64,000 nucleotides of DNA, from contig DASQOZ010000070.1 in the NCBI GenBank assembly GCA_035644195.1, forward strand, positions 463-64,462. Reading direction: 5' to 3'. Shown here piece by piece: positions 1-64,000 of this stretch (within the stretch, counting starts at the first letter, position 1; the number at the start of each line of letters is the position of its first letter). The stretch comes from Candidatus Methylomirabilota bacterium. GTDB taxonomy: Bacteria > Verrucomicrobiota > Verrucomicrobiia > Limisphaerales > UBA11358. Under the pieces are notes generated by a model. The model had not been told where the DNA came from and made no database searches. It saw nothing but the letters and a program-made list of their open reading frames with translations. The position numbers and the translations under genes were made by a program.

Positions 1-2
1 TG

Positions 3-905
3 ATGACTGGCTCCGTCCTGTTTGAGATTTTTCTCGCCGTGCCGTATTACTTTGCGTTCGGGGATGAGCCGAAACTGGTGGAAAATTCCGTTTTGGCCGT
101 GATGCTTTTGTCCGGCCTCTTCGGCGCGGTGTTGAACGCGTCATCGTCGCTCGCGCGGGAAATCCGCAGTGGAACTGCATTGGCCGTTTTGTCCAAGCCG
201 GTCGGACGCGCGCAATTTCTGCTGGCAAAATTTGCCGGACTTGCCGCCGCGCTCACGGTTTTGACCTATGTAAACATGATCGGCGTGCTGCTCGCCAGCC
301 GGATGGCGTTCGATGCTTATGGCAAAACCGATTTGCCGGCGATTGGAATTTTCGCGGCGGGAATCATTTTTGCCTACGCGCTGGCGGGCTTCAGCAATTT
401 TTTCCTGCGCCGTCCGTTCGTGAGCGACGCGGTTTTGATGTTTGTCGTCATGGCAACGTTGACCGCATTCATCATTTTTCAATTTACCACACAGATGCAA
501 AGCGCCGGAACGGTGGCGCATGTGAATTGGAATTTATTGCCACCGGGAATGTTAATCTTATTCGCGCTGTGGATTCTCGCAGCGCTGGCGCTGGCGTGTT
601 CGACGCGTTTCGACACGATTCCGACGCTGGCGATTTGCTCGGCATTTTTTTTGGTTGGCCTGATGTCGGACTACATTTACTCGCAATCCGGCGGAAAAAT
701 CGAAAGCGGCGCGCCGTGGTGGGCTTCAACGCTTTACAGCATCGTCCCGAACTGGCAGCTTTTCTGGCTCGCCGACGCCATTGACACGGGCAAAAGCACG
801 TTTCAATGGGCTTACGTCGGCAAAGCATTTGGATACATGATTTGCTATGCGGGCGCGGCGCTGGCCGTCGGCACAATGTTGTTTGAAGATCGAGAATTGA
901 GTTAA
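3..905 (+). CDS. ABC-2 type transporter permease-like membrane protein
   Basis: The ORF starts in a TGATG stop/start overlap with a gene lying off-window. It has about 6 hydrophobic helices and an ABC-2/NosY-like loop, SSLAREIRSGTALAVLSKPVGR. Confidence 0.5.
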   Translation: MTGSVLFEIFLAVPYYFAFGDEPKLVENSVLAVMLLSGLFGAVLNASSSLAREIRSGTALAVLSKPVGRAQFLLAKFAGLAAALTVLTYVNMIGVLLASRMAFDAYGKTDLPAIGIFAAGIIFAYALAGFSNFFLRRPFVSDAVLMFVVMATLTAFIIFQFTTQMQSAGTVAHVNWNLLPPGMLILFALWILAALALACSTRFDTIPTLAICSAFFLVGLMSDYIYSQSGGKIESGAPWWASTLYSIVPNWQLFWLADAIDTGKSTFQWAYVGKAFGYMICYAGAALAVGTMLFEDRELS

Positions 906-906
906 A

Positions 907-2763
907 ATGGAACGCAACACACAGAAAAACGGGCTGATAAATCTGGCCGTGACGGTGATGGTTTTCATCGCCGCGTTCGCCGTCACCGTTCTGGCCAATT
1001 CGCTCGCCGGAGAAGCCGCGTCGGTTTTTCTCGGCATCGGCGCGCTCGTCGCGTTCGCAAGCTGGTTTCAGATGCGGCTCGAAGAAAATGAGCGGCTCGA
1101 AAAACTTGAGATCGAGGAAATGGCGCGCGCCAAAGGCGAATCGGCTTTGTTCGAATCGAAGGAATCCGAAGTTTTTCCCGCGCGCCGCTCGCGCGAGCAA
1201 TTTGAAAAATTTTTCGTTCCCGGATTTGCCGTTTTGCTTTTTCTGCTCGAAGCGGGCGGCGCATATCTGCTCTGGCAATGGACCGGCAAATCAACCGCTG
1301 ACATCGCTTCCGCTCACGCCATGCCCGCGCTGTCGCTCTTCGCCATTTTCGCGCTGGTGCTTTTTTTGATCGGGCGTTTTTCCGTGACGATTGCGCGGCT
1401 TGGCAACCACAGATTGTTGCGGCCAAGCGCGAGTTTTCTTTTGGCGGGTGCTTACATTTGCTTTTTCACGGCGCTTGGAATTGCTGGTGTCAAAATTGAA
1501 TTTCCAAAAGCGGATTTTTGGGTCGCCCGAGCGCTTTGCATTCTGCTCGGATTGATGGCGGCGGAAATTCTTCTGACGCTGCTGCTGGAAATTTATCGTC
1601 CACGCATCAAAGGAAAAATTACGCGCCCGCTTTACGACAGCCGCGTCATCGGCCTGCTCGGCCAGCCGGAAAGTCTGTTCACGACCGCTGCGCAAACGCT
1701 CGATTATCAATTCGGCTTCAAGGTTTCGGAAACGTGGTTTTTCCAGATGCTGAAGCAAAATTTGCCCGCGCTTCTGCTGGCACAATTGGTCATCCTGCTG
1801 CTTTCAACTTGTGTTGTTTTCGTCGAGCCGGGCGAGCAGGCAGTGCTTGAACATTTTGGCAAACCCGTCGCCATGCTCGATGCTGGCGCGCATTTCAAAT
1901 TGCCGTTGCCGCTTGATAACATTTACCGCTACAGCACCGAACAGATCCAAACGCTCTACGTCGGCTTCACGCCGGGCGTGGATGAAGCGCAAACGATTCT
2001 TTGGACGATTGCGCACAATCAGGAACAAAATTTTCTCGTCGGCAACCGGTTGACGGCGGCGGTGCAAAAAGAATTGGGCGAGTCCAGCGACGCGCTCAAG
2101 GCGCCGCCCATCAGCCTCATCACTGTCAGCATTCCGGTGCAATTCCAGATCACCAACGTCATGCAATGGGCTTATGCCAATGCCGATGCGACCAGATTGC
2201 TGGCGGACGTGGCGTCGCGCGAAGTCGTGAAATTCCTCGCCGGCGAGGATTTGAAAGACATCCTTTCGCACACGCGATTGGGCGCGGGACAGGAATTGCA
2301 GGCGCGAATCCAATCCGCCGCCAACGCGCGGAAGCTCGGCGCGAAAATTCTTTTTGTCGGCCTGCAGGACATTCATCCGCCGACGCCCATCGCCGCTGAT
2401 TATGAAAACGTGGTCGGCTCATTTCAAAAAATGATTGCGACCACGAACAATGCCGCCGCCGATGCGATCCGCACCAACACGCTGGCCGGCGCAATGGCGT
2501 TTTCGGCGGTAAATGTCGCCGAGGCGTCGCGAATCCAATTGCAAACCGTCGCGCGCGCAAACGTGGCGTTGTTCACGAACCAAATCCCCGCGTTCCAGGC
2601 CGCGCCGTCGGTCTACGAACAGCGCGCGTATTTTGAAGCGTTCGCCGATGCGACCAAAAACGCGCGCAAATATGTTTTGCTCGTGACGAACACGCAGGAC
2701 GTTTTGATTTTTGATTTGGAAGATAAAATTCGCACAGACCTTTTGAACGTGAATCCCGAATAA
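907..2763 (+). CDS. Polytopic membrane protein with C-terminal SPFH/band-7 domain
   Basis: The ATG lies 2 nt after the previous stop. The N-terminal half is multi-TM. The C-terminal half opens with the SPFH core VFVEPGEQAVLEHFGKPV. Confidence 0.55.
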   Translation: MERNTQKNGLINLAVTVMVFIAAFAVTVLANSLAGEAASVFLGIGALVAFASWFQMRLEENERLEKLEIEEMARAKGESALFESKESEVFPARRSREQFEKFFVPGFAVLLFLLEAGGAYLLWQWTGKSTADIASAHAMPALSLFAIFALVLFLIGRFSVTIARLGNHRLLRPSASFLLAGAYICFFTALGIAGVKIEFPKADFWVARALCILLGLMAAEILLTLLLEIYRPRIKGKITRPLYDSRVIGLLGQPESLFTTAAQTLDYQFGFKVSETWFFQMLKQNLPALLLAQLVILLLSTCVVFVEPGEQAVLEHFGKPVAMLDAGAHFKLPLPLDNIYRYSTEQIQTLYVGFTPGVDEAQTILWTIAHNQEQNFLVGNRLTAAVQKELGESSDALKAPPISLITVSIPVQFQITNVMQWAYANADATRLLADVASREVVKFLAGEDLKDILSHTRLGAGQELQARIQSAANARKLGAKILFVGLQDIHPPTPIAADYENVVGSFQKMIATTNNAAADAIRTNTLAGAMAFSAVNVAEASRIQLQTVARANVALFTNQIPAFQAAPSVYEQRAYFEAFADATKNARKYVLLVTNTQDVLIFDLEDKIRTDLLNVNPE

Positions 2764-2767
2764 TTTT

Positions 2768-3673
2768 ATGAAACGGAATCTTGTGACCACCATTGTTGCC
2801 GCGGCGTTGATCGTGATTTTCGCGATGCTGCTGTTTTCATTTCAAGTGCGCCAATCGGAAGTCGCCGTCGTCACGACGTTCGGCAAGCCGGTTGGCAACA
2901 TCACCGAGCCAAATCTTTATTTCAAATGGCCGTGGCCGATCCAAAAAATTTATAAATTCGACAATCGCGTCCAGAATTTTGAAGACAGGTTCAGCGAAAA
3001 TCAGACAAGAGACCAAATCACCATCTTGACGAGCGTTTATATTGGCTGGCGGATTTCTGACGGACAGCGGTTTTTGCAGGTTTTCAAAAACGGCTCCGTT
3101 CCCGCCGCGCAGCAAATGCTCGAAGTCATGTTACGCAGCGCAAAAAACGCCGTCATCGCATCAAACGAACTGTCCGGTTTTGTAAATTCCGATCCGCAGC
3201 AATTGAAATTTGAAGAAATCGAAAATAAAATCAAAATGGCGGTGCAGACGCAATTGAGCACGAACAACGTCGGCATCAACATCGAATTTCTCGGCTTCAA
3301 AAAAATCGGGCTGCCCGAAAGCGTGACGCAAACGGTTTTTGACCGCATGAAATCGGAGCGCCAGAGCATAATCGTCGCAAACCAGTCGCTCGGCGATTCC
3401 GAGGCGATGAAAATCAAGTCCACGGCCGAACGCCAGGCCGCCGAGACGATTTCAAAAGCCAGCGCCGAGGCCATCCAAATCCGCGCTGCGGGCGAGGCCG
3501 AAGCCGCGAAAACATTCGCCATCTTCCAGCAAAATCCCGAACTGGCGAATTTTCTTTTGCGGATTGATGCGTGGAAACAATCGCTCAACCAGCATTCGAC
3601 TTTGATTTTTGACGAACGCTACCCACCGTTTGATTTGTTCAAATATTTGCCGACGAATTCCATGACGAAATAA
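2768..3673 (+). CDS. SPFH/band-7 family protein (HflC-like)
   Basis: Single N-terminal TM helix, then VRQSEVAVVTTFGKPV and an Ala/Glu-rich coiled C-terminal region typical of prohibitin/HflC-type proteins. Confidence 0.6.
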   Translation: MKRNLVTTIVAAALIVIFAMLLFSFQVRQSEVAVVTTFGKPVGNITEPNLYFKWPWPIQKIYKFDNRVQNFEDRFSENQTRDQITILTSVYIGWRISDGQRFLQVFKNGSVPAAQQMLEVMLRSAKNAVIASNELSGFVNSDPQQLKFEEIENKIKMAVQTQLSTNNVGINIEFLGFKKIGLPESVTQTVFDRMKSERQSIIVANQSLGDSEAMKIKSTAERQAAETISKASAEAIQIRAAGEAEAAKTFAIFQQNPELANFLLRIDAWKQSLNQHSTLIFDERYPPFDLFKYLPTNSMTK

Positions 3674-3677
3674 TTTG

Positions 3678-4790
3678 ATGAACGAACACGACCATCACGA
3701 TCACGAGCATCCGCACTTGCCGAGCCAAAGCAATGCGACGGCTGGCGTGCCGGAAACGCAGGACGCCGGCACGCAGGCGCTGGCCGAGGCGTTGCGCAGC
3801 AGTTTTTTCATCGTCAAAATTGTGATGGCGCTGATGGTCGTCGCATTTTTCAGTTCGGGATTTTTCACCGTCGGCCCGCAGGAAAAAGCCGTCATACTCC
3901 GTTTCGGCAAACCCGTCGGCGAGGGCGAAAAGATTTTGCTCAACGCCGGGTTGCACTGGTCGTTTCCGTATCCGGTTGATGAAGTCGTGAAAATTCCGAT
4001 CACGGAACAGCAAACGCTCCAATCCACCGTCGGCTGGTATTTCACGACGCCCGAACAGGAATTGAGCGGCGAGGAAATTCCCGCCGGCCAGTCGCTCGAT
4101 CCGGCGCGCGACGGCTTTGCCATCACCGCCGACCGCAACATCATTCACACAAAAGCTACGCTGCATTATCACATCGAAGACCCGATTCGATATGTGTTCG
4201 GCTTTTTGTCCGCATCCAACACGATTCAAAATGCGTTGAATGAGTCGGTGCTTTACACCGCCGCGCATTTCAAGGTGGACGACGCGCTTTATGCCGACCA
4301 AGCCGGATTTCAGGATGCCGTGCGCATTCGCGTCGGCAATTTGACCGATGCGGAAAAGCTCGGCATCGTCATTGACAATTGCAACGTGCAAAATATTCCG
4401 CCGCGTCAATTGAAAGACGTTTTCGCGCAAGTCATTGAGTCACGCGAAAATCGCACCAAGACAATGACCGAGGCCAGAAGCGCGGCGGACAAAATTTTGC
4501 GCAATGCCGATGCGCAATCCAAAAGCATCGAGAATCTGGCAGAATCGGCGCGAACGAATTATGTCTCGCTCGTCAACGCCGACGCGAAACGATTCAGCGA
4601 ATTGCTGCCGCAATACCGGACCAACTCTGCCTTGGTCGCGCAACAAATGCTCATGCCCGCGCTCGGCAACGTGATGACCAATGTGCAGGACAAAATCTTT
4701 TTGCCGCAACGCGCCGATGGCAAACCGCGCGAACTTCGGTTAATGTTAAATCGCGAACCGCCTCAGCCGAAAAATGCGGCGAGCCAGTAA
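3678..4790 (+). CDS. SPFH/band-7 family protein (HflK-like) with His-rich N-terminus
   Basis: I prefer the ATG at 3678 over the track TTG at 3675. N-terminus is MNEHDHHDHEHPH, followed by a TM helix and the SPFH core GPQEKAVILRFGKPV. Confidence 0.6.
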   Translation: MNEHDHHDHEHPHLPSQSNATAGVPETQDAGTQALAEALRSSFFIVKIVMALMVVAFFSSGFFTVGPQEKAVILRFGKPVGEGEKILLNAGLHWSFPYPVDEVVKIPITEQQTLQSTVGWYFTTPEQELSGEEIPAGQSLDPARDGFAITADRNIIHTKATLHYHIEDPIRYVFGFLSASNTIQNALNESVLYTAAHFKVDDALYADQAGFQDAVRIRVGNLTDAEKLGIVIDNCNVQNIPPRQLKDVFAQVIESRENRTKTMTEARSAADKILRNADAQSKSIENLAESARTNYVSLVNADAKRFSELLPQYRTNSALVAQQMLMPALGNVMTNVQDKIFLPQRADGKPRELRLMLNREPPQPKNAASQ

Positions 4791-4822
4791 ATGAAAAATT
4801 TAATCTTGAACGCGATAGCGTC

Positions 4823-4897
4823 TTGGAGTGCGGCAGCCTTCTGCCGCTTTCGATCGGCAAACCGGTTTGAAAGCGCCAGAGGACTGGCGCAGTCCAA
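4823..4897. repeat. Double-hairpin REP-like element
   Basis: Two 7-bp stem / 4-nt loop hairpins: gcggcag-cctt-ctgccgc (4830-4847) and gcgccag-agga-ctggcgc (4873-4890). They are enclosed by pairing termini ttggagt...agtccaa. Intergenic, just after the SPFH operon. Confidence 0.6.
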
Positions 4898-4925
4898 AAA
4901 CCTGTCGGCAAATCTGTAATTAAAA

Positions 4926-5330
4926 ATGGACGCGATGCAAAAAAAGAAAATGTGGAAAGTGGCGGCGATACATTTGTTGCTTTCTCTACTTGCGATTTTT
5001 GGCGTTTTTTATTTCTTTTTTTTCTTGGGTGATTTTTTATATCTCCCCGTCACATTCTGGAGTAAGATGTGCATGTGGCTTCAACCTTTTTTCTGCCAAT
5101 TGTTCTTTTTCTTTCTAAAGGCTGATGCGGAAAATCTGGAAATTTCTTTGCTTATACAAATTCCACTGTATCTGTTTTGTATTTTAATTTGGAGCTTTTG
5201 TGTTGGTTGGCTTTATACAAAATTAGTTAGTTTGCTCAACCGTGATTCAATTCTCGGCAGAAAAGTTTTTTCAAATCGTAAATCGCAAATCATAAATCGT
5301 AAATTTCTATGCAAGTCACTTCACTTTTAA
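4926..5330 (+). CDS. Hypothetical small membrane protein (AT-rich)
   Basis: 134-aa ORF that is very hydrophobic and Phe/Leu-rich, with lower GC than its neighbours. Its 3' end runs through a heptamer repeat and overlaps the ATPase start. I recognise no family. Confidence 0.3.
   Translation: MDAMQKKKMWKVAAIHLLLSLLAIFGVFYFFFFLGDFLYLPVTFWSKMCMWLQPFFCQLFFFFLKADAENLEISLLIQIPLYLFCILIWSFCVGWLYTKLVSLLNRDSILGRKVFSNRKSQIINRKFLCKSLHF
5273..5304. repeat. Heptanucleotide tandem repeat (AAATCGT-like, about 4.5 units)
   Basis: aaatcgt aaatcgc aaatcat aaatcgt aaat, ending 5 nt before the ATPase ATG at 5309. Confidence 0.8.
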
Positions 5331-7351
5331 GCCAGCACGAACACGATGACAATTGCGGCTGCGGCCATGACCACGAACATTCGTCGGTGCATTTGTGGCA
5401 GGCCGTCCTCGGAATCGTGCTGGTGCTGAATGCGTTCATCGTGGACTGGATTTTTTCCGAAGGCAGCACGGTCGCCAGCTTCAGCGCATTTTTCGGCGCG
5501 ATCATTTTGATTTATCCCATCGTCGTCACGGCCATCAAGGATTTGCGGCAAGGCCGTTTGAGCATCAACGAACTTGTCGCCATCGCCGTGCTCGCGGCGT
5601 TTGCGTCCGGCGCCGTCGGCGTTTTCAACGGGCAGGAGGCAAGTGTTTTCAGCACGCAAGCCAGCACGGGCTACAAAACCGCCGGCCTCATCGCCTTCCT
5701 GATGCTCATCGGCGAACTCATCGAAACACGCACCGCCGAGGGCGCGCGCCAATCCATCGAATCGCTGATAAAATTAACTCCGACCAAAGCGCGGCGAATC
5801 ACAAAAGACGGCAGCGAAGAAGAAATTGCTGCGAGCGAATTGAGCGTCGGCGACACGATTCGCATTCGTCCCGGCGACAATGTCGCGGCGGACGGAATTA
5901 TTTTGAGCGGCCAAGGCTCGTTCAACCAGGCGACCATCACCGGCGAATCATTGCCCGCCGACAAAAAAACTGGCGATGAAGTTTTTGCCGGCACGCAAAA
6001 TCTTACCGGCGTTCTGGAAATCAAAGTCAGCCGCGCCGGTGAAGACACGACGCTTGGCCGTGTGCGCGAATTGATTCTCGCCGCCGAAAAAACCAAATTG
6101 CCCATCATGAAAATCGTGGATCAATACATGGGCTATTACACGCCGCTCGTGTTGCTCATCGGCATTTTGGTCTGGGCGTTCACGCACGATTTGAGCCGCG
6201 TCATCGCCGTGTTCGTCGTCTCATGCCCGTGCGCGTTCATTCTCGCAACACCGACGGCGATGGTCGCCGCGCTGTCCGCCGCCGCGCGTTTGGGAATTTT
6301 GATCAAGAACGTCGCCGACATCGAAGCTGCCGCAAAAATCAACGCTTTCATCTTCGACAAAACCGGCACTCTCACGACCGGCCAGCTTGCCGTCAGCCGC
6401 CTCGCGCCGATTGGCGAAACGAAACCCGCCGAACTTCTGTTGCTCGCAGCGTCCGCAGAAAAATACAGCAATCATCCAACCGCCAAAGCGCTTGCGACGC
6501 TCGCAGGCGAAGCCGGAGTTCCGCTGGCCGAACCAAAAGATTTTACCGAAACGGCCGGTCGCGGCGTGAAAGCGGAAATCAATGGCGCGAAAATTTTGGT
6601 CGGGCGCGCGCAATGGCTGAAAGACAACGGCGTGGATTCCAATTTCGAAAAATCCGTTGACCTCAACGAGACCGAAGGTTGGAGTTTGATTTTCGTCGCA
6701 CAAAACGGGAAATGCGTCGGCTGGGTCGGCTTGCAGGACAAAACTCGCGCAGAAGCAAAAGAAGCGTTGACCGAATTGAAAGAAGCCGGCGTTCGCCGCA
6801 TCGCGATGATTTCTGGCGACCGTCAGGTTGTTGCCACTCGCGTCGCCGCCGAAATTGGTTGCGAAGAAGCAAAAGGTGATTGTTTGCCGCAAAACAAAGT
6901 TGAATTCGTCCGCGCCGTGAAAGCGAAAGGTTATCGCGTCGCGGTCGTCGGCGACGGCGTGAACGACGCGCCGGCGCTCGCGGCGGGCGACATCGGCATC
7001 GCAATGGGCGCGGCGGGCAGCGAAGTGGCGATCCACAGCGCGACGATTGCGCTGATGAACAACGACCTGCGCCGGTTGCCGTTCCTCGTGAAACTTTCGC
7101 GCAGCGCGCGTGCGGTCATCAACCAGAATTTTATTTTCGGCGTTTGCTTCATCATCGTCGGATTGTCGGCGTCGGCGTTCGGCTATATCGGCCCGGTCAC
7201 CGCCGCGATTTTGCACGTCACCGGCACACTCTTCGTGATTTTCAACAGCGCGCGCCTCGTGCGCAAAGGCGAGGAACTGGAACATTTCCATCCCGAACCG
7301 GAAGAACCGCCGCAAAAAGTTTCCGGCCAACTGACGCCGAAGCTGGCGTAA
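5309..7351 (+). CDS. Heavy-metal translocating P1B-type ATPase (Zn/Cd/Pb-type CPC motif)
   Basis: Motifs SCPCAF (CPC), DKTGTLT and GDGVNDAPAL are present. The N-terminus is His/Cys-rich (HEHDDNCGCGHDHEH) in place of an HMA domain. Confidence 0.9.
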   Translation: MQVTSLLSQHEHDDNCGCGHDHEHSSVHLWQAVLGIVLVLNAFIVDWIFSEGSTVASFSAFFGAIILIYPIVVTAIKDLRQGRLSINELVAIAVLAAFASGAVGVFNGQEASVFSTQASTGYKTAGLIAFLMLIGELIETRTAEGARQSIESLIKLTPTKARRITKDGSEEEIAASELSVGDTIRIRPGDNVAADGIILSGQGSFNQATITGESLPADKKTGDEVFAGTQNLTGVLEIKVSRAGEDTTLGRVRELILAAEKTKLPIMKIVDQYMGYYTPLVLLIGILVWAFTHDLSRVIAVFVVSCPCAFILATPTAMVAALSAAARLGILIKNVADIEAAAKINAFIFDKTGTLTTGQLAVSRLAPIGETKPAELLLLAASAEKYSNHPTAKALATLAGEAGVPLAEPKDFTETAGRGVKAEINGAKILVGRAQWLKDNGVDSNFEKSVDLNETEGWSLIFVAQNGKCVGWVGLQDKTRAEAKEALTELKEAGVRRIAMISGDRQVVATRVAAEIGCEEAKGDCLPQNKVEFVRAVKAKGYRVAVVGDGVNDAPALAAGDIGIAMGAAGSEVAIHSATIALMNNDLRRLPFLVKLSRSARAVINQNFIFGVCFIIVGLSASAFGYIGPVTAAILHVTGTLFVIFNSARLVRKGEELEHFHPEPEEPPQKVSGQLTPKLA

Positions 7352-7360
7352 TTTTTCCGT

Positions 7361-7813
7361 ATGCCGAAACGCAAAGACACAAAGTTGGAATCAGAAGGCG
7401 CAGAATTTTTAGTTCTAGGCCATCTGCTAATTGAAGGTGTCCATTGCTACAAAGCTTACGTTAATTTCCCCGGCTACGATTTAACCGCAGTAAATCCGAT
7501 TACCGGAAAAACCGCTAAAATACAGGTGAAAAGCCGATGGGCAACGGATTACGATAAAAGTTTTCCGCTCAAGAATTTTAACTGTAATTTTGTAGTTCAT
7601 GTTGCACTCAATCGCGGTAATTCATTCAGAAAACGTGCAACAAAAGTTAGTCCTACGTCTCCAGAGTTTTATGTATTGCCAATCGAAGAAGCGAAGAAAG
7701 CGCTGAAAGAAAGCGGTGGATGGAGCAAAGTGCGCCTAAATAAAATTCCAAAATCTAAATTGTCTTTTTACAAAGACAATTGGCAATTGATTCGTGATTT
7801 TTTAGAAAATTGA
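7361..7813 (+). CDS. Hypothetical protein, possible PD-(D/E)XK (Hjc-like) nuclease fold
   Basis: AT-rich 150-aa ORF. The pattern E-x8-G...YDLTAV...AKIQVKSR resembles the D...(D/E/Q)xK core of archaeal Hjc-type nucleases. This is a weak, motif-only call. Confidence 0.3.
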   Translation: MPKRKDTKLESEGAEFLVLGHLLIEGVHCYKAYVNFPGYDLTAVNPITGKTAKIQVKSRWATDYDKSFPLKNFNCNFVVHVALNRGNSFRKRATKVSPTSPEFYVLPIEEAKKALKESGGWSKVRLNKIPKSKLSFYKDNWQLIRDFLEN

Positions 7814-7817
7814 TTTT

Positions 7818-9032
7818 ATGCCCGTCGCTGAATTAAATCCGCAAACGCAAACCGGAAATCAAAGATCCGCCGAAGTCGTCGTGTCCGTGCGCGGGTTGAC
7901 AAAAGTTTTCAAGGATTTCTGGAATCGCCCCAAGGCGCGAGCGGTGGACAACGTGGATTTTGAAGTCCGGCGCGGCGAAGTTTTTGGACTGCTCGGCCCG
8001 AATGGTTCCGGCAAATCCACGACGGTCAAGCTGCTGCTCGGTTTGCTGAACCCGACGAAGGGTCACATCGAGGTCTTCGGCCATTCGCCGCGCCATGTGC
8101 AGACGAAATCGCGCATCGGTTATTTGCCGGAGGAATCGTATCTGTATCGCTACCTCAACTCGCGCGAGACGCTGGATTTTTTTGGAAATCTTTTCCAACT
8201 CTCGAAAGGCGACCGCGATAATCGCGCGGAACAATTGCTTGAAATGGTCGGCCTCGGCAAAACGCAAACGCGAGCCGTCGGTGAATTTTCCAAGGGTATG
8301 CAGCGCCGCATCGGTCTGGCGCAGGCGCTCATTAACGATCCCGATTTGGTGATTCTCGACGAACCGACCGCCGGCCTTGATCCGATTGGCTGCCGTGAAG
8401 TGAAGGATTTGATCATCGCGCTCGCGCGTCGTGGCAAGACGGTGATCTTGAGCAGCCATCTGCTTTCCGATGTCGAGGACGTTTGCGACCGCGTGGTGAT
8501 TTATTACGGCGGAAAAATTCAGGCCGCAGGCACGTTGAAAGAATTGCTCGCGACGCCGGATACGCTGCAAATCACGACGCCGGTCCTACCGCGCGAAACT
8601 TTGGAGCGCGTTCTGGAAATCATCCGCAAGGATGTTTCAACCGGCGAAGTGCGCGTGGACAATCCGACGCAAAATCTCGAAAGCTATTTTCTCGACGTGG
8701 TCGCGAAGGCGCGCGCGGCGAATGAAACCAGCGGCGCGCAATCCGGCGCGCGCGTGGCCGAATATCTGCGCGGCGGAGAATCGGCGCACAGCGCCGACGC
8801 TACAGCAAAAGTTTTGGAAAAACTTTCATTGCCACAGGCAGCGCAAACCATTTCTGAAATAAAAATTTCCGCGCCCGCCGCTGAAAAGAAATTGGACGAC
8901 AAAAAACTGGCCGCGTTGACGCAGCCGACCGAGACGAAAATTCCAGAAGCCAAACCAGTGCCAGAAGCGAAGCCGGTGGATTTGTCGAAAGCGGATGAAA
9001 AATTGTCGTCGCTGCTCGGAAACAAGAAATGA
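7818..9032 (+). CDS. ABC transporter ATP-binding protein with low-complexity C-terminal extension
   Basis: Walker A GPNGSGKST, signature FSKGMQRR and Walker B LVILDEPTAGLD. The C-terminal tail contains PEAKPV PEAKPV. Confidence 0.85.
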   Translation: MPVAELNPQTQTGNQRSAEVVVSVRGLTKVFKDFWNRPKARAVDNVDFEVRRGEVFGLLGPNGSGKSTTVKLLLGLLNPTKGHIEVFGHSPRHVQTKSRIGYLPEESYLYRYLNSRETLDFFGNLFQLSKGDRDNRAEQLLEMVGLGKTQTRAVGEFSKGMQRRIGLAQALINDPDLVILDEPTAGLDPIGCREVKDLIIALARRGKTVILSSHLLSDVEDVCDRVVIYYGGKIQAAGTLKELLATPDTLQITTPVLPRETLERVLEIIRKDVSTGEVRVDNPTQNLESYFLDVVAKARAANETSGAQSGARVAEYLRGGESAHSADATAKVLEKLSLPQAAQTISEIKISAPAAEKKLDDKKLAALTQPTETKIPEAKPVPEAKPVDLSKADEKLSSLLGNKK

Positions 9033-9039
9033 TTTTCAT

Positions 9040-9102
9040 CCGCAGAGTCGCCGAGACGCAGAGAATTTCAATTTTCAACTCTGCGCCTCCGCGTCTCTGC
9101 GG
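9040..9102. repeat. Imperfect palindromic element (CCGCAGAG...CTCTGCGG)
   Basis: The arms ccgcagagtcgccgagacgcagag and ctctgcgcctccgcgtctctgcgg flank an AT loop. Located between the ABC ATPase and permease genes. Confidence 0.6.
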
Positions 9103-9118
9103 TTAGCTAAATTTTGAA

Positions 9119-10504
9119 ATGCAAAGAATTCTCGCCATCTCGTGGTTGACGTGGAAGGCCGCGCTGCGGTTCAAATTATTCCTCGTCATCGCGGCGTTGT
9201 TGATTCTGGCGGTGGTCGGCCTGCCGCTGGTCATCAAGGACGACGGCACGGCGCGCGGATTCACGCAGATCATTTTGACCTACACGTTGAGCGCGATCAC
9301 GGCGTTGCTCGGACTTTCGACTCTGTGGCTTTCGTGCGGCACGCTCGCCCGCGACATTGAGGAATGTCAGATCCAGGTCGTCGCTACAAAACCGATTGCG
9401 CGCTGGCAAATCTGGATTGGCAAATGGCTGGGAATCGTGACGCTGAACGCGGTTTTGCTGGCGATTTCCGGCGCGTGCGTTTTTGGATTGTTGCAATGGC
9501 GCGCGACGAAATTGCCGGAAGCGGAACAGAAAAATTTGCGTGAACAGGTTTTGGTCGCTCGCGGCTCGGCAAAGGAAAAAAACAACGACGCGGACATTGA
9601 CGCGACGACGGAAAAGGTTTTGCAGGAGCGTTTGAAAACCAGCCCGGTTGAAACGGCGAACATGGCGGAAGTGCGCCGTCAAATCCGCGAGCAGGTAAAG
9701 GCGGATTTTCAACTGGTGGCGCCTGGCTATCCGCACGGGTGGCAGATTGACCTGGGTTTCGCGAAAAATTATCTGCGCGACAAGCCGCTGCAATTGCGCG
9801 TGAAATTCAACGCGGCGAACAAAAGTTCTTCCGGCACGTTTGTGGCGCAATGGCAGGTCGGCGATCCGAATTCGCAAAAAATCTGGCAGAGCGATCCGAT
9901 GAGCCTCGCGCCGGACACATTCCACGAATTTGAAGTTCCGCCGAATCTTTTTGACGGCAAGGGCGTGCTGACGATTATTTTTCTGAACCGGAACGACACG
10001 GCGCTGCTGTTTCCGCTCGAAGACGGCATGGAAGTTTTGTATCCCGAAGGCGGCTTTGCGCTGAATTTCGTGCGCGGGCTAGGAATCATTTTCTGCTGGA
10101 TGGCTTTGCTCGCGGCGCTCGGACTCATGGCAGCGAGTTTCCTGTCGTTTCCCGTGGCGACGTTTTTTTCGCTGGCGATGCTCGTGGTGATTTTGGGGAG
10201 CGGCACTTTGGCCGAGACGGTTGAGAATGGCACGGTCGGCGTGGGCAATGCAGAAAAAGGAATCGCGGGGCATTCGGTGGCGGACGTGGTTTTGATCCCG
10301 ATGTTCAAGGGCATTCTGGCCGTCGTCAGCCTCACGAAAAATGTTTCGCCGATTGATTTGTTGAGCACTGGCCGCGCGATTTCATGGGGCGATTTTGGCA
10401 TGGCGTTCGGGCAGATCGTTTTGCTGCTGGGCGGAATCATTGCCGTCATCGGAATCGTTTTGTTCAACCGGCGCGAGCTGGCGACGGCGCAGGGAAACCA
10501 ATGA
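9119..10504 (+). CDS. ABC-2 type permease-like membrane protein with large extracytoplasmic loop
   Basis: N-terminal TM helices with TLARDIEECQIQVVATKPIARW (ABC-2 loop). A soluble insert of about 180 aa is followed by C-terminal TM helices. Confidence 0.55.
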   Translation: MQRILAISWLTWKAALRFKLFLVIAALLILAVVGLPLVIKDDGTARGFTQIILTYTLSAITALLGLSTLWLSCGTLARDIEECQIQVVATKPIARWQIWIGKWLGIVTLNAVLLAISGACVFGLLQWRATKLPEAEQKNLREQVLVARGSAKEKNNDADIDATTEKVLQERLKTSPVETANMAEVRRQIREQVKADFQLVAPGYPHGWQIDLGFAKNYLRDKPLQLRVKFNAANKSSSGTFVAQWQVGDPNSQKIWQSDPMSLAPDTFHEFEVPPNLFDGKGVLTIIFLNRNDTALLFPLEDGMEVLYPEGGFALNFVRGLGIIFCWMALLAALGLMAASFLSFPVATFFSLAMLVVILGSGTLAETVENGTVGVGNAEKGIAGHSVADVVLIPMFKGILAVVSLTKNVSPIDLLSTGRAISWGDFGMAFGQIVLLLGGIIAVIGIVLFNRRELATAQGNQ

Positions 10505-12063
10505 ACGCGCGTTTCAAAAAAATTATTTTGCTCCTGCTGGCCGCCGCGCTGCTTTTCAGTTCCGGCCAGGTGCAAAAGTCATTGAACCGCGACCGCAAGC
10601 AGCTTGGCCTGACCATTTCCGAGCCGCTGCAAAACGCGCCGCCGCTGCTGGCGTTCACGACGGTGGCGCTGGGCGGCTTTCGCGGGCTGATCTCCAATTT
10701 TCTCTGGATCCGTTCCAACGATTTGCAGCAGGACGACAAGTATTTCGAGGCGGCGCAGCTCGCGGACTGGATCACGGATTTGGAGCCGCACTTCGCGCAG
10801 GTCTGGGTTTTTCAGGCGTGGAACATGGCCTACAACATTTCCGTGAAGTTCAAGGATTTTCCTGACCGCTGGCGCTGGGTCGAGCGCGGCATCGAATTGT
10901 TGCGCGACAACGGGCTGCGTTACAATCCGAACGACGTTTTAATCCATTTTCAACTCGCCCAGTTTTTCCAGCACAAAATGGGCGCGAACCTCGACGACGC
11001 GAATGTTTATTACAAGCAGCAATGGGCGCGTGAAATGACGCCGTTCTTCGGCGCGAACGGAACGAATTTTGAAAATTTGATTTCTCCGCAAACTCCGGAG
11101 GAAAAAACGAACGCGCTGGTCCTCCGCGAAAAATACAAGATTGACCCCGTGTTCGCCCAAAAAACGGACGCGCAATGGGGGCCGCTCGACTGGCGCCTGC
11201 CCGAGGCGCACGCGATTTACTGGTATGCCCTGGGCCTTGAAAAGGCAGGGGAAAATCCCGGCAAGATCAAACAGGGTGATTTGATACAGTTGCGCCGGGG
11301 CATTTATCAAACCATGCAACAGGCATTTTTTCATGGCCGTCTCATCACCGATCCCTTCAGCAAAACCTACTCGCTTGCCCCAAACCTCGACCTGGCTTCC
11401 AAGGCAAACGACGCCTATGAGCGACAATATGCCGACGAGTCCGATCCCGGCCAGAAAAACGGCGTTCTGACAGGCCACCGTAATTTTTTGGGCAGCGCGG
11501 TTTATTTTCTTTACGAAAACAACCGCGTGGCCGAGGCCGCGAAATGGTATAAAATCCTTGGCGAAAAATACCCTGACAAGCCGGTTTTGGAAAACGATCC
11601 AAATTCATTTCCAAAAAACCTGACGCTTGAAGATTATGCCTTTGCCCGCGTGCAATTGGAAATCGGCGACACTTCGCAGGAGCGAACGACGGGGGTGATT
11701 GAAGGCCTGATCGCGCGGTCATATTACGAGCTGGCCATCGGGCAGGACGACCGCGCCGTCGGATTCAAACTGAAGGCCCGGCTGGTTTGCGATCATTATG
11801 CCGCAAAGATCGCCAGCCCGGGCAACAATCAAGAACGCACCAAGTTGCCACCCTTTGACGTTCTCAACCGCACCGTTCTGACCGACCTCCTCGACACGCA
11901 AAAACCGATGCTTCCCTATGCCGCGCGCGCCGTCATCCGCACACAACTCGGAATGCCCGCCGAAACCAATGCGCCGCCCGCCGTCACAATTTCGACAAAC
12001 CAAATTGTTCCTTCGGCCTTGTCCAATACAAATTCGCCCGCAACCAATTCCATCGGCAAATAA
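10501..12063 (+). CDS. Hypothetical secreted protein
   Basis: The ATG at 10501 makes an ATGA overlap with the upstream stop. It gives a signal-peptide-like start, MNARFKKIILLLLAAALLFSSG. The track start at 10384 lies inside the previous gene. I recognise no family. Confidence 0.5.
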   Translation: MNARFKKIILLLLAAALLFSSGQVQKSLNRDRKQLGLTISEPLQNAPPLLAFTTVALGGFRGLISNFLWIRSNDLQQDDKYFEAAQLADWITDLEPHFAQVWVFQAWNMAYNISVKFKDFPDRWRWVERGIELLRDNGLRYNPNDVLIHFQLAQFFQHKMGANLDDANVYYKQQWAREMTPFFGANGTNFENLISPQTPEEKTNALVLREKYKIDPVFAQKTDAQWGPLDWRLPEAHAIYWYALGLEKAGENPGKIKQGDLIQLRRGIYQTMQQAFFHGRLITDPFSKTYSLAPNLDLASKANDAYERQYADESDPGQKNGVLTGHRNFLGSAVYFLYENNRVAEAAKWYKILGEKYPDKPVLENDPNSFPKNLTLEDYAFARVQLEIGDTSQERTTGVIEGLIARSYYELAIGQDDRAVGFKLKARLVCDHYAAKIASPGNNQERTKLPPFDVLNRTVLTDLLDTQKPMLPYAARAVIRTQLGMPAETNAPPAVTISTNQIVPSALSNTNSPATNSIGK

Positions 12064-12069
12064 TTTCAT

Positions 12070-12126
12070 GGGAGGGTCGCCGTGTCGACGACCCAAATTT
12101 TGGGACGGCGACACGCCGTCCCTCCC
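12070..12126. repeat. GGGAGGG...CCCTCCC palindromic element
   Basis: gggagggtcgccgtgtcgacgaccc aaatttt gggacggcgacacgccgtccctccc. The termini pair, and each arm contains its own hairpin with a tgtc or acac loop. Confidence 0.7.
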
Positions 12127-12173
12127 ATTCACAAGATTGCTTCACGACAAATCCCTGCTAATCTTTTCGTTCC

Positions 12174-13907
12174 GTGACCAAAGGAAAAAAATCTAAAAAT
12201 CGTCCCTTGCGCGTTGGTTTGATTTCACTCGGCTGCGCGAAAAATCTCGTGGACGCCGAGGTCATGCTCGGCTCGCTGATGAAAAGTGGAGTCGAAATCA
12301 CCAACGACGCCGCGCAGGCCGACGCGCTCATCGTCAACACCTGCTCCTTCATTGACTCCGCGCAGGAAGAAAGCGTGGACACGATTCTTGAATCCGTCGA
12401 ACTGCGCGATGCGAACCGGCGCGGCCAGGCCGTCATCGTTTCCGGCTGCCTCTCGCAGCGTTTCCGCGAGGAACTTCCAAAATTATTGCCTGAAGTGGAT
12501 GCGTTCATGGGCATTGACCAGGTCGCGCGAGTCGGCGACATCGTCGGCAAAGCCATTGCCAGCCGTGCGGAAAAAAATGGGAATGAAAAATTAAAAATTA
12601 AAAATTCAAAAACGAAAATTTCCGCGCGCCTGAACGAACTGGAAAAGAACCGCGACCTTTCCGCCCGCGAAAAAGAAGAATCTTTGCGCGGCACGGACAA
12701 ATTTGGCAAAACCAAAACCGTCGTAGCGGCGTCTCGGGAGAGCGCCGCCAATTTATCTTTGGCGGAAGGAACGGCGGCGTTCTCCCGAAACGCCGCTACG
12801 ATCTTCGATGTCACTTCGCGCCCCGTCTTCATTCCCGATTTCGAGACGCCGCGCTTCCGGCTGACGCCGAAACATTTTGCCTATCTGAAGATCGCCGAGG
12901 GTTGCAACCATCCGTGCAGCTTCTGCATCATTCCACGCATGCGCGGCTCGCACCGCAGCCGCACGCAAAAAGACATTGTGGCTGAAGCGAAGGCATTGAT
13001 CGCCGACGGCGTGAAGGAGATCAATTTAATTTCGCAGGACTCGACTTATTACGGATTGGATTTGCGTCCGAACCATTCGCGAGCGATTTCTTCGCCTGAA
13101 AAATTTTCCGCCGCCGCAAAATCGCTCGCCGCCGATGCCACGACCATTTGTTCGCTACTCCGAGAACTGAATTCGATCAAAGGCGATTTCTGGATTCGCC
13201 TGCTCTACACGCATCCGGCGCACTGGACGGACGAATTGATTCAGACAATCGCCGATTGCAAAAAAGTCGCGCGCTACGTTGACATTCCGCTGCAACACAT
13301 CCACGAGAATATGCTCGAACGGATGCGCCGCGAAACATCGCAGCAATACATCGTTGATTTGATTCAGAAAATCCGCGCCGGAATTCCGGGAATTGCGTTA
13401 CGGACGACCTTCATCGTCGGTTTTCCGGGCGAAACGGAAAGCAGTTTTGAAACGCTGCTTGATTTTGTCCGTGAAACGAAATTCGAACGGCTCGGTGTGT
13501 TCACTTATTCGCAGGAAGACGGCACGCTCGCTGGAAAAATGGCCGGACAAATTCCCGACAAGGTCAAACAGAAGCGCCGCGAACTCGTTATGGCCGCGCA
13601 ACACAAGATCGCCCGGCAAGTTTCAGAGAATTTTGTTGGCCGCGAAATCAAAGTCCTCGTCGAAGGCCAGGCGAATGAAAAGCAGCTTCAACAGGCGAAC
13701 GTCAGTTCGTGGGAACACGGCTTGATTCGCGAAGCAGAAACTTCAAAACTTCAAATTCAAAATTATCTCATTGCTCGCGGCGAAGCCGACGCGCCGGACA
13801 TTGACGGTCGCATTTACATTCGCGGCAGATTGCCAATCGGCGAATTTGCCAAAGTCAAAATTATCGGCCACACGGATTACGATTTGATTGCCGAGCCGGT
13901 GGCGTGA
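12174..13907 (+). CDS. rimO: Ribosomal protein S12 methylthiotransferase RimO (with about 100-aa repeat-derived linker insertion)
   Basis: GTG start. MTTase N-domain LRVGLISLGCAKNLVDAEVM, radical-SAM motif EGCNHPCSFCIIP and a C-terminal TRAM-like region. The linker between the domains is far longer than in canonical RimO. Confidence 0.85.
   Translation: MTKGKKSKNRPLRVGLISLGCAKNLVDAEVMLGSLMKSGVEITNDAAQADALIVNTCSFIDSAQEESVDTILESVELRDANRRGQAVIVSGCLSQRFREELPKLLPEVDAFMGIDQVARVGDIVGKAIASRAEKNGNEKLKIKNSKTKISARLNELEKNRDLSAREKEESLRGTDKFGKTKTVVAASRESAANLSLAEGTAAFSRNAATIFDVTSRPVFIPDFETPRFRLTPKHFAYLKIAEGCNHPCSFCIIPRMRGSHRSRTQKDIVAEAKALIADGVKEINLISQDSTYYGLDLRPNHSRAISSPEKFSAAAKSLAADATTICSLLRELNSIKGDFWIRLLYTHPAHWTDELIQTIADCKKVARYVDIPLQHIHENMLERMRRETSQQYIVDLIQKIRAGIPGIALRTTFIVGFPGETESSFETLLDFVRETKFERLGVFTYSQEDGTLAGKMAGQIPDKVKQKRRELVMAAQHKIARQVSENFVGREIKVLVEGQANEKQLQQANVSSWEHGLIREAETSKLQIQNYLIARGEADAPDIDGRIYIRGRLPIGEFAKVKIIGHTDYDLIAEPVA
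12586..12620. repeat. Heptanucleotide tandem repeat (AAAAATT-like, 5 units) inside rimO
   Basis: aaaaatt aaaaatt aaaaatt caaaaac gaaaatt, read in-frame as KLKIKNSKTKI. Confidence 0.8.
12723..12799. repeat. GTAG...CTAC palindromic element (copy E), in-frame inside rimO
   Basis: The left arm gtagcggcgtctcgggagagcgccgcc pairs with the right arm ggcggcgttctcccgaaacgccgctac. Translated as VVAASRESAANLSLAEGTAAFSRNAATI. Confidence 0.75.
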
Positions 13908-13908
13908 T

Positions 13909-13972
13909 GGGAGGGACGGCGTGTCGCCGTCCTTGACTAAATAAAATGGGACGCCGACACGGCGTCCCTCCC
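13909..13972. repeat. GGGAGGG...CCCTCCC palindromic element (likely also rimO terminator)
   Basis: gggagggacggcgtgtcgccgtcc ...loop... gggacgccgacacggcgtccctccc, beginning 2 nt after the rimO stop. Same family as 12070-12126. Confidence 0.7.
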
Positions 13973-14021
13973 AAAGTTTTCTCTTGGTGTTCTTGGTGCC
14001 TTGGTGGTTCAATTCTTGGAA

Positions 14022-14741
14022 ATGGCCACGCTCGTTTTCGACATTGAAACCTCCGCGCAACCGCTCGAAAATTTCGACGCGGCGCAGCAGGAATATCTTT
14101 TCCGCGAAACTGAAAAGATTGCCGATGAAGTTGATAAATCTGCCAAGCGCGAAGAAATCACGCGCTTCATGTCGCTCTGGCCGTTCACGTCGCAAGTCGT
14201 CTGCATCGCCATGCTCAATCCCGAAACGCTGCGCGGACAATCACTTTTCGTCGCGGAAGATTTCGAGGAAACCGCCGAGGAAAATGCCGAAGTAAAATTC
14301 ATTCCCTGCGCGGACGAGACGGAACTGCTTACGCAATTTTGGGACGCGGCGAAAAAATTCGATTCCATCGTCACCTTCAACGGACGCGGCTTCGACGTGC
14401 CGTTCATTTATCTGCGCTCGGCGATTTTGAACGTGCCCATCTCGAAAAAAAACTGGCTCGGCTACCGTTACGCCACCGACCCGCACTGCGACCTCGCGGA
14501 GCAATTCACCTTTTACAGCGTGAGCGGGCGCGACGGCGCGGCGCGGCGGTTTAATCTGGATTTTTACTGCAAAGCCTTCGGCATCGAATCGCCCAAGAGC
14601 GCGGGCGTGACCGGCATGGACGTGACCACGCTGATGGCCGAAAAAAAATTCCGCGAGATTGCCGAATACTGCCTGCGCGACGTCCGCGCCACCGTGGAAC
14701 TTTACAAAATCTGGAAGGAAAGGCTGGCGGGGATAAAATGA
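14022..14741 (+). CDS. RNase H-fold 3'-5' exonuclease (PolB-exonuclease-like)
   Basis: I prefer the ATG at 14022 (MATLVFDIETS), which carries the Exo I DIET motif. Downstream are TFNGRGFDVPF and a YCLRDV-type Exo III motif. Confidence 0.65.
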   Translation: MATLVFDIETSAQPLENFDAAQQEYLFRETEKIADEVDKSAKREEITRFMSLWPFTSQVVCIAMLNPETLRGQSLFVAEDFEETAEENAEVKFIPCADETELLTQFWDAAKKFDSIVTFNGRGFDVPFIYLRSAILNVPISKKNWLGYRYATDPHCDLAEQFTFYSVSGRDGAARRFNLDFYCKAFGIESPKSAGVTGMDVTTLMAEKKFREIAEYCLRDVRATVELYKIWKERLAGIK

Positions 14742-15727
14742 AAATACCTGAACTTCGTCTGCACAATCGAAATATAGAAAGTATATTTAGCCTTCTTGGT
14801 GAAAAGGAAAATGACATTACTTATAGTTTAGGTTGGGCTTTTTCGAGAAGCCCACACTTTTTGCAATTGTTTTTGAAAAAGATTTTGCCTCCGAATTTGT
14901 ATTTTAATATCGAAGAATTGGAAATTGTTTTGCAAGAGCATAAAGGCGAAGCTGGTATAACAGATATTGAAATTCGTGAGATAAGCGGAACAAATGTCCA
15001 CGTAATTATTGAAGCAAAACGCGGATGGTCATTTCCATCACTTGATCAACTAGAAAAATATGTGCCGCGCTTCCGAAATACGAATAGGGATTTATATTTG
15101 ATTGTAACAATGTCCGAGTGTTCCGAAGAATACGCTAGGGCGAGCGGTTTGCCGACAAAAGTCAACGGAATAGCAGTAAAGCATATTAGTTGGAGCGAAA
15201 TCAGTTCTCTTTGTAATAGTGGCGTCGGAAGTCACGCTGAAAAGCGTCTGATGCGAGAATTAAAAAATTATTTGGCCACGATTGTAAATATGCAAAAGCA
15301 AGATTCAAATTGGGTTTATGTTGTATCTCTTGGAAATCAAGAGTGCGCGCCGGGGTTGACCTTTAAGCAGGTCGTCAATGAAAGAAAGCGTTATTTTCAC
15401 CCATATGGTAGCGGCGAAAGATGGCCCAAAGAACCGCCCAATTATATTGGATTTCGTTACGATGGAATCCTTCAAAGCATCCACCACATCGAGAGTGCGG
15501 AACTTTTTAAGAACTTTCATTTACATTTTCCAGAATATCCAGACGAAATCGAAGATGGAGCGCGTTATCTTTATAAACTCGGACCGGCAATTCGTCCCTT
15601 GCACGAAGTTAAAGCCGGGGCGATAGTTCGTAGCTTGCGGGTTTGGGCGATGCTTGACCTTCTTTTGACTTGCCAAACAATTTCAGAAGCACGAGATAAA
15701 AGTTATAAACGATTGGAGCAAATTTAA
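14738..15727 (+). CDS. Hypothetical protein with PD-(D/E)XK nuclease-like N-terminal domain
   Basis: Its start makes an ATGA overlap with the exonuclease stop. The GC drop is strong: a sampled line is about 32% against about 62% just upstream. The core GITDIEIRE...VHVIIEAKRG fits D-x(n)-ExK. The C-terminal roughly 130 aa are unrecognised. Confidence 0.4.
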   Translation: MKIPELRLHNRNIESIFSLLGEKENDITYSLGWAFSRSPHFLQLFLKKILPPNLYFNIEELEIVLQEHKGEAGITDIEIREISGTNVHVIIEAKRGWSFPSLDQLEKYVPRFRNTNRDLYLIVTMSECSEEYARASGLPTKVNGIAVKHISWSEISSLCNSGVGSHAEKRLMRELKNYLATIVNMQKQDSNWVYVVSLGNQECAPGLTFKQVVNERKRYFHPYGSGERWPKEPPNYIGFRYDGILQSIHHIESAELFKNFHLHFPEYPDEIEDGARYLYKLGPAIRPLHEVKAGAIVRSLRVWAMLDLLLTCQTISEARDKSYKRLEQI

Positions 15728-15735
15728 TTTGATTC

Positions 15736-16500
15736 ATGTCCACCCTCATTTGCTTCGCCCTGAAAGAAGAAGCCGCGCCGTTTCGGAAAATCGCGGCGGG
15801 TATCAGCTTGCGCCGCGACCACCATGTTTCAATTTTGCTCACCGGCATCGGCCGCCAGAACGCCGAAAAATCCCTGCGCGAATTTCTGAATTCTTGTAGG
15901 AGTCGAGGTAACCAGACTCAAATTAAAGAAGAGTTAGAGACTCCTCACGTCGTCTCCTACAAACCGGATTTGGTGCTGACCTGCGGTTTCGCCGGCGGAC
16001 TGAATCCAGAATTGAAACTCGGCGACGTGATTTTTGAAATTTTCCCCAGTAGCAGCCGACGTGAGTCGGCTCAAACTGAAACCGGAAATCAATCAGAGCC
16101 GATTGACATCGGCTGCTACGATAAATTGATTGCCGCCGGCGCAAAGCCCGCAAAAATTTTCTGCGCCGACCGCATCGCCACGACCGTCGCCGAAAAGAAA
16201 AAATTGCGCGACGAAACCGGCGCTGATGCCGTCGAAATGGAATCGGCGGCGATCCACGTCGTCTGCCGCGAACGCGGCATTCCCTGCGCCACCGTCCGCG
16301 TGATCTCCGACACGGCCAATGAAGATTTGCCGCTGGATTTCAACACGCTTTCCAAGCCGGACAAGAATCTGGATTTTGGAAAATTATTCCTGGCCATCGC
16401 CAAATCGCCCGGAAAAATTCCCGCGTTGATGCAGTTGCAGAAGAAAACCAAATTCGCGGCGGAGCAACTGGCGGCGGTTTTGGAGAAAATAATCCGGTAG
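15736..16500 (+). CDS. PNP/UDP-1 family nucleosidase (MTA/SAH nucleosidase or HpnG-like) carrying two in-frame repeat insertions
   Basis: LLTGIGRQNA, CGFAGGLNP and DAVEMESAAI are typical of MtnN/HpnG-type phosphorylases. It lies convergent to the hopanoid-type genes. Confidence 0.6.
   Translation: MSTLICFALKEEAAPFRKIAAGISLRRDHHVSILLTGIGRQNAEKSLREFLNSCRSRGNQTQIKEELETPHVVSYKPDLVLTCGFAGGLNPELKLGDVIFEIFPSSSRRESAQTETGNQSEPIDIGCYDKLIAAGAKPAKIFCADRIATTVAEKKKLRDETGADAVEMESAAIHVVCRERGIPCATVRVISDTANEDLPLDFNTLSKPDKNLDFGKLFLAIAKSPGKIPALMQLQKKTKFAAEQLAAVLEKIIR
15895..15961. repeat. GTAG...CTAC palindromic element (copy A), in-frame in nucleosidase CDS
   Basis: tgtaggagtcgaggtaaccagactc ...aaattaaagaagagtta... 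gagactcctcacgtcgtctcctaca, translated CRSRGNQTQIKEELETPHVVSY. Confidence 0.8.
16049..16119. repeat. GTAG...CTAC palindromic element (copy B), in-frame in nucleosidase CDS
   Basis: gtagcagccgacgtgagtcggctc ...loop... gagccgattgacatcggctgctac, translated SSSRRESAQTETGNQSEPIDIGCY. Confidence 0.8.
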
Positions 16501-16552
16501 GGCCGCGTTGCCGCGCGGTCCAAATTTGGGCGGTGCAGCAGCACCGCCCTAC
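16497..16552. repeat. GTAG...CTAC element (copy F) between convergent genes; probable bidirectional terminator
   Basis: gtagggccgcgttgccgcgcggtcc aaatttg ggcggtgcagcagcaccgccctac. The termini pair and each arm has its own hairpin. The terminal TAG and CTA triplets are the stop codons of both flanking genes. Confidence 0.7.
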
Positions 16553-16974
16553 CGTTGAATCGAATTGGTTTCTGCTGGCGGCGCGGGTTTTTCTTTCGTG
16601 TGTTCGCTGTAGCTGATGAATCCCGCGCCGATGACGATGAGAATCACGCCAACCCAGCGCCACAGCGAAACTTGTTCGTTCAAAAACCACATCGCGGCAA
16701 ACGTGGCGAAGACAAAACTCAATGCGGTCAGCGGCCAGAGAAAACTGATTTCGCTCTCGGACATCAAAATCAGCAGGCAGCCGAAAAACAACGCCTGAAA
16801 AAACATTCCCAGCCAGATGAAATAATTTGTGCCAGCGGCTTTAATGAAACGCGCGACGGCGGCGACACTGTTGGTTTTGGCTTCGCCGATTTGGTTCATG
16901 CCTTTTTTCAAAAACACGATGCCGGTGGATTCGAAAAAAAGTCCGATCAACAAGATGACAATTAATTTGGTCAT
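16549..16974 (-). CDS. Small DMT/EamA-like (ArnE/SMR-like) membrane transporter
   Basis: 141 aa with four hydrophobic helices. The size and pattern match small EamA-domain proteins. Its start overlaps the upstream gene by 4 nt. Confidence 0.5.
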   Translation of the reverse strand: MTKLIVILLIGLFFESTGIVFLKKGMNQIGEAKTNSVAAVARFIKAAGTNYFIWLGMFFQALFFGCLLILMSESEISFLWPLTALSFVFATFAAMWFLNEQVSLWRWVGVILIVIGAGFISYSEHTKEKPAPPAETNSIQR

Positions 16975-17816
16975 AAATCCTGATAGCGAATCAATTCAAC
17001 CCCGAGTTTTTGCACAAGCTCTTTCACGCGCGGGCTGACCAGAGCATCCAACTCATGCTTAAATTCTCCCAGCGACGGATGCGAGTAAAGCTCCGAATCG
17101 CCGTCGGGCAAGTCCGGCAACAATTTCAAAATGTAATCTTCATCCACGCGCGCATTTTGCAAAAGGCCAAAAGTGATTTGCGCGTGGCGGATGTTTTTTC
17201 GCCCAAGCGATTTGCGCGCGCGGTTGGAAAGCCATTCGTAAATCGTCGCGTGGGAAATTTTGTAGAAGAGATGGCCATTGGAAATTTTGCGGCTGCGCGA
17301 AAGGCAATCGCGAGTGAGTCGTAAATAGCGGATGCCAAGCTTGTTCGCGTCTTCCATCAGGATTTTGAAAATGGTTGGATGCAAATGCAAATGCAAATGG
17401 CCGTTGACGTGGTCAAGCGGCAAGCCAGTTGCGTGAAATTTTTCAAATTGCGCATGGATTTCGGCGCGAAGCTGTTCGCGTAGGCTGCGTTTGAAAAAAT
17501 AATCCATTCCGACGCCGACCGGCGAATTGGAAAATTCGCCGCGCGAATTGACGAGGCCGGGAATTTTTCCCGGTAGCAGCGCGGAATGGCCTTGCAGTAA
17601 AGTCAGGTGCAAACCGACGCCGAGTTTTGGATTCTCTTTTGCCAGTTTTGCGGCTTCGTCGAAACCAGATTCATTCACCATCAAACTGGCACTGGTCAAA
17701 ATGCCGTCGCGATGCGCGCAGATGACGGCTTCGTTGACAGAATACGAGAGGCCGAAGTCATCGGCATTGACGATGAGGCGACAAGCAGGTTTCGGATTTG
17801 AAAGGATGGCAGGCAT
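16971..17816 (-). CDS. YdjC/ChbG-family deacetylase (HpnK-like)
   Basis: The internal ATG at 17816 avoids overlap with the upstream gene. LIVNADDFGLSYSVNEAVICAHRDGILTSASLMVN is the YdjC signature. Confidence 0.7.
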   Translation of the reverse strand: MPAILSNPKPACRLIVNADDFGLSYSVNEAVICAHRDGILTSASLMVNESGFDEAAKLAKENPKLGVGLHLTLLQGHSALLPGKIPGLVNSRGEFSNSPVGVGMDYFFKRSLREQLRAEIHAQFEKFHATGLPLDHVNGHLHLHLHPTIFKILMEDANKLGIRYLRLTRDCLSRSRKISNGHLFYKISHATIYEWLSNRARKSLGRKNIRHAQITFGLLQNARVDEDYILKLLPDLPDGDSELYSHPSLGEFKHELDALVSPRVKELVQKLGVELIRYQDL

Positions 17817-17827
17817 CTGAATAAAAA

Positions 17828-18700
17828 TTACGGCGTTCCGTAATTTGAAGTTTTTGCGCATAACACAAATCGCAGCCACGATTGAAAAATCAGCGCGAGC
17901 TTGTGCGGCTTGGACAATTTCAGCGGCTGCGCGCCGAAGACATCGAAGCGATTGCGCTCAAGCTTTTGCAGCAATTGCCAATAGACCGAACCCATCAATT
18001 CGGCGGCGACCATTGATTTGCGATCTTCGTCGGGCAGGGTAAGCCGCGCCAATCCGTAAAATGCGCGGGCGCGGTCGGCGATGTGCGAGGCAAGTTGATG
18101 AAACTGTTCCGAATATTCGTGCCGCAAAATGTTTTCTTCGCTGACGCCAAATTTTTTCAATTCACTTTGCGGCAGATAAATCCGTCCGCGTTCGGCGTCG
18201 GTTTTCACGTCGCGCAAAATGTTCGTCAGTTGCAACGCCTTGCCGAGATAAATGGCGTAATCACGGGTCGCAGGATTTGTGTGGCCAAAAATTTCGATGC
18301 TTAACAAGCCGACGACGGACGCGACGCGATGGCAATAGAGTTCCAACTGCTCGAAATTTTCGTAGCGTTTCGTGTCCAAATCCATTTCACAACCTTTGAT
18401 GAGTTCGTCGAACAATTCAAATCGAAGGCCGAACTTTTGAATGACCGGCTGGAATTCCTGATTCACAGGAAATTGCGGCAAACCGCTTTCGCAGGCGAGT
18501 TTCACATCAGCACGCCATTCGGCGAGTTGGGCGCGGCGCTTTTCTGCCGGAATCGTTTCGTCGTCGGCGACATCGTCCACTTCGCGGCAAAAGGCATAGA
18601 GCGCGGACATGGCGTCGCGTTTGGATTTTGGCAAAAGGACAAAAGCGAGCGCGAGATTGGACGCGCTTTTTTTTGTGATGGCGCGGCTGTGTTGCATCAC
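17828..18700 (-). CDS. Squalene/phytoene synthase family protein (HpnD/HpnC-like)
   Basis: First Asp-rich motif YAFCREVDDVADD and second region NILRDVKTDAERGRIYLP. Confidence 0.8.
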   Translation of the reverse strand: MMQHSRAITKKSASNLALAFVLLPKSKRDAMSALYAFCREVDDVADDETIPAEKRRAQLAEWRADVKLACESGLPQFPVNQEFQPVIQKFGLRFELFDELIKGCEMDLDTKRYENFEQLELYCHRVASVVGLLSIEIFGHTNPATRDYAIYLGKALQLTNILRDVKTDAERGRIYLPQSELKKFGVSEENILRHEYSEQFHQLASHIADRARAFYGLARLTLPDEDRKSMVAAELMGSVYWQLLQKLERNRFDVFGAQPLKLSKPHKLALIFQSWLRFVLCAKTSNYGTP

Positions 18701-18945
18701 GGTTGCGGCGTTGATCCGTCGGATTTTTCCCCTTCACGGATGGGCGGCAGTCCACCGGTTTCCGCCAAAGTCGGGTTGAGGGAGCGGCGCTTGTCCCGAT
18801 GAATCCGCTTTCGCTTCCGACGGTTTTTGTGGAAAAACATAAACCAAACCAATGCCAGCACCGATGCAAGCACCACGGCTCCAAGCATGATAAAAAAACT
18901 TATCCATGCAGGCGAAAAACTTGTGGCTGCGGGAATCTCGTCCAT
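18697..18945 (-). CDS. Hypothetical small single-pass membrane protein
   Basis: 82 aa with one TM helix followed by a KNRRKRKRIHRDKRR basic patch. It fills the gap between the regulator and the synthase exactly, with a 4-nt overlap downstream. Confidence 0.3.
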   Translation of the reverse strand: MDEIPAATSFSPAWISFFIMLGAVVLASVLALVWFMFFHKNRRKRKRIHRDKRRSLNPTLAETGGLPPIREGEKSDGSTPQP

Positions 18946-18950
18946 ATCAA

Positions 18951-20354
18951 TTAATTTTCATTTGGGTTTTCGGCGACGTTCATGCCGAGCCGCTGCATTC
19001 GATAGCGAAGCGAATGACGCGTGAGTTGGAGCCGTTCGGCGGCGCGCGTGAGATTGAAATCGCTTTGTTGAAGCGCGCCGTTGATCAAATCCCGCTCGAT
19101 TCGCGCCAACGCATCGTCCAACGGCTCGTTTGACGGGGGCGGAACAGCCGCTGTTTTTTGCAAACGCGATTCGATCTGAAAATCGGGCAGGCTGGCCGCT
19201 TGAATTTCCCGGGTAGTCTCCAAAATCAACGCGCGTTCGATGACGTTGCGAAGTTCGCGGACATTGCCCGGCCAATGATGCGAAAGCAATTTTTGCCGCG
19301 CGCCGGAAGCGATGCCGCCGACATTTTTGTTCATGGCGGCGCAAAATGTTTTCAAAAAATGTTCCGCCAAAAGCAAAACGTCGTCGCCACGCTCGCGCAA
19401 TGGCGGCAACCGGAATTGCACGACGTTGAGGCGATGAAACAAATCTTCCCGAAAATCACCGGAGGCGATGGCCTGCGTAATATCACGATTTGTCGCGGCG
19501 ATGAACCGGACATTGACGCGCAACTCTTGCGTGCCACCGACGCGGGTGAACGAGCCGTCCTCCAAAAACCGCAGCAGTTTTGCCTGAAGCGGTTTGCTCA
19601 TGTCGGCGATTTCATCGAGAAAAATCGTGCCGCCATCGGCTTCCTCGACGCGACCGGACTTTTGTTTCAATGCGCCGGTGAACGCGCCTTTTTCATGGCC
19701 GAACAATTCGCTTTCCAGAAGTGTTTCGGGAATCGCGGCGCAATTGATGCGGACATAATTGGCATCGCGGCGGCGGCTCAAGCCATGAAGCGCGCCGGCG
19801 ACCAATTCTTTTCCCGTGCCGCTTTCGCCGAGAATCAAAACGCGCGCGTCGGTCGGCGCGACGGTTTGAATCAGTTTCCGCAAGTCTCGAATTTTTTCGG
19901 ATTCGCCGACGATTGGATCGAGGCTGAAAATTTCGCCGGCACGCGAGCGGAGCGCGGCATTTTCGCGCAACAGCCGATAACGTTCGGCGCAACGAGCGAC
20001 AGCATGAAGTAATTCTTCGGGTGCAAACGGCTTGGCGAGATAATCCATCGCACCGGCTTGAATCGCTTCGACGGCAAGTTTTGGCGTCGCGTAAGCCGTG
20101 AGCATGAGCGCGGGCAACTCCGGCCATTGCGCGCGGATTTTCCGCAAAAAATCATAGCCGTTCATGCCGCCGAGTCGCGCGTCGGTGATGACCATTAAAA
20201 ATTCCTCGCTTTCCAAAAGAGCGAGCGCTTCCTCGGCGGATTCGACGATGCGCACGGCATGGTCTTCGTCCTTGAGCATTGTTTGCAAGGACGCGCGCAT
20301 ATTTTTTTCGTCATCCACGACGAGGACGGGCGGCAGCGGAGAGTTCGATTTCAT
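18951..20354 (-). CDS. Sigma-54-dependent response regulator (NtrC family)
   Basis: Receiver domain VLVVDDE...D, AAA+ domain with GESGTGKE and GAFTGA, and a C-terminal HTH. Confidence 0.9.
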   Translation of the reverse strand: MKSNSPLPPVLVVDDEKNMRASLQTMLKDEDHAVRIVESAEEALALLESEEFLMVITDARLGGMNGYDFLRKIRAQWPELPALMLTAYATPKLAVEAIQAGAMDYLAKPFAPEELLHAVARCAERYRLLRENAALRSRAGEIFSLDPIVGESEKIRDLRKLIQTVAPTDARVLILGESGTGKELVAGALHGLSRRRDANYVRINCAAIPETLLESELFGHEKGAFTGALKQKSGRVEEADGGTIFLDEIADMSKPLQAKLLRFLEDGSFTRVGGTQELRVNVRFIAATNRDITQAIASGDFREDLFHRLNVVQFRLPPLRERGDDVLLLAEHFLKTFCAAMNKNVGGIASGARQKLLSHHWPGNVRELRNVIERALILETTREIQAASLPDFQIESRLQKTAAVPPPSNEPLDDALARIERDLINGALQQSDFNLTRAAERLQLTRHSLRYRMQRLGMNVAENPNEN

Positions 20355-20355
20355 T

Positions 20356-21744
20356 CTATCGCGCCAGCCTGACGGCTGCTTTTGCAGGAAATGTTAGAAC
20401 AAATCGTGCGCCTTTTCCAAGCTCTGATTCCACGCGCACGGTGCCGCCATAAAGTTCCATGTTGTGTTTGACGATGGCGAGGCCAAGGCCGGTGCCTTTT
20501 TCTTTGGTGGTGTAATACGCCTCAAAAATCCGTTCGATTTTGTTCGGCGCGATTCCCGCCCCGTCGTCACGAACGGAAATTTCGACGGAATAGTCGCGAC
20601 GACATTCCGCAGCAATAAAAATATTCCCATTGTCGCCGAGCGTTTCCCGCGCGTTTTGAAGGAGGTTGACAAAAATTTCCGACAAATGGCGGCGCTGCAT
20701 GAGCAACGGCGGAAAACTGCGGCCATATTCGCGATGAATTTTTATTTGTGTCGGCACTGCCGGGGGGAAAACCTGCGCAACAGCGCGATTCAATTCCTCG
20801 ACGACGTTAAGTTTTTCGACGCGGCCTTCGCTCAATTGGGCGTAACCCATGATTTGCGTGATGGCGCGGTCGGCCCGCTCGACCTCTTCCTGGATGATTT
20901 CAATTTGTTGCGCGGAATTATTTTTTCCATCTTGCAACGAACGTTTCAGCGAAAACGCCGCGTTGTTGATCACGGCCAGTGGATTTTTGATTTGATGCGC
21001 GAATTCGGCGGCGAGGCGGCCTGCGGAGCGCAACTGGCTTTCGCGCGCGGCAAATTCGTTTGCTTCCGTTATGGCCAACTCCTGGCGTTCCAGCAACAAT
21101 TGCATACCGTAGCAACTGGCCGTCGTGAGCAGCAAAACCACCAGCCGCAACACAAAGGGTTCGCCCAAATTGTCGCGCGGATTTATATCCAGCGCGAGCA
21201 GCGTCGTGTCATCAAGGCTGCTGGCGGCGGAAATATCCAGCACGCCCACCAGCACATAACATAAACTCACGGCTACGTTCAGGGACACTTGCGAAAAACT
21301 CGGCGGCACGCTGACCGAATTGCGGACGATCAATGCAACGAACAGCCAGAACAAAATACTGTCCAATCCGCCGCTCAACAGCGCCAGCGCGGCGATCAAC
21401 AACGCATCCACCAAACCGCTTGTCACCACCGTCCATTGCACCAATGCCAGCGGCATCCGCTCCGCCGCCAGCAAAACGGCGGCAAAAAAAACATTCGCGA
21501 GGATATAAAACCAAAAAATGAACTGCACCGTTTCTGCCATCACGTCCCGCATGCTCAACGTCAGGCCGAACCAACGGGTGGACTCGAAAGAATATAAGAT
21601 CATCCCGATGAACACCATTTTGACCGGCAGCATGATGTTCCGCTCCATGATTTCAATGCGGCGGAGCAGGCGCGCCGGATTGGGCGCCGGAATTTCGAAC
21701 AGCGCAGGCAACCGTTTCAGCCACTGTGCATGGCTTGGTTTCAT
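20356..21744 (-). CDS. Sensor histidine kinase with polytopic membrane N-terminal domain
   Basis: About 6 TM helices, then H-box EFAHQIKNPLAV, followed by N/G boxes (GTGLGLAIV). Confidence 0.85.
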   Translation of the reverse strand: MKPSHAQWLKRLPALFEIPAPNPARLLRRIEIMERNIMLPVKMVFIGMILYSFESTRWFGLTLSMRDVMAETVQFIFWFYILANVFFAAVLLAAERMPLALVQWTVVTSGLVDALLIAALALLSGGLDSILFWLFVALIVRNSVSVPPSFSQVSLNVAVSLCYVLVGVLDISAASSLDDTTLLALDINPRDNLGEPFVLRLVVLLLTTASCYGMQLLLERQELAITEANEFAARESQLRSAGRLAAEFAHQIKNPLAVINNAAFSLKRSLQDGKNNSAQQIEIIQEEVERADRAITQIMGYAQLSEGRVEKLNVVEELNRAVAQVFPPAVPTQIKIHREYGRSFPPLLMQRRHLSEIFVNLLQNARETLGDNGNIFIAAECRRDYSVEISVRDDGAGIAPNKIERIFEAYYTTKEKGTGLGLAIVKHNMELYGGTVRVESELGKGARFVLTFPAKAAVRLAR

Positions 21745-21769
21745 AACATTTTCACCGCGAAGAAAAATT

Positions 21770-22318
21770 TTAACGCGCCAGTTTCAATGTGCGTTCGGCA
21801 ATTTTTTCCACCGGCCACAAACGGCCAATACCTTCGTAGCCGCACGACAGCATTCCTTCATCCGGACCAATAAATTTCGCGCCGCGTTTCTTGAGCGTCG
21901 CGACATTTGCCCGCGTCGCCGGATGCAGCCACATTTTGCCGTTCATCGCTGGTGCGATCAAAAATTTTGCCTTTGGATTCAACGCCAGCGCGATGCAAGT
22001 CAGCGCGTCATCGGCAAAACCATTCGCCATTTTTGCGATCACATTCGCCGTCGCTGGCGCGACCAAAAACAAATCAGCTTCGTCCGCCAAACGAATGTGC
22101 GCTGGTTGCCAGCCTTGTTCCTCGTCATAAAGATTGGTGACAACGGGATTGCGCGTGAGCGTCTTGAATGGCAGCGGCGTGATGAAATGCTGCGCATCGG
22201 TAGTCATCACCACGCGCACGTCGCATTTCGCCTTCGTGAGCAACGACGCCAAATCCGCTGCTTTGTGTGCGGCGATCGAGCCGGTCACGCCGAGAACGAT
22301 TTTTTTTGAAACACTCAT
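21770..22318 (-). CDS. coaC: Phosphopantothenoylcysteine decarboxylase-type flavoprotein (CoaC domain only)
   Basis: KIVLGVTGSIAAHKA and PAMNGKMW motifs. At 182 aa there is no CoaB domain. Confidence 0.75.
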   Translation of the reverse strand: MSVSKKIVLGVTGSIAAHKAADLASLLTKAKCDVRVVMTTDAQHFITPLPFKTLTRNPVVTNLYDEEQGWQPAHIRLADEADLFLVAPATANVIAKMANGFADDALTCIALALNPKAKFLIAPAMNGKMWLHPATRANVATLKKRGAKFIGPDEGMLSCGYEGIGRLWPVEKIAERTLKLAR

Positions 22319-22332
22319 GTTGCAATTCTAAT

Positions 22333-22992
22333 TCAAAACTCCGGCGGTTGCGAACGCGCCGAGCGCATTTTTTCCGCCTCGATGATCGCCATCGTCCGCC
22401 GCAAATCTTCCTGCTTCGTCGTGCTCAACAAAAGATAATCGAAATTTTTCCACTGCGCGATTTCCTGCCGCGCAACGGCGAGACGTTTTTGAATCTCCTT
22501 CTCGCCGTCCGAATTGCGCTTTTTCAACCGCTCTTCCAATACCGTCAGCGGCGTCGGCGTCAGAAAAACCGTGACCAGCGCGCGTTTCAATTCCGGCTCG
22601 CTTTCCGCCTGTTCGCGGATCGTCGCCGCGCCCTGCACGTCCACGTTCAGCAACACATCCTTGCCCATACGTAATTTGCCGAGCAGTTCCGATTTCAAAA
22701 TGCCGTAGCTATTGCCGTAAACCGTCGCGTGTTCGAGGAAATTTCCCGCGTGCAACCGCTTCAAAAATTCCGACGCGTCAAAAAAATGATAATCCACGCC
22801 GTCCTTTTCGCCGGGACGCGGCGCGCGCGTCGTGCAGGTGATCGCGCGCGTCATGTCCGGTCGCGCGCGAAGCAATTGCTGGCAAAGCGTCGTCTTGCCG
22901 CCGCCCGACGGCGCGGAAATCAAAATCAACAGCGGCGCAGAATTTTTTTTATTCTGGCTTCTGGTTTCTGGCTTCTGGTTCCCGTTTTTCAT
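22333..22992 (-). CDS. gmk: Guanylate kinase with repeat-derived N-terminal extension
   Basis: The ATG at 22992 makes an ATGA overlap with the yicC stop. P-loop SAPSGGGKTT. The first roughly 15 aa, MKNGNQKPETRSQNKK, are encoded by a heptamer repeat. Confidence 0.85.
   Translation of the reverse strand: MKNGNQKPETRSQNKKNSAPLLILISAPSGGGKTTLCQQLLRARPDMTRAITCTTRAPRPGEKDGVDYHFFDASEFLKRLHAGNFLEHATVYGNSYGILKSELLGKLRMGKDVLLNVDVQGAATIREQAESEPELKRALVTVFLTPTPLTVLEERLKKRNSDGEKEIQKRLAVARQEIAQWKNFDYLLLSTTKQEDLRRTMAIIEAEKMRSARSQPPEF
22952..22979. repeat. Heptanucleotide tandem repeat (TTCTGGY x4) in gmk 5' end
   Basis: ttctggc ttctggt ttctggc ttctggt on the + strand, which is CCAGAAR on the coding strand. 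Confidence 0.8.
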
Positions 22993-23870
22993 TCCACGTT
23001 TTGCACTTGCTCCCGAAATCTTTCCAATTCTGTTTTCAGCGTCACGACCTCGCGCGAAATCACCGCGTCGTTCGCCTTCGAGCCGATTGTATTGATTTCG
23101 CGGTTCATTTCCTGCGCCAGAAAATCCAACGTGCGCCCGACCGGCTCGCGCGATTTCCGGCAATCTTCAAATTGTTTGAAATGACTTTGCAGCCGCGTCA
23201 ATTCCTCCGAAATGTCCGAACGATCCGCGAATAAGACAATTTCCTTCAACAACCGCTCGTCATCCGGCGCAATGTTTTCAATTCCCGCGCTCTTGATGCG
23301 TTCGAGCAATTGCTTGCGATAATTTTCCGCCGTCTGCGGCGCTTGCTTCTGAACTTTTTCGACGCTTTGCCGCATGACTTCGATTCTCGTCGCTAAATCT
23401 TCTGCCAAATGCGCGCCTTCGCGTTCGCGCATTTTCACGAGCGACGCCAGAGCTGGTTTCAATGCCTTTTCCACGGCGGGCCAGATGCTTTCTGCCTCGA
23501 CCAATTCTTCATCCGTTTGAAAAACTCCCGGCGCGCGCAAAATCTGATCCAGCGAAACGCCGCCGGATAATTTCAATTGTTTCGCCAGCTTTGCTAATTC
23601 CTTCGCATAAGCCTCGGCGAGCGGTTTATTGATGTGCATCTGCGCGGACGATTTGCCTTCGGCGGCGTGGATGGCGATGCGCGCCGTTACGCGCCCGCGC
23701 GCGACCTGCGCATTGATGGCGTCGCGCACCTGCGATTCGAGCATCTCCAACTCGCGCGGCAGGTTCACGGAAATTTCGGATTGGCGGCGGTTGACCGCGC
23801 CCAGTTCGACGGTGATTTTGAAACCGTCCCGCGCGCATTCGCCGCGACCGTAACCCGTCATGGATTTCAT
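22989..23870 (-). CDS. yicC: YicC-family stress-induced protein
   Basis: The MKSMTGYGRGE start is typical of YicC, and the long helical middle region and C-terminal domain fit the family. The upstream part of the track ORF is ignored. Confidence 0.8.
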   Translation of the reverse strand: MKSMTGYGRGECARDGFKITVELGAVNRRQSEISVNLPRELEMLESQVRDAINAQVARGRVTARIAIHAAEGKSSAQMHINKPLAEAYAKELAKLAKQLKLSGGVSLDQILRAPGVFQTDEELVEAESIWPAVEKALKPALASLVKMREREGAHLAEDLATRIEVMRQSVEKVQKQAPQTAENYRKQLLERIKSAGIENIAPDDERLLKEIVLFADRSDISEELTRLQSHFKQFEDCRKSREPVGRTLDFLAQEMNREINTIGSKANDAVISREVVTLKTELERFREQVQNVE

Positions 23871-23985
23871 CCCGCGCAGTGTGCGAAAATTCCCCGCCGC
23901 AAGCGAATAAATTTTCAAAACGCGCTCGGCGATGTGAATTCAAATCAATCTGGACGCAATGAAAATGAAAGTTTAGCGTTCAAAC

Positions 23986-24789
23986 ATGAGCTTGGTATCC
24001 GACTACTACGTTTACGTTTATATCGATCCTCGTAACTACGAAGAATTCTATTACGGCAAAGGCTGTGGTAGCAGAAAAGATATTCATCTGGTGGACGCTG
24101 GCAAATCTCGGAAGGCATTGCGAATCGCCGACATTCGCAGTGCCGGTTGCGAGCCGATTGTTCGTGTCATCGCGCGCGGTTTGACGGAGGATCAAGCTTT
24201 ATTGGTTGAGGCAACACTTCTTTGGAAGCTCCGCAAGTTCACAACCAATGAAGTTGCTGGACATTTTTCCGACAGCTTCAGACCACACGACACATTTCAT
24301 CGCGACCTGCCAGGCTTTGATTTCCAGAATCGTCTTTACTATTTCAATGTTGGCGAATGTCACCGCAGAAATTGGGATGAGTGTCGTCGCTATAATTTTA
24401 TCTCGGCTGGCGGCGGCATTCGTTGGCGAGATGCTATTTCTGGCTTTCATCCCGGTGATGTCTTTGCAGCGTATCTCAAAGGACACGGATACGTTGGCAT
24501 TGGCCGCATACGAACCAAACCGCAACCAGCAAATCAGATTCTTATTCAGGGCAAGCCTCTTCTCACGTTATGCCCACAGATGGCGCTTGATTCTGATTCC
24601 GCCGAGAAGTCGGAGTATGTTGCGATTGTAGATTGGATTAAATCACTTCCCCGTGAAAAGGCACAGATGAAACGCAAATCAGGCATTTACACGACTACTC
24701 ATGTTCGTGCGTCTCTTGATGGGCAACCCGACACCGTCGCTTTTTTGGGCGAGGCATTTGATGTAAACTTCAACGATATTTTGGCTTAA
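23986..24789 (+). CDS. GIY-YIG nuclease domain protein with C-terminal PUA-like (EVE/ASCH-like) candidate domain
   Basis: N-terminus YYVYVYIDPRNYEEFYYGKGCGSR ... EATLLW gives the GIY, YIG, Arg and Glu positions. The C-terminus NWDECRRYNFISAGGG...FHPGDVFAAYLKGHGYVGIGRI resembles EVE-type folds, by motif only. The gene is AT-rich. Confidence 0.55.
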   Translation: MSLVSDYYVYVYIDPRNYEEFYYGKGCGSRKDIHLVDAGKSRKALRIADIRSAGCEPIVRVIARGLTEDQALLVEATLLWKLRKFTTNEVAGHFSDSFRPHDTFHRDLPGFDFQNRLYYFNVGECHRRNWDECRRYNFISAGGGIRWRDAISGFHPGDVFAAYLKGHGYVGIGRIRTKPQPANQILIQGKPLLTLCPQMALDSDSAEKSEYVAIVDWIKSLPREKAQMKRKSGIYTTTHVRASLDGQPDTVAFLGEAFDVNFNDILA

Positions 24790-24805
24790 TTTTTATCCGC
24801 AATAA

Positions 24806-24866
24806 TTTCAACGCTGCCAGAAAATCCTTCGACAGCGGCGCTTCAAATTTCACCGGCCTTTTCGTG
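24806..24866 (-). pseudogene. Remnant of RluA/RluD-family pseudouridine synthase 3' end (direct repeat copy 1)
   Basis: The minus-strand reading is KRPVKFEAPLSKDFLAALKLL. It resembles the Rlu C-terminus (HP-TG-x-x-FEAPLP-D). It is a repeat of 25466-25526, with a 26/27 identical core. Confidence 0.45.
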
Positions 24867-24870
24867 CGTT

Positions 24871-25185
24871 TTAATTTTGTTTCAATTCTTCAATCAGTCC
24901 CGAAGCCAAAAGCTGCTCGAACAATTCATAGACCACCGGTCGGAAATTGATAAACACGCAAAAAATCACGCGCTCGCCGCGAACGGATTCCGCCTTGAAA
25001 ATCACCCGGTTGCGCCCGACCCGCAGCCGCGAATATCCAGCCAGCCGTCCTTCAAGCTGTTTCAAGTCGCCCATGTCTTTTTCCAGCCCTTTGATTCCAG
25101 CACTCAACACGCGTTTCGGTGACGGCGAAAGAGCTTTGATAAAATTTTCCGCGAATGGACCGATTTTTATTTTAGTCCTCATCAA
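24871..25185 (-). CDS. Type II toxin, RelE/ParE superfamily
   Basis: 104 aa with GYSRLRVGRNRVIFKA...VIFCVFINFRPVVYE, the typical RelE/ParE core. It overlaps the antitoxin gene by 14 nt. Confidence 0.7.
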   Translation of the reverse strand: MMRTKIKIGPFAENFIKALSPSPKRVLSAGIKGLEKDMGDLKQLEGRLAGYSRLRVGRNRVIFKAESVRGERVIFCVFINFRPVVYELFEQLLASGLIEELKQN

Positions 25186-25420
25186 AAACTTCGTCGAAAT
25201 CTTTGAATTTCATTTTGCCCGACTCGTAATCTTCCAGCGCCTTGAGGAATTTTTTATCGCCCAGCAATTCCATCGTCTCGATCATCGCTTCGATCCGGTC
25301 TTTGGAAAGATAAACGCCGACGACTTTGCCGTGCCGTGAAATGGCAAAGCTGTCCCGCTTGAGCAGCCGAGGCAGATTGGCCTGCGCTTCCGTCACATTC
25401 ACTGTAGATTCACTCTTCAT
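25172..25420 (-). CDS. Type II antitoxin, Phd/YefM family
   Basis: 82 aa with VNVTEAQANLPRLLKR...ISRHGKVVGVYLS and an acidic C-terminus. Confidence 0.75.
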   Translation of the reverse strand: MKSESTVNVTEAQANLPRLLKRDSFAISRHGKVVGVYLSKDRIEAMIETMELLGDKKFLKALEDYESGKMKFKDFDEVFDED

Positions 25421-25432
25421 TAACTGTATAAT

Positions 25433-25621
25433 TCATCGCTTTGTGGATTTGGTCAAGCGGAGAAACTTCAACGCATCGCGAAAATCCTTCGGCAGCGGCG
25501 CTTCAAACGTCATTTCCTTTTTTCGCGCGTGCAGCATCACGCGCGGCACGCCGGCGTAATCGCGTCTGCGGCCACCTTGCCGGGATTTGTTCAAAGAAAT
25601 TTTTTGCAAAAATGTGGCATC
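25433..25621 (-). pseudogene. Remnant of RluA/RluD-family pseudouridine synthase C-terminus (direct repeat copy 2)
   Basis: The open minus-strand frame reads ...GRRRDYAGVPRVMLHARKKEMTFEAPLPKDFRDALKFLRLTKSTKR*. The LHA and FEAPLPxDF motifs are present with an internal deletion. No catalytic domain lies upstream. Confidence 0.45.
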
Positions 25622-25671
25622 TCAATTGCAAATGAATCAAAAATTCGAGATGCTCTGGCTTCGATTTTGAA

Positions 25672-28600
25672 ATGAGCGTAAAATTAGAACCCATCCGCCC
25701 CGACAAATTGTCGTCGCATCTCATCGCGCACATCAACGTCAAGCTCGCGCTCATCGGCTGCGCGCCGGTGGCGATTGAAGGCAACCGGGAATTTTCGGAA
25801 ATTGTTTCTGCGATGGCTGCACAATCGCGGGAGAAAGACCGGTTGCTTGGAAATTATCTCAATCCTGCCGACCAACGCATCCAAACTTTTCTTTTCGATT
25901 ACCTGCAAGATGTTCCGGTGCCGAAATTGCCGTCGCACACGTTCACACTCGACCGCGCCGGACTCGCGCGCGTGCTGTCGCTGCCGATTGACCGCAACGA
26001 ATTTCATTCAGAAATCATCAATTCCTATCGCGTCGCCAACGGCGTGCTGCACAATCCAAAAAGCGACCGGCGCACGACGCAGGGAATTTTTCACGTGACG
26101 GAGGGCGGTTTGCCGATTCCCGACGACAAACTCGGGGTGCCGAAAATCGCGTTCGCCAAAATGCTCGCGCTGGCGCTCAACCCGCCGCGCGAAATCATGC
26201 GGCTTCCATTTACTGCCACACAGGCGCAACCGGCGGAATGTTTCGTCTCGCTGCTGCTCCGCCCGATTGTTTGCCCGGAAGTTCCCGGCTTCACGCCGGA
26301 AAAAACGATGGAAATCCGATTTTTTGTTCCGGGAAATCTCGTTAGCAACCTGGATTTTATCGAAAGCATTTTCGGAAACGGCGGCGATCCGATTTTGCCT
26401 GAAAATGATTCCGCGCTTGATGCTGAACATTGGACTGGTCACACCGGCTGCGTCATCCTCGCGCCGCATTTAACCAAAGCGACAAAAAAATCCGTCGGCC
26501 TGCCGCATTGGGACAAAGCGACGGAACGCCAGCGTCGCGACGGGATGTGCTGGAAAAATGAAAATGAACTCTACAACAACGGCAGCGCCTTTAAGCTGAC
26601 CTGCCGGGACGAATCCGGCGTCATCGTCACGCTCATCGCGGACAATTACTACGGCTATTGCAAAAAAGAAGTGAAGACGCAAATCAGTTTCGCCGCGAAT
26701 CTTTTTGGCAATTGCGAGGAGGAGCACGCAGGCGGCGCGCTGGTTTTTCCGAGCTACGACCTCGGCGAGGAATTCAGCGGCGACGTCCATGTCAAGCGCA
26801 TGGGCTATTCGTTCACGGACATGACTTCGCGCTTCGGCAGCGCGATGGACGTGAAGCAGGAAGGTTTTGCAGTGGACAAAAAATTTCCCGAAATCATTTA
26901 TGTCCCCGAAATGGCGCACTTCGACCTGCATAACCAGAAAATCTCATGGGAAAATGCCGGCGGCAAACACAGCATCAAATTGCAGCCGGAAAAAACTTAC
27001 GTCCGCCCGTCCGGCTACAAGGTGAAAATGGAAAAACCGCCGGGCGCGCACCGGATGTGGCGACTCGTCGGCACCGTCGCGGAAGGAACTCTTTGCCACA
27101 AACCCAGCACGGTTTCCGGCGGCGGCAAATCGGAAATTTCAAAACCGATCACCGATGCGATTTTGACCGGGCCTGTTTTTGTCACCGATTTCAAAGCGGA
27201 TTTTGATCGCGTCGCCGAATGGATTGACCACGATTATGCGAACCGGTTTGCCGACAAGACGAAAAAAGATTCGCGCTCGATTCTTGCGGCGGAACGTTCG
27301 CTCGGCTCGGTCATCAAATTGCTCACGCCGGACAAACGCGAATACACCCCCGATTACAACACATGGCTGAATTCGATCCCGCAATACGTCAAGGAACTTG
27401 TCTTCGTCGTGAAGCGTTATTACAAGCCGGAGTGGAACACGAATTGGCGCGACCACTTCAGCGTGGACATCATCAACGGCATTCCGGGCAACGAACTGAA
27501 ATGCGATAATCGCAAAATTGTGACGACGTATTTGCGCGTCGGTTTCGACGATGATGGCGCGTGGCGGACGTTTGGCTTGCGAAAAGATTTTCATCCGTCC
27601 GTGAAAATCCAAACGGAAGACGACATCACCGCGTCGGTGATTGTGCCGCCAGCCGCAATTGAAAATGTTCCGAACGCGGACAAAAATTCCGCGCTCAAGT
27701 TCGTCAAAAATTGCGAACAGCGTTTGTTCCAACGGCCGGACGACGCGATTCATCGCGGCTACGACAAACAGGCCGAATCCGATTTCGCGCAACCGGACAA
27801 TTTCTTTTCCAATTACGAACCGCTACCGGCGAAAGCCGCGCATGAATTGATCGAGGACGCGATCGGCTTTTATCAATTCACCGAGCCGATGCAATCGCTC
27901 ATCCGCGAAATTGCTGAAGTTGGCCAGCCGGAATTTTTTGTGTCAACCGCACATCCCCGATTGGTTGACGGCAAGCCGAGTAAAAATCCGCGTTACTTGC
28001 AAAAGCGTCCCGACCTCGTCAATCCGCGCGAAAGTTATCTGGCGGAAATGGCCGCGCGATTGCGGCGTCGCGTGCCGTTGAGCGAACCGCTGCATACGCC
28101 TGTATCCGTCGTATTGCCCGGACGCCGCAACAATCCGCCGGAACACGGCATCCGCTCGCTCGCCTGTTACAATCCGATTCATTTCATGGAGTTGCCGGAA
28201 TTGTTCATGGAATTTATTTGCAGCATGACGGGCAAATCGCCTTCGACGACGGGCGCGGGTTCGGAAGGCGCGTTGACCAAAGGCTCGTTCAACGCACTGC
28301 CGCCAATCATTGACCTGAACAACGCGCTCGTCTCGTTTATTCTCACCGGCCATAACGCGTTCGTGACGGCTGCCGGTTTTGTCGGACCAAAAGTGCGCGT
28401 GGACCACGACGTGAGTTTGATTGTGCCGGAAGTTTTTTGCCGGATGTCGCCGGAAGAGCGCGATCCGAAGTTTTTAATTGAAAATCATTTTCTGGAAAAG
28501 TGCGAAGACTTCGAGCACAACGGAAAAAAAACCCTCGCCAGCCATCTCGGTTATCGCATCAACGCGCGATTTGTTCACTCATTTTTTGGCCGTGTGTTCA

Positions 28601-29088
28601 ATCATCCGCACGCCGTGTTCACGGAAGAAATGTTGAAACCGGAATTGCAGAGCGCGGATATTTTTGCGGACGGCATGGACAACATCGTCGCCACGCAAAA
28701 GCGCGTCGCCAGAATGTATTTTGACGATGGCAGCATCGCACAGGCGTGCCCGCCGTTGAAGACGTTGCTCCACATCATGCTCAATGACGAATGTGAGGGC
28801 AAAGGGCTTGGCCATCCCGAAGTCCGGAAACTTTTTATGCGCGAACATCTTCTGGCAAGTGACTGGTATGCGGCGCGGCTCGTAGCCAAGCAAAAAATTG
28901 ACTGTTTGTTATGGAAGCGACACGTTGAATATCTCAACCAGTTTTTGCGCAAGCCAAGCCACGGAGACGTGGCCGGCAGTTTGAAAATTTCAGGGCGCTT
29001 GACATATGCGCGAAAAAAATTGGAGGAGATCGAATCAGCGGATTACCTGGACAAATTATCCGGCACGCTTGGCGCAGAACCCGTCTAA
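25672..29088 (+). CDS. Large conserved cytoplasmic protein, candidate PPi-dependent PEP carboxykinase family
   Basis: 1138 aa with no TM helix or signal peptide. The size matches the roughly 130-kDa PPi-PEPCK class, and there is a P-loop-like VSGGGKSEISK. The family assignment rests on memory of size and motif only and has not been verified. Confidence 0.35.
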   Translation: MSVKLEPIRPDKLSSHLIAHINVKLALIGCAPVAIEGNREFSEIVSAMAAQSREKDRLLGNYLNPADQRIQTFLFDYLQDVPVPKLPSHTFTLDRAGLARVLSLPIDRNEFHSEIINSYRVANGVLHNPKSDRRTTQGIFHVTEGGLPIPDDKLGVPKIAFAKMLALALNPPREIMRLPFTATQAQPAECFVSLLLRPIVCPEVPGFTPEKTMEIRFFVPGNLVSNLDFIESIFGNGGDPILPENDSALDAEHWTGHTGCVILAPHLTKATKKSVGLPHWDKATERQRRDGMCWKNENELYNNGSAFKLTCRDESGVIVTLIADNYYGYCKKEVKTQISFAANLFGNCEEEHAGGALVFPSYDLGEEFSGDVHVKRMGYSFTDMTSRFGSAMDVKQEGFAVDKKFPEIIYVPEMAHFDLHNQKISWENAGGKHSIKLQPEKTYVRPSGYKVKMEKPPGAHRMWRLVGTVAEGTLCHKPSTVSGGGKSEISKPITDAILTGPVFVTDFKADFDRVAEWIDHDYANRFADKTKKDSRSILAAERSLGSVIKLLTPDKREYTPDYNTWLNSIPQYVKELVFVVKRYYKPEWNTNWRDHFSVDIINGIPGNELKCDNRKIVTTYLRVGFDDDGAWRTFGLRKDFHPSVKIQTEDDITASVIVPPAAIENVPNADKNSALKFVKNCEQRLFQRPDDAIHRGYDKQAESDFAQPDNFFSNYEPLPAKAAHELIEDAIGFYQFTEPMQSLIREIAEVGQPEFFVSTAHPRLVDGKPSKNPRYLQKRPDLVNPRESYLAEMAARLRRRVPLSEPLHTPVSVVLPGRRNNPPEHGIRSLACYNPIHFMELPELFMEFICSMTGKSPSTTGAGSEGALTKGSFNALPPIIDLNNALVSFILTGHNAFVTAAGFVGPKVRVDHDVSLIVPEVFCRMSPEERDPKFLIENHFLEKCEDFEHNGKKTLASHLGYRINARFVHSFFGRVFNHPHAVFTEEMLKPELQSADIFADGMDNIVATQKRVARMYFDDGSIAQACPPLKTLLHIMLNDECEGKGLGHPEVRKLFMREHLLASDWYAARLVAKQKIDCLLWKRHVEYLNQFLRKPSHGDVAGSLKISGRLTYARKKLEEIESADYLDKLSGTLGAEPV

Positions 29089-29202
29089 AATGTCTGGCAG
29101 AAACGTTGAGAAAATTATTCCCATAAGCCGCGTTTACTGACAGGTGGACGATTTTTCCCCTTGTTTGAACCGAAAATTCTCGAATTGCCGAGGAAACGGA
29201 CA

Positions 29203-29292
29203 TGGCGGAAGGGGTGGGATTCGAACCCACGGCAGCCTTGCGACTACTCCTGATTTCGAGTCAGGTGCCTTTAACCACTCAGCCACCCTTCC
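29203..29292 (-). tRNA. tRNA-Ser (anticodon CGA), encoded CCA
   Basis: The reverse complement is GGAAGGGTGGCTGAGTGGTTAAAGGCACCTGACTCGAAATCAGGAGTAGTCGCAAGGCTGCCGTGGGTTCGAATCCCACCCCTTCCGCCA. It has a 7-bp acceptor stem, the anticodon loop CT-CGA-AA, a long variable arm and a GGTTCGAATCC T-arm. Confidence 0.9.
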
Positions 29293-29308
29293 ATTATCAT
29301 TGATTTAA

Positions 29309-29899
29309 TTGACTTTTTTTGCATTCCTGCAAATCGTCAATTTACATTTTCTATACTATACGCTGAAAGCGAGTTCACAGCATAAAACAGAAGCACGTTG
29401 GCAAAAAACGCCCGTGGCCAATCTCATGCGCTACGTTCAATCAGGAAACTACTATGCCCGAATTCGCGTGCGCAGCAAGTTGATTTGGAAATCGCTCAAG
29501 ACCGACCGAATCAGCGTCGCCAAATTGCGCTTGAGCGATTTTCAAAGAGAGGAACGCCCGCGCGCCGCCGCGCGCAAGGCCGTTGCGCTGCAAACTTACC
29601 GGGAACGGCTGAAGGGCGACCACTCTCTCAAAGAGCGAAGCAAAACATATCGGGAAGAACGAATCTCTGCTCTGTTGAAATCGTGGCTCGTTCTGGCCGA
29701 AAAAGATATTTCTCAAATTTCAAAATCCGACTGTTTGAATTGGGCTGCCGAATACGGATTGAAAGCCAGCCCGTCATCTTTTAATAACACGGTGGGCACG
29801 CTCAAGCAGATTTTGGACGTCGCGGTCGAGGCTGGGGCGCGTTATGACAATCCGGCTGTTCACAATCTAACGGTGATTCACCGAAATTTTCGTGAGTGA
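29309..29899 (+). pseudogene. Tyrosine recombinase (phage integrase) N-terminal fragment
   Basis: YYARIRVRSKLIWKSLKTDRISVAKLRL (arm-binding region) and SFNNTVGTLKQILDVAVEAGARYDNPA (SAM-like core-binding domain). The ORF stops before any R..HxxR..Y catalytic domain. It is followed by 280 nt of AT-rich non-coding DNA. Confidence 0.6.
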
Positions 29900-30177
29900 T
29901 TAAAATTCACAATCTATTTTTATTTTACCCGCATGATTGATTTCCCTGCGATGCTCACCAGATGGCTCCGGCCAAAAGGCACGCAGTAGGTTTTCAAATA
30001 ATTTTTATTCGCGTTGATTTTCATGTAATCACATTGGTTTTATTGGCGATTGTTGCTTTCTGCCGATTTGATTTAGCACCTCTCCTTTGGCTTTGATTTG
30101 ATGCTTTTTGCTCTAAAACACAAAATGGCATCAGATTGACTGCCTTTTATTTTAATGGCCTCGCAACAATTTTCCCA

Positions 30178-31164
30178 TCACCCGCCGATGGCGGTCATCA
30201 CGCGCTGCGGCTGGTAATTCTCGCGGAACAGATGTTCGGAAGGCTTTTGCACGAGCGTTTCACAAATCAATTTGTGCAAATACGCCGCGTCAATCTGCGG
30301 ACGCAACGCCAGCTTCAAATCCGTTTCCAAATGGTTGCCGAGGCACGGACGCAATTTGCCATCGCACGTCAGCCGCATCTTGTTGCAACGCTCGCAAAAA
30401 TGCAGGTCGCTCAACGCGCCGATCAAACCCATCGTCACGCCGCGTTTTTTGAGGCGAAAATATTTTGCCGGGCCAAAACCGAATGATTCCGTGAGCGGCT
30501 CCATCTCATCCTCGCGTCGCAGCTTCGCAAACAATTCCGTGACCGGGAAAAAATTCTTTTCGCTCAACATTTCCGTCAGGCTTACGGGCATCAATTCGAT
30601 GAAACGGATCGCGACATCGTGTTCCGCCGCGAAGTCGAGCAGCCGGAAAACTTCGCCGTCATTTTTCCCGCGCATCAGGACCGTGTTCAGCTTCACCGAC
30701 TCGAAACCGAGTTCTTTCACAAGCTTGATGCCGCGTAAAACCGGCGCGACATCGCCGTTCGTAATCGCGCGGTAAATCGCCGGGTCGAGAGCATCGAGAC
30801 TGATGTTGATGCGGCGCAAACCCGCGTCAAACAAGGGTTTTGCGAGTTCCTGCAATCGCGTGCCGTTCGTCGTGAGCAGCACCGATTCGACGCCCGGCGT
30901 GGCAATCAAATCGCGGATAAAATCCACCGCGCCTGGACGGATCAGCGGTTCACCGCCAGTCACGCGAAACCGTTTGAAGCCCAGCGCCGTCGTCGCGCGC
31001 ACGATGGCGAGCAGTTCGTCGTAGGCGAGAATTTCCCCGCGCGGCAGCCAGTCGGCGTAATTTTCCGGCAGGCAATACAGACAGCGTTCGTTGCACCGGT
31101 CGGTGATCGAGATGCGCAAATAGTCAACTGTGCGCCCGAACGAGTCTGTGCGATTCAAATTCAT
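30178..31164 (-). CDS. moaA: GTP 3',8-cyclase MoaA
   Basis: Radical-SAM motif CNERCLYCLPE and a C-terminal cluster region CERCNKMRLTCDGKLRPCL. Confidence 0.9.
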   Translation of the reverse strand: MNLNRTDSFGRTVDYLRISITDRCNERCLYCLPENYADWLPRGEILAYDELLAIVRATTALGFKRFRVTGGEPLIRPGAVDFIRDLIATPGVESVLLTTNGTRLQELAKPLFDAGLRRINISLDALDPAIYRAITNGDVAPVLRGIKLVKELGFESVKLNTVLMRGKNDGEVFRLLDFAAEHDVAIRFIELMPVSLTEMLSEKNFFPVTELFAKLRREDEMEPLTESFGFGPAKYFRLKKRGVTMGLIGALSDLHFCERCNKMRLTCDGKLRPCLGNHLETDLKLALRPQIDAAYLHKLICETLVQKPSEHLFRENYQPQRVMTAIGG

Positions 31165-31664
31165 TTCTTATTCGCTACTTTTCCATGCGGATCGTCACCG
31201 CGCAAGTGAGCCAACCCTTCGCGAATCGCCGGTGACAAAATTTCCAGACATTCGCGCACCGCCGACGGCTTGCCTGGCAAATTGACAATCAATGATTTTC
31301 CGCGCGTGCCCGCGACCGCGCGCGATAAAATTGCCGTCTTCACTTTGGCGAACGATTGCACGCGCATGATTTCGCCGAAGCCGGGCAGCTCCTTTTCCAA
31401 AATAATTTTTGTAGCTTCCGGCGTCACGTCGCGCACGGAAATTCCCGTGCCGCCTGTTGTCACAATTAAATCGCATTTCAACTCATCCGCGAACTTTTTC
31501 AATGCCGCCGAAATCAAATCAATTTCATCCGGCACAATCGCCGATTCAAATTTCGCCGCGCCACCAAGAAATTCGCGCAGCACGCTTTCAATTTCCGGCC
31601 CGCTGCGGTCTTCGTAAATCCCCGCGCTCGCGCGGTCGCTGATGGTGATGCGCCCGATTTTCAT
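31161..31664 (-). CDS. mog: Molybdopterin adenylyltransferase MogA/MoaB-type
   Basis: TISDRASAG...DLIVTTGGTGISVRDVTPEAT motif. 4-nt overlaps on both sides. Confidence 0.8.
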   Translation of the reverse strand: MKIGRITISDRASAGIYEDRSGPEIESVLREFLGGAAKFESAIVPDEIDLISAALKKFADELKCDLIVTTGGTGISVRDVTPEATKIILEKELPGFGEIMRVQSFAKVKTAILSRAVAGTRGKSLIVNLPGKPSAVRECLEILSPAIREGLAHLRGDDPHGKVANKK

Positions 31665-32110
31665 TCCTTGATTTTCTTTGCAACGCGGATGTTTTCAATC
31701 CGCATCGTCTTGTCCACAGCCTTGCACATGTCGTAAAGAGTCAGCGCCGCCACGCAAACGCCCGTGAGCGCTTCCATCTCCACGCCGGTCTGCGCGCACG
31801 TCTCCGCCGCGCAAAAAATCTCAATCGCCGCCGCGCGCACTTTGAAAGTCACTTCGACATGGTTCAACGCCAGCGGATGACACAGCGGGATCAATTCGCC
31901 CGTCCGCTTCGCCGCCTGGATTCCGGCAATCTGCGCCACCGTCAGAACATCGCCTTTTGGCAGCGCATTTTTTTTCAACGCGCGAATCGTTGCCGGCGCA
32001 CAAACCAATTTTCCTTCGGCCACCGCGCGCCGCTGTTGGATTGGTTTTGCGCCCACGTTCACCATGCGCGCCGCGCCCGCCGCGTTGAGATGGGAAAATT
32101 TCTTTTTCAT
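31661..32110 (-). CDS. moaC: Cyclic pyranopterin monophosphate synthase MoaC
   Basis: MVNVGAKP...KGDVLTVAQIAGIQAAKRTGELIPLCHPL is the typical MoaC core. Confidence 0.9.
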   Translation of the reverse strand: MKKKFSHLNAAGAARMVNVGAKPIQQRRAVAEGKLVCAPATIRALKKNALPKGDVLTVAQIAGIQAAKRTGELIPLCHPLALNHVEVTFKVRAAAIEIFCAAETCAQTGVEMEALTGVCVAALTLYDMCKAVDKTMRIENIRVAKKIKE

Positions 32111-32114
32111 CGAA

Positions 32115-33794
32115 TCACGAACCCATCATACTTCTCAACGGTAAAAATTCCAACTCCGCTCCCGCTTCCAACTCCGCACAATTCACCGGCACGCGAATCA
32201 GCGCGTTCGCCGCTGCGAAGCAAGTCACGTCGCCGGAACTCGACCATTTCAGCGGATGCAAATTTATTTCGCCGTTCAAAAACTCCAACCGTGCCGGCCA
32301 GAGCGTTTCGCGCGGACACGGCTTGTCGTCCAATTTTGTGGCGAGCCTGCCACGCATAAATTTTGGCGCAATTTCGCCGGTCAGTTTCGCGAGCGCCGTG
32401 GCGACGGCGAAATGAAAACAGACAAAATGCGAGAGCGGGTTGCCCGGCAAACCAAACGCCACGCGCGAACCGTTCACGCCGAAGATGAGCGGCTTGCCAG
32501 GACGCACGTTGACTTGTGAAAAAGCGGTTTCAAAACCGAGCCGTTCCAGCAGCGGACGCGTGAAATCTTTGTCGCCGACACTCGCTCCTCCGGAAATCAA
32601 AATCAAATCCGCCGCCGCGATGCGGTTCAAATCAAGTTGCGCCCACGCCGCCTCAAAATTTTCCGGCAGATGTTTCTGGTCCAAGTCACACGAAAAGTTT
32701 TGCAACAGGCCGCGAATCAAAATCGAATTGCTGTCGCGGATTTGCCCCGGCTCCGGCGTTTGATCAGGCGGAATAATCTCATCGCCCGTCGTGAAGTGTG
32801 CCACGCGCAATCGTGGACTCACCAGCGGCTGCGTGCAGCCCGCCGTCGCCAGCAACGCGAGTTTGCCCGCGTCCAGCCGCACGCCGGATTTCATGAGCGG
32901 CTGTCCAGCCTTCACATCTTCGCCGCGCTTGCGGAGGCTTGATCCACTTTCGAGTTTTGTGATTTTAATTTTGTCGCCGTTGCGCTCGACGTGTTCCTGC
33001 ATTACTACGCGCACACCGTCGCACGGCAACGCCGCGCCCGTCGCCACGCGCACCGCTTCACCGCGCCGGAGCAGGCGCGGTTTCCAATCCGCCGCGTGGA
33101 TCGTGTCCACGATTTGAAAATTGTCGGACGCATCATCGGCCAGAATTGCGTAACCATCGCGCGTGGAGCGGTCATTCGGCGGCAAATCTTCCGGCGCGCA
33201 AACCGTTTCGCGCAGCACGCGGCCAAAAGATTCTTCCAGCGGAACGCGAACCGGCGGCAACGGCTGGCAGCTCGAACTGATTTCCGAAATAGCTTCGTCC
33301 AACGATTTGTAGGAGACGACGTGAGGGGTCTCTGATTTTTTTGAAGTGAGACTCGTCACCTCGTCTCCTACAAAATCAATTGGCAACGCGCGTCGTTTCC
33401 AGATCGGCACGTCGCGTTTGAGGCCATCCATGAATTCGCCGGTCAACGCGATGGCTTCCGCGCGATGCCTGGCGGCGACGCCAAGATAAATTGCCGTTTC
33501 GCCGACGGGAATGATTCCGACGCGATGAATCACTTTGGCGGCGAGACACGGATGCCGCGTGGAAATGTCCTGAATCAGCCGCCGGATTTCGCGCGCGGCC
33601 ATTTCAGGATAGGCTTCATATTCAAGCGCGGAAATTGTTCCGCCATTTTCTTCATCACGGACCAAGCCGCGAAATTCAATCCACGCACCAAGCGCGGTCT
33701 TTGCAGACGGCCACCATTGCGGCGGAGAAATTTTTTCCGCAATCGGTCCTTTCGTGAGTTGAATTTCAATTTCCATGCGACAAAATAATTTCAT
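32115..33794 (-). CDS. MoaE-MoeA fusion protein (molybdopterin synthase catalytic subunit + molybdopterin molybdenumtransferase)
   Basis: The N-terminal roughly 145 aa are MoaE-like (EYEAYPEMA...DVPIWKR). The rest is MoeA-like (SLDEAI...RSTRDGYAI...SGGASVGDKD). The joint is the repeat-encoded DFVGDEVTSLTSKKSETPHVVSYK. Confidence 0.85.
   Translation of the reverse strand: MKLFCRMEIEIQLTKGPIAEKISPPQWWPSAKTALGAWIEFRGLVRDEENGGTISALEYEAYPEMAAREIRRLIQDISTRHPCLAAKVIHRVGIIPVGETAIYLGVAARHRAEAIALTGEFMDGLKRDVPIWKRRALPIDFVGDEVTSLTSKKSETPHVVSYKSLDEAISEISSSCQPLPPVRVPLEESFGRVLRETVCAPEDLPPNDRSTRDGYAILADDASDNFQIVDTIHAADWKPRLLRRGEAVRVATGAALPCDGVRVVMQEHVERNGDKIKITKLESGSSLRKRGEDVKAGQPLMKSGVRLDAGKLALLATAGCTQPLVSPRLRVAHFTTGDEIIPPDQTPEPGQIRDSNSILIRGLLQNFSCDLDQKHLPENFEAAWAQLDLNRIAAADLILISGGASVGDKDFTRPLLERLGFETAFSQVNVRPGKPLIFGVNGSRVAFGLPGNPLSHFVCFHFAVATALAKLTGEIAPKFMRGRLATKLDDKPCPRETLWPARLEFLNGEINLHPLKWSSSGDVTCFAAANALIRVPVNCAELEAGAELEFLPLRSMMGS
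33308..33372. repeat. GTAG...CTAC palindromic element (copy C) at the moaE/moeA joint
   Basis: tgtaggagacgacgtgaggggtctc tgatttttttgaagt gagactcgtcacctcgtctcctaca. The arm sequences are closest to copy A. Confidence 0.8.
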
Positions 33795-34030
33795 CCGCCC
33801 GACACCGGAGGAATCAACGCCACTTCATCCGAACCTGAAAAAACCGTTTGTTCATCGGCGTATTCCCAATTGCACGCGAGCCGGGTGTTTTTTTTATGAT
33901 CTGCCAGCGCGGGAATTTTTTCGGTCAAAATTTTCCAAAGCTGTTCGCCGTTCAGCGGCGATGCCGGCGCAAGTTCCATTTCGGCGCAGCCGGCCACGTC
34001 CTTGAGCTGGGCAAAAAATAAAACGCGCAT
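33791..34030 (-). CDS. moaD: Molybdopterin synthase sulfur carrier MoaD
   Basis: I prefer the internal start MRVLFFAQLKD. The C-terminus ends ...PPVSGG. An ATGA overlap joins it to the moaE start. Confidence 0.7.
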   Translation of the reverse strand: MRVLFFAQLKDVAGCAEMELAPASPLNGEQLWKILTEKIPALADHKKNTRLACNWEYADEQTVFSGSDEVALIPPVSGG

Positions 34031-34043
34031 GACGAATGAGAAT

Positions 34044-34805
34044 TCAACCCGCCGCTTCCAGCAACAATTTTCCGCCGGCAAAAATCAGCACGCCCGCCAG
34101 CACGCGGCTGAAGGTGACGCTGCTCCAGCGCCGCGCGCCGAGATGCGTGCCGAGCAGCGCGCCGATGACGGCGGGCAGCGTGAGCCAGAGCAGCGGCCCG
34201 GCGTGCGTGATTTTTTCCCAGCCCGCGCCGACGAGTCCGGCGATGGAGTTCACCACGATGAATCCCGCCGCGATGCCGCCGGTGGTTTTTGGTTTCACCC
34301 AGCGGAACAGATAAAGCAGCGGACTCAAAAAAACTCCGCCGCCGATTCCTGTCAATCCCGCCAGAAATCCCAGCACCGCGCCGACAAGCAATGCGACCGG
34401 CAAAAAACATTTTCGCACGGCGACATCATCCGTCTGCCAGCGAGAACGGAACAGCAGAATAATTCCGGCAACCGACAGAACCGCGCCCAAAATAATTTTG
34501 TAAGTTTGCGCGCTGACGTGGATTTTGCTGCCGAGAAAAGCCAATGGAATTGAGGCGATGGCGAACGAAAGAAAAATTTTCCACTCGAAATGCCCGGCCT
34601 TGTAAAATCGCCAGAACGCGATGCTGGCGACGAAAATGTTGACTATCAACACCGCCACCTTGGCGGACGCGGGCGCGACGCCGAGCAGCGCAAGCGCGGC
34701 GAGATAACCCGTCGCGCCGCCATGGCCGACGGAGGAATAAAAAAATGCGACGCCGAAAACGGCGGCGATCAGGACTGTCCAATTCAATGTCGTCAGGTCG
34801 TGCAT
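34044..34805 (-). CDS. TauE/SafE family sulfite-exporter-like membrane protein
   Basis: 253 aa with about 8 TM helices and a Gly-rich repeat pattern (GGGVFLSPLL) typical of TauE/SafE. Confidence 0.7.
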   Translation of the reverse strand: MHDLTTLNWTVLIAAVFGVAFFYSSVGHGGATGYLAALALLGVAPASAKVAVLIVNIFVASIAFWRFYKAGHFEWKIFLSFAIASIPLAFLGSKIHVSAQTYKIILGAVLSVAGIILLFRSRWQTDDVAVRKCFLPVALLVGAVLGFLAGLTGIGGGVFLSPLLYLFRWVKPKTTGGIAAGFIVVNSIAGLVGAGWEKITHAGPLLWLTLPAVIGALLGTHLGARRWSSVTFSRVLAGVLIFAGGKLLLEAAG

Positions 34806-35365
34806 GGCAAATCGGCGGGCAAGTTCCAGTTGGCAAAATATATTGCTTCGCTCGCAGGTGGTTCAACGAACCGGGCGAGGCCGGATCGGACGCATTGTCC
34901 GGCAAAATCTTTTACGGCGAAACATCCGTTTTCAAGCTGCGCCATTGCCAGCGCATGAGTTGATTTCGGATAAATCGCAACGAGCGGTTCGATGTGGCCG
35001 GACAACTTTGGAATGACCCCGCAAGTTTCCGAACAACCGCCGGCCAGCCGCTGCAAAAATTCCGCAGTCATTTCGGGCAAATCTATCGCCAGCACGAGCA
35101 GCGATGAAGTCGTTGCGGCATCGAGCGCGCTTTCGATTCCGGTGAGCGGCCCGGCATCGGGAAATTTATCCAGCAACACACGGCGCTCGAATGCGGAGTA
35201 ATTTGTCCCTGGGCAACCGGAAATAAAAATTTCTGCCGCGCCTGCTTCCCGCGCGAGTTGAATCTGCCGCGCCAGCAAAGTTTGTCCGCCAATTTTCAAA
35301 AACGCCTTGTCGCAACCCATGCGCGAGGATTTTCCACCGGCGAGAATGACGGCGCTGAAGTTCAT
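34793..35365 (-). CDS. mobA: Molybdenum cofactor guanylyltransferase MobA
   Basis: The N-terminal signature is AVILAGGKSSRMGCDKAFL. Confidence 0.8.
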   Translation of the reverse strand: MNFSAVILAGGKSSRMGCDKAFLKIGGQTLLARQIQLAREAGAAEIFISGCPGTNYSAFERRVLLDKFPDAGPLTGIESALDAATTSSLLVLAIDLPEMTAEFLQRLAGGCSETCGVIPKLSGHIEPLVAIYPKSTHALAMAQLENGCFAVKDFAGQCVRSGLARFVEPPASEAIYFANWNLPADLPCTT

Positions 35366-35820
35366 TTTTCAACGCGAAGCATTCCGCCGGTGAGAATTCG
35401 CGCACGCAGGCCGCCGCGCGCGTGCAGCAATTTTTCCGCGCCCGGCGCGATGGCGTCGTCCATCCAATGACACGGGCTGCATTCGGCCGTGCCCGCAAAG
35501 CGCACGCTCTGGATTTCAAATTCCTTGCCGATGAGCAAATTCAAATCCACGCCCGCCGTGACGACGTTTCGCCGCGTGACGCCGGGTGATTTGCCGTTCA
35601 CGCCGAGCTTGCGGCAAATGTCTTCAAAAACTTCCGATGCAAAAAAAGTGATCTGGCCTTTGTAGTCGTGCTTGAAGTCAAAAAAACGGTCATCTTCAAT
35701 TCCCCGTCCGGCCACGCAACGGATTTCCGCGCGTTCAATTAAAGGATATTCGCCCGGCGGCTGCTCGTGATGGCCGAAAAAATTGTGGCCGGGTGAAATA
35801 TAGAGATGGCGAATCTTCAC
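35362..35820 (-). CDS. MOSC domain-containing protein
   Basis: 152 aa with the conserved C-terminal Cys context ECSPCHWM and RRNVVTAGVDLN. Confidence 0.7.
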   Translation of the reverse strand: MKIRHLYISPGHNFFGHHEQPPGEYPLIERAEIRCVAGRGIEDDRFFDFKHDYKGQITFFASEVFEDICRKLGVNGKSPGVTRRNVVTAGVDLNLLIGKEFEIQSVRFAGTAECSPCHWMDDAIAPGAEKLLHARGGLRARILTGGMLRVEK

Positions 35821-35855
35821 GGTTCAAAGATGACATTTTTGACGGCGAAGAAAAA

Positions 35856-38054
35856 TTATTTCTTCATGGCTTCGACTCGCACCGCGCAATGCTTGTAGCT
35901 TGGCTGGCGCGAATGCGGGTCAAAATCCGAGCGCGTCAGCTTGTTCGTGATGCCGTAGTGCATCGGAATAAAAATTTGCCCCGCACGCACGCCGGCCGTC
36001 ACGAACGCCGTGCATTCCACCTTCGCGCGACGCGAAATCACGCTGGCTTTTGAGTTCGGCGCGATGCCCAGCCGCGCGGCGTCGGCGGGATTGATCTCAA
36101 CGTAGGCGTTCGCCGGATAAAGCTTCCGCAGCACGTCGGATTTTTCCGTGCGCGTGTTCGTGTGCCACTGCGCGCTCGTGCCGCGACCAGTCAGCAACAC
36201 GAAGGGAAATTCCGCGTCCGTTGGTTCGGCGACCGGGCGCGGCGCATCGAATAGAAATTTCGCCTTGCCGTCTTCGTGGAAAAATTTCCCATCGGCGAAT
36301 AGGCGTCTTTCCTTTTGTAGAGACGAGTCTTTCTGAAACGGCCACTGGATTCCGCCTTCGTCGTCCAGATGTTTGTAATCCGCAATGCCGGTGATGTCGC
36401 AAGGCTGGCTGCGCGAGATTTCCTTCATCAATTGGAACGCCGCTTCCGGCGAACTCCATTTACGGAACATTTCACCACAGCCCCAATACCCGGCGACGAG
36501 CTTGCAAATGTTGAAATCGCTCAACGCCTGGCCCGGCGCGCGGCGGACTTTTTTCACAAGGCCGATGCGCCGTTCTGAATTGATGAGCGTGCCTTCCTTT
36601 TCGCCCCAGCCGGCGGCGGGCAAAAAAAGATGCGCGCGCTGCGCCGTCTCCGTCGTCGGATACAAATCCTGCACGACAAGAAATTCCAGCTTGTCCGCCA
36701 GCCGGTTGAAATTGTCCCGGTCAATCCACGAATGCGAACTGTTCGTCGCCATCACCCACAGTCCTTTGATTTTTCCGTCAGCGATGCCCTGAACGATTTG
36801 ATCATAAGCCCAACTCGGCGCAGTCGGAATTTTTTGTTCAGGAATTTCCAAAATCGAACTGATTTTTTTCCGATGCTCCGAGTTTTGAAAATCGTGTCCG
36901 CCGAGCAGACTCGTGATGTTCGCGTAAAGCCGTGAACCCATCGCATTGCACTGGCCGGTGATGGAATTGGCGCCGGTGCCGGGCCGCCCGATGTTCCCGG
37001 TCATCAGCGCGAGATTGATGATGGCCTGCGCCGTGCGTGTGGCTTCGTGACCTTGATTCACACCCATTGTCCACCAGAATGAAACCGCTTTGCCGCGATG
37101 AATCGTTTCGGCGAATTGTAAAATTTCTTCCGGCGATAAATTTGTTTCCGCCGCAACTTTTTCCAAAGTGAATTGTCGCGCGAAGGACGCGAAGTCCGCG
37201 AAGTCATTTGTATTTCGCTCAATGAATTCGAGGTCAATCCAATCATTTTGAATCAGCAGATTTGCGATGCCGTAAAGCAAAACCAAATCCGATTTTGGTT
37301 TGAGCGCGACGTGCTGCGTCGCGTTCATCGCCGTTTCCGTGCGGCGCGGGTCAACGACAATGATCTGCGGACTGTTTTTATTTTGCAGCACGCGCTGCCA
37401 CATGATCGGGTGCGCGATGCACGGATTTGCGCCGACGAAAACCAAAACGTCGCTGGCTTCAAAATCCGCGTAGGTGAACGGTGGCGCGTCGAAACCGAAA
37501 CTTTGCTTGTATGCCGTGTGCGCCGTGGCCATGCACTGCCGCGTGTTCGAGTCGCAATGCAACGCGCCCATGCCGAATTTCCACAACGCGCCGAGCAGCG
37601 CCATTTCCTCGGTGCAAATTTGTCCCGTGCCGAGAAACGCCACGTTCTCGTTGCCGTGCCGCGCCATGATGTCCTTGAATTTCGACGCGAACAATTTCAT
37701 CGCGTCGTCCCAGGTCGTCGGCTGAAATTTTCCGTTCGCGTCGCGCAGCAACGGCGTCGTGCCGCGATCCGGCGCGGACAACGGCGCGAGCGCTTCCCAG
37801 CCTTTCGGACAGGCCATGCCGAGATTGACCGGATAATTTTCGTCCGCAGTCAAGTTCACCGCCTCGCCATCCTTCAAATGGATTTTCAAGCCGCAACCGG
37901 TCGAGCAAAAACCGCAGACCATCGTGGTCGTCGCATCCGGCGCAAATTTGGCCGGAACTTTGCCGAGGCCGAACTTGCCCGGATGCAAAACCAAATCTTC
38001 CGTGAGCGGCCCGGTCCACTCGCGCAAAACCGGTTTGGAAAATTTTAATTTCAC
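35856..38054 (-). CDS. nasA: Assimilatory-type nitrate reductase catalytic subunit (molybdopterin oxidoreductase, no Tat signal)
   Basis: N-terminal 4Fe-4S motif CGFCSTGCG...ACPKG, MGD-binding regions throughout, and no RRxF signal peptide. Confidence 0.8.
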
Positions 38055-39700
38055 GCGGCGATCCCTCCCGGCATTTTTTTGCCCGCACCCGCCCGGAAAA
38101 AAACGTAGCGCGCAATGATTTCAGAAAGCAAAGTGGCCAGCGTAGCCGCGCCAGCCCAAATCAAAACCGCACCGCCAACATTGGTGATTGTGAGCAGTCC
38201 AAAAATTGTTGAAGCCACAAACAAGGCCGTCCTTATTGGCGTTGTGCGTGGAAGCAGTTCGCGGATGGCGCGGGCATTCAGATGAATCGGGCTGGCGGAA
38301 TTTTTCAATGCGGCGCGCAATTCCATTCGTCGCCAGATGAACAGGGCCGTGCGAACCACCAGCGCGGCGATTGCAAACGGCTGTGCGAAATTTATTTTTC
38401 CGAGTGCCGCAAACGTGGCGGCGGCGAACGTCGCGCCGAGCAGCAGCGTCGTGCCAAAGAAATTTCCAAACGAATATCGCGGCGACCAGATGGCGCGCTT
38501 TGTGTCCACATAAACCATGCCTGAAACAAAAATGCAGCCGAGGCCGACGACCGCCGCGCCGAGCGTGAGCGGCAGTTGCAATTTTTCCAGCGGCGGCAGC
38601 CACGCGGAAATTTTCTGGAGTAGTTCGCCGAGCTTCGGAAATTTTTGCGTGAGAAACGGCAGCCATGCGAGCGTAGTTGCAGCGGCGGCGAGCGGCGCGA
38701 ATTGATTAAACGCGATAATCTCGCGGCTCAACCAGCTCGTGCGCCAGCCCAGAAATGCGCGCCACGCTTTCAACGGCTGGCCGAGGTGCAGCGGCGCAGC
38801 AAGCAGGCCGATGTTCAGCAGCATGAACGCAGCGAGGAGCAAAACTGGCGTTGTCGGAACAATTGTCGCCGCGAGAAACATTCCGGCGGCAGCTTGCGTG
38901 AAAACCAGCATGACGACGAGCGGCCAGTGCGGATTGTCAAGGCGCGGCGCGTTGTGGTCGGCGGCGAAAACCATTCCCTTCAACGCGCGCTTTGAGAGGT
39001 AGCGCGTGGTTGGCTGGGTGATTTTCGGATTCGGCGAGTCGGCGAGGAAATTTTTCTGCGCTTCGCCGTTTTGAAACTGCGTCCTGATTTCCGCCTGATT
39101 TACCAGGGTGATTGCAATCGCGCCGTTCGGACATGACTGCACGCACGCGGGCGCTTCGCCGACGGCGAGGCGGCTCACACACATGTCGCACTTGCGGACG
39201 ATGCCGAGTTTCTCGGAATACTTCGGCACTTCATACGGACATTTCATCACGCAATACTGGCAGCCGATGCACTGGTCATCGAGATGCCGCACGATGCCGG
39301 TGACAGGGTCTTTGTCATAGGCTTTCACCGGGCAGCCGTTCAAACAGCCGGGATCAACGCAGTGATGGCACGCGGTCGTAACCGTTTGCTGAAACGGTTT
39401 TTCTTCCGCGACGCCGTGAAGCAATCCGACTTCGCGCCACGTTTCGTTTTCCTCCAGGCCGTTGAGTGAATGGCAGCCGGCGACGCACGCTTTGCAGCCG
39501 GAGCAGGCGTCGAGGTCAACTTGAAAGGCGTATTGCTCGCCGAGATTGGGCGAACGCGCGGGCATCAGCGCGCTATAAATTTTTTCTGAATGGCCGTTGC
39601 GGTCGTGGTGCTGCGAGAAGCGTTCCACCGCCGTCAACGTCCGCTGCTCGGTGAGCAATTCGTCAATCAGCGTTAAATTGTTTTCGGCGATGGATTTCAT
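38051..39700 (-). CDS. Fusion of DmsB-like 4x[4Fe-4S] ferredoxin and DmsC-like polytopic membrane anchor
   Basis: The N-terminal half carries four Cys clusters ([35 protein letters not shown]...CVQSCP). The C-terminal roughly 300 aa contain about 8 TM helices. 4-nt overlaps join it to nasA and nirA. Confidence 0.7.
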
Positions 39701-41415
39701 TCTTCGTTGGTGAAGATCGCCTGCAACGTGTTCAGGTCATTGCGCGTGGTGAATTTTTGGAACGTCTCGCCTGCTTCGCGACGGCGCAGATAACCTTTCA
39801 ATATTTTTTCCAGCGTCGGTTTCAAATCGTTCGCCGTGACACCGGAAAAAATCTGCCGACCGACCGCCTGATTTGCGCCGAAGCCGCCGCCGACAAAAAC
39901 ATGGTAGCCATCCTCGCCGCGCACTTTCACGCCAAGCAAACCGATGTCGCCCATGTAATGCTGCGCGCAGGAATTCGGGCAGCCGGTGAGATGGATGTTG
40001 ATTGGCGCGTCGAGCGTGATGCGCTTGTCGAGATAATCGGCGAGTTCCAACGCGTGGCCTTTCGTGTTCGACTGCGCGAATTTGCAAAATGAATTTCCCG
40101 TGCAGGCGATCAATCCGCCGCGCAACAAACTTTGCTGTGTATCGAAACCGATTTTGCGCAACGCCTTCTTTACGGTCTCGACGTAAGCGTCCGGAACATT
40201 TGGGATGATGAAATTCTGCCAGACGGTCAGCCGGATTTCGCCCGAACCATAAAGGTCGGCAATCTCCGCGACGCGCAGCATCTGCTTCGGCGTGATCTGG
40301 CCGACGGGCATGGCGACGCCAACGTAGTTCAAACCTTTTTGCTTTTGCGGAAAAATTCCGATGTGCGAGTGTGGTAATTTTGCATCGCCGTATTCCACCT
40401 TCAAATCCGCCGGCGTGCGTTGCAATTTGTAGCCGAGAATTTTTTCCGCTTCGCCAAGATATTTTTCCAGCGGCCACGTTTCGAGCAGATGTTTCAGCCG
40501 CGCTTTCTTGCGGTCGCCGCGATTTCCGTTGGCAATATAAATGCGGACGAGCGCGACGATGACTTTGTTCAATTCCGCCGCTTTCACCAAAACGCCGAGG
40601 TCGCGTGCAAATGTCTTGTGGCCGGTTGCGCCGCCGAGCGCAATTCGGAAGAAAACTTCATCGCCAACCTTCACGGCTTTCGCGCCGATGTCGTTCGTGT
40701 CCTCGACCGTGCCAATAAGTCCGCCGCCGTCGAAGGCGATGTTGAACTTGCGGGGCAAATCGTAAAACGAACGGTCGTTGATAATGATTTGCGCAAGTTC
40801 CTGAACGAGCGGTTGCACGTCAATCAATTCGTGCGGGTCAATTCCAGCGGTGGGATTCGCGGTGAGATTGCGGATGTTGTCCGCGCCTGCGCCGCGCGTG
40901 TGCAGGCCAACGCTCTGGATTCGCCGTAAAACTTCCGGTGCGTCTTTCGGCTGAATCAAACGCATCTGAAAATTTGCGCGCGTGGTGATTTGCACATATC
41001 CACTGGTCAAATCCTTCGCGACGGCGGCGAGTTCGCGCAGTTGAAACGTTTTCAGCACGCCGCCGGGAATACGCAGCCGCGCCATGAACGCCTCCTTGTT
41101 CGGCGTCAGAAAAAAAAGTCCGTTCCATTTGAAGCGGAAAATCTCCTCCTTGTCCGGCGATTTATTCGTGACGGCGTTTTCAAGAATCTGGTCATAGGCG
41201 TCGAGCGGGTGCAATTCGTGTTTGACACGCTCCTCGAAAATCAAATCGTCGAGCGAAATTTTTTTCTCTGCTGCGGGAACCGGCGCGACATCGCCAAACG
41301 AAACGCCGTGCGCGGCAAGACCGGCGAAAAATCCCTCAAGATATTTCCGCTGCTCGTCGTTGAGCGGCTCGCCGTTGATGTGCTGGACGGGAATTTCCAT
41401 TTTACTGCTTTTCAA
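39697..41415 (-). CDS. nirA: Sirohaem-type nitrite/sulfite reductase hemoprotein (NirA-like)
   Basis: RFKWNGLF, the RIPGG repeat modules and the Cys cluster CTGNSFC...CPNSC. I infer nitrite as the substrate from gene context. Confidence 0.75.
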   Translation of the reverse strand: MKSSKMEIPVQHINGEPLNDEQRKYLEGFFAGLAAHGVSFGDVAPVPAAEKKISLDDLIFEERVKHELHPLDAYDQILENAVTNKSPDKEEIFRFKWNGLFFLTPNKEAFMARLRIPGGVLKTFQLRELAAVAKDLTSGYVQITTRANFQMRLIQPKDAPEVLRRIQSVGLHTRGAGADNIRNLTANPTAGIDPHELIDVQPLVQELAQIIINDRSFYDLPRKFNIAFDGGGLIGTVEDTNDIGAKAVKVGDEVFFRIALGGATGHKTFARDLGVLVKAAELNKVIVALVRIYIANGNRGDRKKARLKHLLETWPLEKYLGEAEKILGYKLQRTPADLKVEYGDAKLPHSHIGIFPQKQKGLNYVGVAMPVGQITPKQMLRVAEIADLYGSGEIRLTVWQNFIIPNVPDAYVETVKKALRKIGFDTQQSLLRGGLIACTGNSFCKFAQSNTKGHALELADYLDKRITLDAPINIHLTGCPNSCAQHYMGDIGLLGVKVRGEDGYHVFVGGGFGANQAVGRQIFSGVTANDLKPTLEKILKGYLRRREAGETFQKFTTRNDLNTLQAIFTNEE

Positions 41416-43166
41416 TACACGTCGCGTTGATAGCGCTTGTCGGTTTTCAACTTCGCGACATAAGCCTTCGCGTCGTCAGCGCTTTTGCCGCCGGCGGTCT
41501 CGATGATCTTGTGCAGAGCATCGTCCACGTCCTTCGCCATGCGGCTCGCATCGCCGCAGACGTAGAAATGCGCGCCAGCTTCGAGCCACGACCACAGCTC
41601 GACGGCGTTTTCGAGCATCCGGTTCTGGACGTAAATTTTTTCTTTCTGATCGCGGGAAAATGCCGTGGACAATTTCGTGAGATGACCGTCGGAAAACATT
41701 TTTTCCAATTCGTCGCGATAATAAAAATCCGTGGCGACGCGCTGCTCGCCGAAGAACAGCCAATTTTTTCCGGTTGCGCCAACAGCGCGGCGCTCGTGCA
41801 AAAATGCGCGGAACGGCGCGACGCCGGTTCCCGGCCCGACCATGATGATTGGCGTCTCCGAATTCGTTGGCAGACGAAAACCGTGCGATGTCTGCACAAA
41901 AACGGGAACGGGATTTTCGCTGGCGTGGTCGGCAAGAAAAGTCGAAGCCAAACCTTTGCGCGCCCGCCCGTGAGATTCGTAGCGAACGATACTGACGGTC
42001 AAATGAACTTGTCCGGCGTGCGATTTGGGGCTGGATGAAATGGAGTAAAGTCGCGGCGCGAGCTTTTTGAGCAGCGAAACAAATTCTTTCGGCGACAATT
42101 TTGCATCCGGCGTTTCGAGCAGCAAATCAATGACTTCGCGTCCCCAAAGAAAATTTTTCAAATCGTCCTTGTGTCCAGGCGCAAGCAAATCTCGCAAAAC
42201 AGAATTGCGTTCACCGATGAATTTCAAAAGTTCCGGCGATGGTTTGGTGATGTCGTAAAATTCGGCGAGCGCCTTGCGAATCGGGATTTCACCGCCGTTG
42301 TTTGGCAAAACCATTTCGTCGCCGGAAAAATTCAGCGAATGCAAAATATCCGCGACGAGTTCAGGGCAATTTTTCGGAAAAATTCCGAGCGCATCACCAA
42401 CTTCGTAATTCAAACCCGAATCTTCGAGCGAGATTTCAAAATGGCGCGTTTCTTTTTCCGAACCGTCGGCGGTCAATTTGCGGTTCGTCAGCAGGCGTGC
42501 GGGAAATGGATTGTTTCTGTTATAGGCGAGCGCAGGCGTCACATTGGAAGAGACATCCAATGCAACAACAGGCGGGACGCCTGCGCTCCCAAAAAATTTC
42601 AGAACGCCATTCTGCCAATTTTTTGCCTTCGCTTCGTAATCCAAATCGCAGTCGTCGAGCGGATGAATTCGTTTCGCGCCGAGTTGTTCGAGGCGCGCGT
42701 CAATTTTTTTGCCGGCGGCGCAAAAATTTTCGTAATTGGTGTCGCCAAGCGCGAGGACGGAATAATTCAGGTGTGACAGCGATTTTGCGACGTCGGTTTG
42801 CAGCCAGTCCCAAAACGCCTGCGCGTTGTCGGGCATATCGCCGTCGCCATAAGTGCTGGTGACGACGAGCAGATTGGTTTCCTTGCTCCAATCAATCTTG
42901 GCGTGTTCGGCGGCGTCCACGACGCGCGAGTTGCAGCCACGCGATTTTGATTCTTTCGCGATTTGTTTCGCGAGTTTTTCCGCCGTGCCGGTCTGGCTGC
43001 CGAATAAAATCAAAAGTGGAATTGTTGCGGAGTTTTTTTCAGAACCGTTTTGATTTGCGGGAACGAAATTTTTCCCCGCGAGCAGTCCGGCCATGTAGCC
43101 GTTGAGCCACAGGCGTTGATCCGTGCCGAATGGCGCGGTTTCCGGGATGAAAGTCGTCGTTTGCAT
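41412..43166 (-). CDS. CysJ-like NADPH-flavoprotein reductase (flavodoxin + FAD/NADPH domains)
   Basis: Start MQTTTF at 43166. Flavodoxin region ILFGSQTGTAEKLA, FAD-binding RLYSISSS and NADPH-binding GPGTGVAPFR. Confidence 0.8.
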   Translation of the reverse strand: MQTTTFIPETAPFGTDQRLWLNGYMAGLLAGKNFVPANQNGSEKNSATIPLLILFGSQTGTAEKLAKQIAKESKSRGCNSRVVDAAEHAKIDWSKETNLLVVTSTYGDGDMPDNAQAFWDWLQTDVAKSLSHLNYSVLALGDTNYENFCAAGKKIDARLEQLGAKRIHPLDDCDLDYEAKAKNWQNGVLKFFGSAGVPPVVALDVSSNVTPALAYNRNNPFPARLLTNRKLTADGSEKETRHFEISLEDSGLNYEVGDALGIFPKNCPELVADILHSLNFSGDEMVLPNNGGEIPIRKALAEFYDITKPSPELLKFIGERNSVLRDLLAPGHKDDLKNFLWGREVIDLLLETPDAKLSPKEFVSLLKKLAPRLYSISSSPKSHAGQVHLTVSIVRYESHGRARKGLASTFLADHASENPVPVFVQTSHGFRLPTNSETPIIMVGPGTGVAPFRAFLHERRAVGATGKNWLFFGEQRVATDFYYRDELEKMFSDGHLTKLSTAFSRDQKEKIYVQNRMLENAVELWSWLEAGAHFYVCGDASRMAKDVDDALHKIIETAGGKSADDAKAYVAKLKTDKRYQRDVY

Positions 43167-43173
43167 CACGTCA

Positions 43174-43212
43174 TGAGAAAAGCGAGACGCGCCCCACCTT
43201 GCGATGGGGCGC
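43174..43212 (-). terminator. Rho-independent terminator-like hairpin after the porin gene
   Basis: On the minus strand, GCGCCCCA-tcgcaagg-TGGGGCGC is followed by gtctcgcTTTTCTC. It lies in the 68-nt gap before the cysJ-like start. Confidence 0.45.
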
Positions 43213-43234
43213 GGCGACGGGAGGAACATCGTCG

Positions 43235-44728
43235 CTAAAAATTGAGTGTAAATTGAACATAGACGTAATCCGCGTCGCGGTCGCCGCCGACGCCTGCGAG
43301 TGATTGCTGAATGTATTTGCCCGTGAAGAAATGGCCGTAACCGGCTTCGATTTGCGCGTAGCGCGTGAGCGCGTAGCCGGCAATCAAATCCAATTCGGTG
43401 CCGACAAATGGGCTGTTGCCGGAATTAATGCCGTAGCCGCCGGTCGTGCGAGGCGCACCACCGACATTGTAAAAAAAGTCGTGCGTATTCGCGAGCCAGA
43501 AGCCGTGACCTTCTAGCGCGACGCTCAAACGCGACGTCGGTTTGAGCGTCAGTTCGCCGCGAACGTCCTGGATGTTTTGCAGCGAGACGAAATCCATGTA
43601 GCCGTAAAATTTGTGGTTCGTCGGAAACAAATTGTCGAACGTGCCGTGCGTGCCATCGGCTTTATTGTCATCTCCGGAGCTATAGGTGTATTCAATTCCT
43701 AGCCGTGGCGTCGCCCACCAATCGGAAAATGTGTAACCGCCTTGCGCGATAAACATGAAAGCATCCTGTCGCAGGCGCGGAGCGGTCAACGCCGGTTTGG
43801 TTGGATCGGCGAAATCGCCGAATTGATACGCGCCTTCGAGCGAATAATCGTAGTTGCCCAATTCGCCCGGCTTGGATTTCAAGCGTCCGCCGATTGTGTA
43901 AATGTCGCGCGCGGTCGGCTGCGGAAATTGCGGGCTTGGCTCCGTGTTGATAGCTTTGCGGTCGGCGTTGCGCGACAGAAAATAAACGTCGAGAATCGTT
44001 TTGGGAATTTTTGTGCTCGTCGCATAGACGCCGGAAAACCAATCGTGCGTGTTGTCCACGTCGAAGCCGCCGTTTTCAGGAATGACCGGATAGCCGGTGA
44101 AAAAGTCCGCGCCGAAAAATTCATTTTGCCAGCGGACTTTCGCCGTGTCGAACGCCCGGCCGATGTTGTTCCAGCCATATGCACCGATGAGCCGTTCTTC
44201 ACCGTAGGACAATTCCTGCCGTCCGGCTTTGAGCGAAAGCGGAAATTCCTTGTGATTGCCGATGGTGAAATACGCCTGATGCAAATCAATTGCGTCGGCT
44301 TCCGGTCCATTTTCCTTTCGCTTCACCGTGCCGGGAATGGCGGGCGCATTTGCGTAGGCGAAACGTTCGTCGCTCAAAGCCACGCTGCTTTGCGCTTCGG
44401 TGTAGATGCTCCACCACTTTTCTGTGTAGCCGATGTGAAGGCGCAAACGATTCAAAAAATAATCGTTGACCATGTCCGCGCCGTGATCACGAAAATCCAC
44501 GGAATCGGCGTGACCTTGAATTGCAAAACCGGATTTGGATTCGTAACGGAAACGGTCGTTGCCGCCGAAATCCCATTGGTTCATGTAGGGATTCTGTGCG
44601 CGCAGGTATTCGTTGAGGAATCCCTGGAACGGCGTGGGCGGCGGCGGCGGCGTGTATTGAGCGTGGACTTGGTTGAGGGCGGCGAGCACGAGCGCTCCTG
44701 CCGACAATGTTTTCAGGGTTGGCTTCAT
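43235..44728 (-). CDS. Outer-membrane porin (alginate-export/nitrate-cluster porin-like)
   Basis: The start at 44728 gives the signal peptide MKPTLKTLSAGALVLAALNQVHA. The sequence is beta-rich with alternating aromatic residues and ends in a terminal F. Confidence 0.6.
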   Translation of the reverse strand: MKPTLKTLSAGALVLAALNQVHAQYTPPPPPTPFQGFLNEYLRAQNPYMNQWDFGGNDRFRYESKSGFAIQGHADSVDFRDHGADMVNDYFLNRLRLHIGYTEKWWSIYTEAQSSVALSDERFAYANAPAIPGTVKRKENGPEADAIDLHQAYFTIGNHKEFPLSLKAGRQELSYGEERLIGAYGWNNIGRAFDTAKVRWQNEFFGADFFTGYPVIPENGGFDVDNTHDWFSGVYATSTKIPKTILDVYFLSRNADRKAINTEPSPQFPQPTARDIYTIGGRLKSKPGELGNYDYSLEGAYQFGDFADPTKPALTAPRLRQDAFMFIAQGGYTFSDWWATPRLGIEYTYSSGDDNKADGTHGTFDNLFPTNHKFYGYMDFVSLQNIQDVRGELTLKPTSRLSVALEGHGFWLANTHDFFYNVGGAPRTTGGYGINSGNSPFVGTELDLIAGYALTRYAQIEAGYGHFFTGKYIQQSLAGVGGDRDADYVYVQFTLNF

Positions 44729-44762
44729 GATTTTTGTTTTTGGGGTTGGCATTTTGTTTGGT

Positions 44763-45632
44763 TCAAGCATGGTTGAATGCGGTTAAATTATTTTTGACGG
44801 CTGGCGGCAAAACGTTTTCCACGGGCGACTGTTCGATTTTTGGCATGACGGTTTTCCGATGCGCGCGGACTTCGAGAAATTCAATCAACTGCTCGCGCAG
44901 TTTGTAATAATCGGGATGCTCCATGACGGCCTTGCGCTCGCGCGGGCGCGGAAACTTCACGTCCATGATTTCGCCGACTGCCGCCGCCGGGCCGTCGGTC
45001 ATGCAAACGATGCGGTCGCTCAAGAACAACGCCTCGTCCACGTCATGCGTGACCATGAGCGCGGTGATTTTATTTTTGCGCCAGAGTTCGATGAGGACTT
45101 GCTGCAATTCGTAACGCGTGAGCGAGTCGAGCATCCCAAACGGCTCGTCGAGCAAAAGCATTTTCGGCTTGAGCGCAAACGCGCGCGCGATGCCGACGCG
45201 CTGCTTCATGCCCTGCGAAAGTTCGGCGGGCTTTTTATGCATCGCATCGCCGAGGCCGACGACGGTGAGATAGTATTCGACGATTTCGCGCCGCTCCTGT
45301 TTGCTTGCCGTGAAAAAGACTTGCTCGACGCCGAGCAGCACGTTTTCGTAGGCCGTCATCCACGGCAGCAGCGAAGGCGATTGGAAAACCACGCCGCGAT
45401 CCGGTCCCGCGCCGGAAAGCTCACGCCCGGCCAGAATGATTCCGCCGTCGGAAATTTCATTCAATCCGGCCAGCATCGAAAGCACCGTGGATTTTCCGCA
45501 GCCGGAATGCCCGATGAGCGTGACAAATTCCCCTTTCTGGATGTTCAGGTTGAAATCCTTGACGATCACCGCGTCGCCCTTTGGCGTCGGATAAACCTTC
45601 GCAAGGTTCGAGAGTTCGACGTAATTGCTCAC
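44763..45632 (-). CDS. nrtD: Nitrate/sulfonate/bicarbonate-type ABC ATP-binding protein (NrtD-like)
   Basis: Walker [10 protein letters not shown], signature LSQGMKQR and Walker B LLLDEPFG. Confidence 0.8.
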
Positions 45633-46534
45633 GAGTTGACCTCCACGGATTCTTCCTTCATTTCATTTTTGCGAATTGGCGTCTTGCGCCAGCCCGTCAT
45701 GTTGCGCGGGATGTTCAAATCTTCCGGCTCGATGTCCGGCAAAATCAATTTGCGCGTGATGGCCGTGTGCCGCTCCTGCTTCGAGCCGAGCATGAATTCC
45801 ACGATTTCGCGGCGCAGTTGCTTGAAATGCGGGTCGTGGTTGATGGATTTGCGGTCGCGCGGACGCGGAATCTCAACGGTGAAGCTCGACCCCAGCGTTG
45901 CGCCCGGCCCGGCGGTCAGCGGAATGATCCGGTCTGCAAGATAAATTCCCTCGTCAGGATCGTTCGTGATCATCACGACGGTTTTTTTGTCGTCGGACCA
46001 AATGCGGGAAACTTCGTCCTGCAACGTCGCGCGCGTGAGCGCATCGAGCGCGGAAAGCGGCTCGTCGAGCAATAAAATTTGCGGATCCATCGCCAGCGCG
46101 CGCGCGACGGAAACGCGCTGCCTCATGCCGCCGGAAAGTTCGCCCGGCTTTTTATCGCGCGCGGGCGTGAGATTCACCATCGCGATGTATTTCTCGACGT
46201 GCGCTTTTCGTTTGTCGTCCGACCAATTGGGATTCACAGCTTCGACGGCGAGCAAAATATTTTCAAATACTGTCAGCCACGGTAGCAGCGAATAATTTTG
46301 AAAAACAATGCCGCGATCCGGTCCCGGCTGCGTGATCTCCAAATCGTTCAACATCAGCGAACCGTTGCTGGGCTTGAGCAAACCCGCGATGAGCGAGATG
46401 AGCGTCGTCTTGCCCGCGCCGGAAAAACCGACGATGGCGACGAACTCACCTTTTTCGACGGACAGGTTGATGTCTTTCAACACCGGCGAGCCGCCGAAAT
46501 TTTTCGAGATGTTTTTGAGTTCGAGATAAGCCAC
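45629..46534 (-). CDS. nrtC: Nitrate/sulfonate/bicarbonate-type ABC ATP-binding protein (NrtC-like, no NrtA-like C-domain)
   Basis: A GTG start at 46534, 6 nt after the nrtB stop, gives (M)[14 protein letters not shown]. Walker [10 protein letters not shown] and signature LSGGMRQR. Confidence 0.75.
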
Positions 46535-46539
46535 AAAAT

Positions 46540-47325
46540 TTACGCCGTTTTGAATTTTTGTTCCACCACGCTCATCAGGCGGTCGAGGATGAAGCCCACG
46601 ACGCCAATCGTGACGATGCACAAAATGATGTGTTCGTAGATGAGCGAGTTGTATTCCTGCCACAGAAAACCGCCGACGCCGGGACGACCGGTCAACATTT
46701 CAGCCGCGACGATGACGAGCCACGCAATGCCGAGGCTCAACCGGAATCCCGTGAACATATATGGCAGCGACGCGGGAATCAGAACCTTGAACAAGGTTTT
46801 CGTGCGCGAGAGCTTCAAAACTTTCGCGACGTTCAGATAATCCTGCGGAATCGCGCGCACGCCGACTGCGGTGTTCAAAACCGTCGGCCACATCGAGCAA
46901 ATGGCGATGGTGAACAGCGCGCCGAGTTCGGAAGCATCCTTGCCCGCGCCCATGAACAACACGAGTCCGAGCGGCAACCACGCGAGCGGCGAAACCGGAC
47001 GAAGCACTTGAATGATGGGATCAAAAATTTTCGTGAACGTTTTGGACAACCCCAGAAAAAATCCAATCGGCGTTCCGATGAGCAGCGCGAGCAAATAACC
47101 CTTTGCGACGAGTTGCAATGAATACCAGGTGAAACGCAAAATACCCTGGTCCATTTCACCGCGCTTGGCGAACGGCTCGACGATGTAAGGCTTGCTGGTT
47201 TCCCACGTTTTCGCCGGCGTCGGCAAGTCTTTCGCCCATGTCGCGCACGAGATTTGCCACAGGATTAAAACTGCGGCGACGCCGACGAGCGGCAAAACGA
47301 ACCAGTCAAATTTGAATGATTTCAT
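46540..47325 (-). CDS. nrtB: Nitrate ABC transporter permease NrtB
   Basis: 261 aa with 6 TM helices and a binding-protein-dependent transport EAA-type loop ([22 protein letters not shown]). Confidence 0.8.
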
Positions 47326-47326
47326 T

Positions 47327-48622
47327 TCAGCCTTTCACATTGTTGACCGCGAAACTTTTTGCATAAGCCTCCAAATCGCCGGTCGGGTCAAATGTCGCGC
47401 CGTCGAACAGCGTTTCTTTGTCATTGTTCATGCCGCCGTGCGCGTAGCCGATTTCCTTCATCGCCTCTTCGTAAATGTCCGTGCGCATGACTTGCTTGGC
47501 GATGCCGTCATAATCCGGCGTGCCTTTGAGCAAACCCCAGCGGCGATATTGCGAGAGAAACCATTTCGCAAATTTCGGCTGCGGGTAATTGCAGTTGCGG
47601 CTGCTGAAGATCATGTAGTTCGGGTCTTCCTTCGTGCGACCGTCGCCGTAATCGTAATGACCTTGCAACCGGCCAAGAATCGTCTTGGCATCACAGTTGA
47701 TGTAAGTCGGTTTGCTGACAATTTCGCATTGCTCCGGGCGGTTGCTCAAATCGTCGAGCCAGATGCTCGCCTCGTTCAACGCTTTCAAAACCGCTTTCAC
47801 CGTCTTCGGATTTTTGTCGGCGAATTCGGCGAGGAACGCGCAAACTTTTTCTGGATGATCTTTCCAGATGTCCTGCGTGGAAACGGAGGTGTAACCGATC
47901 TTGTCCGCGATGGCGCGCGCGCCCCACGGTTCACCGACGCAGAAGCCGTCCATCTTGCCGATTTTCATGTTCGCCACCATTTGCGCGGGCGGAACAGTGA
48001 TGAGCGAAACGTCCTTGTCGGGATTGATGCCGCCTGCGCCGAGATAATAACGCATCCACATCGCGTGCGTGCCCGGCGGAAAAGTCATCGCAAACGTCAG
48101 CGGTTCACCGAGTAAATTTGCTTTTTCGACGAACGGCTTGATGGCTTTCGGATCCGCGCCGACTTTTCCTTTCCACTCCGTCTTGAGTGAAATCGCCTGT
48201 CCGTTGCGGTTCATCAGCCACGGAATGATCATCGGTTTTTTCGGTGAACCGGCCAGTCCCATCGTCGAGGCAATCGGCATTCCGATGAGCATATGCGTCG
48301 CTTGAATCGTGCCAGTCGAAAGATTGTCGCGGATGGCCGCCCAGTTCGCGCCTTTCGTCACGGTGGAATTGATGCCGTATTTTTTGAAGAAACCTTTTTC
48401 GTGCGCGATGACGATGGGCGAGCAATCCGTCAGCGCAATCATGCCGAAGTTCATCGTCGCCGCTTCCGGCGCGTCGCTGGCATAGACGCTGCCGATCCAG
48501 CTTTTGGGCAGTCCGGCGAACAACGCGGTGAGCGTGACGCCTTTGACGGCTTTGCCGAGAAATTCGCGGCGATTCAAATTATGCTGGGACGAGTTCGTTT
48601 TCTGATTGGGTGTGTTTTTCAT
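47327..48622 (-). CDS. nrtA: Nitrate ABC transporter substrate-binding protein NrtA (Tat signal)
   Basis: The start at 48622 gives MKNTPNQKTNSSQHNLNRREFLGKAV (twin-arginine motif), followed by the NrtA/CmpA-type fold. The upstream 91 codons of the track ORF are rejected. Confidence 0.8.
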   Translation of the reverse strand: MKNTPNQKTNSSQHNLNRREFLGKAVKGVTLTALFAGLPKSWIGSVYASDAPEAATMNFGMIALTDCSPIVIAHEKGFFKKYGINSTVTKGANWAAIRDNLSTGTIQATHMLIGMPIASTMGLAGSPKKPMIIPWLMNRNGQAISLKTEWKGKVGADPKAIKPFVEKANLLGEPLTFAMTFPPGTHAMWMRYYLGAGGINPDKDVSLITVPPAQMVANMKIGKMDGFCVGEPWGARAIADKIGYTSVSTQDIWKDHPEKVCAFLAEFADKNPKTVKAVLKALNEASIWLDDLSNRPEQCEIVSKPTYINCDAKTILGRLQGHYDYGDGRTKEDPNYMIFSSRNCNYPQPKFAKWFLSQYRRWGLLKGTPDYDGIAKQVMRTDIYEEAMKEIGYAHGGMNNDKETLFDGATFDPTGDLEAYAKSFAVNNVKG

Positions 48623-49676
48623 AGTCAATGTTGGTGGTGGAATTACGAAGGCAGAGTGCCCGGTCAAAAATGTCCGTGCGGAAAATGCGGCAACCCAGTT
48701 CGTCGGTGAGCGGCGCAGGATTCGGACACAATCCGCTGGCGCGCAGCCGTTGAAGAATCCACTCGGCTTTGTCGCTCGAAGGTTCGTTCGCGTTGTGCCG
48801 GTGAAACACGCTGAAGTTCGGGATGTGCCGCACGCCGCCGTGGCCGAAATCAAAATCCGCGCTGAACCCGCGCCGCAACGCCGCCGCCGGAACATTCACA
48901 TAAGCCGGCTGCGCGAGCGTGGTGATGATTTCCTCGCGATTGTCCGGCGCGTCGCAAAATTCGCAGGCTTCCAGCAGCGCGGCGACGAGCGCGACGTGTT
49001 CCGCATCGCGTCTCTCGGCAAAATCGCGGCGCACCATGAGGACTTTTTCGGGATGGCCGGGCGCAAGCTCCGCGCTCGCGGCCACGCACCAGCCGACGCG
49101 CGATTGCACGGCGACCGAGTTCCACGGTTCGCCCACACAAAAGCCGTCGAGATTTCCGGCCTTCAGGTTCGCCACCATCTGCGGCGGCGGCACGACGACG
49201 ATGCGCACGTCGCGGTCGGGATGAATTCCTGCCGCCGCCAGCCAGTCGCGCAGCAGAAAATTGTGCGATGAAAACGGATAAACAACACCGAAGACAAAAG
49301 TTTTCTCGCGGCGCGAACGATTGATTTCTTCGCGCAATGTTTTTCCATCACGCACGCCGCGTTTCCAAAGTTCATTTGAGAGAGTGATTGCGTTGCCGTG
49401 CAAATTGAGAACGAGCGCGGTCAGGCAGTCGCAGGAAATCGAGCCGAGTCCGAGCGTCGCGGCGACGGGCATTCCGGCGACGGCGTGCGCGGCCTCCAGT
49501 TCGCCGTGGATGATTTTGTCGCGGATCGTCGCCCAGCCGAGTTCGCGGCTCAACGTGACGTTTAATCCAAATTTACGGAATAATCCGAGTTCGTGCGCCA
49601 TCACGAGCGGCGCGCAATCGGTCAACGGCACAAAGCCGACGCGCAATTTTCTTTGCGTCACGGGCATTTTGGTCAT
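48579..49676 (-). CDS. Cytoplasmic NrtA-like protein (NasS-like nitrate/nitrite sensor candidate)
   Basis: The start MTKMPVTQRKLRVGFVPLTDCAPLV has no signal peptide. It is homologous in pattern to the adjacent NrtA (GFCVGEPWN). Confidence 0.55.
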   Translation of the reverse strand: MTKMPVTQRKLRVGFVPLTDCAPLVMAHELGLFRKFGLNVTLSRELGWATIRDKIIHGELEAAHAVAGMPVAATLGLGSISCDCLTALVLNLHGNAITLSNELWKRGVRDGKTLREEINRSRREKTFVFGVVYPFSSHNFLLRDWLAAAGIHPDRDVRIVVVPPPQMVANLKAGNLDGFCVGEPWNSVAVQSRVGWCVAASAELAPGHPEKVLMVRRDFAERRDAEHVALVAALLEACEFCDAPDNREEIITTLAQPAYVNVPAAALRRGFSADFDFGHGGVRHIPNFSVFHRHNANEPSSDKAEWILQRLRASGLCPNPAPLTDELGCRIFRTDIFDRALCLRNSTTNIDYEKHTQSENELVPA

Positions 49677-49726
49677 GTGCGTTTTTTTGTTCACTCGTCG
49701 CGGTTTTTCAGCCGCCGCCTGATGAT

Positions 49727-49744
49727 TAAGCGCGCCATGTGCCA
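49727..49744 (-). promoter_or_regulatory. Candidate sigma-54 (-24/-12) promoter for the nitrate operon
   Basis: The minus strand reads TGGCAC-atggc-GCGCt, with GG-N10-GC spacing conserved and a degenerate -12 element. It lies about 50 nt upstream of the NasS-like ATG. Confidence 0.3.
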
Positions 49745-49810
49745 AAGGTTGATTTCGGCGCGATGATTGCTACTCTTAATTTCAATGGAAACAATGAGCC
49801 GGATTCATAC

Positions 49811-50719
49811 ATGAGCGCGCCGCTCGACAGTCGGCAGGTTCGCGCGTTCTGCGCGCTCGCGCGCACGGGCAGCTTCACGCAGGCCGCGCGCGAGCTGCAC
49901 CTCACCCAATCAGGCATCAGCCACTCGATGAAGGCGCTGGAAGCCGATATTGGCTGTCGCCTTTTGGACAGGCTGGGTAAAAAGGTCGTGCTTACGCAGG
50001 CGGGTGAACAATTGCTGCATCACTCGAAAAAAATTTTGCAGGAAATGAAAACCGCGCGCGAAACGCTCGGACATCTCGGCAAATGGGGCAAAGGAAGACT
50101 GCGGATTGGCGCGAGTACGACGGCGTGCCAGCACATCATTCCGCCAGTATTGCGGGAGTTCAAAGAAAGTTTTCCCGAACACGCCATCACCATCGAACCG
50201 GGCGACACGCCTGAGATGGTTGATGCGCTGCTGCACCATCGGATTGACCTTGCGCTCTCGCTCGAGGCCAGCAATGAACCGCAGCTTGAATTTCATCCGC
50301 TTTTCACGGACGAACTGCATTTCATCGTCGCCGCGCTGCACCCGTGGGCGAAGGCCGGGCGTGTAGAGCGTGCGGAAATTCCGCGCCAGAATTACATCCT
50401 CTACAACAAGCGCAGCATCACGTTCCGGCTCATCGAGGAATATTTTCGCCGCGAGCAAATGGTGCTGAACACCGTGATTGAAGCCGGCAGCATGGAGGCG
50501 ACAAAGGAACTGGTGAAACTCGGCATCGGCGTGAGCATCCTCGCGCCGTGGATTGCTCAAAAAGAAATCGGGGAAGGCTCGCTTGTCGCGCTGCCGCTCG
50601 GACGAAAAAAATTGCAGCGGCGCTGGGGGATTTTGCACTGGCGCGGCAAGCGACTGAACCTCGCGGAGGAAACTTTCATCGGCTTGTGCGAATCGGCAAC
50701 CAGTTTATTACAAGGTTGA
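49811..50719 (+). CDS. LysR-family transcriptional regulator
   Basis: The start MSAPLDSRQVRAFCALARTGSFTQAARELHLTQSGISHSMKALE contains the HTH. It is divergent from the nitrate operon. Confidence 0.85.
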   Translation: MSAPLDSRQVRAFCALARTGSFTQAARELHLTQSGISHSMKALEADIGCRLLDRLGKKVVLTQAGEQLLHHSKKILQEMKTARETLGHLGKWGKGRLRIGASTTACQHIIPPVLREFKESFPEHAITIEPGDTPEMVDALLHHRIDLALSLEASNEPQLEFHPLFTDELHFIVAALHPWAKAGRVERAEIPRQNYILYNKRSITFRLIEEYFRREQMVLNTVIEAGSMEATKELVKLGIGVSILAPWIAQKEIGEGSLVALPLGRKKLQRRWGILHWRGKRLNLAEETFIGLCESATSLLQG

Positions 50720-50826
50720 AACCATTGCTTGCGAAAAATGCAAAGATACTGGCAATTTAGTTTGCGTTGTTTCGATTAAATCTGAAATGTCTATGAGAGT
50801 AAAATAAGGGAAATTCGCGTTTTTCA

Positions 50827-50866
50827 ATTTCGAGTCAGGTGCCTTTAACCATTCAGCCACCCTTCC
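50827..50866 (-). pseudogene. tRNA-Ser 5'-half copy (nt 1-40, through the anticodon loop)
   Basis: atttcgagtcaggtgcctttaaccattcagccacccttcc matches 29253-29292 with one mismatch, in the same orientation. Confidence 0.8.
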
Positions 50867-51002
50867 AGCCGAAACCTCAAAAATTAAACCAGCAAACTTT
50901 GTCGCGGTAAATCTTAATCCGGTGAACAACCCGCGTTTGACTATTCAACCGCGATTCACTAATGTCGCACCTCGTAAAATACAACAAAGGGAATTCAAAA
51001 TT

Positions 51003-52052
51003 ATGGCAACCAAATCTGAAAAAAACGCTGTTGAAATCAAAGCCGCGCCGTCGCACGCCCGCGAACTCGAAGCCGCCATTTCCAGCATCCACAAAAGTTA
51101 CGGCGACGGCGCGATCATGCGGCTCGGCGACGCGCAATCGAAAGTCAAAATCGGAATCATTCCCACGGGCGCGCTCGCGCTCGATCTTGCGCTCGGCGTC
51201 GGCGGCATTCCGCGTGGACGTGTGATTGAAATTTACGGGCCGGAATCTTCAGGCAAAACGACGTTGATGCTCCACGTCATCGCCAACGCGCAAAAATCCG
51301 GCGGACTCGCCGCGTTCATTGACGCCGAGCACGCGCTTGATCCCGCTTACGCAAAAAAACTCGGCGTGAACCTCGACGACCTGCTCGTCTCGCAGCCGGA
51401 TTCCGGCGAAGAAGCGCTGACGATTTGCGAAACGCTCGCGCGCTCGAACGCGCTCGACGTCATCGTGATTGATTCCGTCGCCGCGCTCGTGCCCAAAGCC
51501 GAACTCGAAGGCGAGATGGGCATGGCCACGATGGGAATGCAGGCGCGGCTCATGTCGCAGGCGCTTCGCAAGCTCACCGCGATCCTCGGCAAGTCCAAGA
51601 CCACCTGCGTTTTCACGAATCAATTGCGCGAAAAAGTCGGTGTCATGTTTGGCAGCCCCGAGACGACGCCCGGCGGCAAGGCGCTGAAATTTTACGCGAG
51701 CGTGCGCCTCGACATCCGCCGCAAGGAAACGCTCAAGGACGCCGCGCAAAATCCGATTGGCAACCACGTCCGCGTCAAGGTCGTGAAAAATAAAGTCGCG
51801 CCGCCGTTCGCCGAGGCCGAGTTCGACATCATTTACAATCACGGCATCAATAAAGAAGGCAGCATCCTCGACGTGGGCATCACCGACGGCGTCGTGGACA
51901 AAAAAGGCGCGTGGTTGCAATTCGAGGGCGAACTCATCGGGCAAGGCAAAGAAGCCGCGCAAAAAGCGCTCGTCGAAAAACCTGCGCTCGCAAAGAAAAT
52001 TGTGGATGCGATTTTGGCGAAGCGAAATGGCGTGACGGCGGAAGAAAAATAA
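51003..52052 (+). CDS. recA: Recombinase RecA
   Basis: [17 protein letters not shown] (Walker A) and the L1/L2 loop regions. I prefer the start at 51003 (MATKSEKN). Confidence 0.95.
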
Positions 52053-52064
52053 ACGGCAACGACG

Positions 52065-52460
52065 ATGAAAAATCTTTTCAAGATTGTTGTAACAATAATC
52101 TTGATTCTCATCGTCGTTTTTGTGCTTTTTGTCGTGATCGTGCGTTCACTTTTTATCGTAATGCCGATGCCGACGAATTCAATGAAACCGCTACTCACAA
52201 CCAATGATGTTGTTGTAGCTAAAAAACGGTTTGACATTTCATCGCTTAGCAACGGAGATTTAGTTGTCGTAAATCTTTCGATACCGGACGGAACTAAAAT
52301 TCTCACGGTTCGGATAATTGATCAGCGAACAAATACTCCTGCTGGTCAATTCTATTTAAGCGCGGCTAGCACTAATGGCATTGATTCTAAATTTCTTGGA
52401 ACACTGCCAGCAACTGACATTCGCGGTAAAGTCATTCACATTTTTAAGGGTGCCTATTGA
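52065..52460 (+). CDS. Short S26-family signal-peptidase-like protein
   Basis: AT-rich. N-terminal TM helix, box B-like PTNSMKPLL, and box E-like NGIDSKFLGTLPATDIRGKV. No clear box D Lys. Confidence 0.4.
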   Translation: MKNLFKIVVTIILILIVVFVLFVVIVRSLFIVMPMPTNSMKPLLTTNDVVVAKKRFDISSLSNGDLVVVNLSIPDGTKILTVRIIDQRTNTPAGQFYLSAASTNGIDSKFLGTLPATDIRGKVIHIFKGAY

Positions 52461-52465
52461 CACCC

Positions 52466-52520
52466 AAGCCGTTCTTGCTTTCCGCGCCAGACCAAGCCAT
52501 TTTTTCAAGCCCGCACAGCG
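52466..52520. repeat. 55-bp direct repeat, copy 1 (flanks MazF TA cassette)
   Basis: aagccgttcttgctttccgcgccagaccaagccattttttcaagcccgcacagcg. It is 53/55 identical to 53314-53368. Confidence 0.85.
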
Positions 52521-52531
52521 TTTTATAAAAT

Positions 52532-52603
52532 TGTAGCAGCGGACGTCAGTCCGCTCTGATTTATCTTAAAAAAGAAATGAGCCGGCTCACGTCGGCTGCT
52601 ACA
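52532..52603. repeat. GTAG...CTAC palindromic element (copy D), intergenic
   Basis: tgtagcagcggacgtcagtccgctc ...tgatttatcttaaaaaagaaat... gagccggctcacgtcggctgctaca. Confidence 0.8.
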
Positions 52604-52645
52604 ATTATCCTCGACAATAGCCTGAATTCAGCCTACATTTAGTCT

Positions 52646-52945
52646 ATGAAAATTGCCGGTCGTGCCCGTTCCCGAAAAACGAAAGTCAATTTGCGCTCGC
52701 AACTGTTCACGTTGAGCAATGCCAAAACGTATTTAGGCCGCCTGATGGAAAAAGCCGGTCGCGGCGAGACGGTTTATATTGTTCGCGGCCATCGCCGGTT
52801 CGTTTTGCAGGAAGTTCCAGAAATTGAACCCATTCCTGTTCGTCCGGCGGGATATTTTGCCAACGCTTACAGCAAGGCGGAAATTCAGGAAGAAAATCGG
52901 CTCGCCAAATCTTCGGTGATTCGCGCGCCCAAAGACCTTGAATAA
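52646..52945 (+). CDS. Type II antitoxin (Phd/YefM-like or AbrB-like partner of MazF)
   Basis: 99 aa with FTLSNAKTYLGRLMEKAGRGETVYIVRGHRRFVLQEV. It lies 8 nt upstream of the toxin gene. Confidence 0.55.
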   Translation: MKIAGRARSRKTKVNLRSQLFTLSNAKTYLGRLMEKAGRGETVYIVRGHRRFVLQEVPEIEPIPVRPAGYFANAYSKAEIQEENRLAKSSVIRAPKDLE

Positions 52946-52953
52946 AGGACGCG

Positions 52954-53292
52954 ATGAAGCAATGGGATATTTTCATGTTTCCGTTCAGCAAGGAGCGGCG
53001 GCATCCGGCTGTCATCATTTCCAACGACGAAACCTGCCAGAATCCCGACGTTGAAGAAGTGAACGCCCTGCTTTGCACGTCGGCCAAAGTGAATCGCGAG
53101 CCAAAAACCACCGAAGAAGTTTTGGACGAAGCGGACGGGCTGGATTGGAAAACAATGGTGCGTTGTGATAAAATCCATTTGCTGCCGAAGGAACGATTTG
53201 ATGACCAAAAGGGAAACGTCACCGACGAACGGCGATATTTAATTGCCCGCAAAATGATAGAAACTTTAAGGCTGCCGATTCATCGCAGGTGA
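52954..53292 (+). CDS. Type II toxin, MazF/PemK family
   Basis: WDIFMFPF...RHPAVIISND...ALLCTSAKV...MVRCDKIHLLPKERF matches the PemK fold pattern. Confidence 0.7.
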   Translation: MKQWDIFMFPFSKERRHPAVIISNDETCQNPDVEEVNALLCTSAKVNREPKTTEEVLDEADGLDWKTMVRCDKIHLLPKERFDDQKGNVTDERRYLIARKMIETLRLPIHRR

Positions 53293-53313
53293 CTTTAACC
53301 GAATCGTCATCCG

Positions 53314-53368
53314 AAGCCGTTCTTGCTTTCCGCGCCAGACCAAGCCATCTTTTCAAGCCCGCAAAGCG
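53314..53368. repeat. 55-bp direct repeat, copy 2
   Basis: aagccgttcttgctttccgcgccagaccaagccatcttttcaagcccgcaaagcg, ending 12 nt before the ATG at 53381. Confidence 0.85.
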
Positions 53369-53380
53369 GGATTTTTATAC

Positions 53381-55009
53381 ATGAGTGACGTTTCCGATCT
53401 CGGTCTTGATTTGGAGAATCTGTTTCAGCCCGCGTGGACGCAGGCAAAAACGGAATCCAAGCGCTTTGAAAAATTTACCGGACTCGAAGGCGTAAAGCCC
53501 GAACGCCGTTTCAGCGATAAACCCGGCGAACGTCGCGGCCCGCGTCGTGATTCCGGCGGCGGTGAACGTCGTGGCGGCCCGCCGCGCGGTGGTTCCAAAT
53601 TTGGTGGTGGCGACCGCAAGAAATCTTTTGGCCAACGTGATGACAATCGCGGTGAACGCCGCGAGCGTCCTGAACCGCCCGCGCCATTGCCGGAAATTTC
53701 CGTCACTTTTGTTGCCGATGAGAATGGCGTTGAATCTCTGTCCCGCCAGATCAAGATGACAGGGCGTTGCTATCCGCTCTTTCAAATCGCGCAACTGGTT
53801 TTGGATAAGCCGGAGCGTTATTCCGTCCAGCTTGGCGTGAAGAAAAAATCCGACGGCGCGATTGCGCAGCAACTTTTTGTTTGCGCGCTCGACGACACGC
53901 CGTGGCTTTCGGAAGACGAAGCCGTCGAGCATGTCCTTAAAAATCATTTCGCCACGTTTTATCAGGCTGAACGCACGGCCACCGAGCCGCCGAAGGGCAC
54001 TTACACGTTTGTCGCGCAATGCGGTTTGAGCGGCGCGATTCTCGGCCCGCCGAATTATCACGATTACCAAAATCAATTGCGCAAGCTGCACACGGAAAAA
54101 TTTTCACGGATGCCGTTCGACATGTTCAAGGCGCGCGTAAAAATCGTGAAGGACGAAGTGGTCGTCAAAAAATGGATTGAGGAGCAAAGTTTCAAGACGG
54201 AATACGCCTGCCTCAACGTGCCCGAACCGCTCAAGTTGCCGACGATGGAAGAAGTTGAAAAACATTTTCGCGCGACGCACAAGGATTCAATCATCAAGCA
54301 AGCCGAGAAACATACGGTCAGCGGCGTGGTGAGCAGGAATTTGAAGAGCCGTGAATTGTATCGGCTCGTGCGGACGGAATGGGAAAATCAAAAACATTTC
54401 CCGCTACAATTGGCGACGGCGTTGAGCAAACAATTTGCGTCGCTCGGCCTACAATTTTTCAAGGTCAACAAAATGGCCGTGCATGTCAGCGTGGCGCGCC
54501 CGCAATTTTTGGATTTGGAGACGACGCCGGTTTCGGAAAACATCAAGCGCATTATTGGCTTCATCAGCACGAATCCAAGATGCACGCGACGGAAATTGAT
54601 TGAATCGCTCGCGCCCACGCCGCCAAAGCCTGCGGTTCTTGAAGTCAAACCGGATGAGCCGAAAGTTGATGCGCCCGACGGGCCGACGCCGGAACAAACG
54701 GCGTTGATTGCCGACTTGCATTGGCTGATTCATCAAGGCCACGTTTTGGAATTTGCCGACGGTCGGATGGAGACGGCGAAGAAACCGTTGCCGCGCCCGC
54801 CGAAACCGGAAAAGAAAACGGACGAAACAAAATCCGCCGAAGAAAAGCCTGCGACGGAAGGCGAAATTGTTTCAACGGATCCGGTGCCTCAAGCCGAAGC
54901 AGAAATTTCCGCGCCAACTGGATCATCGGCACCCGTGCCTAAATCGGTTCAATCTGAAGCCACTTTGGACGAAGCAAAGCCGACGGAAGAAGTTCCGTCG
55001 CCGTCTTGA
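53381..55009 (+). CDS. Hypothetical protein with N-terminal RGG/Arg-Gly-rich region
   Basis: 542 aa. The N-terminus is ERRGPRRDSGGGERRGGPPRGGSKFGGGDRKK and the C-terminus is Pro/Glu/Lys-rich. It sits directly upstream of a DEAD-box helicase. I recognise no family. Confidence 0.5.
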   Translation: MSDVSDLGLDLENLFQPAWTQAKTESKRFEKFTGLEGVKPERRFSDKPGERRGPRRDSGGGERRGGPPRGGSKFGGGDRKKSFGQRDDNRGERRERPEPPAPLPEISVTFVADENGVESLSRQIKMTGRCYPLFQIAQLVLDKPERYSVQLGVKKKSDGAIAQQLFVCALDDTPWLSEDEAVEHVLKNHFATFYQAERTATEPPKGTYTFVAQCGLSGAILGPPNYHDYQNQLRKLHTEKFSRMPFDMFKARVKIVKDEVVVKKWIEEQSFKTEYACLNVPEPLKLPTMEEVEKHFRATHKDSIIKQAEKHTVSGVVSRNLKSRELYRLVRTEWENQKHFPLQLATALSKQFASLGLQFFKVNKMAVHVSVARPQFLDLETTPVSENIKRIIGFISTNPRCTRRKLIESLAPTPPKPAVLEVKPDEPKVDAPDGPTPEQTALIADLHWLIHQGHVLEFADGRMETAKKPLPRPPKPEKKTDETKSAEEKPATEGEIVSTDPVPQAEAEISAPTGSSAPVPKSVQSEATLDEAKPTEEVPSPS

Positions 55010-55065
55010 GCCGCGCGTTTCAAATTCATTGCTTTCAATAATTTCCTGCACTGCTAGATTAGCCT

Positions 55066-56298
55066 ATGGCTTTTAGTAAATTAGGTCTTTCTCCGACAAT
55101 CGTGGATGGCGTCAAAGCGATGGGTTACATCGAACCGACGCCCATCCAGTTGCGCTCGATTCCGCTCGTGCTCGCAGGACGCGACGTCATCGGCAGCGCG
55201 CAAACCGGCACCGGCAAAACCGCCGCGTTCGCTTTGCCCATTCTCTCGAAGCTCGTGCAACACGCGCCCGGCCCGCGCGCGCTCATCCTCGAACCCACGC
55301 GCGAACTTGCCGCGCAAGTTGAGACCGCCATTCATAATTACGCGCGCTTCACGAATTTGAAAACCACCGTTGTTTACGGTGGCGTCGGTTACGGGCGGCA
55401 GACGGACGAATTGCGCGCCGGCGCGGACATCGTCGTCGCCACGCCCGGACGGCTGCTCGACCACATGGAAAAAGGCACTTTGCGATTGGATAAAACTCAA
55501 TTTCTCGTGCTCGACGAAGCCGACCGGATGCTCGACATGGGATTTTTGCCAGACGTGCGCCGCATTTTGGACAAATGCCCGCGCCAGCGTCACACCGCGC
55601 TGTTTTCCGCGACGATTCCGCCGCAAATTGAAACGCTCATCAAATGGGCGATGCACAATCCCGAAACGATAGAGATCGGCGCGCGCCGTTCGCCCGCCGA
55701 AACGGTGAAACACGTCATCTATCCCGTCGCCGATTCGCAAAAGACCGAACTGCTGCTCAAGCTGCTCGATTCCGTGAATTACAATTCCGTGCTGATTTTT
55801 TGCCGGACAAAACACGGCGCCGACCGCATCGCGCAGACGCTCAAGCGCAGCAATCACGCCGTCGCCGTGCTGCATTCCAACCGCACGCAACGCGAACGCG
55901 AGCAGGCGTTGCGCGGTTTTCGCGACGGCCGCTTTGAAGTCCTCGTCGCCACGGACATCGCCGCGCGCGGACTCGACATCGCCGACGTCAGCCACGTCAT
56001 CAACTACGACGTGCCGCAGCATCCAGAAGATTACATCCATCGCATCGGGCGCACCGGACGCGCCGAAGCCACCGGCGACGCCTTCACCATCATGACCTCC
56101 GAAGATTCCAGCCACGTCTTCGCCATCGAACGGTTCATCAGCCAGAAAATCGCGCGCGTGAAGCTGGAAAATTTCGATTACAAATACACGATGCTTTTCG
56201 AGGAAGGCAAACCCGGCCAACCGAAAGGTTTTCCCGGCAAAGCCCGCGGCTCAAGAATTCGCGGCGGTTATCATTTCGCCCCCGGACGGAGACGGTAA
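55066..56298 (+). CDS. rhlE: DEAD-box ATP-dependent RNA helicase (RhlE-like)
   Basis: Q-motif, AQTGTGKT, DEAD (LVLDEADRM), SAT and HRIGRTGR motifs. Confidence 0.9.
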   Translation: MAFSKLGLSPTIVDGVKAMGYIEPTPIQLRSIPLVLAGRDVIGSAQTGTGKTAAFALPILSKLVQHAPGPRALILEPTRELAAQVETAIHNYARFTNLKTTVVYGGVGYGRQTDELRAGADIVVATPGRLLDHMEKGTLRLDKTQFLVLDEADRMLDMGFLPDVRRILDKCPRQRHTALFSATIPPQIETLIKWAMHNPETIEIGARRSPAETVKHVIYPVADSQKTELLLKLLDSVNYNSVLIFCRTKHGADRIAQTLKRSNHAVAVLHSNRTQREREQALRGFRDGRFEVLVATDIAARGLDIADVSHVINYDVPQHPEDYIHRIGRTGRAEATGDAFTIMTSEDSSHVFAIERFISQKIARVKLENFDYKYTMLFEEGKPGQPKGFPGKARGSRIRGGYHFAPGRRR

Positions 56299-56304
56299 AA
56301 TAAT

Positions 56305-56937
56305 TTAAGCAGATGGTTGCGATTGTTCGTCAGAAGAAGATGGAAGTTTAGGCTGTTCCGGTGTTTGACTTTCAACAACTTCACGCAAGCAGGGCAAATT
56401 GGAATCATACACTTCATCTACTGCACCAAGCCAATATGCATCAATTGAACTCAACGGATTTTCATCTTCCTGCAAACCTTTCCGCTCGTGGTTTTGGAAG
56501 ATAAAAAGTCATAGATGAATTCGCCACAACGCACGACGCCTCCGTTGCTGTTAATAAAAACTGTGATTGGATTTTCTCCAGGAGAACGGAGCTTCAAAAT
56601 TTCTACAGCTAATTTCCCTACTAAATCATCAGTGAGGTCGCCGAAGATTTGAACTGAGCGATTTATGTCCGCTCTGAAATTAGGATCAATCGTTGCCACA
56701 ATCTGACGTTTCTCCGCATTTAGCGACCGCTTTGAATTTTCTTCCAATCAATTTGTCGGTCTCATAAACGTCAGAACCAAACTCATTTTTTTCGCGGCGA
56801 AGTCGCTCAAAGAAACCGCCCAAGCCGCCTTCGACGCCGTTGTAAATAAGTTTGAGACGCCGCGCAATTGTCTCGTCGGCGTCCGACTGATCCCGAACTG
56901 TCAATGGAGGAGTTTCCATATCAAAAGGGTAAGACAA
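56305..56937 (-). pseudogene. Decayed ClpP-fold (S14-like) serine protease gene
   Basis: Three minus-strand pieces lie in different frames. The middle piece has ENPITVFINSNGGVVRCGEFIYDFL (compare ClpP INSPGG..AIYD). The last piece (56305-56472) reads SIDAYWLGAVDEVYD. The catalytic Ser/His region is missing. AT-rich. Confidence 0.45.
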
Positions 56938-57030
56938 ATTTTGTCCTATTCAAATAAAATTTTAACGAAAAATGTGACGTAGCAGAAGTTGAAAAATATC
57001 CGTTGATTTAGGTCAGGATGACCCGGAATT

Positions 57031-57273
57031 TCATTTCGCCTTGCGTCCGCGACGCGCGCGATAAGTCGTCAAAGTGGAGAATTGACCGGAGGCGATTTCC
57101 GAATGTGCGTGGTCATGCAAAGCGTCGTAAGCGCGTTTGTGACGACTTTTCACTTTTCGCACCGCTTGAGCTACAATGGTTTCATCAACCGTTGTAATTT
57201 CAGGCAGCTTACTTCCTGAAAGAATCAGCGAGCGAACACGAGACGAAGTTATTGTGCGGCTTTTTCGCATCAC
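57031..57273 (-). CDS. Hypothetical small basic protein
   Basis: 80-aa ORF in the AT-rich islet. I recognise no family. It may be a remnant. Confidence 0.2.
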   Translation of the reverse strand: MMRKSRTITSSRVRSLILSGSKLPEITTVDETIVAQAVRKVKSRHKRAYDALHDHAHSEIASGQFSTLTTYRARRGRKAK

Positions 57274-57313
57274 GCAATGAGCCTAATCTTACTCTAAAGG
57301 GAATCAATGTTTT

Positions 57314-58837
57314 TCACTCCAAAATTTGCCGTAGCAAAATTTGAAAAACTTCCGTTGATTCAATTTCTTTCACGCCCAAAAATTCTGGCCTTTCACTGAT
57401 GATGACCGGCCAATCGCGTTTGTCCGCCGGACGCCGTCCGTGCGAACCTTTCACCAGCGTCGCGTCGAGCGGAATCACGTCCATCAACATCCGCAGGCCG
57501 AGTTTCTTTTGCAGCAGCCGCCACGCGATTTTTAATTTCGGCAGCGGAATCTTCGGGTCGAGAAACAATTCCACCGGGTCGTAGCCGGGTTTGCGATGGA
57601 TGTCCACCGTCCGCGCAAAATCCGGCGCGCGCGCGTCGTCGAGCCAGTAATAATAAGTGAACCACGCGTTCTCCGGCGCGACGGCGATTAAATCTCCGGC
57701 GCGCGGATGGCCAATGCCCGCTTCGGCCTTTTCCTTTGCACCGAGGACGGTCACGTCCACCTCGACCTGTTTCTCCAGCACGTCGCGCACTTTCGATTCG
57801 AGCGAGCGGTCGTTCAAATAAATGTGCGCGACTTGATGATCGGCCACGGCAAAAACTTTGCTCGCGCCCGCGTCGAGAATTTCCATGCCGAGTTCGTCTT
57901 TGATTGCAAGCCAGCCTTTTTGCCGGAACAAACGGTTCAAATGAATCGGCGCGTCCACGTTCGTGATGCCGTATTCGGAAAGCAAAACGATTTTCACGCC
58001 GCGCGCGCTGAAATATTTGATGAGGTCGCCGACGATAGAATCAATCGCCTGCAAATCGGGAATGATTTTGGGATTGGTGGAACAAGCGTCCCGCTTGTTG
58101 AATTCGGCGTCTCGCCGAATTTTATTTCCGGAAGAATTTTCCGGCGGGACGCCGGAATGAACAGGCGAGACGCCTGTGCCACCCACATAAACGCCATGCC
58201 GCTGCAAATTGTAATCCAAATGCGGCAAATAAATCAGGTTCAGCGGCGGCGCGTATTTATTTTCAATCCACTTCGCCGATTCCGCAATCCAGCGCGTCGC
58301 GCAATCAGCAGAGCCTTGCAACGTTTTGATTCCCGCCGCTGGTCCCCAAAATCCGAAGAACGGAAATTCGCCCAAATCTTTTTTGATTTCTTCGCGGATG
58401 GAATATGGCCATGAATAAATGTCGAAAACTTTTCCGCCGTCGGCCTTGTAAATCGGGCGCGGCGTGATGGAATAATCCGCGCTCGAATACATGTTGAACC
58501 ACCAAAACACATTTGCGATTGATGATTTACGATTTACGATTTCAGATTGTTTTCGGAGTGCGTCCCAGATTTTTTTGCCGTGAACGATGTGATTCGATTG
58601 TTTCCAAAATTGAACTTCAGACAATTCACGATTATGCCAGCCGTTGCCGACGATGCCATGGTCGCGCGGTAATTTGCCGGTGAGATAATTCGATTGTGCC
58701 GTGCAGGTGACGGCGGGAAACGCGGGCGCGATGTGCGCGAGCGCGCCGCGTTTACGAAATTCCGCGATGCGTGGCGTATGTTCGCCGATGAGCGCTTCGG
58801 TGAGGCCGACAACGTTGATGACCGCGACACGATTCAT
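57314..58837 (-). CDS. Alkaline-phosphatase-superfamily nucleotide pyrophosphatase/phosphodiesterase (EboF-like)
   Basis: N-terminus VINVVGLT...AFPAVTCTAQSNYLTGKLPRDHGIVGNGW (metal/Thr nucleophile region). An ATGA overlap joins it to the upstream DHQS-like gene. It carries two repeat-derived in-frame inserts. Confidence 0.7.
   Translation of the reverse strand: MNRVAVINVVGLTEALIGEHTPRIAEFRKRGALAHIAPAFPAVTCTAQSNYLTGKLPRDHGIVGNGWHNRELSEVQFWKQSNHIVHGKKIWDALRKQSEIVNRKSSIANVFWWFNMYSSADYSITPRPIYKADGGKVFDIYSWPYSIREEIKKDLGEFPFFGFWGPAAGIKTLQGSADCATRWIAESAKWIENKYAPPLNLIYLPHLDYNLQRHGVYVGGTGVSPVHSGVPPENSSGNKIRRDAEFNKRDACSTNPKIIPDLQAIDSIVGDLIKYFSARGVKIVLLSEYGITNVDAPIHLNRLFRQKGWLAIKDELGMEILDAGASKVFAVADHQVAHIYLNDRSLESKVRDVLEKQVEVDVTVLGAKEKAEAGIGHPRAGDLIAVAPENAWFTYYYWLDDARAPDFARTVDIHRKPGYDPVELFLDPKIPLPKLKIAWRLLQKKLGLRMLMDVIPLDATLVKGSHGRRPADKRDWPVIISERPEFLGVKEIESTEVFQILLRQILE
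58081..58177. repeat. Composite of four consecutive short hairpins, in-frame inside phosphodiesterase CDS
   Basis: aacaagcgtcccgcttgtt, aattcggcgtctcgccgaatt, ttccggcgggacgccggaa and acaggcgagacgcctgt. The stems are 7-8 bp and the loop cores GTCCC/GGGAC and GTCTC/GAGAC are mutual reverse complements. Confidence 0.75.
58517..58551. repeat. Heptanucleotide tandem repeat (GATTTAC-like x5 = reverse complement of the 5273 unit) inside CDS
   Basis: gattgat gatttac gatttac gatttca gattgtt, read on the minus strand as QSEIVNRKSSI. Confidence 0.75.
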
Positions 58838-59991
58838 TTTTTTTCGGCGCGTTGGCGAAGTTCACCGATCGCTTCGACAATTTTATTTGCGTTCATTTCC
58901 TGAACTTCGATTCCGCGCCCGATTTCTTTCAAAAGCGTGACGGTCAGTTCGCCGCCGAGATGTTCGCGAAATTCTTCGAGGCCGTTGAGGATTTGGAAAT
59001 GGCCGCGACCGTCAACGGCCAACAATTCGTGAGCGAACAATTTGAAACCGAGTTGCTCGAGCAATTTCAAAATCCGTTCGGCGGATGGCGCGTCGAGCAG
59101 ACCGGCGTCGCGCGAGTAAATCACATCGAGAGCAACGCCGATGGCAACGGCTTCGCCGTGAGGAAGATGGAAATTGGAAAGCTGCTCCAGTTTGTGCGCC
59201 GCCCAATGGCCGAAATCCAGCGGGCGCGCCGAACCGATTTCGAACGGGTCGCCGCCCGTGGCGATGTGTTCCAAATGCAATTCGGCACAACGACGGATCA
59301 ATTGCTTCACCGTCGCCGGTTCGAATGAAATCAATTTTTCGACTTCGCGTTCGATTTCGTCGAAAAACTTTTCATCGCGGATGCAAGCGACTTTCACGGC
59401 TTCGACGTAACCGGCGCGTTTCTCTCGCGGCTTGAGCGTGGCAAGCAGATTGAAATCGTTGATGACGGCGTGCGGCGGCGCGAATGTGCCGACAAAATTC
59501 TTTTTTCCGAAGGCATTGATGCTGTTTTTCACGCCGACGCCGGAATCGGCCTGGGACAAAGTCGTCGTCGGAATGCGGACGTGCCGCACGCCGCGATGCG
59601 CGGTTGCCGCGGCAAAACCGGCGACATCGAGCAACGCGCCGCCGCCGACGGCGAGCAAATAGGATTGGCGGTCAATGTGGTAACGATCAATCTGCGACAA
59701 AATGTCGGTGACGATGGTGATGGAATTTTTCGATTGTTCGCCTCCGGCGACAAACAGCGGCGAGCGGGCAAGTTGCAATTGCTTGCCGTGGGCGGAAAAA
59801 TAATTTTCGATCTGACGTTCGAGCGTCGGCTGCGATTGGGCGAGCGCGTCTTCGAGGACAACGAGAACTTTTTTTGGCAGGCCATCGGCAAGCGCGTTTT
59901 TCAAAACCGGATTTGCCGGAGCAAAGATGTCTTCGGTGAAGAAGACGCGCAGTTGCCAGTTGACTTGGATGGAACGCCGAATCTCGGACAT
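58834..59991 (-). CDS. 3-dehydroquinate-synthase-family sugar phosphate cyclase (EboD-like)
   Basis: GGGALLDVAGFAAATAHRGVRHVRIPTTTLSQADSGVGVKNSIN and the metal-binding HGEAVAIG region. It is paired with an AP-family enzyme rather than with aro genes. Confidence 0.65.
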   Translation of the reverse strand: MSEIRRSIQVNWQLRVFFTEDIFAPANPVLKNALADGLPKKVLVVLEDALAQSQPTLERQIENYFSAHGKQLQLARSPLFVAGGEQSKNSITIVTDILSQIDRYHIDRQSYLLAVGGGALLDVAGFAAATAHRGVRHVRIPTTTLSQADSGVGVKNSINAFGKKNFVGTFAPPHAVINDFNLLATLKPREKRAGYVEAVKVACIRDEKFFDEIEREVEKLISFEPATVKQLIRRCAELHLEHIATGGDPFEIGSARPLDFGHWAAHKLEQLSNFHLPHGEAVAIGVALDVIYSRDAGLLDAPSAERILKLLEQLGFKLFAHELLAVDGRGHFQILNGLEEFREHLGGELTVTLLKEIGRGIEVQEMNANKIVEAIGELRQRAEKK

Positions 59992-60049
59992 GATTCAATT
60001 TTGAATCACGCGCGGAGATTTTCGAGTTTTTAATTTCGGCGCGGAAATT

Positions 60050-60955
60050 TTATTCTGCCAGCAGCTTGGAAATTTTTCCTTCAAAACTGATTGTGTCACC
60101 TTTTGGGTGGACATCATCTCTTGCCCGCACATTGTCAAAACGCAAGAAACCCTTCTTGTCCACCAGAAACATATGCGGGATTCCATCAATACCAAATTCC
60201 ACGGTAAATTTGTTATCATTCTGCTGCTTGCCATCAAAATACTGTGGCCATGAAATATCATGCTGCTTAACGTATTCTTCCAATTCCTTTTTATCTGTAT
60301 CGCAACTGATGCCAATCACTTCAAAACCTTGCGCATGAAAATTTTTCAAAGCCGCCTTCACTCGTGGCAATTCTGCTACGCAAGGACCACAATGCGTTCC
60401 CCAAAAATCCACCAGCACAACTTTGCCTCGCATTTGAGCCAAATCCACTTCGCGCCCATCCACCGCCGTGAATTGCAAGGACACGGATTTGCCATGTGAA
60501 TCGAGCCGATTCAGAAAACCCTTCGTCCAGAGTTTGTATTTTTCAGGCGCGGAGCTGGCAACCAATTCATTCGCCAAAGCTCGCGCTTTGTCTAAATTGC
60601 CAAGATATTCGTAATCTTCCGTTGCTCCCATGATGAACTGATAACCGTTTGCCTCTTTTGGATAATCTTTGATGAGTGTCCATGCGCCTTCAACCAGTCG
60701 GTCGGTTGCATTGGACGCACCAGAATTCATTATTTTATCCAACTGTTCGTCCCGCCACTTGAATTGCTTGAAATAATCCGTGTTCAAAGGAGAGTTGGTT
60801 TTGACCATGATACCGCCGATGGTCACCCACTCGCCATTCGTTTTGACAAAGCCATCCTTCATGGGCAGCCAATTTATTTTTTCCTGCGCGGATAAATTGA
60901 GCGCGACAAATATTCCGACAAAAATAAACAAATGGCTCAAACGAAGATTTTTCAT
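60050..60955 (-). CDS. Secreted TlpA-like thioredoxin-fold thiol:disulfide oxidoreductase with unknown N-terminal domain
   Basis: Signal peptide MKNLRLSHLFIFVGIFVALNLSAQ and active site FWGTHCGPCVAELP. Confidence 0.7.
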   Translation of the reverse strand: MKNLRLSHLFIFVGIFVALNLSAQEKINWLPMKDGFVKTNGEWVTIGGIMVKTNSPLNTDYFKQFKWRDEQLDKIMNSGASNATDRLVEGAWTLIKDYPKEANGYQFIMGATEDYEYLGNLDKARALANELVASSAPEKYKLWTKGFLNRLDSHGKSVSLQFTAVDGREVDLAQMRGKVVLVDFWGTHCGPCVAELPRVKAALKNFHAQGFEVIGISCDTDKKELEEYVKQHDISWPQYFDGKQQNDNKFTVEFGIDGIPHMFLVDKKGFLRFDNVRARDDVHPKGDTISFEGKISKLLAE

Positions 60956-61013
60956 AGGCTGTTTAATTTAACTGTAATCAAACGGCCAATGAAGAAAAGC
61001 AGCAAGTCTGAAA

Positions 61014-63473
61014 TTATTTCACAACAGCTTTGTCTTCGGGAATTCTCATGCAATAGAACGAACGATAAACGAAGACGAGCGCGATGATAAAACAAACGCC
61101 GCCGATGGCCCACGAAACGTGCGAATCGGGATGTTCTTTTTTCATGGTCACGGCGATTTCGGTCGCGAGCAGTCCGAAAAGCGTCGTGAATTTGATGATG
61201 GGATTCATTGCGACGGAACTGGTGTCTTTGAACGGATCGCCGACGGTGTCGCCGACGACGGTTGCGGCGTGAAGTTCGGTTCCTTTTTGGCGCAAATCCA
61301 CTTCGACAATTTTTTTCGCGTTGTCCCACGCGCCGCCAGCGTTCGCCATGAAAATTGCCTGGAACAATCCGAAGAACGCGATGCCAATCAAATAGCCGAT
61401 GAAGAAGTATTGATTGAAAAATGGCAGGCCGAGCGCGAAGGCAAAGACGACGATGAAAATGTTGATGAGTCCGCGTTGAGCATAAACGGTGCAAATCTCG
61501 ACGACTTTTTTGCTGTCCTCAATCGAAGCGGTTTGCTTTTCGAGATTCATGTTTTGTTTGATGAACACGACGGCACGATACGCGCCGGTGACGACGGCTT
61601 GCGTGCTGGCGCCGGTGAACCAGTAAATCACCGAACCACCCATGAGCAGGCCGAAAACAATTTGCGGTTCGATAAGGCTCAAGCTGCTGACCGCGCTGCC
61701 AAAGCTCCGCTCAAGCAACATGATGATGCCGAAAATCATGGTGGTCGCGCCGACGACGGCAGTGCCGATCAAAACCGGTTTGGCAGTGGCCTTGAATGTG
61801 TTGCCCGCGCCGTCGCCTTTTTCCAATTCAAGTTTCGCGCTGCCGAAATCGGGTTTGAAGCCGAATTCCTTTTCGATTTCAGCGCCGATATCCGGCGCAC
61901 GTTCGATCTGGCTCAATTCATAAACGGATTGCGCGTTGTCGGTCACGGGGCCAAAACTGTCCACGGCGACAATCACCGGCGCCATCGCCAGAAAACCAAA
62001 AGCGACAAGGCCGAACGCAAAAATCGGCGCAGCGAATGAAAACGCCGGCGGCATAAGTTGTGTCAAATCGCCGTTCAACGAAAACAAATACGCGACGAAC
62101 ATCAGGAACAAAATCACGAGTCCCATCCAGAACGCGGAGAAATTTCCGGCGACGAAGCCCGACAAAATGTTCAGCGACGCGCCGCCTTGCTCGGACGAGC
62201 GCATGACTTCGCGGACGTGCCGCGATTTCGTGCTGACGAAAATTTTCGTGAATTCCATGATGAGTCCGCCAGCCAGCGCGCCGCAGGAAATGATCGCCGC
62301 GAGCGTCCACCAGAGATTCGGCAGCGGCGCTCCGGTGGAGTTGGTGAAATCGCCGAGCAAAAATTTGCTCGCGGCGAAGGCGGTGATGATGGCAAGGACG
62401 CAATTGATCCAGACCAGATCGGTCAATGGCGATTCCCAGTTGAAATCTTTTTTGCCACCGTAACGGATTTGGCTGACGAATTTGTTGACGTAAAATGAAG
62501 CCAGCGACGCGAGCACCATGAGCGTTTGAATCGCAAAGAGCCAGATGATGAGTTTGCCGCAAAGAATTGGCGAAGCGACAAGCGCAATGGCAAGAAACGC
62601 AATCAACGCGACGCTCGTGACGCCGTAAGTTTCAAAACCGTCGGCGGTCGGGCCGACGGAATCGCCCGCGTTGTCGCCGGTGCAATCGGCGATGACGCCG
62701 GGATTTTTCGGATCATCTTCCGGCAGGTTGAAAACGATTTTCATCAGGTCGCTGCCGATGTCGGCAATTTTCGTGAAAATGCCGCCGCCAATTCTCAAAG
62801 CCGATGCGCCGAGCGATTCGCCGATGGCGAAACCGATGAAACACGGCCCGGCGAGTTCGCGCGGAATGAACAGGAGAATGCAAATCATGCAAAAGAGTTC
62901 CACGCAAACGAGCAGCAGTCCGATGCTCATGCCGGATTTGAGCGGAATGAAAAGTGTTTTGAGCGAATCACCTTTGAGCGCGGCGAACGCGGCGCGGGAA
63001 TTTGCCGTCGTGTTGATGCGGATGCCGAACCACGCGACACCGTAGCTGCCGAGAATTCCCAAAATCGAAGCGGCAAGAATGATCACAACGCTGCCGATGG
63101 ACTTATGTTGAAGCGCGGCGAAATAATAAATCATGCACAGCGCGATAAGAATCCAGAGCGCGGCGAGAAATTTTCCCTGTTGCAGCAGATACGTTTTGCA
63201 CGTTTCCCAGATGACATGCGAAACGTCGGCCATCAATTTATGCACCGGCAACGCGCGCGTTTGTTTATATTGAACGATTCCGAACAGCGCGCCGATGACG
63301 CAAACGACGAGGCCGAAACATAAAATCGCGTGGCCGCCCAGGCTGCCGTTCGCGAATGAAATATTTTGCAACGCCGGCAAATTGATGTCCGCGTCGCCGG
63401 CAAAACAATTTCCCGCGCAAAACAGGATCGCCAATGCCATTGCACCTCTAAAAAATCTTTTATTCAGTCCCAT
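61014..63473 (-). CDS. hppA: Membrane-bound H+/Na+-translocating pyrophosphatase
   Basis: DCTGDNAGDSVGPTADGFETY and GDTVGDPFKDTSSVAMNPIIKF motifs, with about 16 TM helices. I prefer the start at 63473 (MGLNKRFF); the first 101 codons of the track ORF are rejected. Confidence 0.9.
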   Translation of the reverse strand: MGLNKRFFRGAMALAILFCAGNCFAGDADINLPALQNISFANGSLGGHAILCFGLVVCVIGALFGIVQYKQTRALPVHKLMADVSHVIWETCKTYLLQQGKFLAALWILIALCMIYYFAALQHKSIGSVVIILAASILGILGSYGVAWFGIRINTTANSRAAFAALKGDSLKTLFIPLKSGMSIGLLLVCVELFCMICILLFIPRELAGPCFIGFAIGESLGASALRIGGGIFTKIADIGSDLMKIVFNLPEDDPKNPGVIADCTGDNAGDSVGPTADGFETYGVTSVALIAFLAIALVASPILCGKLIIWLFAIQTLMVLASLASFYVNKFVSQIRYGGKKDFNWESPLTDLVWINCVLAIITAFAASKFLLGDFTNSTGAPLPNLWWTLAAIISCGALAGGLIMEFTKIFVSTKSRHVREVMRSSEQGGASLNILSGFVAGNFSAFWMGLVILFLMFVAYLFSLNGDLTQLMPPAFSFAAPIFAFGLVAFGFLAMAPVIVAVDSFGPVTDNAQSVYELSQIERAPDIGAEIEKEFGFKPDFGSAKLELEKGDGAGNTFKATAKPVLIGTAVVGATTMIFGIIMLLERSFGSAVSSLSLIEPQIVFGLLMGGSVIYWFTGASTQAVVTGAYRAVVFIKQNMNLEKQTASIEDSKKVVEICTVYAQRGLINIFIVVFAFALGLPFFNQYFFIGYLIGIAFFGLFQAIFMANAGGAWDNAKKIVEVDLRQKGTELHAATVVGDTVGDPFKDTSSVAMNPIIKFTTLFGLLATEIAVTMKKEHPDSHVSWAIGGVCFIIALVFVYRSFYCMRIPEDKAVVK

Positions 63474-63614
63474 AAGGGACGCGTAGTCTGCATCAGCACC
63501 GGGTGATTTTCCAGTATTTTTTGTTGAAAAATGCGAACTGTCCGGCAGGGACGCTTCCATGACCAATGCGAATCGCGCTTGCCGCTGCGCGCCGCTTCTT
63601 TCATTCTCCTGCAA

Positions 63615-64000
63615 ATGGCCGAACACACCGCTTCCACTTTGAACAAACCCGACGTGGCGCTTGAAATGACGCTGCGCCCGTCGCTCTTTTCTGATTTCAC
63701 CGGCCAGCCGCGTGTGAAGGAGCGATTGGAAATCGCCGTTTCCGCCGCCAAACAACGCGGCGAGGCGCTCGACCATATTTTATTGAGCGGCCCGCCGGGT
63801 TTGGGAAAAACCACCATCGCAAATATTTTGGCAAAGGCGATGGGCGCGAATGTCAAAGCCACGAGCGGCCCGACGATTGAAAAAGCCGCCGACCTCGCCG
63901 GACTGCTCACGAATCTCGAAGAAGGCGACGTGCTGTTCATTGACGAAATTCATCGCCTGCAAAAAACCATCGAGGAATATCTTTATCCCGCGATGGAAGA
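63615..64000 (+). CDS. ruvB: Holliday junction branch migration helicase RuvB (5' part, runs off window)
   Basis: This open frame is not in the track because it has no stop. It reads [38 protein letters not shown]...[18 protein letters not shown]...[10 protein letters not shown]. Confidence 0.9.

Follow-up and report, generated by a model that had tools for sequence, protein, structure and literature searches.

How does a gene for a conserved enzyme come to carry two kinds of short DNA repeat, in frame, at one of its domain boundaries? Here we address this question for rimO, which encodes ribosomal protein S12 methylthiotransferase, in a window (the whole stretch of DNA analyzed, 64,000 nucleotides) from a soil or freshwater verrucomicrobium of subdivision 3 (Limisphaerales/Pedosphaerales). 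The reading we favor, to which we give a probability of roughly 75%, is that of an old, lineage-specific interdomain linker with a conserved core, bracketed by two weakly constrained slots that have been colonized by neutral repeat DNA. The features on which the argument draws are listed in Table 1.

Table 1. Features of rimO and its immediate surroundings, in positions of the window (TRF, Tandem Repeats Finder).
Feature	Position	Strand	Basis or remark
rimO (ribosomal protein S12 methylthiotransferase)	12174..13907	+	intact ORF, 577 aa
Interdomain linker, aa 122-226 (105 aa)	12537..12851	+	alignment to 4JC0
Slot 1, degenerate heptanucleotide array (AATTAAA) x 4.3, reading EKLKIKNSK	12582..12611	+	TRF score 46
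Linker core, ISARLNELEKNRDLSAREKEESLRGTDKFGKTKTV(V)	12618..12722	+	protein-conserved, ~35 aa
Slot 2, REPIN-like inverted doublet of GTAG REP, VVAASRESAANLSLAEGTAAFSRNAATI	12721..12801	+	inverted repeat, fold, dispersed family
Left REP, GTAG + C + hairpin GGCGTCTC[GGGA]GAGCGCC	12723..12749	+	family pattern match, hairpin covariation
Doublet spacer (loop)	12750..12772	+	reverse complement of relatives' spacer
Right REP, inverted, hairpin GGCGTTC[TCCC]G(A)AACGCC + G + CTAC	12773..12799	-	sub-type also in metagenome copies
Radical-SAM cluster motif CNHPCSFC (CxxxCxxC)	12903..12926	+	sequence
Radical-SAM-domain insert vs T. maritima, ~22 aa, SRAISSPEKFSAAAKSLAADA	13077..13142	+	protein-conserved, non-repeat
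Slot 3, ~28-aa insert ahead of TRAM domain	13674..13760	+	alignment to 4JC0, TRF, relatives' repeats
GGGAGG...CCTCCC palindrome, family distinct from GTAG element	12068..12128	.	directly upstream of rimO
GGGAGG...CCTCCC palindrome, second copy	13907..13973	.	overlaps rimO stop codon

The product of the gene passes the Pfam cut-offs for the three domains of the RimO family (UPF0004, aa 14-113; Radical_SAM, aa 240-432; TRAM_2, aa 529-576), matches T. maritima RimO (PDB 4JC0) with E = 1e-90, is 100% identical to an annotated RimO in the database, and carries cysteines (C21, C57, C92, C244, C248, and C251) that are invariant among 77 homologues. An artefact, whether mis-assembly, pseudogene, or annotation error, might be suspected given that the contig was assembled from a metagenome and bears an NCBI label (Methylomirabilota) in conflict with all of its relatives. 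Against this, the ORF is intact with its three domains and cluster cysteines in place, the same architecture recurs across many samples, in over 200 independent assemblies, and the repeat segments are in frame every time; we regard an artefact as hardly credible. In one relative (L023) an extra palindrome is inserted immediately ahead of the 22-aa radical-SAM insert. Of the GGGAGG...CCTCCC palindromes that flank rimO, the downstream copy has one 26-nt arm that is 100% complementary to the upstream copy.

Alignment to 4JC0 (query 12-121 to chain 1-108; query 227-500 to chain 131-382) places the linker where an earlier note, made by inspection of the window, had seen an extra stretch, namely between the MTTase N-domain and the radical-SAM motif. 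The linker measures 105 aa vs 22 aa in T. maritima RimO; that note gave ~20-30 aa for a canonical RimO. Its estimate of an enlargement by about 100 aa thus describes a linker that is indeed long, but the extra residues number ~83. The further proposal that the expansion is built from repeats did not hold, as only 38 (11 + 27) of the ~83 extra residues are repeat-coded, and the intervening core (consensus across homologues, ISARLNELEKNRDLSxHEKEESLRGTDKFGKTKTVV) is conserved as protein, with no DNA repeat detected when the core was searched. All 120 closest homologues (82-88% identity, 555-596 aa) possess the long linker, and it occurs together with the core in most of 80 genomic orthologues, down to ~65% identity; the slots are absent from more distant orthologues. 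The long linker is an old, protein-conserved feature common to subdivision-3 Verrucomicrobia. The comparison with orthologues therefore divides the locus, in that linker length and core are protein-conserved clade-wide, whereas the slots are hypervariable at the DNA level. Structure prediction bears on the suggestion that the insert is a disordered loop: the AlphaFold2 model has pLDDT values of 25-31 over aa 160-230 and <50 over aa 137-143, and the linker is probably flexible or disordered, an assignment that is weakly founded because the model is poor overall (mean pLDDT 59.9), its alignment having been limited to homologues at least 82% identical.

Slot 1 was resolved by Tandem Repeats Finder as an array of period 7 with 4.3 copies and 91% matches. 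Its unit is a rotation of the AAAAATT heptamer reported before, and its translation (...EKLKIKNSKTKI) agrees with the KLKIKNSKTKI reading given at that time. With head-to-tail 7-nt units in at least 3 copies the array is a heptanucleotide simple sequence repeat (SSR), and its period-7 run score of 17 exceeds the maxima reached in 100 dinucleotide shuffles of the window (14) and in 1000 shuffles of the gene (12). The KLKIKNSKTKI segment is the same in at least 13 database clusters and in loci L004 and L009, and the 30-nt array DNA is identical in the window, L004, and L009. No copy-number variants were found among at least 13 database clusters or the loci carrying the AATTAAA-type unit, contrary to the variation that had been proposed; slot lengths among unit types differ by 6 or 12 nt and never by 7 nt. 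The varying copy number and frame switching that define a contingency locus are thus not seen in this array.

Slot 2 is occupied by an element of a different nature. The palindrome that had been described at 12723-12799, running from GTAG to CTAC, was recovered with arms of 29 nt each (12721-12749 and 12773-12801) that are 93% complementary and separated by a spacer of 23 nt; the GTAG tag begins at 12723 and the CTAC tag lies at 12796-12799. The inverted-repeat score of 23 was reached by none of the shuffles (100 dinucleotide shuffles of the window, maximum 17; 1000 of the gene, maximum 15), and the whole element spans 81 nt, or 27 codons, in frame. The core of the earlier note therefore stands: a conserved enzyme carries two repeat types at a domain boundary, both of them DNA-level, in frame, and scoring above every shuffle. 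Folded as RNA, slot 2 reaches -63.4 kcal/mol (z = -9.9), with none of 200 shuffles as stable, and a search of Rfam returned only sub-threshold microRNA-precursor matches, i.e. generic hairpin noise. The window's copy is inverted relative to those of six relatives, as illustrated by its spacer, which shares a 12-nt exact run and 17 of 25 matches with the reverse-complemented loop of L003 while the longest run in direct orientation is 3 nt.

These properties raise the possibility that the repeats act as nucleic acid, either through an mRNA hairpin (-63 kcal/mol) that governs translation or decay or through a heptamer tract that serves as a phase-variation switch, since a change of one unit would shift the reading frame. 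The hairpin is highly stable, the unit length of 7 is not a multiple of 3, and the literature suggests that REPs may frequently function as RNA elements (PMC3733652). Yet the window's array is short and imperfect, hence a poor slippage substrate, and its copy number is invariant in the clusters and loci described above; the hairpin is patchy among close relatives and without an Rfam match above hairpin noise, and an intact rimO is found in almost all of the ~200 sequences examined. We consider a regulatory role of either kind very improbable.

The slot-2 element belongs to a dispersed family. A 26-nt pattern taken from the left arm was matched exactly at least 140 times, at unrelated loci in at least 120 metagenome contigs, and in 62 of the 140 copies listed an inverted partner ending in CTAC lies 15-26 nt away; among the matches listed (at least 140 metagenome copies), none is in or next to rimO. 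The sub-type of the right REP also occurs in metagenome copies, e.g. GCTGCGTTCTCCCGAACGCAGCTAC. The arm hairpin of the family has a 9-bp stem and a tetraloop, with 92.3% of cells paired vs 83.0% in shuffles and 23 compensatory double-change cells vs 6.5 in shuffles, a number equalled in 0 of 500 shuffles. The element thus shows GTAG at the end of a stem-loop with a stem in the 5-13 bp range of GTAG REPs, and the slot-2 palindrome, in which two inverted REPs are joined by a short spacer, is an inverted doublet of a GTAG REP, i.e. a REPIN. It departs from the extragenic location of such REPs, as the window's copy lies inside rimO, in frame. This copy is the sole representative of its sub-family in the 64-kb window, where four GTAG palindromes of other sequence are also present. 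Location within genes is found elsewhere in the family: of 87 copies that could be tested, about 12 lie within a frame that is open for at least 90 codons on either side (six of these Pfam-verified), with REPs in frame at domain boundaries of a Clp-type ATPase, UvrA (twice), GT4, GH2, GH106, and an Eco57I-type methylase.

In four other contigs (L139, L165, L185, and L199), family REPs flank a gene resembling those of REP-associated tyrosine transposases (RAYT). This gene matches NCBIfam NF047646 with E = 2e-14 over profile positions 12-145 of 146, at 53.5 bits, under the curated cut-off of 80, and carries HUH and Tyr motifs; its best PDB match is weak (E. coli TnpA-REP, 4ER8; E = 0.32), and Pfam gave no match. 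A tblastn search detected no RAYT-like gene in the window or in 80 genomic loci (L001-L080). The link to a RAYT transposase would accordingly hold at the level of the family, as suggested by contigs other than that of the window.

Comparison with relatives reveals that both linker slots, and a third in the TRAM insert, are positions at which ~30-nt arrays of at least 10 different units occur. At the position orthologous to slot 1, relatives carry arrays of AGAAGTC, AGAAGCC, GGAAAGC, AAAGTCC, CAACATC, and others, with a period-7 run (score at least 12) in ~26 of 81 genes at site 1 and in ~16 of 81 at site 2. The flanks of the arrays are homologous between relatives, and the arrays themselves are often perfect. 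Slot 3 consists of a conserved segment (ANVSSWEHGLIRE) followed by an A-rich repeat that varies (AAACTTCA, 2.2 copies, at 13738-13755), and relatives have in its place heptamer arrays (CTCGACA, AATCCGC, AAATCGG, ACTCGTC) or a GTAG REPIN; slot 2 likewise holds a REPIN in place of a heptamer array in some relatives. Close relatives differ at the slots in the type of repeat, in the sequence of its unit, and even in its orientation, and slot 2 may be near-empty (VVSPQSAI in L004; VVSAKNPAAPV in L029). Slot-1 and slot-2 cassette types combine as a mosaic across relatives; when cassette type was set against a neighbor-joining tree of the RimO domains, the resolution was insufficient to part recombination from parallel change, so that the result is to be read as no more than a mosaic. 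Among tandem arrays with three or more copies in 932 kb of related DNA, 7 is the commonest period, with 86 arrays, of which 35 lie outside rimO; the length distribution of heptamer arrays has its peak at 25-34 nt, and the longest measures 43 nt. Arrays in frame are found in a guanylate kinase and a phosphodiesterase gene of the window and in ABC ATPase, XseA, and DinG-like helicase genes of relatives. The (AAATCGT)n array at 58511-58542 had been considered as a 5'-UTR element, a notion that we rejected when Pfam placed it in frame within the phosphodiesterase gene.

This pattern could also be explained by active turnover, in which a period-specific or site-directed process in subdivision-3 Verrucomicrobia rewrites fixed slots in the linkers of housekeeping proteins with heptamer arrays of ~30 nt, REPINs substituting for them, and cassettes are exchanged between lineages and loci. 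Consistent with such a process are the at least 10 different units with sharp homology boundaries in one orthologous slot, the perfection of many arrays despite 15-20% gene divergence, the narrow range of array length, the recurrence of units (GCCAGAA, CAACATC, AAAGTCC, CCATCCT, CACTCCG, AATCCGC) in other genes of other genomes, the mosaic combinations, the occupation of slots 2 and 3 by either array or REPIN, and the adjoining of REPs and heptamer arrays in intergenic composites (L017, 12205-12355; L142). On the other hand, units of a single slot are mostly 1-2 substitutions apart (AAGTCAG, AAGCCAG, AAGTCCA, AAGCCCA), which fits in-situ mutation with homogenization, and mosaicism could stem from ordinary homologous recombination or chimeric metagenome assemblies. 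Arrays of the same locus are weakly more alike, as 10.4% of within-locus pairs vs 5.7% of between-locus pairs lie within one mismatch (permutation p ~0.07), a comparison by which genome-specific heptamer families were also rejected. No candidate enzyme was found, and the heptamer excess of other bacteria has been ascribed to polymerase slippage (PMC4692102). Active rewriting and exchange of cassettes is, in our estimation, unlikely. On this reading rimO would have three maintained cassette slots, and others would lie in the ABC ATPase, XseA, guanylate kinase, and phosphodiesterase.

Variation of the slots bears equally on whether the repeat-coded peptides are themselves selected parts of RimO, the DNA repeats being incidental; contacts of a Lys-rich segment with rRNA or S12 are conceivable, for instance, as is a helical hairpin formed by AASRxSAA...AAxSRxAAT. 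At slot 1 a Lys-rich character is kept by KLKIKNSK, SQKSEVRSQK, KVQSPKSKV, and SGKRKAESGK, the same slot-1 peptide is retained in many carriers, and the neighboring linker core is clearly under purifying selection. In close relatives (L004 and L029), however, slot 2 codes for unrelated peptides or is all but empty, in the window it is inverted relative to six relatives, the REP peptide is found in unrelated proteins as well, the REP hairpin covaries at the DNA level, and the slots are missing from more distant orthologues. Selection for the encoded peptides thus seems to us quite improbable.

If, as we prefer, the conserved core is bracketed by weakly constrained slots, then slots 1 and 2 would be under little protein constraint and would have been colonized by two kinds of small repeat common in genomes of the host clade. 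Slot 1 would be a fixed, partly decayed heptanucleotide microsatellite of ~30 nt, of which the three-frame reading would give a Lys-rich peptide with a 7-aa periodicity. Slot 2 holds a REPIN of a dispersed family that would be tied to a RAYT-type (IS200/IS605-like, HUH/Tyr) transposase; it probably arrived in rimO by RAYT-mediated transposition, and in the window's lineage it has been flipped, whether its two arms recombined with each other or the element inserted anew. The differing heptamer units would stem from an inherited array through mutation and intra-array homogenization, by slippage or conversion, and the array would now and then be replaced. Both repeats would persist because their total length is a multiple of 3, because they are stop-free in frame, and because they lie within a flexible, probably disordered linker, and we infer from the sequence comparisons that they are neutral for RimO catalysis. 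Running counter to neutrality, KLKIKNSKTKI and its 30-nt DNA are identical where RimO differs by ~15%, and selection could act on this segment. The mosaic of slot-1 and slot-2 cassettes strains a simple vertical in-situ evolution, in that recombination, parallel origin, or chimeric assemblies are needed to account for it, and a characteristic array length of ~30 nt is not what plain slippage growth would predict.

The rimO repeats add a clear new case to a habit already known from the host bacteria, the less familiar part being the turnover of heptamer cassettes at fixed positions in relatives. In slot 2, mobile REP DNA resides inside the gene of an essential-type enzyme, and the empty sites, alternative occupants, and inverted allele among orthologues make rimO a useful natural experiment on REPIN insertion, flipping, and loss; the gene further illustrates the load of foreign peptide that is tolerable in the linker of a radical-SAM methylthiotransferase. 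Non-triplet microsatellites are usually kept out of coding DNA or act as on/off switches. The ~30-nt heptamer arrays, in contrast, are stable within lineages, yet one lineage differs from another in the unit found at a given codon position, and this is so in several housekeeping genes. Should a specific mutational mechanism be at work, it would bear on the long-noted, unexplained excess of heptamers in bacteria, and turnover of cassettes, if true, would amount to an unrecognized mode of coding-sequence diversification rather than passive junk. In practice, repeat segments of this kind will mislead alignments, domain boundaries, and gene-length statistics in metagenome-assembled verrucomicrobial genomes.

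Among known systems, the slot-1 array resembles the over-represented heptameric SSRs that include the cyanobacterial STRR heptamers and the GGGAATC or GGGGAYT repeats of Xanthomonas and Nostoc (PMC4692102). Common to both are units of 7 nt in tandem, of which a clade has several families, wide variation in sequence and length at orthologous sites of close species, and the occurrence of some arrays as inverted pairs capable of forming hairpins. Whereas those repeats have been described as intergenic and often G-rich (G-quadruplex forming), the verrucomicrobial arrays are in frame in conserved genes, short (~4 units), A/C-rich on the sense strand, and translated in three phases; a literature search found no paper that joins heptanucleotide repeats and Verrucomicrobia. 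Contingency loci share with slot 1 a non-triplet repeat unit within an ORF, but the window's array is degenerate, shows no copy-number polymorphism, and lies in the gene of a housekeeping enzyme.

Slot 2 invites comparison with the Rickettsia palindromic elements (RPE), reportedly described by Ogata et al. in 2000, in that in-frame palindromic selfish DNA resides in conserved housekeeping genes and adds a peptide while the protein is not destroyed. RPE-1 is a longer palindromic insertion, and RPE hosts are obligate intracellular alphaproteobacteria. According to the paper on REPs cited above, the short intragenic repeats RPE-4 and RPE-6 of R. conorii are CGTC-tagged, and CGTC repeats are without an associated transposase (PMC3733652). 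The slot-2 element has neither a CGTC tag nor an RPE consensus; GTAG-tagged and verrucomicrobial, it shares the in-frame lifestyle only.

A close parallel is provided by the GTAG-tagged REPs and REPINs that accompany RAYT transposases (Nunvar 2010; Bertels and Rainey 2011). The present family agrees with them in (i) the GTAG tag beside a 9-bp tetraloop hairpin, with sub-families that differ by compensatory stem changes, (ii) singlets and inverted doublets, the latter with a spacer of ~20 nt, (iii) dispersal over many loci with copies flanking a candidate RAYT-like gene, and (iv) intragenic dimers that encode 20-30 aa. Intragenic GTAG REPs have already been described, with the largest number in Opitutus terrae, itself a verrucomicrobium (Di Nocera et al. 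2013, PMC3733652), in which uvrA is hit twice, as in the present family; the main text of that account makes no mention of rimO. The host here belongs to another verrucomicrobial order (subdivision 3, Limisphaerales/Pedosphaerales), and the RAYT-like protein is divergent, falling under the NCBIfam cut-off and lacking a Pfam match. The slot-2 element further differs from the known GTAG REP systems in that the same slot of orthologues alternates between REPIN and heptamer arrays, and in that the window's copy is inverted against those of its orthologues.

Alignment of the window's RimO protein to T. maritima RimO (PDB 4JC0; E = 1e-90) places query residues 12-121 on chain residues 1-108 and residues 227-500 on 131-382, which makes the interdomain linker 105 aa long in the window versus 22 aa in 4JC0; further inserts lie in the radical-SAM domain (~22 aa) and preceding the TRAM domain (~28 aa). 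While the earlier note correctly saw this expansion, its proposal that about 100 aa were built from repeats was too strong, as the two flagged repeats code for 11 + 27 = 38 of the ~83 extra residues. The long linker is found in 120/120 best database homologues (82-88% identity, 555-596 aa) and in most of 80 genomic orthologues (61-86% identity; all metagenome-assembled genomes of subdivision-3 Verrucomicrobia, Limisphaerales/Pedosphaerales), being shortened only in the most distant. Its centre (ISARLNELEKNRDLSxHEKEESLRGTDKFGKTKTVV) is conserved among homologues at the protein level, and no DNA repeat was detected there in the window. The clade thus acquired its long linker early, and the repeats are not what it was constructed from. 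An AlphaFold2 model assigns pLDDT 25-31 across aa 160-230, which, given a poor model overall (mean 59.9), hints weakly at a disordered insert. The database protein 100% identical to the window RimO is labelled Methylomirabilota by NCBI, its close relatives (<=88% identity) all come from Verrucomicrobiia or Limisphaerales metagenome-assembled genomes, and the window's contig is probably mis-binned.

Both repeats are real, and the claim that rimO carries a heptamer repeat and a GTAG...CTAC element at a domain boundary is borne out by the tandem array, the inverted repeat, and dinucleotide-preserving shuffles. The period-7 score of 17 and the inverted-repeat score of 23 were not reached in any shuffle (maxima of 14 and 17, respectively, for the window, and 12 and 15 for the gene). 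The palindrome, with GTAG at 12723 and CTAC ending at 12799, is 81 nt or exactly 27 codons long, and as RNA folds at -63.4 kcal/mol (z = -9.9).

Alignments of relatives reveal two repeat-bearing sites in the linker (slots 1 and 2) and one in the insert ahead of the TRAM domain (slot 3), at each of which the flanks are homologous on both sides and the repeat between them differs (see table). The flagged segments thus vary between relatives, while linker length is common to most orthologues; the proposed tolerance of two repeat types is partly supported, applying to the slots, which are hypervariable at the DNA level, but not to the protein-conserved core of this clade-wide linker. Slot-1 arrays are often perfect despite 15-20% divergence of the rimO genes. 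The slot-2 GTAG palindrome occurs in ~15/120 best homologous proteins, and rimO seems to be a repeated target of palindromes.

Features of rimO and of related repeats. Locations without a locus handle refer to the window; L001-L080 are genomic rimO loci of relatives, and other L numbers are further relatives' or metagenome loci.
Feature	Location	Strand	Description
rimO ORF	12174-13907	+	577 aa, intact
RimO domains (Pfam)	aa 14-113; aa 240-432; aa 529-576		UPF0004; Radical_SAM; TRAM_2
Slot 1	flanked by RAxK and K[IV]xxRL		~30-nt arrays, species-dependent 7-nt units
Slot-1 period-7 array	12582-12611		4.3 copies, 91% matches (Tandem Repeats Finder)
Slot-1 AAAAATT-type	window, L001, L004, L009, L201		
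Slot-1 AGAAGTC	L002, L039		
Slot-1 AGAAGCC	L005		
Slot-1 GGAAAGC	L003, L006, L202		
Slot-1 AAAGTCC or AAAGCCC	L029, L046, L203, L030, L033, L080		
Slot-1 CAACATC, CGAACAT or AACCTTC	L010, L015-L017, L020, L022, L023		
Slot-1 decayed arrays	L007, L008		
Slot 2	flanked by GKTKTVV and P[LI]xDVT		
Slot-2 inverted repeat	arms 12721-12749 and 12773-12801		29 nt each, 93% complementary, 23-nt spacer
Slot-2 GTAG palindrome	window, L003, L010, L017, L201-L203, L023		half-copy in L023
Slot-2 C-rich arrays			CCATCCT, ATCCCGC, CAATCCG, CACTCCG, AACTCTC, CCCATCT, TCGCCCC, CACGAAT
Slot 2, nearly empty	L029; L004		VVSAKNPAAPV; VVSPQSAI
Slot 3 (TRAM insert)	downstream of conserved ANVSSWEHGLIRE		same behaviour as slots 1 and 2
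Slot 3 in window	13738-13755		short A-rich repeat
Slot-3 heptamer arrays	L001, L006, L007, L015, L016, L023, L029, L201-L203		
Slot-3 GTAG palindrome	L010 7574-7661; L017 7568-7640		unlike the slot-2 one
Extra rimO palindrome	L023 3115-3205		within radical-SAM insert
Extra rimO palindromes	L032 6487-6579; L038 1303-1393		in place of conserved linker core
Array, guanylate kinase N-terminal tail	22952-22978 (gene 22336-23166)	-	GCCAGAA x 3.9 (sense), in frame
Array, type I phosphodiesterase	58511-58542 (gene 57317-58861)	-	AAATCGT x 4.6 (sense), in frame, inside Phosphodiest domain
Arrays, ABC ATPase N-terminal tail	L002 1719-1750; L004 1759-1784; L006 1557-1589; L029 1703-1736; L049 1777-1804		in frame, codons ~7-17; gene ~4.3 kb upstream of rimO
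In-frame arrays in relatives			XseA; DinG-like helicase; DUF5069 protein
Intergenic hairpins	9040-9102; L076 7655-7733; L032 7751-7843; L077 5304-5370		arms are inverted tandem 7-10-mers, e.g. AACCACGGATGGACACCGATGCACACGGAT...ATCCGTG...
Same hairpin type, syntenic	L004 2945-3030; L006 2768-2831; L029 2907-2996; L039 2877-2958; L022 2780-2933		~2.8-2.9 kb in five loci
Composites	L017 12205-12355; L142 around 8964		GTAG REP, heptamer array, spacer, inverted array, REP ending CTAC
TGGGAGGGACGGCGTGTCGCCGTCC...GGACGCCGACACGGCGTCCCTCCCA palindromes	12068-12128; 13907-13973		bracket rimO; another palindrome family
Additional GTAG...CTAC doublets	16049-16119; 16495-16554; 33306-33374; 52529-52606		other arm sequences, e.g. 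GTAGCAGCCGACGTGAGTCGGCTC
In-frame REP, Clp-type ATPase			between AAA_lid_9 and AAA_2
In-frame REPs, UvrA	L091 2-5074	-	two doublets; ORF ~1690 aa
In-frame REP, GT4 glycosyltransferase			between its two domains
In-frame REPs, other			GH2; GH106; Eco57I-type methylase

The suggestion that heptamer copy number varies fails among the relatives compared: no such variation was seen within a unit type, the window, L004, and L009 share exactly the same 30-nt array, the window's slot-1 peptide recurs in at least 13 database clusters, and between unit types length differs by 6 or 12 nt, never 7 nt. A role of the repeats in RNA or in phase variation is very improbable, and one for the repeat peptides at the protein level only slightly less so; an artefact is scarcely credible. 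We favour, at a probability of about three in four, an inherited, partly functional linker whose two ends, together with the third site near TRAM, are permissive slots holding neutral repeat DNA. Inherited arrays would change by mutation and intra-array homogenisation with occasional replacement, and a system of the REP-associated tyrosine transposase (RAYT) type would deliver the palindrome in some lineages. A more active process that writes or exchanges cassettes is unlikely; in its favour, slot-1 and slot-2 types are combined as a mosaic (the palindrome with five different slot-1 units, CCATCCT with four), identical units reappear in distant lineages, and the ~30-nt array length is oddly uniform, but all three are also explicable by ordinary recombination or chimeric assemblies.

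Heptamer arrays occur genome-wide and extend into coding DNA. Among arrays with three or more copies across 932 kb (the window and 80 loci), the most frequent period is 7, with 86 arrays, 51 of them within rimO and 35 elsewhere, whose lengths peak at 25-34 nt and reach 43 nt. Sense-strand units in rimO contain 34% each of A and C, with G and T scarce, as expected if the survivors are only units stop-free in all three frames. The ABC ATPase tail (identified by Pfam in L002) provides another case of units turning over at an orthologous slot, here among AATCCGC, AAATCGG, and CACTCCG. Inverted pairs of intergenic arrays form hairpins, one immediately 3' of the rimO stop in L076; the five syntenic hairpins differ in unit sequence, and therefore tandem periodicity and arm symmetry co-evolve. 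Composites of REPs (GTAG-tagged hairpins) and heptamers physically join both repeat classes. An (AAATCGT) x 4.6 array at 5273-5304 ends 5 nt upstream of an ATG at 5310 and may be an element of the 5'-UTR or close to the promoter; its unit recurs at 58511 (- strand), L012, L017, and L022. A bacterial excess of heptameric repeats has been noted and tentatively ascribed to polymerase slippage (PMC4692102). A literature search directed at heptamer arrays in Verrucomicrobia turned up no description of them, nor of stable in-frame cassettes; turnover of in-frame arrays at orthologous slots is the less familiar element here.

The rimO palindrome consists of two inverted REPs (a REPIN) and belongs to a dispersed family. 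Its left-arm pattern GTAGCGGCGNCTCGGNAGAGCGCCGC gave at least 140 matches in at least 120 metagenome contigs, and tblastn detected RimO in none of the contigs listed. Among the matches listed, 62/140 have an inverted partner ending CTAC 15-26 nt downstream, the rest being singlets. Partner-arm sub-types (e.g. GCGGCGCTC[TGCC]GAGaCGCCGC, GCGGCTTTC[TGCC]GAAAGCCGC, and GCTGCGTTC[TCCC]GAACGCAGC) differ by compensatory changes within the arm's own hairpin. Over 44 distinct arms, the paired share of cells is 92.3% versus 83.0% in shuffles, double-change cells number 23 versus 6.5, and the covariation score is 0.182 versus 0.065 (0/500 shuffles as high; <=0.06 in all slid registers). Each arm thus comprises GTAG and a hairpin of 9 bp, the structure that defines a GTAG REP.

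A ~190-aa gene flanked by family REPs in L139, L165, L185, and L199 carries an HUH motif (YVLMPDHLHLLW) and a Tyr motif (SCFYILDNP). It matches the RAYT model NCBIfam NF047646 over positions 12-145/146 (E = 2e-14) at 53.5 bits, under the 80-bit cut-off, had zero Pfam matches, and in PDB is closest, weakly, to E. coli TnpA-REP 4ER8 (E = 0.32). No RAYT-like gene was present in the window or the 80 genomic loci.

The window's REPIN copy is flipped relative to those of relatives, a DNA-level event. Spacers of L003, L010, L017, and L202 are mutually homologous in direct orientation (15-22/25 matches), and the window's matches them only as reverse complement (against L003, 17/25 matches with an exact run of 12 nt; longest direct run 3 nt). 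Whole-element identity to L201, L202, and L203 is 63-66/77 inverted versus 59-61/77 direct, and the arm tetraloops are swapped to match. Recombination between arms, or re-insertion, may have been the route; because the element is a palindrome, a flip barely alters the encoded peptide.

Other palindromes lie nearby. In the pair bracketing rimO, one 26-nt arm of the upstream copy is 100% complementary to an arm of the downstream copy, which overlaps the rimO stop codon and may be a terminator or another REP-like family. Each arm of the four additional GTAG...CTAC doublets forms its own hairpin; the 16049 doublet has a conserved counterpart in syntenic position in L001 (7526-7590), and a relative of the 33306 doublet occurs at another locus in L046 (2805-2884).

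Among the matches listed, 87 family copies have sufficient flanking DNA, and 12 of these are spanned by a frame that stays open through at least 90 codons to either side; Pfam verifies six as lying in real genes (see table), and in most of them the REP falls at a domain boundary. The L091 uvrA ORF also bears peptides characteristic of different palindrome families (ECGDLSPL...KSGDKSPHSK, GQASRLS...). GTAG REPs have been reported in the PVC superphylum by Di Nocera et al. 2013 (PMC3733652), whose main text does not mention rimO. REPs lying in frame are widespread in this group and have been described before, and the rimO REPIN is a new member of that class. In the data of Di Nocera et al., dimers code for 20-30 aa and double inserts are present in both Opitutus terrae uvrA genes, which the L091 UvrA, with its two REPINs, resembles.

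Follow-up and report, generated by a model that had tools for sequence, protein, structure and literature searches.

Two loops of a nucleosidase from an uncultured soil Limisphaerales hold in-frame inverted dimers of GTAG-tagged REPs

Introduction

Rickettsia palindromic elements (RPEs), of which RPE-1 is longer than the elements treated here (about 100–150 bp), are tolerated in surface loops of proteins and are absent from orthologs. Ogata and colleagues reportedly described them in Science in 2000 as in-frame selfish DNA present in many unrelated genes. GTAG-tagged REPs have been found in the PVC superphylum by Di Nocera et al. (2013, BMC Genomics 14:522; PMC3733652). Members of the GTAG REP superfamily are units of about 20–40 bp, with a stem of 5–13 bp and GTAG or a variant (GTGG) at one end, that occur as many dispersed copies, often as inverted dimers folding into one large hairpin, and are mostly intergenic, near the 3′ termini of genes in convergent or co-directional arrangement (PMC3733652). 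The same study records 70 intragenic GTAG REP entries in Opitutus terrae, with some ORFs hit twice, gives dimers or grouped repeats encoding 20–30 aa as the majority of all intragenic inserts, and assigns Rickettsia RPE-4 and RPE-6 to CGTC-tagged REPs (PMC3733652). In-frame GTAG REPs in Verrucomicrobia are thus already known from this 2013 account of O. terrae, and the initial annotation of the present locus was wrong in supposing that no equivalent had been described in PVC genomes (PMC3733652).

In REPIN-RAYT systems, two inverted REPs with a GTAG tag and a short spacer between them give rise to a hairpin (Bertels and Rainey 2011, PMC3116915; Nunvar et al. 2010, PMC2817692), and REPINs have been described as extragenic (PMC3116915; PMC2817692). 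Bacterial MITEs can also lie in frame in genes, for example in Coxiella (PMC5896051; review PMC10969869). The DNA analysed here, referred to as the window, is a 64-kb stretch from an uncultured Limisphaerales (Verrucomicrobia) of soil, contig DASQOZ010000070.1.

Palindromic elements of the window and their host genes

Six elements, A to F, lie in the window where the initial annotation had placed them. All twelve arms start with GTAG and contain a stem-loop (for example GCCGAC-GTGA-GTCGGC in B, GAGAC...GTCTC in A and C, or the 9-bp stems of F), and all copies are inverted dimers, in which two arms surround an AT-rich variable spacer. The GTAG...CTAC units measure 65, 71, 63, 70, 77 and 56 nt from A to F, and are mostly not multiples of 3. 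As each arm is a classical REP, with GTAG tag and stem-loop, the precise class is that of REP dimers or REPINs, and A and B are REPIN-like inverted dimers of GTAG-tagged REPs; tagged stem-loop units, dispersed inverted dimers and a mainly intergenic location, the traits of GTAG REPs, are all found, the last of these in D and F and in the A/B arms of relatives. The arms are nevertheless of different types: A and C have GTAGGAG..., B and D the closely related GTAGCAG..., while E (GTAGCGGCG...) and F (GTAGGGC...) represent GTAG families distinct from A/C and B/D. The grouping of the six copies into one family therefore stands for their shared GTAG...CTAC inverted-dimer architecture, but not for their sequences, which are heterogeneous.

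The arm motif GTAGSAGNCGASGT, with at most one mismatch, is present 8 times in the window versus 0.02 expected from dinucleotide shuffles, a count reached in 0 of 100 such shuffles. RNA folding energies, with z-scores against shuffles in brackets, are -23.0 kcal/mol (z -3.7) for A, -39.8 (z -8.5) for B, -34.7 (z -7.6) for C, -35.7 (z -8.1) for D, -57.1 (z -9.7) for E and -37.8 (z -5.7) for F. An Rfam search returned nothing above threshold, only chance miRNA-like hairpin matches far under gathering scores.

Elements A and B share a single host, a 254-aa ORF (15736–16500, plus strand) encoding an HpnG-like nucleosidase of the PNP_UDP_1/MTAN fold. Element A (15896–15960, plus strand) is a 65-nt inverted REP dimer whose palindrome reaches 15894–15962, with GTAGGAGTCGAGGTAACCAGACTC as left REP and GTAGGAGACGACGTGAGGAGTCTC as right REP (reverse complement); element B (16049–16119, plus strand) is a 71-nt inverted REP dimer with GTAG-CA-GCCGAC-GTGA-GTCGGC-TC in both arms. 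Translation agrees with the earlier claim that both are in frame and stop-free, A being read as CRSRGNQTQIKEELETPHVVSY (aa 54–75) and B as SSSRRESAQTETGNQSEPIDIGCY (aa 105–128).

Elements C and E, formerly listed as ordinary extra copies, also proved to be in frame in genes. Element C (33309–33371, minus strand, within 33306–33374) is an A-type REP dimer in the inter-domain linker of a MoaE-MoeA fusion (aa 141–163), where it encodes ...VGDEVTSLTSKKSETPHVVSYK; among 120 orthologs this linker is polymorphic and holds several REP-derived peptides. The possibility that C had fused separate moaE and moeA genes was rejected, because both domains are in one protein in all 120 of the closest homologs, so that C only occupies the linker. 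Element E (12723–12799, plus strand, within 12721–12801) is a 77-nt GTAGCGGCG-type REP dimer in RimO (aa 184–209), between the UPF0004 and radical-SAM domains. It is found at the identical place in RimO of three relatives (L024, L071 and L072); the arms are conserved among these copies and the loops vary.

Element D (52533–52602), a B-type REP dimer, is intergenic with convergent ORFs on either side, which is the classical location of REPs. In element F (16497–16552), two GTAG REPs that each fold on themselves form an inverted dimer. It separates the nucleosidase gene from an EamA-like gene convergent with it, and its GTAG and CTAC tags supply the TAG stops of both (16498–16500 on the plus strand for the nucleosidase, which thus ends inside F, and 16549–16551 on the minus strand); relatives L001 and L003 lack F, and there the two genes share an overlap of 14 nt. 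The arms of F are similar to the GGTAGGGCGCG... REPs located beside RAYT genes of relatives.

A GTGG-headed element of 108 nt with several hairpins (58076–58183, minus strand; -61.4 kcal/mol, z -9.3 for RNA folding against shuffles) continues the reading frame of a type I phosphodiesterase gene (aa 219–254), in which it encodes ...GGTGVSPV...; the window thus holds five in-frame inserts, spread over four genes. Further palindromes, devoid of a GTAG tag, are present at 4823–4897, 9040–9102, 12068–12128 and 13908–13973, in a hairpin census that overlooks imperfect elements, A and F among them. The large ORF at 25672–29088 had been considered as PriA, an assignment that was rejected; it has no Pfam hit.

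The nucleosidase gene and its orthologs

The nucleosidase scores 76.7 bits with Pfam PF01048 and 104 bits with the NCBIfam model of HpnG (hopanoid-associated phosphorylase, TIGR03468), which is under the cutoff of 187, and its best structure matches by Foldseek are MTAN structures. Its neighbours are EamA, YdjC (HpnK-like) and SQS_PSY genes, the latter two fitting a hopanoid neighbourhood. Residues E11/E12, M168-E169-S170 and D192, aligned with MTAN motifs, are invariant, and the flanks of the inserts show a dS of 0.88 and a dN/dS of 0.17; judged from its sequence, the gene is functional and under purifying selection. In the AlphaFold model, pLDDT falls below 50 only at aa 56–74 and aa 104–124, both between secondary-structure elements, and A and B are accordingly predicted to be disordered loops. 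Frame preservation, the one ground for assuming translation, suggests that the 22–24 inserted residues are translated as disordered passenger loops.

Among 82 orthologs from Limisphaerales MAGs, every one is an intact ORF (207–262 aa) that stays open through each insert type, and all net insert lengths are multiples of 3. Site 1, occupied by A in the window, is empty (6 aa) in 44 of the 82, and site 2, occupied by B, is empty (a 9-aa loop) in 15, with other elements in the rest. Orthologs with both sites empty are 207–211 aa long, for a base state of about 208 aa. Taken together, these comparisons bear out several proposals of the initial annotation: a form of about 208 aa lacking both segments exists, the conserved blocks around them are intact, the segments are lineage-specific when orthologs are aligned and coincide with loops when the structure is predicted, and the behaviour is RPE-like, with dispersed palindromes in frame in loops of a conserved nucleosidase. 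On the evidence of this alignment, A and B are lineage-specific in-frame insertions of dispersed palindromes.

At least four different palindromic or repeat elements are found at site 1 across relatives and at least five at site 2, in addition to deletion scars, and all elements filling the two sites fold as long hairpins. They comprise the A type (GTAGGAG...), the B type (GTAGCAGCCGACG...), an A/B hybrid, the W, R and P types, and a GTGG-headed G type (GGTGGGGCGAGCG...) seen along with 27-nt deletion scars. Filled and empty states are scattered, even between closest relatives, in a neighbour-joining tree whose resolution, for a 200-aa protein, is too poor for counting independent events. In the window gene, the net insertion amounts to +63 nt at site 1 and +60 nt at site 2, values that become multiples of 3 only after flank changes: compared with empty alleles, 6 nt (GCCACC) are missing at the site 1 junction, and the old loop has been replaced at site 2. 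The junctions thus differ by more than a clean insertion, and the insertion chemistry cannot be read from them; no consistent target motif or duplication was seen at the insertion junctions of A–F or in the comparison of empty and filled alleles.

In one relative (L012), a 65-nt GTAG...CTAC unit is 100% identical at sites 1 and 2, versus 87% identity to orthologous copies, and the identity between sites stops exactly at GTAG and CTAC. A second relative (L022) has within-genome copies that are 91% alike, versus 84% to orthologous copies. The identical pair points to recent activity, probably replication within the genome, although gene conversion may also account for it.

Conservation of the arms and of the encoded peptide

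The inserts do not evolve in the manner of a protein, with a dN/dS of 2.1 for A and 1.4 for B. Third-codon-position identity is 0.92 over the insert as a whole; it is close to 1.0 in the arms and drops to about 0.42 in codons of the hairpin loop, against 0.58–0.65 in the flanks, and the boundaries between flanks and insert are sharp. The pattern indicates that the DNA or RNA palindrome, and not the encoded peptide, is what is conserved. Such strong conservation at synonymous sites is unexpected under a purely neutral passenger model, and an additional cause is needed, be it conversion by other copies, renewed insertion or selection acting on the hairpin.

Genomic location of the REPs and RAYT genes

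In 1.38 Mb of sequence from relatives, 34 A/B monomers lie outside the nucleosidase gene, of which 22 are intergenic, 9 at gene edges and 3 within CDS, according to crude gene calls (longest ORFs); in the window, D and F are both placed between convergent genes. The 64-kb window itself has no RAYT gene. In relatives, phmmer searches with an Escherichia coli RAYT sequence led to two loci (L073 and L063), which were confirmed by NCBIfam and PDB searches. The L073 gene (18360–18815) reaches 82.9 bits, against a cutoff of 80, with the NCBIfam model NF047646 for RAYTs, which are Y1 HUH transposases, has TnpArep (4er8) as best PDB match and no match in a Pfam search, and is flanked by inverted GGTAGGGCGCG... 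REPs. Metagenomic RAYT homologs were collected at 80 loci. Flanking sequence was sufficient at 70 of them, and at about 40 of these the gene lies between a clear inverted pair of GTAGGG-type REPs. No A/B-type REPs accompany the RAYT genes at the recovered loci, which carry the F-like GTAGGGCG type instead; RAYT-mediated mobility of the A/B subfamily would follow by analogy.

Origin and maintenance of the inserts

The explanation that we favour with good confidence is that A and B are inverted GTAG REP dimers, probably spread by RAYT, that survive as passengers in permissive loops of the nucleosidase. Single-stranded hairpins would be spread by the REP-associated tyrosine transposase (RAYT), and the resulting REP dimers would land mostly between genes. 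In essential or useful genes, selection would let only those insertions survive that keep the frame, are stop-free and fall in a permissive loop or linker. The two loops of the HpnG-like nucleosidase would be such permissive sites, and several REP families would have colonised them repeatedly in this Limisphaerales lineage, with replacements and partial deletions.

Could the hairpins have been exapted, as intragenic RNA or DNA structures that pause ribosomes between folding units, stabilise the mRNA or bind a REP-binding protein? Arms that are near-invariant at third positions, next to flanking codons with a dS of 0.88 and hairpin-loop codons that vary freely, are what such a role would produce, as are the same arm/loop pattern of element E in RimO orthologs and the position of both inserts exactly between secondary-structure elements. 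We nevertheless consider exaptation improbable: many orthologs lack either insert while the host protein is equally conserved there, quite different elements and deletion scars occur in the same loops, and no compensatory change is apparent at the single variable arm pair. In addition, copies within a genome are closer than orthologous ones in both L012 and L022, which argues for copying or gene conversion and not for site-specific selection. It is very unlikely that the elements are MITEs, that is, IS deletion derivatives moved by a DDE transposase. The short, dispersed and palindromic sequences with AT-rich centres resemble MITEs, and in-frame MITEs in genes are known from reviews, but there is no direct target duplication at A–F, where the flanks lengthen the palindrome by 1–4 nt in five of the six copies. 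No IS with ends of this kind was noticed in passing. GTAG and CTAC are the exact limits of the copied unit in L012, every arm forms a stem-loop of its own with a GTAG tag, which is the signature of REPs, and RAYT-REP units are present in relatives. It is scarcely credible, lastly, that the segments are untranslated, either because the gene is a decaying pseudogene or because expression bypasses or excises the hairpins. The hairpins would be very stable in the mRNA (-23 to -40 kcal/mol), but the frame is open through every insert type in 82 of 82 orthologs with net lengths in multiples of 3, the flank dN/dS is low, the catalytic motifs are invariant, no Rfam family matches, and an element that is bypassed or spliced out has no need to keep the frame or to avoid stops.

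A bolder version can be conceived, which we regard as doubtful and in which REP dimers would be more than tolerated passengers: loops and linkers of Limisphaerales proteins would be landing pads for repeated REP colonisation, with arms actively maintained within CDS through RAYT-linked conversion or hairpin selection, and, as the extreme case, a whole REP-RAYT-REP unit in frame inside priA of L063. The pads would include the two nucleosidase loops, the linker between MoaE and MoeA, the one between the RimO domains and, in PriA, the linker that precedes Walker A. Free-living bacteria would then steadily gain peptide segments of fast turnover, and even domains, from REP/RAYT systems.

The known picture is unchanged in kind. 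In-frame selfish palindromes, usually tied to reduced intracellular genomes such as those of Rickettsia, turn out to be common also in abundant, uncultured, free-living Verrucomicrobia of soil and peat. For annotation, the inserts lengthen proteins, break domain alignments and depress family-model scores, as seen with HpnG (104 versus a cutoff of 187). The ortholog series can be viewed as a natural test of which loops in a protein accept 20–35 extra residues, and as a clean case of a conserved DNA palindrome with an unconserved peptide, which brings the cause of REP arm conservation into sharper focus.

Comparison with known systems

With MITEs, the elements of the window have in common that they are short, non-autonomous palindromic repeats able to add peptide segments. 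Unlike MITEs, which have IS-derived terminal inverted repeats and target-site duplications, A–F are devoid of duplications and have REP stem-loops as arms. The likeness to REPIN-RAYT systems extends to a RAYT gene located between its own REPs, in relatives and for the F-like REP family only, whereas A and B differ from REPINs in being intragenic, in a host known from 64 kb only. RPEs are comparable by behaviour, a relationship in sequence not being expected: A and B lie in frame in loops of a conserved gene and are missing in orthologs, but the tag is GTAG here and CGTC or none in RPEs, and the hosts of RPEs are reduced intracellular Alphaproteobacteria, whereas the present organism lives free in soil and has a large genome.

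The GTAG REPs of O. terrae, as they appear in the portion of the report drawn on here, belong to the same phylum and share the GTAG (sometimes GTGG) tag with a stem-loop, often in inverted dimers (PMC3733652). They also form in-frame inserts in housekeeping genes, 15–50 aa long and in some cases two to a single ORF, with reading frames that give V-G... from the GTAG terminus and ...Y from the CTAC terminus, and the peptide GTGVSPV of the GTGG-headed element at 58 kb in the window is that of GTAG-19 entries in Additional file 3 (PMC3733652). The present elements differ in coming from another order (Limisphaerales) and in their stem sequences, GAGACGACGTGAGG and GCCGACGTGAGTCGGC for A/B. Beyond what that portion of the O. 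terrae report describes, the nucleosidase gene provides an ortholog series with empty, filled, replaced and scarred states at two loops, conservation of the arms at the nucleotide level together with a dN/dS of at least 1, and an identical element at two sites of one gene.

Palindromes of the window and their host genes

The in-frame palindromes are real, well supported and more widespread in the window than the initial annotation saw. The positions it gave for six elements are borne out by the window sequence, and two of them do lie in-frame in a 254-aa nucleosidase (ORF 15736-16500, plus strand, no stop), with A (15896-15960) encoding CRSRGNQTQIKEELETPHVVSY (aa 54-75) and B (16049-16119) encoding SSSRRESAQTETGNQSEPIDIGCY (aa 105-128). 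The window has 8 instances of the arm motif GTAGSAGNCGASGT (at most one mismatch) versus 0.02 in shuffles. RNA folding energies of the elements range between -23 and -57 kcal/mol; z-scores are weakest for A (-3.7), the copy that has degenerated most, and strongest for E (-9.7). The elements form several families, not a single one: A and C have the same arm type, of which B and D carry a close relative, whereas E (GTAGCGGCG...) and F (GTAGGGC...) belong to separate GTAG families.

In total, five in-frame palindromes are spread over four genes in the 64 kb; it had been overlooked that C, E and a further element near 58 kb are also in-frame in genes, while D (52533-52602) and F (16497-16552) are intergenic, between convergent genes. 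Element C (33306-33374, minus strand) occupies the linker of a MoaE-MoeA fusion (ORF 32115-33794, aa 141-163), and its peptide (...ETPHVVSYK) resembles that of A. This fusion is kept in 120/120 of the closest homologs, and its linker of 32-59 aa is a mosaic of peptides (VGDDVRSL...ETPHVVSY, VAANVNLRT...HRRLQK, AAVCDRR...AHRAPLQ, SSAFRRPEPAKAGTPN, GRVTPCAP...GQRTARPT) that, judged by back-translation, appear to be REP-derived. Element E (12721-12801) separates the UPF0004 and radical-SAM domains of RimO (12174-13907) without breaking the frame, and recurs at the equivalent position in three relatives (L024, L071, L072) with its arms kept and its loops different; a second GTAG dimer lies close to the RimO C-terminus in L061, L072 and L074, with a third element in L074, and the window RimO reaches 577 aa against 432 positions in the family model.

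An inverted-repeat search of the window also recovered palindromes devoid of the GTAG tag, the strong intergenic ones being located at 4823-4897, 9040-9102, 12068-12128 and 13908-13973, together with a 108-nt GTGG...CCAC palindrome at 58076-58183. The latter, made of four small hairpins and encoding GGTGVSPV, is in-frame in a type I phosphodiesterase (ORF 57314-58837, minus strand, aa 219-254). The RimO gene is bracketed on both sides by palindromes of the same type (12068-12128 and 13908-13973; TGGGAGGG...CCCTCCCA, arms GACGGCG-TGTC-GCCGTC), and the 9040-9102 element has a near-unchanged copy in L027, a relative's locus. Element F provides the TAG stops of both its neighbours through its tags (GTAG 16498-16500, plus strand; CTAC 16549-16551, minus strand), and relatives lacking F show a 14-nt overlap of the two convergent genes. 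Other palindromes occupy this spot, 3' of the nucleosidase gene, in several relatives. Elsewhere in the window, a 1138-aa ORF (25672-29088, plus strand) matches nothing in Pfam (E up to 0.01), and a tRNA gene is found at 29206-29292 (minus strand).

Empty and filled sites among orthologs

A protein search with the nucleosidase returned 5,932 homologs, and alignment of the best 120 (69-100% identical, 221-319 aa) displayed presence/absence variation at both sites. A scan of species-representative genomes yielded 80 loci (1.35 Mb), whose record titles are mostly Verrucomicrobiia, Limisphaerales or 'subdivision 3' MAGs, with a minority of other phyla that are probably mis-binned records. The window protein VE344_07420 is itself labelled 'Methylomirabilota bacterium' at NCBI, its close relatives being mostly Verrucomicrobiia/Limisphaerales MAGs; this is probably a binning label, and the odd names on other relatives (Bifidobacteriaceae, Acidiferrales, Sulfopaludibacter) likely mark mis-binned or mislabelled records too.

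The ORF is intact in all 82 orthologs (207-262 aa), and the protein of about 208 aa predicted for the insert-free state exists, as empty-site orthologs measure 207-211 aa. The base state of site 1, the loop holding A in the window, is a 6-aa loop (e.g. ATHSPE; 44/82 orthologs). In the remaining orthologs the loop is filled by A (15), by an element with a GTGG head (GGTGGGGCGAGCGTCCCCGCGAGCCG...; 8) or its short scars, in which the hairpin interior is deleted (10), or by a multi-hairpin element of 105-111 nt (5). Site 2, which holds B, has a 9-aa base state (e.g. TSDETLRAK; 15/82), and is otherwise occupied by B (18 orthologs), A (5), an R type (CGGAGGGACGAGTTCCACGAGTCCC...; 12), a P type (10), or short in-frame tandem heptamer repeats (GTCCAAA, CTCAACT, CGGAACT, TTCAACC; 19 orthologs, e.g. 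L035, L061, L071, L077, L014). These heptamer arrays also serve as arms of palindromes at other places in the genomes concerned (e.g. L021, 20466-20527). In L026 (4841-4930), site 2 contains a hybrid whose left arm is A-type and right arm B-type, which suggests recombination or a half-element swap between REP subfamilies. All long inserts at both sites fold as hairpins, and site states vary even between the closest relatives, with a tree too weak for counting events.

In nucleotide sequence, a simple insertion into the empty alleles does not account for the filled ones: site 1 shows 69 additional palindromic nt with GCCACC missing, and at site 2 the former loop is replaced. Neither GTAG...CTAC unit (65 and 71 nt) is divisible by three but every net change is, so the frame is kept by selection and not by the element itself.

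The host protein is under constraint: flanks of the 15 A-bearing orthologs give dS 0.88, dN 0.147 and dN/dS 0.17, and the invariant residues (E11/E12, M168-E169-S170, D192) align with the EME and SD motifs of MTA/SAH nucleosidases. In the AlphaFold model (mean pLDDT 75, pTM 0.74), which Foldseek groups with MTAN structures (E about 1e-12), two stretches without secondary structure are the only ones with pLDDT under 50: residues 56-74, which follow helix 40-53 and precede strand 79-88, and residues 104-124, which follow strand 98-101 and precede helix 128-133; the structure prediction proposed in the initial annotation thus places both inserts between secondary-structure elements. The neighbours EamA, YdjC and SQS_PSY, whose synteny is conserved, suggest a hopanoid-related (HpnG-like) role, the HpnG model scoring the protein under its cutoff.

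Evolution of the inserts

Synonymous divergence is far lower in the inserts than in their flanks (pS 0.066 versus 0.518 for A, 0.19 versus 0.48 for B), with dN/dS of 2.1 and 1.4, respectively. Codon by codon, third-position identity changes sharply at the element ends: about 1.0 in the arms, about 0.42 in the two central hairpin-loop codons, and 0.58-0.65 outside. What is conserved is the nucleotide palindrome, and the peptide is a passenger. In L012, the site 1 and site 2 units are 100% identical, including a loop unique to this genome, versus 87% to orthologous copies, with GTAG and CTAC as the precise limits of identity. The L022 copies match each other at 91% and orthologous ones at 84%. 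These sequence identities favour copying or conversion rather than site-specific selection. Window A is 90% identical to orthologous copies versus 82% to C, indicating that A is old in the window.

Class of element and proposed mode of spread

Each arm consists of a GTAG tag and a stem-loop, which defines GTAG-tagged REPs, and A and B are inverted REP dimers (REPIN-like), pairs folding into one hairpin. In relatives, A/B arms outside the nucleosidase are found in 22 intergenic positions, 9 gene edges and 3 CDS. Taking all strong hairpins, the three classes count 31, 29 and 28; as about 90% of the DNA is coding, the hairpins strongly favour intergenic positions, with an appreciable intragenic minority. 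No matching family was found in Rfam. That the elements could instead be MITEs is argued against by the lack of target-site duplications, none being detected in their flanks or between empty and filled alleles.

No RAYT was found in the 64-kb window, and none of the RAYT loci examined in relatives and metagenomes adjoins A/B REPs. Relative L073 encodes a RAYT (82.9 bits on NCBIfam NF047646, cutoff 80; HUH and Y motifs present; best PDB match E. coli TnpArep, 4er8) flanked by inverted GGTAGGGCGCG... REPs, and a clear inverted GTAGGG-type REP pair surrounds the gene in about 40 of 70 metagenomic homologs with sufficient flank (80 in all). REPs around RAYT genes resemble F, not A or B.

A RAYT-like domain is also found within PriA of relative L063 (13717-16803, JAMFSJ010000026.1), as part of an in-frame insertion of some 270 aa that directly precedes Walker A and is arranged as [REP dimer]-RAYT-like domain-[REP dimer]. 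This domain (32 bits on Pfam Y1_Tnp, 70.3 bits on NF047646, cutoff 80; HVH and Y..NP motifs) lies between two copies of one palindrome (peptide SAANILLAEPT...CRQDVGST). The insertion is absent from PriA of L055, and in PriA of L080 the same position is taken by a multi-hairpin element of 115 nt. It seems unusual for an entire REP-RAYT unit to be read through within a replication-restart helicase; nothing relevant was retrieved by a literature search on RAYT and PriA.

The reading that we consider probable combines several steps: REP dimers would spread by a RAYT-type single-strand mechanism; as the ortholog series and the model show, gene insertions last only if in-frame, stop-free and in permissive loops or linkers; inserted segments would be translated as disordered loops, consistent with the frame being preserved in 82/82 ORFs; and arm similarity may arise from copying or conversion off the genomic REP population, or from selection on the hairpin. 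It is rather doubtful that certain loops act as recurrent landing pads with actively maintained palindromes, the whole in-frame REP-RAYT-REP unit of priA being included in that reading.

Comparison with known systems

The initial annotation stated that no equivalent was described in PVC genomes. This is incorrect: Di Nocera et al. [quoted passage not shown] As described there, dimers or grouped repeats that encode 20-30 aa make up over half of all intragenic inserts, some O. terrae ORFs have two inserts, and Additional file 3 has 70 O. terrae entries. The 58076-58183 element of the window shares its peptide GTGVSPV with the entries for O. terrae GTAG-19 REPs, a sequence match that suggests a REP family common to different Verrucomicrobial orders. 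The same source equates Rickettsia RPE-4 and RPE-6 with CGTC REPs. A and B behave like RPEs and by membership are GTAG REP dimers.

Follow-up and report, generated by a model that had tools for sequence, protein, structure and literature searches.

In the 64-kb window, the whole stretch of DNA that was analysed here, a nucleosidase gene on the + strand and a small transporter gene on the - strand converge on a palindromic element, F. The original prediction placed this element between the two genes and equated its ends with both stop codons, and the coordinates and open reading frames agree on both points (Table 1). The locus raises the question of whether one element can have brought the stops of two genes, and of what kind of element it is. 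The nucleosidase matches a public protein that is identical over the full 254 aa (P0001). Beyond the transporter lie further - strand genes for YdjC-like and squalene/phytoene-synthase-like proteins, neighbours that presumably point to a hopanoid (hpn) cluster, and we take the nucleosidase to be an HpnG-like enzyme. The metagenome-assembled genome (MAG) that holds the window is labelled Methylomirabilota, and all relatives found are verrucomicrobial.

Table 1. Features of the junction, of the other GTAG dimers and of the RayT homologs; positions refer to the window unless a contig is named.
Feature	Position	Strand	Basis or remark
HpnG-like nucleoside phosphorylase/nucleosidase gene, 254 aa, Pfam PNP_UDP_1; also holds two in-frame REP dimers	15736..16500	+	ORF, Pfam
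Small EamA/DMT-type membrane protein gene, 141 aa, Pfam EamA	16549..16974	-	ORF, Pfam
F: GTAG-tagged REP head-to-head heterodimer (REPIN-like), tags outward, 56 nt	16497..16552	.	sequence, fold, related copies
Left REP unit: GTAG + 9-bp hairpin, loop UGCC, two G-U pairs (+ strand RNA)	16497..16521	+	fold
AAATTT spacer separating the hairpins	16522..16527	.	sequence, fold
Right REP unit, GTAGGGCGGTGCTGCTGCACCGCC on the - strand; dispersed, RayT-associated	16528..16552	-	pattern scan, RayT flanks
Nucleosidase TAG stop, within the left GTAG tag	16498..16500	+	sequence and ORFs
EamA transporter TAG stop (CTA on the + strand), within the right CTAC tag	16549..16551	-	sequence and ORFs
In-frame GTAG REP dimer, nucleosidase loop 1, encodes ..CRSRGNQTQIKEELETPHVVSY..	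15896..15960	+	orthologs' empty site ATNSPE (18 nt vs 81 nt)
In-frame GTAG REP dimer, nucleosidase loop 2, encodes ..SSSRRESAQTETGNQSEPIDIGCY..	16049..16119	+	orthologs' empty site TSDETLRA
In-frame GTAG REP dimer (77 nt), MiaB-like methylthiotransferase gene, between UPF0004 and Radical_SAM domains	12723..12799	+	
In-frame GTAG REP dimer (63 nt), linker of MoaE-MoeA fused ORF	33309..33371	-	
Intergenic GTAG REP dimer between convergent ORFs, touching neither stop codon	52533..52602	.	
RayT homolog ORF, contig L141	671-1285		GTAGGGCGG.../GTAGGGACGCG... dimers at flanks
RayT homolog ORF, contig L108	941-1516		GTAGGGCGG.../GTAGGGACGCG... dimers at flanks
RayT homolog ORF, contig L186	2098-2610		GTAGGGCGG.../GTAGGGACGCG... 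dimers at flanks

The element (16497-16552) reads GTAG GGCCGCG TTGC CGCGCGG TCC AAATTT GG GCGGTGC AGCA GCACCGCC CTAC, or, in short form, GTAG-GGCCGCGTTGCCGCGCGGTCC-AAATTT-GGGCGGTGCAGCAGCACCGCC-CTAC. Each of its two units consists of GTAG followed by a 9-bp stem with a 4-nt loop, and F was classed as a heterodimer because the stems of the two halves differ. For the + strand RNA, the predicted fold consists of a 9-bp hairpin at 16500-16521 and another at 16528-16549, with -37.8 kcal/mol (z = -5.7), and the - strand RNA reached -32.6 kcal/mol (z = -3.8). Folding thus bore out the two internal hairpins that had been proposed from the letters, but not the accompanying terminal pairing: the terminal GTA/TAC is unpaired in the minimum-energy fold and pairs only in an alternative, long-hairpin fold. 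Across nine copies from diverged genomes, 92% of the cells of the hairpin alignment were paired, compared with 33-56% when the partners were slid. The left unit was paired in 94% of cells and showed one compensatory C-G to A-U change; over both hairpins there were two compensatory pairs and several G-U pairs, and a covariation test on these nine sequences gave no statistical significance. The AAATTT spacer is missing from the L037/L085 variant of F, and the tag GGTAGGGC was invariant in the nine junction copies and in the 131 dispersed copies listed.

A scan by nucleosidase alignment recovered 80 loci from Limisphaerales/Verrucomicrobiia MAGs, which together with the window gave 81 junctions. 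At 28 of these the element is absent and the two genes overlap tail to tail, the overlap measuring exactly 14 nt in 24 of them (...AAAATCACTTTTCCGTGACC...); before their stops, the proteins end in KI(I/T)FP (nucleosidase) and PVTEK (transporter). A GTAG REP dimer stands at the gene end in 23 of the 81 junctions, including the window, and each of the 23 uses the TAG of the REP to stop the nucleosidase. Where the gene end has no REP (58 junctions), TAG served as the nucleosidase stop only 6 times, and the REP-free orthologs mostly stop at TGA or TAA; the TAGs therefore arrive with the repeats. These results show that the ends of the element supply both stop codons, as originally proposed, and that the TAGs belong to the REP.

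The dimers at the 23 gene ends are of at least three unrelated types, and over different lineages the junction as a whole has taken up at least four unrelated REP types: F, a single-hairpin GTAGGACAGGCG, a ~130-nt GTAGCAGCCGAGG and GTAGGGCTGG. The 23 REP junctions comprise ten of the F or "Gac" kind (counting the single-hairpin GTAGGACAGGCGTCGCGCCTGTCCTAC in L008), 12 with an unrelated dimer of ~130 nt (GTAGCAGCCGAGGTGACGAGGCTC...) and L047. On the transporter side, the stop is the CTA of the REP in all seven F/Gac loci in which this gene was found, and also in L085-87, but in only one of the 12 loci with the large dimer. At L019 and L064, the stop is a TGA that the REP does not supply, followed after 3-5 nt by a REP dimer of a different kind.

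Since the genes overlap in the 28 REP-free relatives, an insertion here had to re-create both gene ends. The proteins hardly register it. The stretch of the nucleosidase that follows the conserved FAA motif is 13 residues long in the overlap form; it measures 12 at every F/Gac locus, 11 at every large-dimer locus and 11-15 in REP-free orthologs. Relative to the commonest ortholog form, the protein of the window falls short by one residue. The transporter tail of the window, ...EKPAPPAETNSIQR (NSIQR before the stop), aligns codon for codon with ...PANSVQK of L059 and ...NSTQK of L036, both closed by TAA, and at the DNA level CTA-CCG-TTG-AAT-CGA-ATT of the window matches TTA-CTT-CTG-GAC-CGA-ATT of L059. 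Judged from these sequences, the protein change is trivial, amounting to the identity of the stop codon and at most one or two residues. The proposal that insertion had remodelled both 3' ends consequently holds in a weak sense: the ends were re-created, but the proteins are almost unchanged, and comparison of their C-termini with those of orthologs, suggested as a check for truncation or extension, gave a difference of one residue in the nucleosidase (12 against 13 after FAA) and the same end position in the transporter.

How often GTAG...CTAC elements overlap stop codons, for which a genome-wide count had been suggested, was counted on the listed metagenome copies. In 11 (8%) of these 131 copies, an ORF of 100 codons or more has its stop at the TAG of GTAG. 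It is the commonest single stop position for ORFs that enter the element, with 11 cases against three or fewer at any other offset; a further 43 ORFs stop within 90 nt upstream of the listed copies, spread over many offsets, so that stop supply is a recurrent minority outcome. Of the REP ends situated immediately past a long ORF, about one in five supplies the stop, and the supply of both stops by one element is correspondingly rarer.

Apart from F, the only dimer of its type there, the window contains five outward-GTAG dimers of other sequence subfamilies. They have the architecture and the GTAG tag in common with F and nothing more; F is a member of a repeat family, as had been predicted, but not one whose sequence repeats that of the other GTAG...CTAC dimers there. 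Four of the six dimers are intragenic and in frame, and F sits between convergent genes. The insert in the MiaB-like gene is also present in L025, L030, L079 and L080. In loop 1 of the nucleosidase, the empty site AATTC/ACCAGA has neither GTAG nor TA, and the inserted DNA takes in the whole GTAG...CTAC; as filled and empty sites were compared between diverged orthologs, the insert boundaries are accurate only to ~2 nt.

A strict search for GTAG...CTAC inverted repeats, with up to two mismatches per arm, missed F because its two units differ, and the all-tetramer control of this search was uninformative because GC-rich palindromes dominate. An energy scan for GTAG plus a hairpin at -9 kcal/mol returned 278 units, compared with 127 in shuffled sequence, and was too noisy; inverted doublets alone were therefore used, and the ORF classification in that scan suffered from long, spurious antisense ORFs.

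The right unit of F is widely dispersed. Its pattern GTAGGGCGGYGCTGCTGCRCCGCC has at least 131 exact copies on at least 120 metagenome contigs, and the listed copies lie at many unrelated loci, nearly all of them in outward-GTAG dimers with varied partner units. These partners share GTAGGGC...GCTGCYGC...GCCC and differ in their self-complementary stems. On three of the listed contigs, homologs of E. coli RayT adjoin the right-unit dimers (phmmer E = 1e-8 to 1e-6), the gene lying between dimer arrays in L141 and L186 and beside dimers in L108. The arrays of L141 are made of GTAGGGCGGCGC.../GTAGGGACGCGC... dimers, which are the two units of the L037/L085 variant at the nucleosidase junction. All three homologs carry an HLH (HUH-type) motif and a YV.ENPV tyrosine motif, and their sole NCBIfam match is REP_Tyr_transpos (E = 1e-16 to 1e-20, 60-71 bits, below the 80-bit equivalog cut-off). 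The 64-kb window itself has no RayT gene, the linkage being found on related, unassigned metagenome contigs; on this related DNA, the F family appears with the hallmarks of a REP/RAYT system. An IS200-like Y1 transposase upstream of the nucleosidase (L082/L083, L007, L026) was considered as the mobiliser of F and rejected, as other repeats flank it and its best match is IS200, not RayT. A tblastn search of the REP-selected contigs with this protein gave nothing relevant, and the E. coli RayT query found the homologs.

The best explanation, and a highly probable one, is that F, a REP heterodimer from a family associated with RayT, occupies a tail-to-tail junction and supplies both stops through its TAG-bearing tags. 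It is a non-autonomous REP doublet, in which two stem-loops of differing sequence, each tagged with GTAGGGC, are inverted relative to one another and leave the tags on the outside. RayT-type transposases (IS200/IS605-like, HUH/Y1), which appear to carry the family at the flanks of their own genes, presumably mobilise such copies, and F would have reached the nucleosidase/EamA junction by RayT-mediated insertion. Because each GTAG tag contains TAG, translation that runs into the element in the right frame, whichever side it comes from, halts at the very first codon there; F and the other REP dimers at the junction are tolerated, with both proteins at about full length, because the tag stops the ribosome at once.

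[quoted passage not shown] The same work described REPs between convergent genes at less than 20 bp from both ORFs, reported head-to-head (HH) heterodimers among GTAG REPs, and found the verrucomicrobium Opitutus terrae to be REP-rich, with the most intragenic GTAG REPs (PMC3733652). F resembles these repeats in having GTAG beside a stem (6-9 bp in the published families), inverted units with the tags outside and differing stems, in lying between convergent ORFs less than 20 bp from both, and in the use of its termini as TAG stops; the frequent in-frame intragenic copies in the window recall the GTAG families of O. terrae. Compared by description with the published families, that of the window has units of the form GTAGGGC + N4-5 + GCTGCYGC + N4-5 + GCCC and is hosted by Limisphaerales MAGs. 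Unlike the published cases, F has both termini in use as stops at once, and the overlapping-gene state of its relatives is available for comparison.

In REPINs and their RAYTs (Bertels & Rainey 2011, PMC3116915; Nunvar et al. 2010, PMC2817692), as in the REP/BIME-RayT (YafM) system of E. coli, the unit is likewise an inverted REP doublet. The likeness extends to a RayT homolog gene flanked by doublets (L141, L108, L186) and to a repeat better conserved (86-88%) than its flanks (67-79%). However, classical REPINs are homodimers that form one long hairpin, whereas F is a heterodimer with two separate hairpins, and the RayT linkage of its family lies on other contigs only, with homologs that score under the NCBIfam equivalog cut-off. 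Rickettsia palindromic elements (RPEs) and CGTC-tagged REPs offer a parallel to the four intragenic dimers of the window, being palindromes in frame within functional genes, but the tag is CGTC instead of GTAG and the repeat superfamily is a different one. To our knowledge, no transposase association of RPEs or CGTC-tagged REPs is known.

The shape of F had been read as that of a bidirectional terminator. A dedicated bidirectional intrinsic terminator, evolved or recruited at the junction, with the stop overlap as a by-product of gene compaction, would explain the placing of two highly stable, GC-rich hairpins precisely between two convergent genes and the retention of F and its structure across diverged genomes, and REPs have been proposed as transcription attenuators (PMC3733652). 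Yet a U-tract is missing after both hairpins on both strands; they run into AAAUUUGG or coding sequence, the outer flanks being coding, and the AAAUUU of the spacer is the sole candidate, which leaves a classical bidirectional terminator unsupported. A consensus terminator scan of 15700-17100 returned six terminator-like matches without F among them, and an Rfam 15 scan of 15600-17100 returned sub-threshold chance matches only. Moreover, F units are scattered over more than 120 unrelated loci and also border RayT genes, which argues for a mobile repeat and not for a locus-specific invention, and many relatives have no element at all, their genes overlapping. A dedicated terminator is therefore an unlikely explanation of F.

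Two further explanations concern the origin of the TAGs, and we regard both as very improbable. If F were an IS630/Tc1-type MITE (compare the Correia elements of Neisseria), inserting at TA and duplicating it, each TAG would be the duplicated TA plus the first G of the element. The G-TA-G ... C-TA-C termini, inverted-repeat arms of ~35 nt that are 80% complementary, and the TA within the stop codons would all suit such an origin, but the loop 1 empty site of a related dimer has no TA, a full GTAG beside a stem-loop is the signature of RAYT-associated REPs, F units flank RayT homologs, and no DDE transposase was associated in any locus examined. Alternatively, the genes might already have ended in TAG here, the repeat coming merely to lie between them; four of the REP-free overlap loci (L002, L003, L069, L076) do end the nucleosidase in (C/A/G)GTAG, and in the REP-free L059 and L036 the last residue of the transporter falls at the same position. 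Coincidence of this kind is hard to reconcile with the distribution of TAG at the junctions with and without a REP (23/23 against 6/58) or with the position of both TAGs within a conserved tag that is identical at more than 130 unrelated sites. Element-free orthologs that end at the same residues with TAG, the finding named in advance as evidence for coincidence, are thus mostly absent, and L059 and L036 use TAA.

As a RayT-associated REP heterodimer, F places stable hairpins that start at the stops between convergent genes, where they probably form a barrier to 3' exonucleases or a partial block to transcription. By analogy with other REPs, the likeliest effect of F would be to protect both mRNA 3' ends and partly to insulate convergent transcription. 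In E. coli, REPs less than 16 nt from a stop codon down-regulate translation (Liang, Rudd & Deutscher 2015, summarised in PMC12306157), the stem-loop lying within 15 nt of the stop. At F, the stem starts within 0 nt of the stop on both strands, so F may damp translation termination. In the E. coli cases as summarised there, however, the stop is normally upstream of the REP, whereas that of F is inside the tag, and such an effect would hold by analogy.

One could regard REP doublets of this family as "self-terminating" mobile elements, their outward TAG tags being an adaptation, or reflecting a RayT target preference, for colonising the extreme 3' ends of genes; we consider this doubtful. Colonisation of the hpnG/EamA junction by at least four unrelated REP types, in different Limisphaerales lineages, would on that view fit targeted insertion or positive selection over mere tolerance. 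If the view were true, such doublets would also colonise the shared segment of tail-to-tail overlapping genes, and each insertion would uncouple two genes, giving each its own stop and a hairpin 3' end. The junction is a comparative example of a selfish palindromic repeat that settles harmlessly in a very compact genome by bringing its own stop codons, and it displays side by side the element-free state, with its 14-nt overlap, and several independently colonised states. The data also tie RayT-type transposases, putatively, to a REP family of Limisphaerales-like bacteria from soil and peat that had not been characterised before. The current understanding of REPs is unchanged by these findings, to which the comparative picture adds modestly; the tolerance of REP dimers inside enzymes, and as the MoaE-MoeA linker, has consequences for the calling of genes in such MAGs and for the alignment of their protein families.

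Related copies of F occupy the same junction in L081, L085-87, L037, L049, L056, L062, L066 and L070. Identity of the nucleosidase to that of the window is 91% in L081, 81% in L082-84, where a truncated remnant of F is left, and 63-70% in the remaining F-bearing loci (L085-87, L037, L049, L056, L062, L066 and L070); the REP-free overlap loci L004, L006 and L003 stand at 76-79%. The 3' DNA of the nucleosidase gene is 88% identical to that of the REP-free L004, compared with 76-81% to F-bearing loci, and the flanking genes of the window are nearer to the REP-free loci than to the other F-bearing ones. The REP is 86-88% identical, compared with 76-79% for the flanks and 67-68% for those of L049-type loci. 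The resolution of a neighbour-joining tree of the nucleosidase (209 columns) was too low to separate repeated insertion out of a conserved pool of REPs, recombination, loss and a single gain. Plain excision of F would not restore the overlap sequence. In alignments of the junction flanks, a CG/CG beside the tags fits an inverted repeat as well as a direct one.

GTAG REP dimers, that is, two GTAG-tagged stem-loops in inverted orientation with their tags outward, were also observed within open reading frames. Two of them lie in frame in the gene for the HpnG-like nucleosidase, and both sites are empty in orthologs, which read ATNSPE and TSDETLRA at these positions. Both loops carry unrelated palindromic repeat families (GGTGGGGCGAGCG..., TGGGGAGCGC... 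and GGAGGGGCGAG...) in other lineages, as well as short tandem repeats with units of 7-8 nt, e.g. (TCGGAAA)n and (CTCGGAA)n.

A third in-frame dimer lies in the unusually long linker that connects the UPF0004 domain of the MiaB-like protein to its Radical_SAM domain, and this insert was also found in the related loci L025, L030, L079 and L080. The MiaB-like gene is in addition bracketed by a second palindromic doublet family (12068-12128 and 13907-13973), with the arrangement TGGGAGGG-ACGGCGTGTCGCCGT-CC ... CCCTCCCA; the A of its TGA stop codon is the first base of the downstream copy.

The dimer in the MoaE-MoeA reading frame encodes the 21-residue linker, FVGDEVTSLTSKKSETPHVVSY, that joins the MoaE domain to the MoeA module. 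This suggests that two adjacent molybdopterin genes were fused via read-through of the REP.

Repeats in or near protein-coding genes, and transposase genes, of the window and of related loci (L-handles; positions within the locus)
Feature	Position	Context
In-frame GTAG REP dimer	15896-15960	nucleosidase ORF 15736-16500; encodes ..CRSRGNQTQIKEELETPHVVSY..
In-frame GTAG REP dimer	16049-16119	nucleosidase ORF; encodes ..SSSRRESAQTETGNQSEPIDIGCY..
In-frame GTAG REP dimer, 77 nt	12723-12799	MiaB/RimO-type methylthiotransferase ORF 12174-13907
REP dimer, 63 nt	33309-33371	- strand ORF 32115-33794, 559 aa
Further GTAG REP dimer, GTAGCGGCGGTCTGTGACCGTCGC...GCGCCGCTAC	L029 11382-11438; L037 11208-11264; L048 11269-11325; L060 11123-11179	
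REPtrons	L141 544-1383; L108 919-1688; L186 1801-2652	peat and soil metagenome contigs
IS200-like Y1 transposase gene	L082 2444-2896; L083 211-663; L007 9444-9893; L026 1-132	

In four related loci, the further dimer is located a few hundred nt 3' of the nucleosidase stop codon, at the boundary of the YdjC-like and EamA genes, which overlap by 4 nt in the window. A long - strand ORF of 291-334 codons stops at the outward TAG of this dimer, consistent with its being the YdjC-like gene.

Two types of transposase gene were found near these repeats or the nucleosidase. In the metagenome contigs, the RayT-like (REP-associated tyrosine transposase) genes are enclosed by arrays of HH dimers that carry the GTAGGGC tag. 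The IS200-like Y1 transposase gene directly precedes the nucleosidase gene, on its upstream side, in four related loci. The repeats on either side of this transposase gene are AAGTCCCGNNGGGACGACAGAA inverted repeats and CCCAGCCATAAATGGCTGGG hairpins rather than GTAG REPs.

The assembly is labelled as a Methylomirabilota bacterium, whereas the close homologs and syntenic loci of the window all belong to Verrucomicrobiia/Limisphaerales. This conflict suggests that the contig was mis-binned or mislabelled.

Other repeats were observed in the window. A 58-nt direct repeat (family D8; 52463-52520 and 53311-53368), the copies of which are 95% identical and 848 nt apart, encloses a small - strand ORF (52707-53252) and a REP dimer (52533-52602). 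Runs of the heptamer AAATCGT / ACGATTT (TAAATCG repeats) occur at 5273-5304 and 58511-58542, and also within the spacers of ~130-nt REP dimers in L022, L027, L028 and other loci. Direct repeats of families D1 and D5 (45115-45409 and 46032-46326), spaced by 917 nt and 76-77% identical, indicate that two paralogous genes lie in tandem on the - strand.
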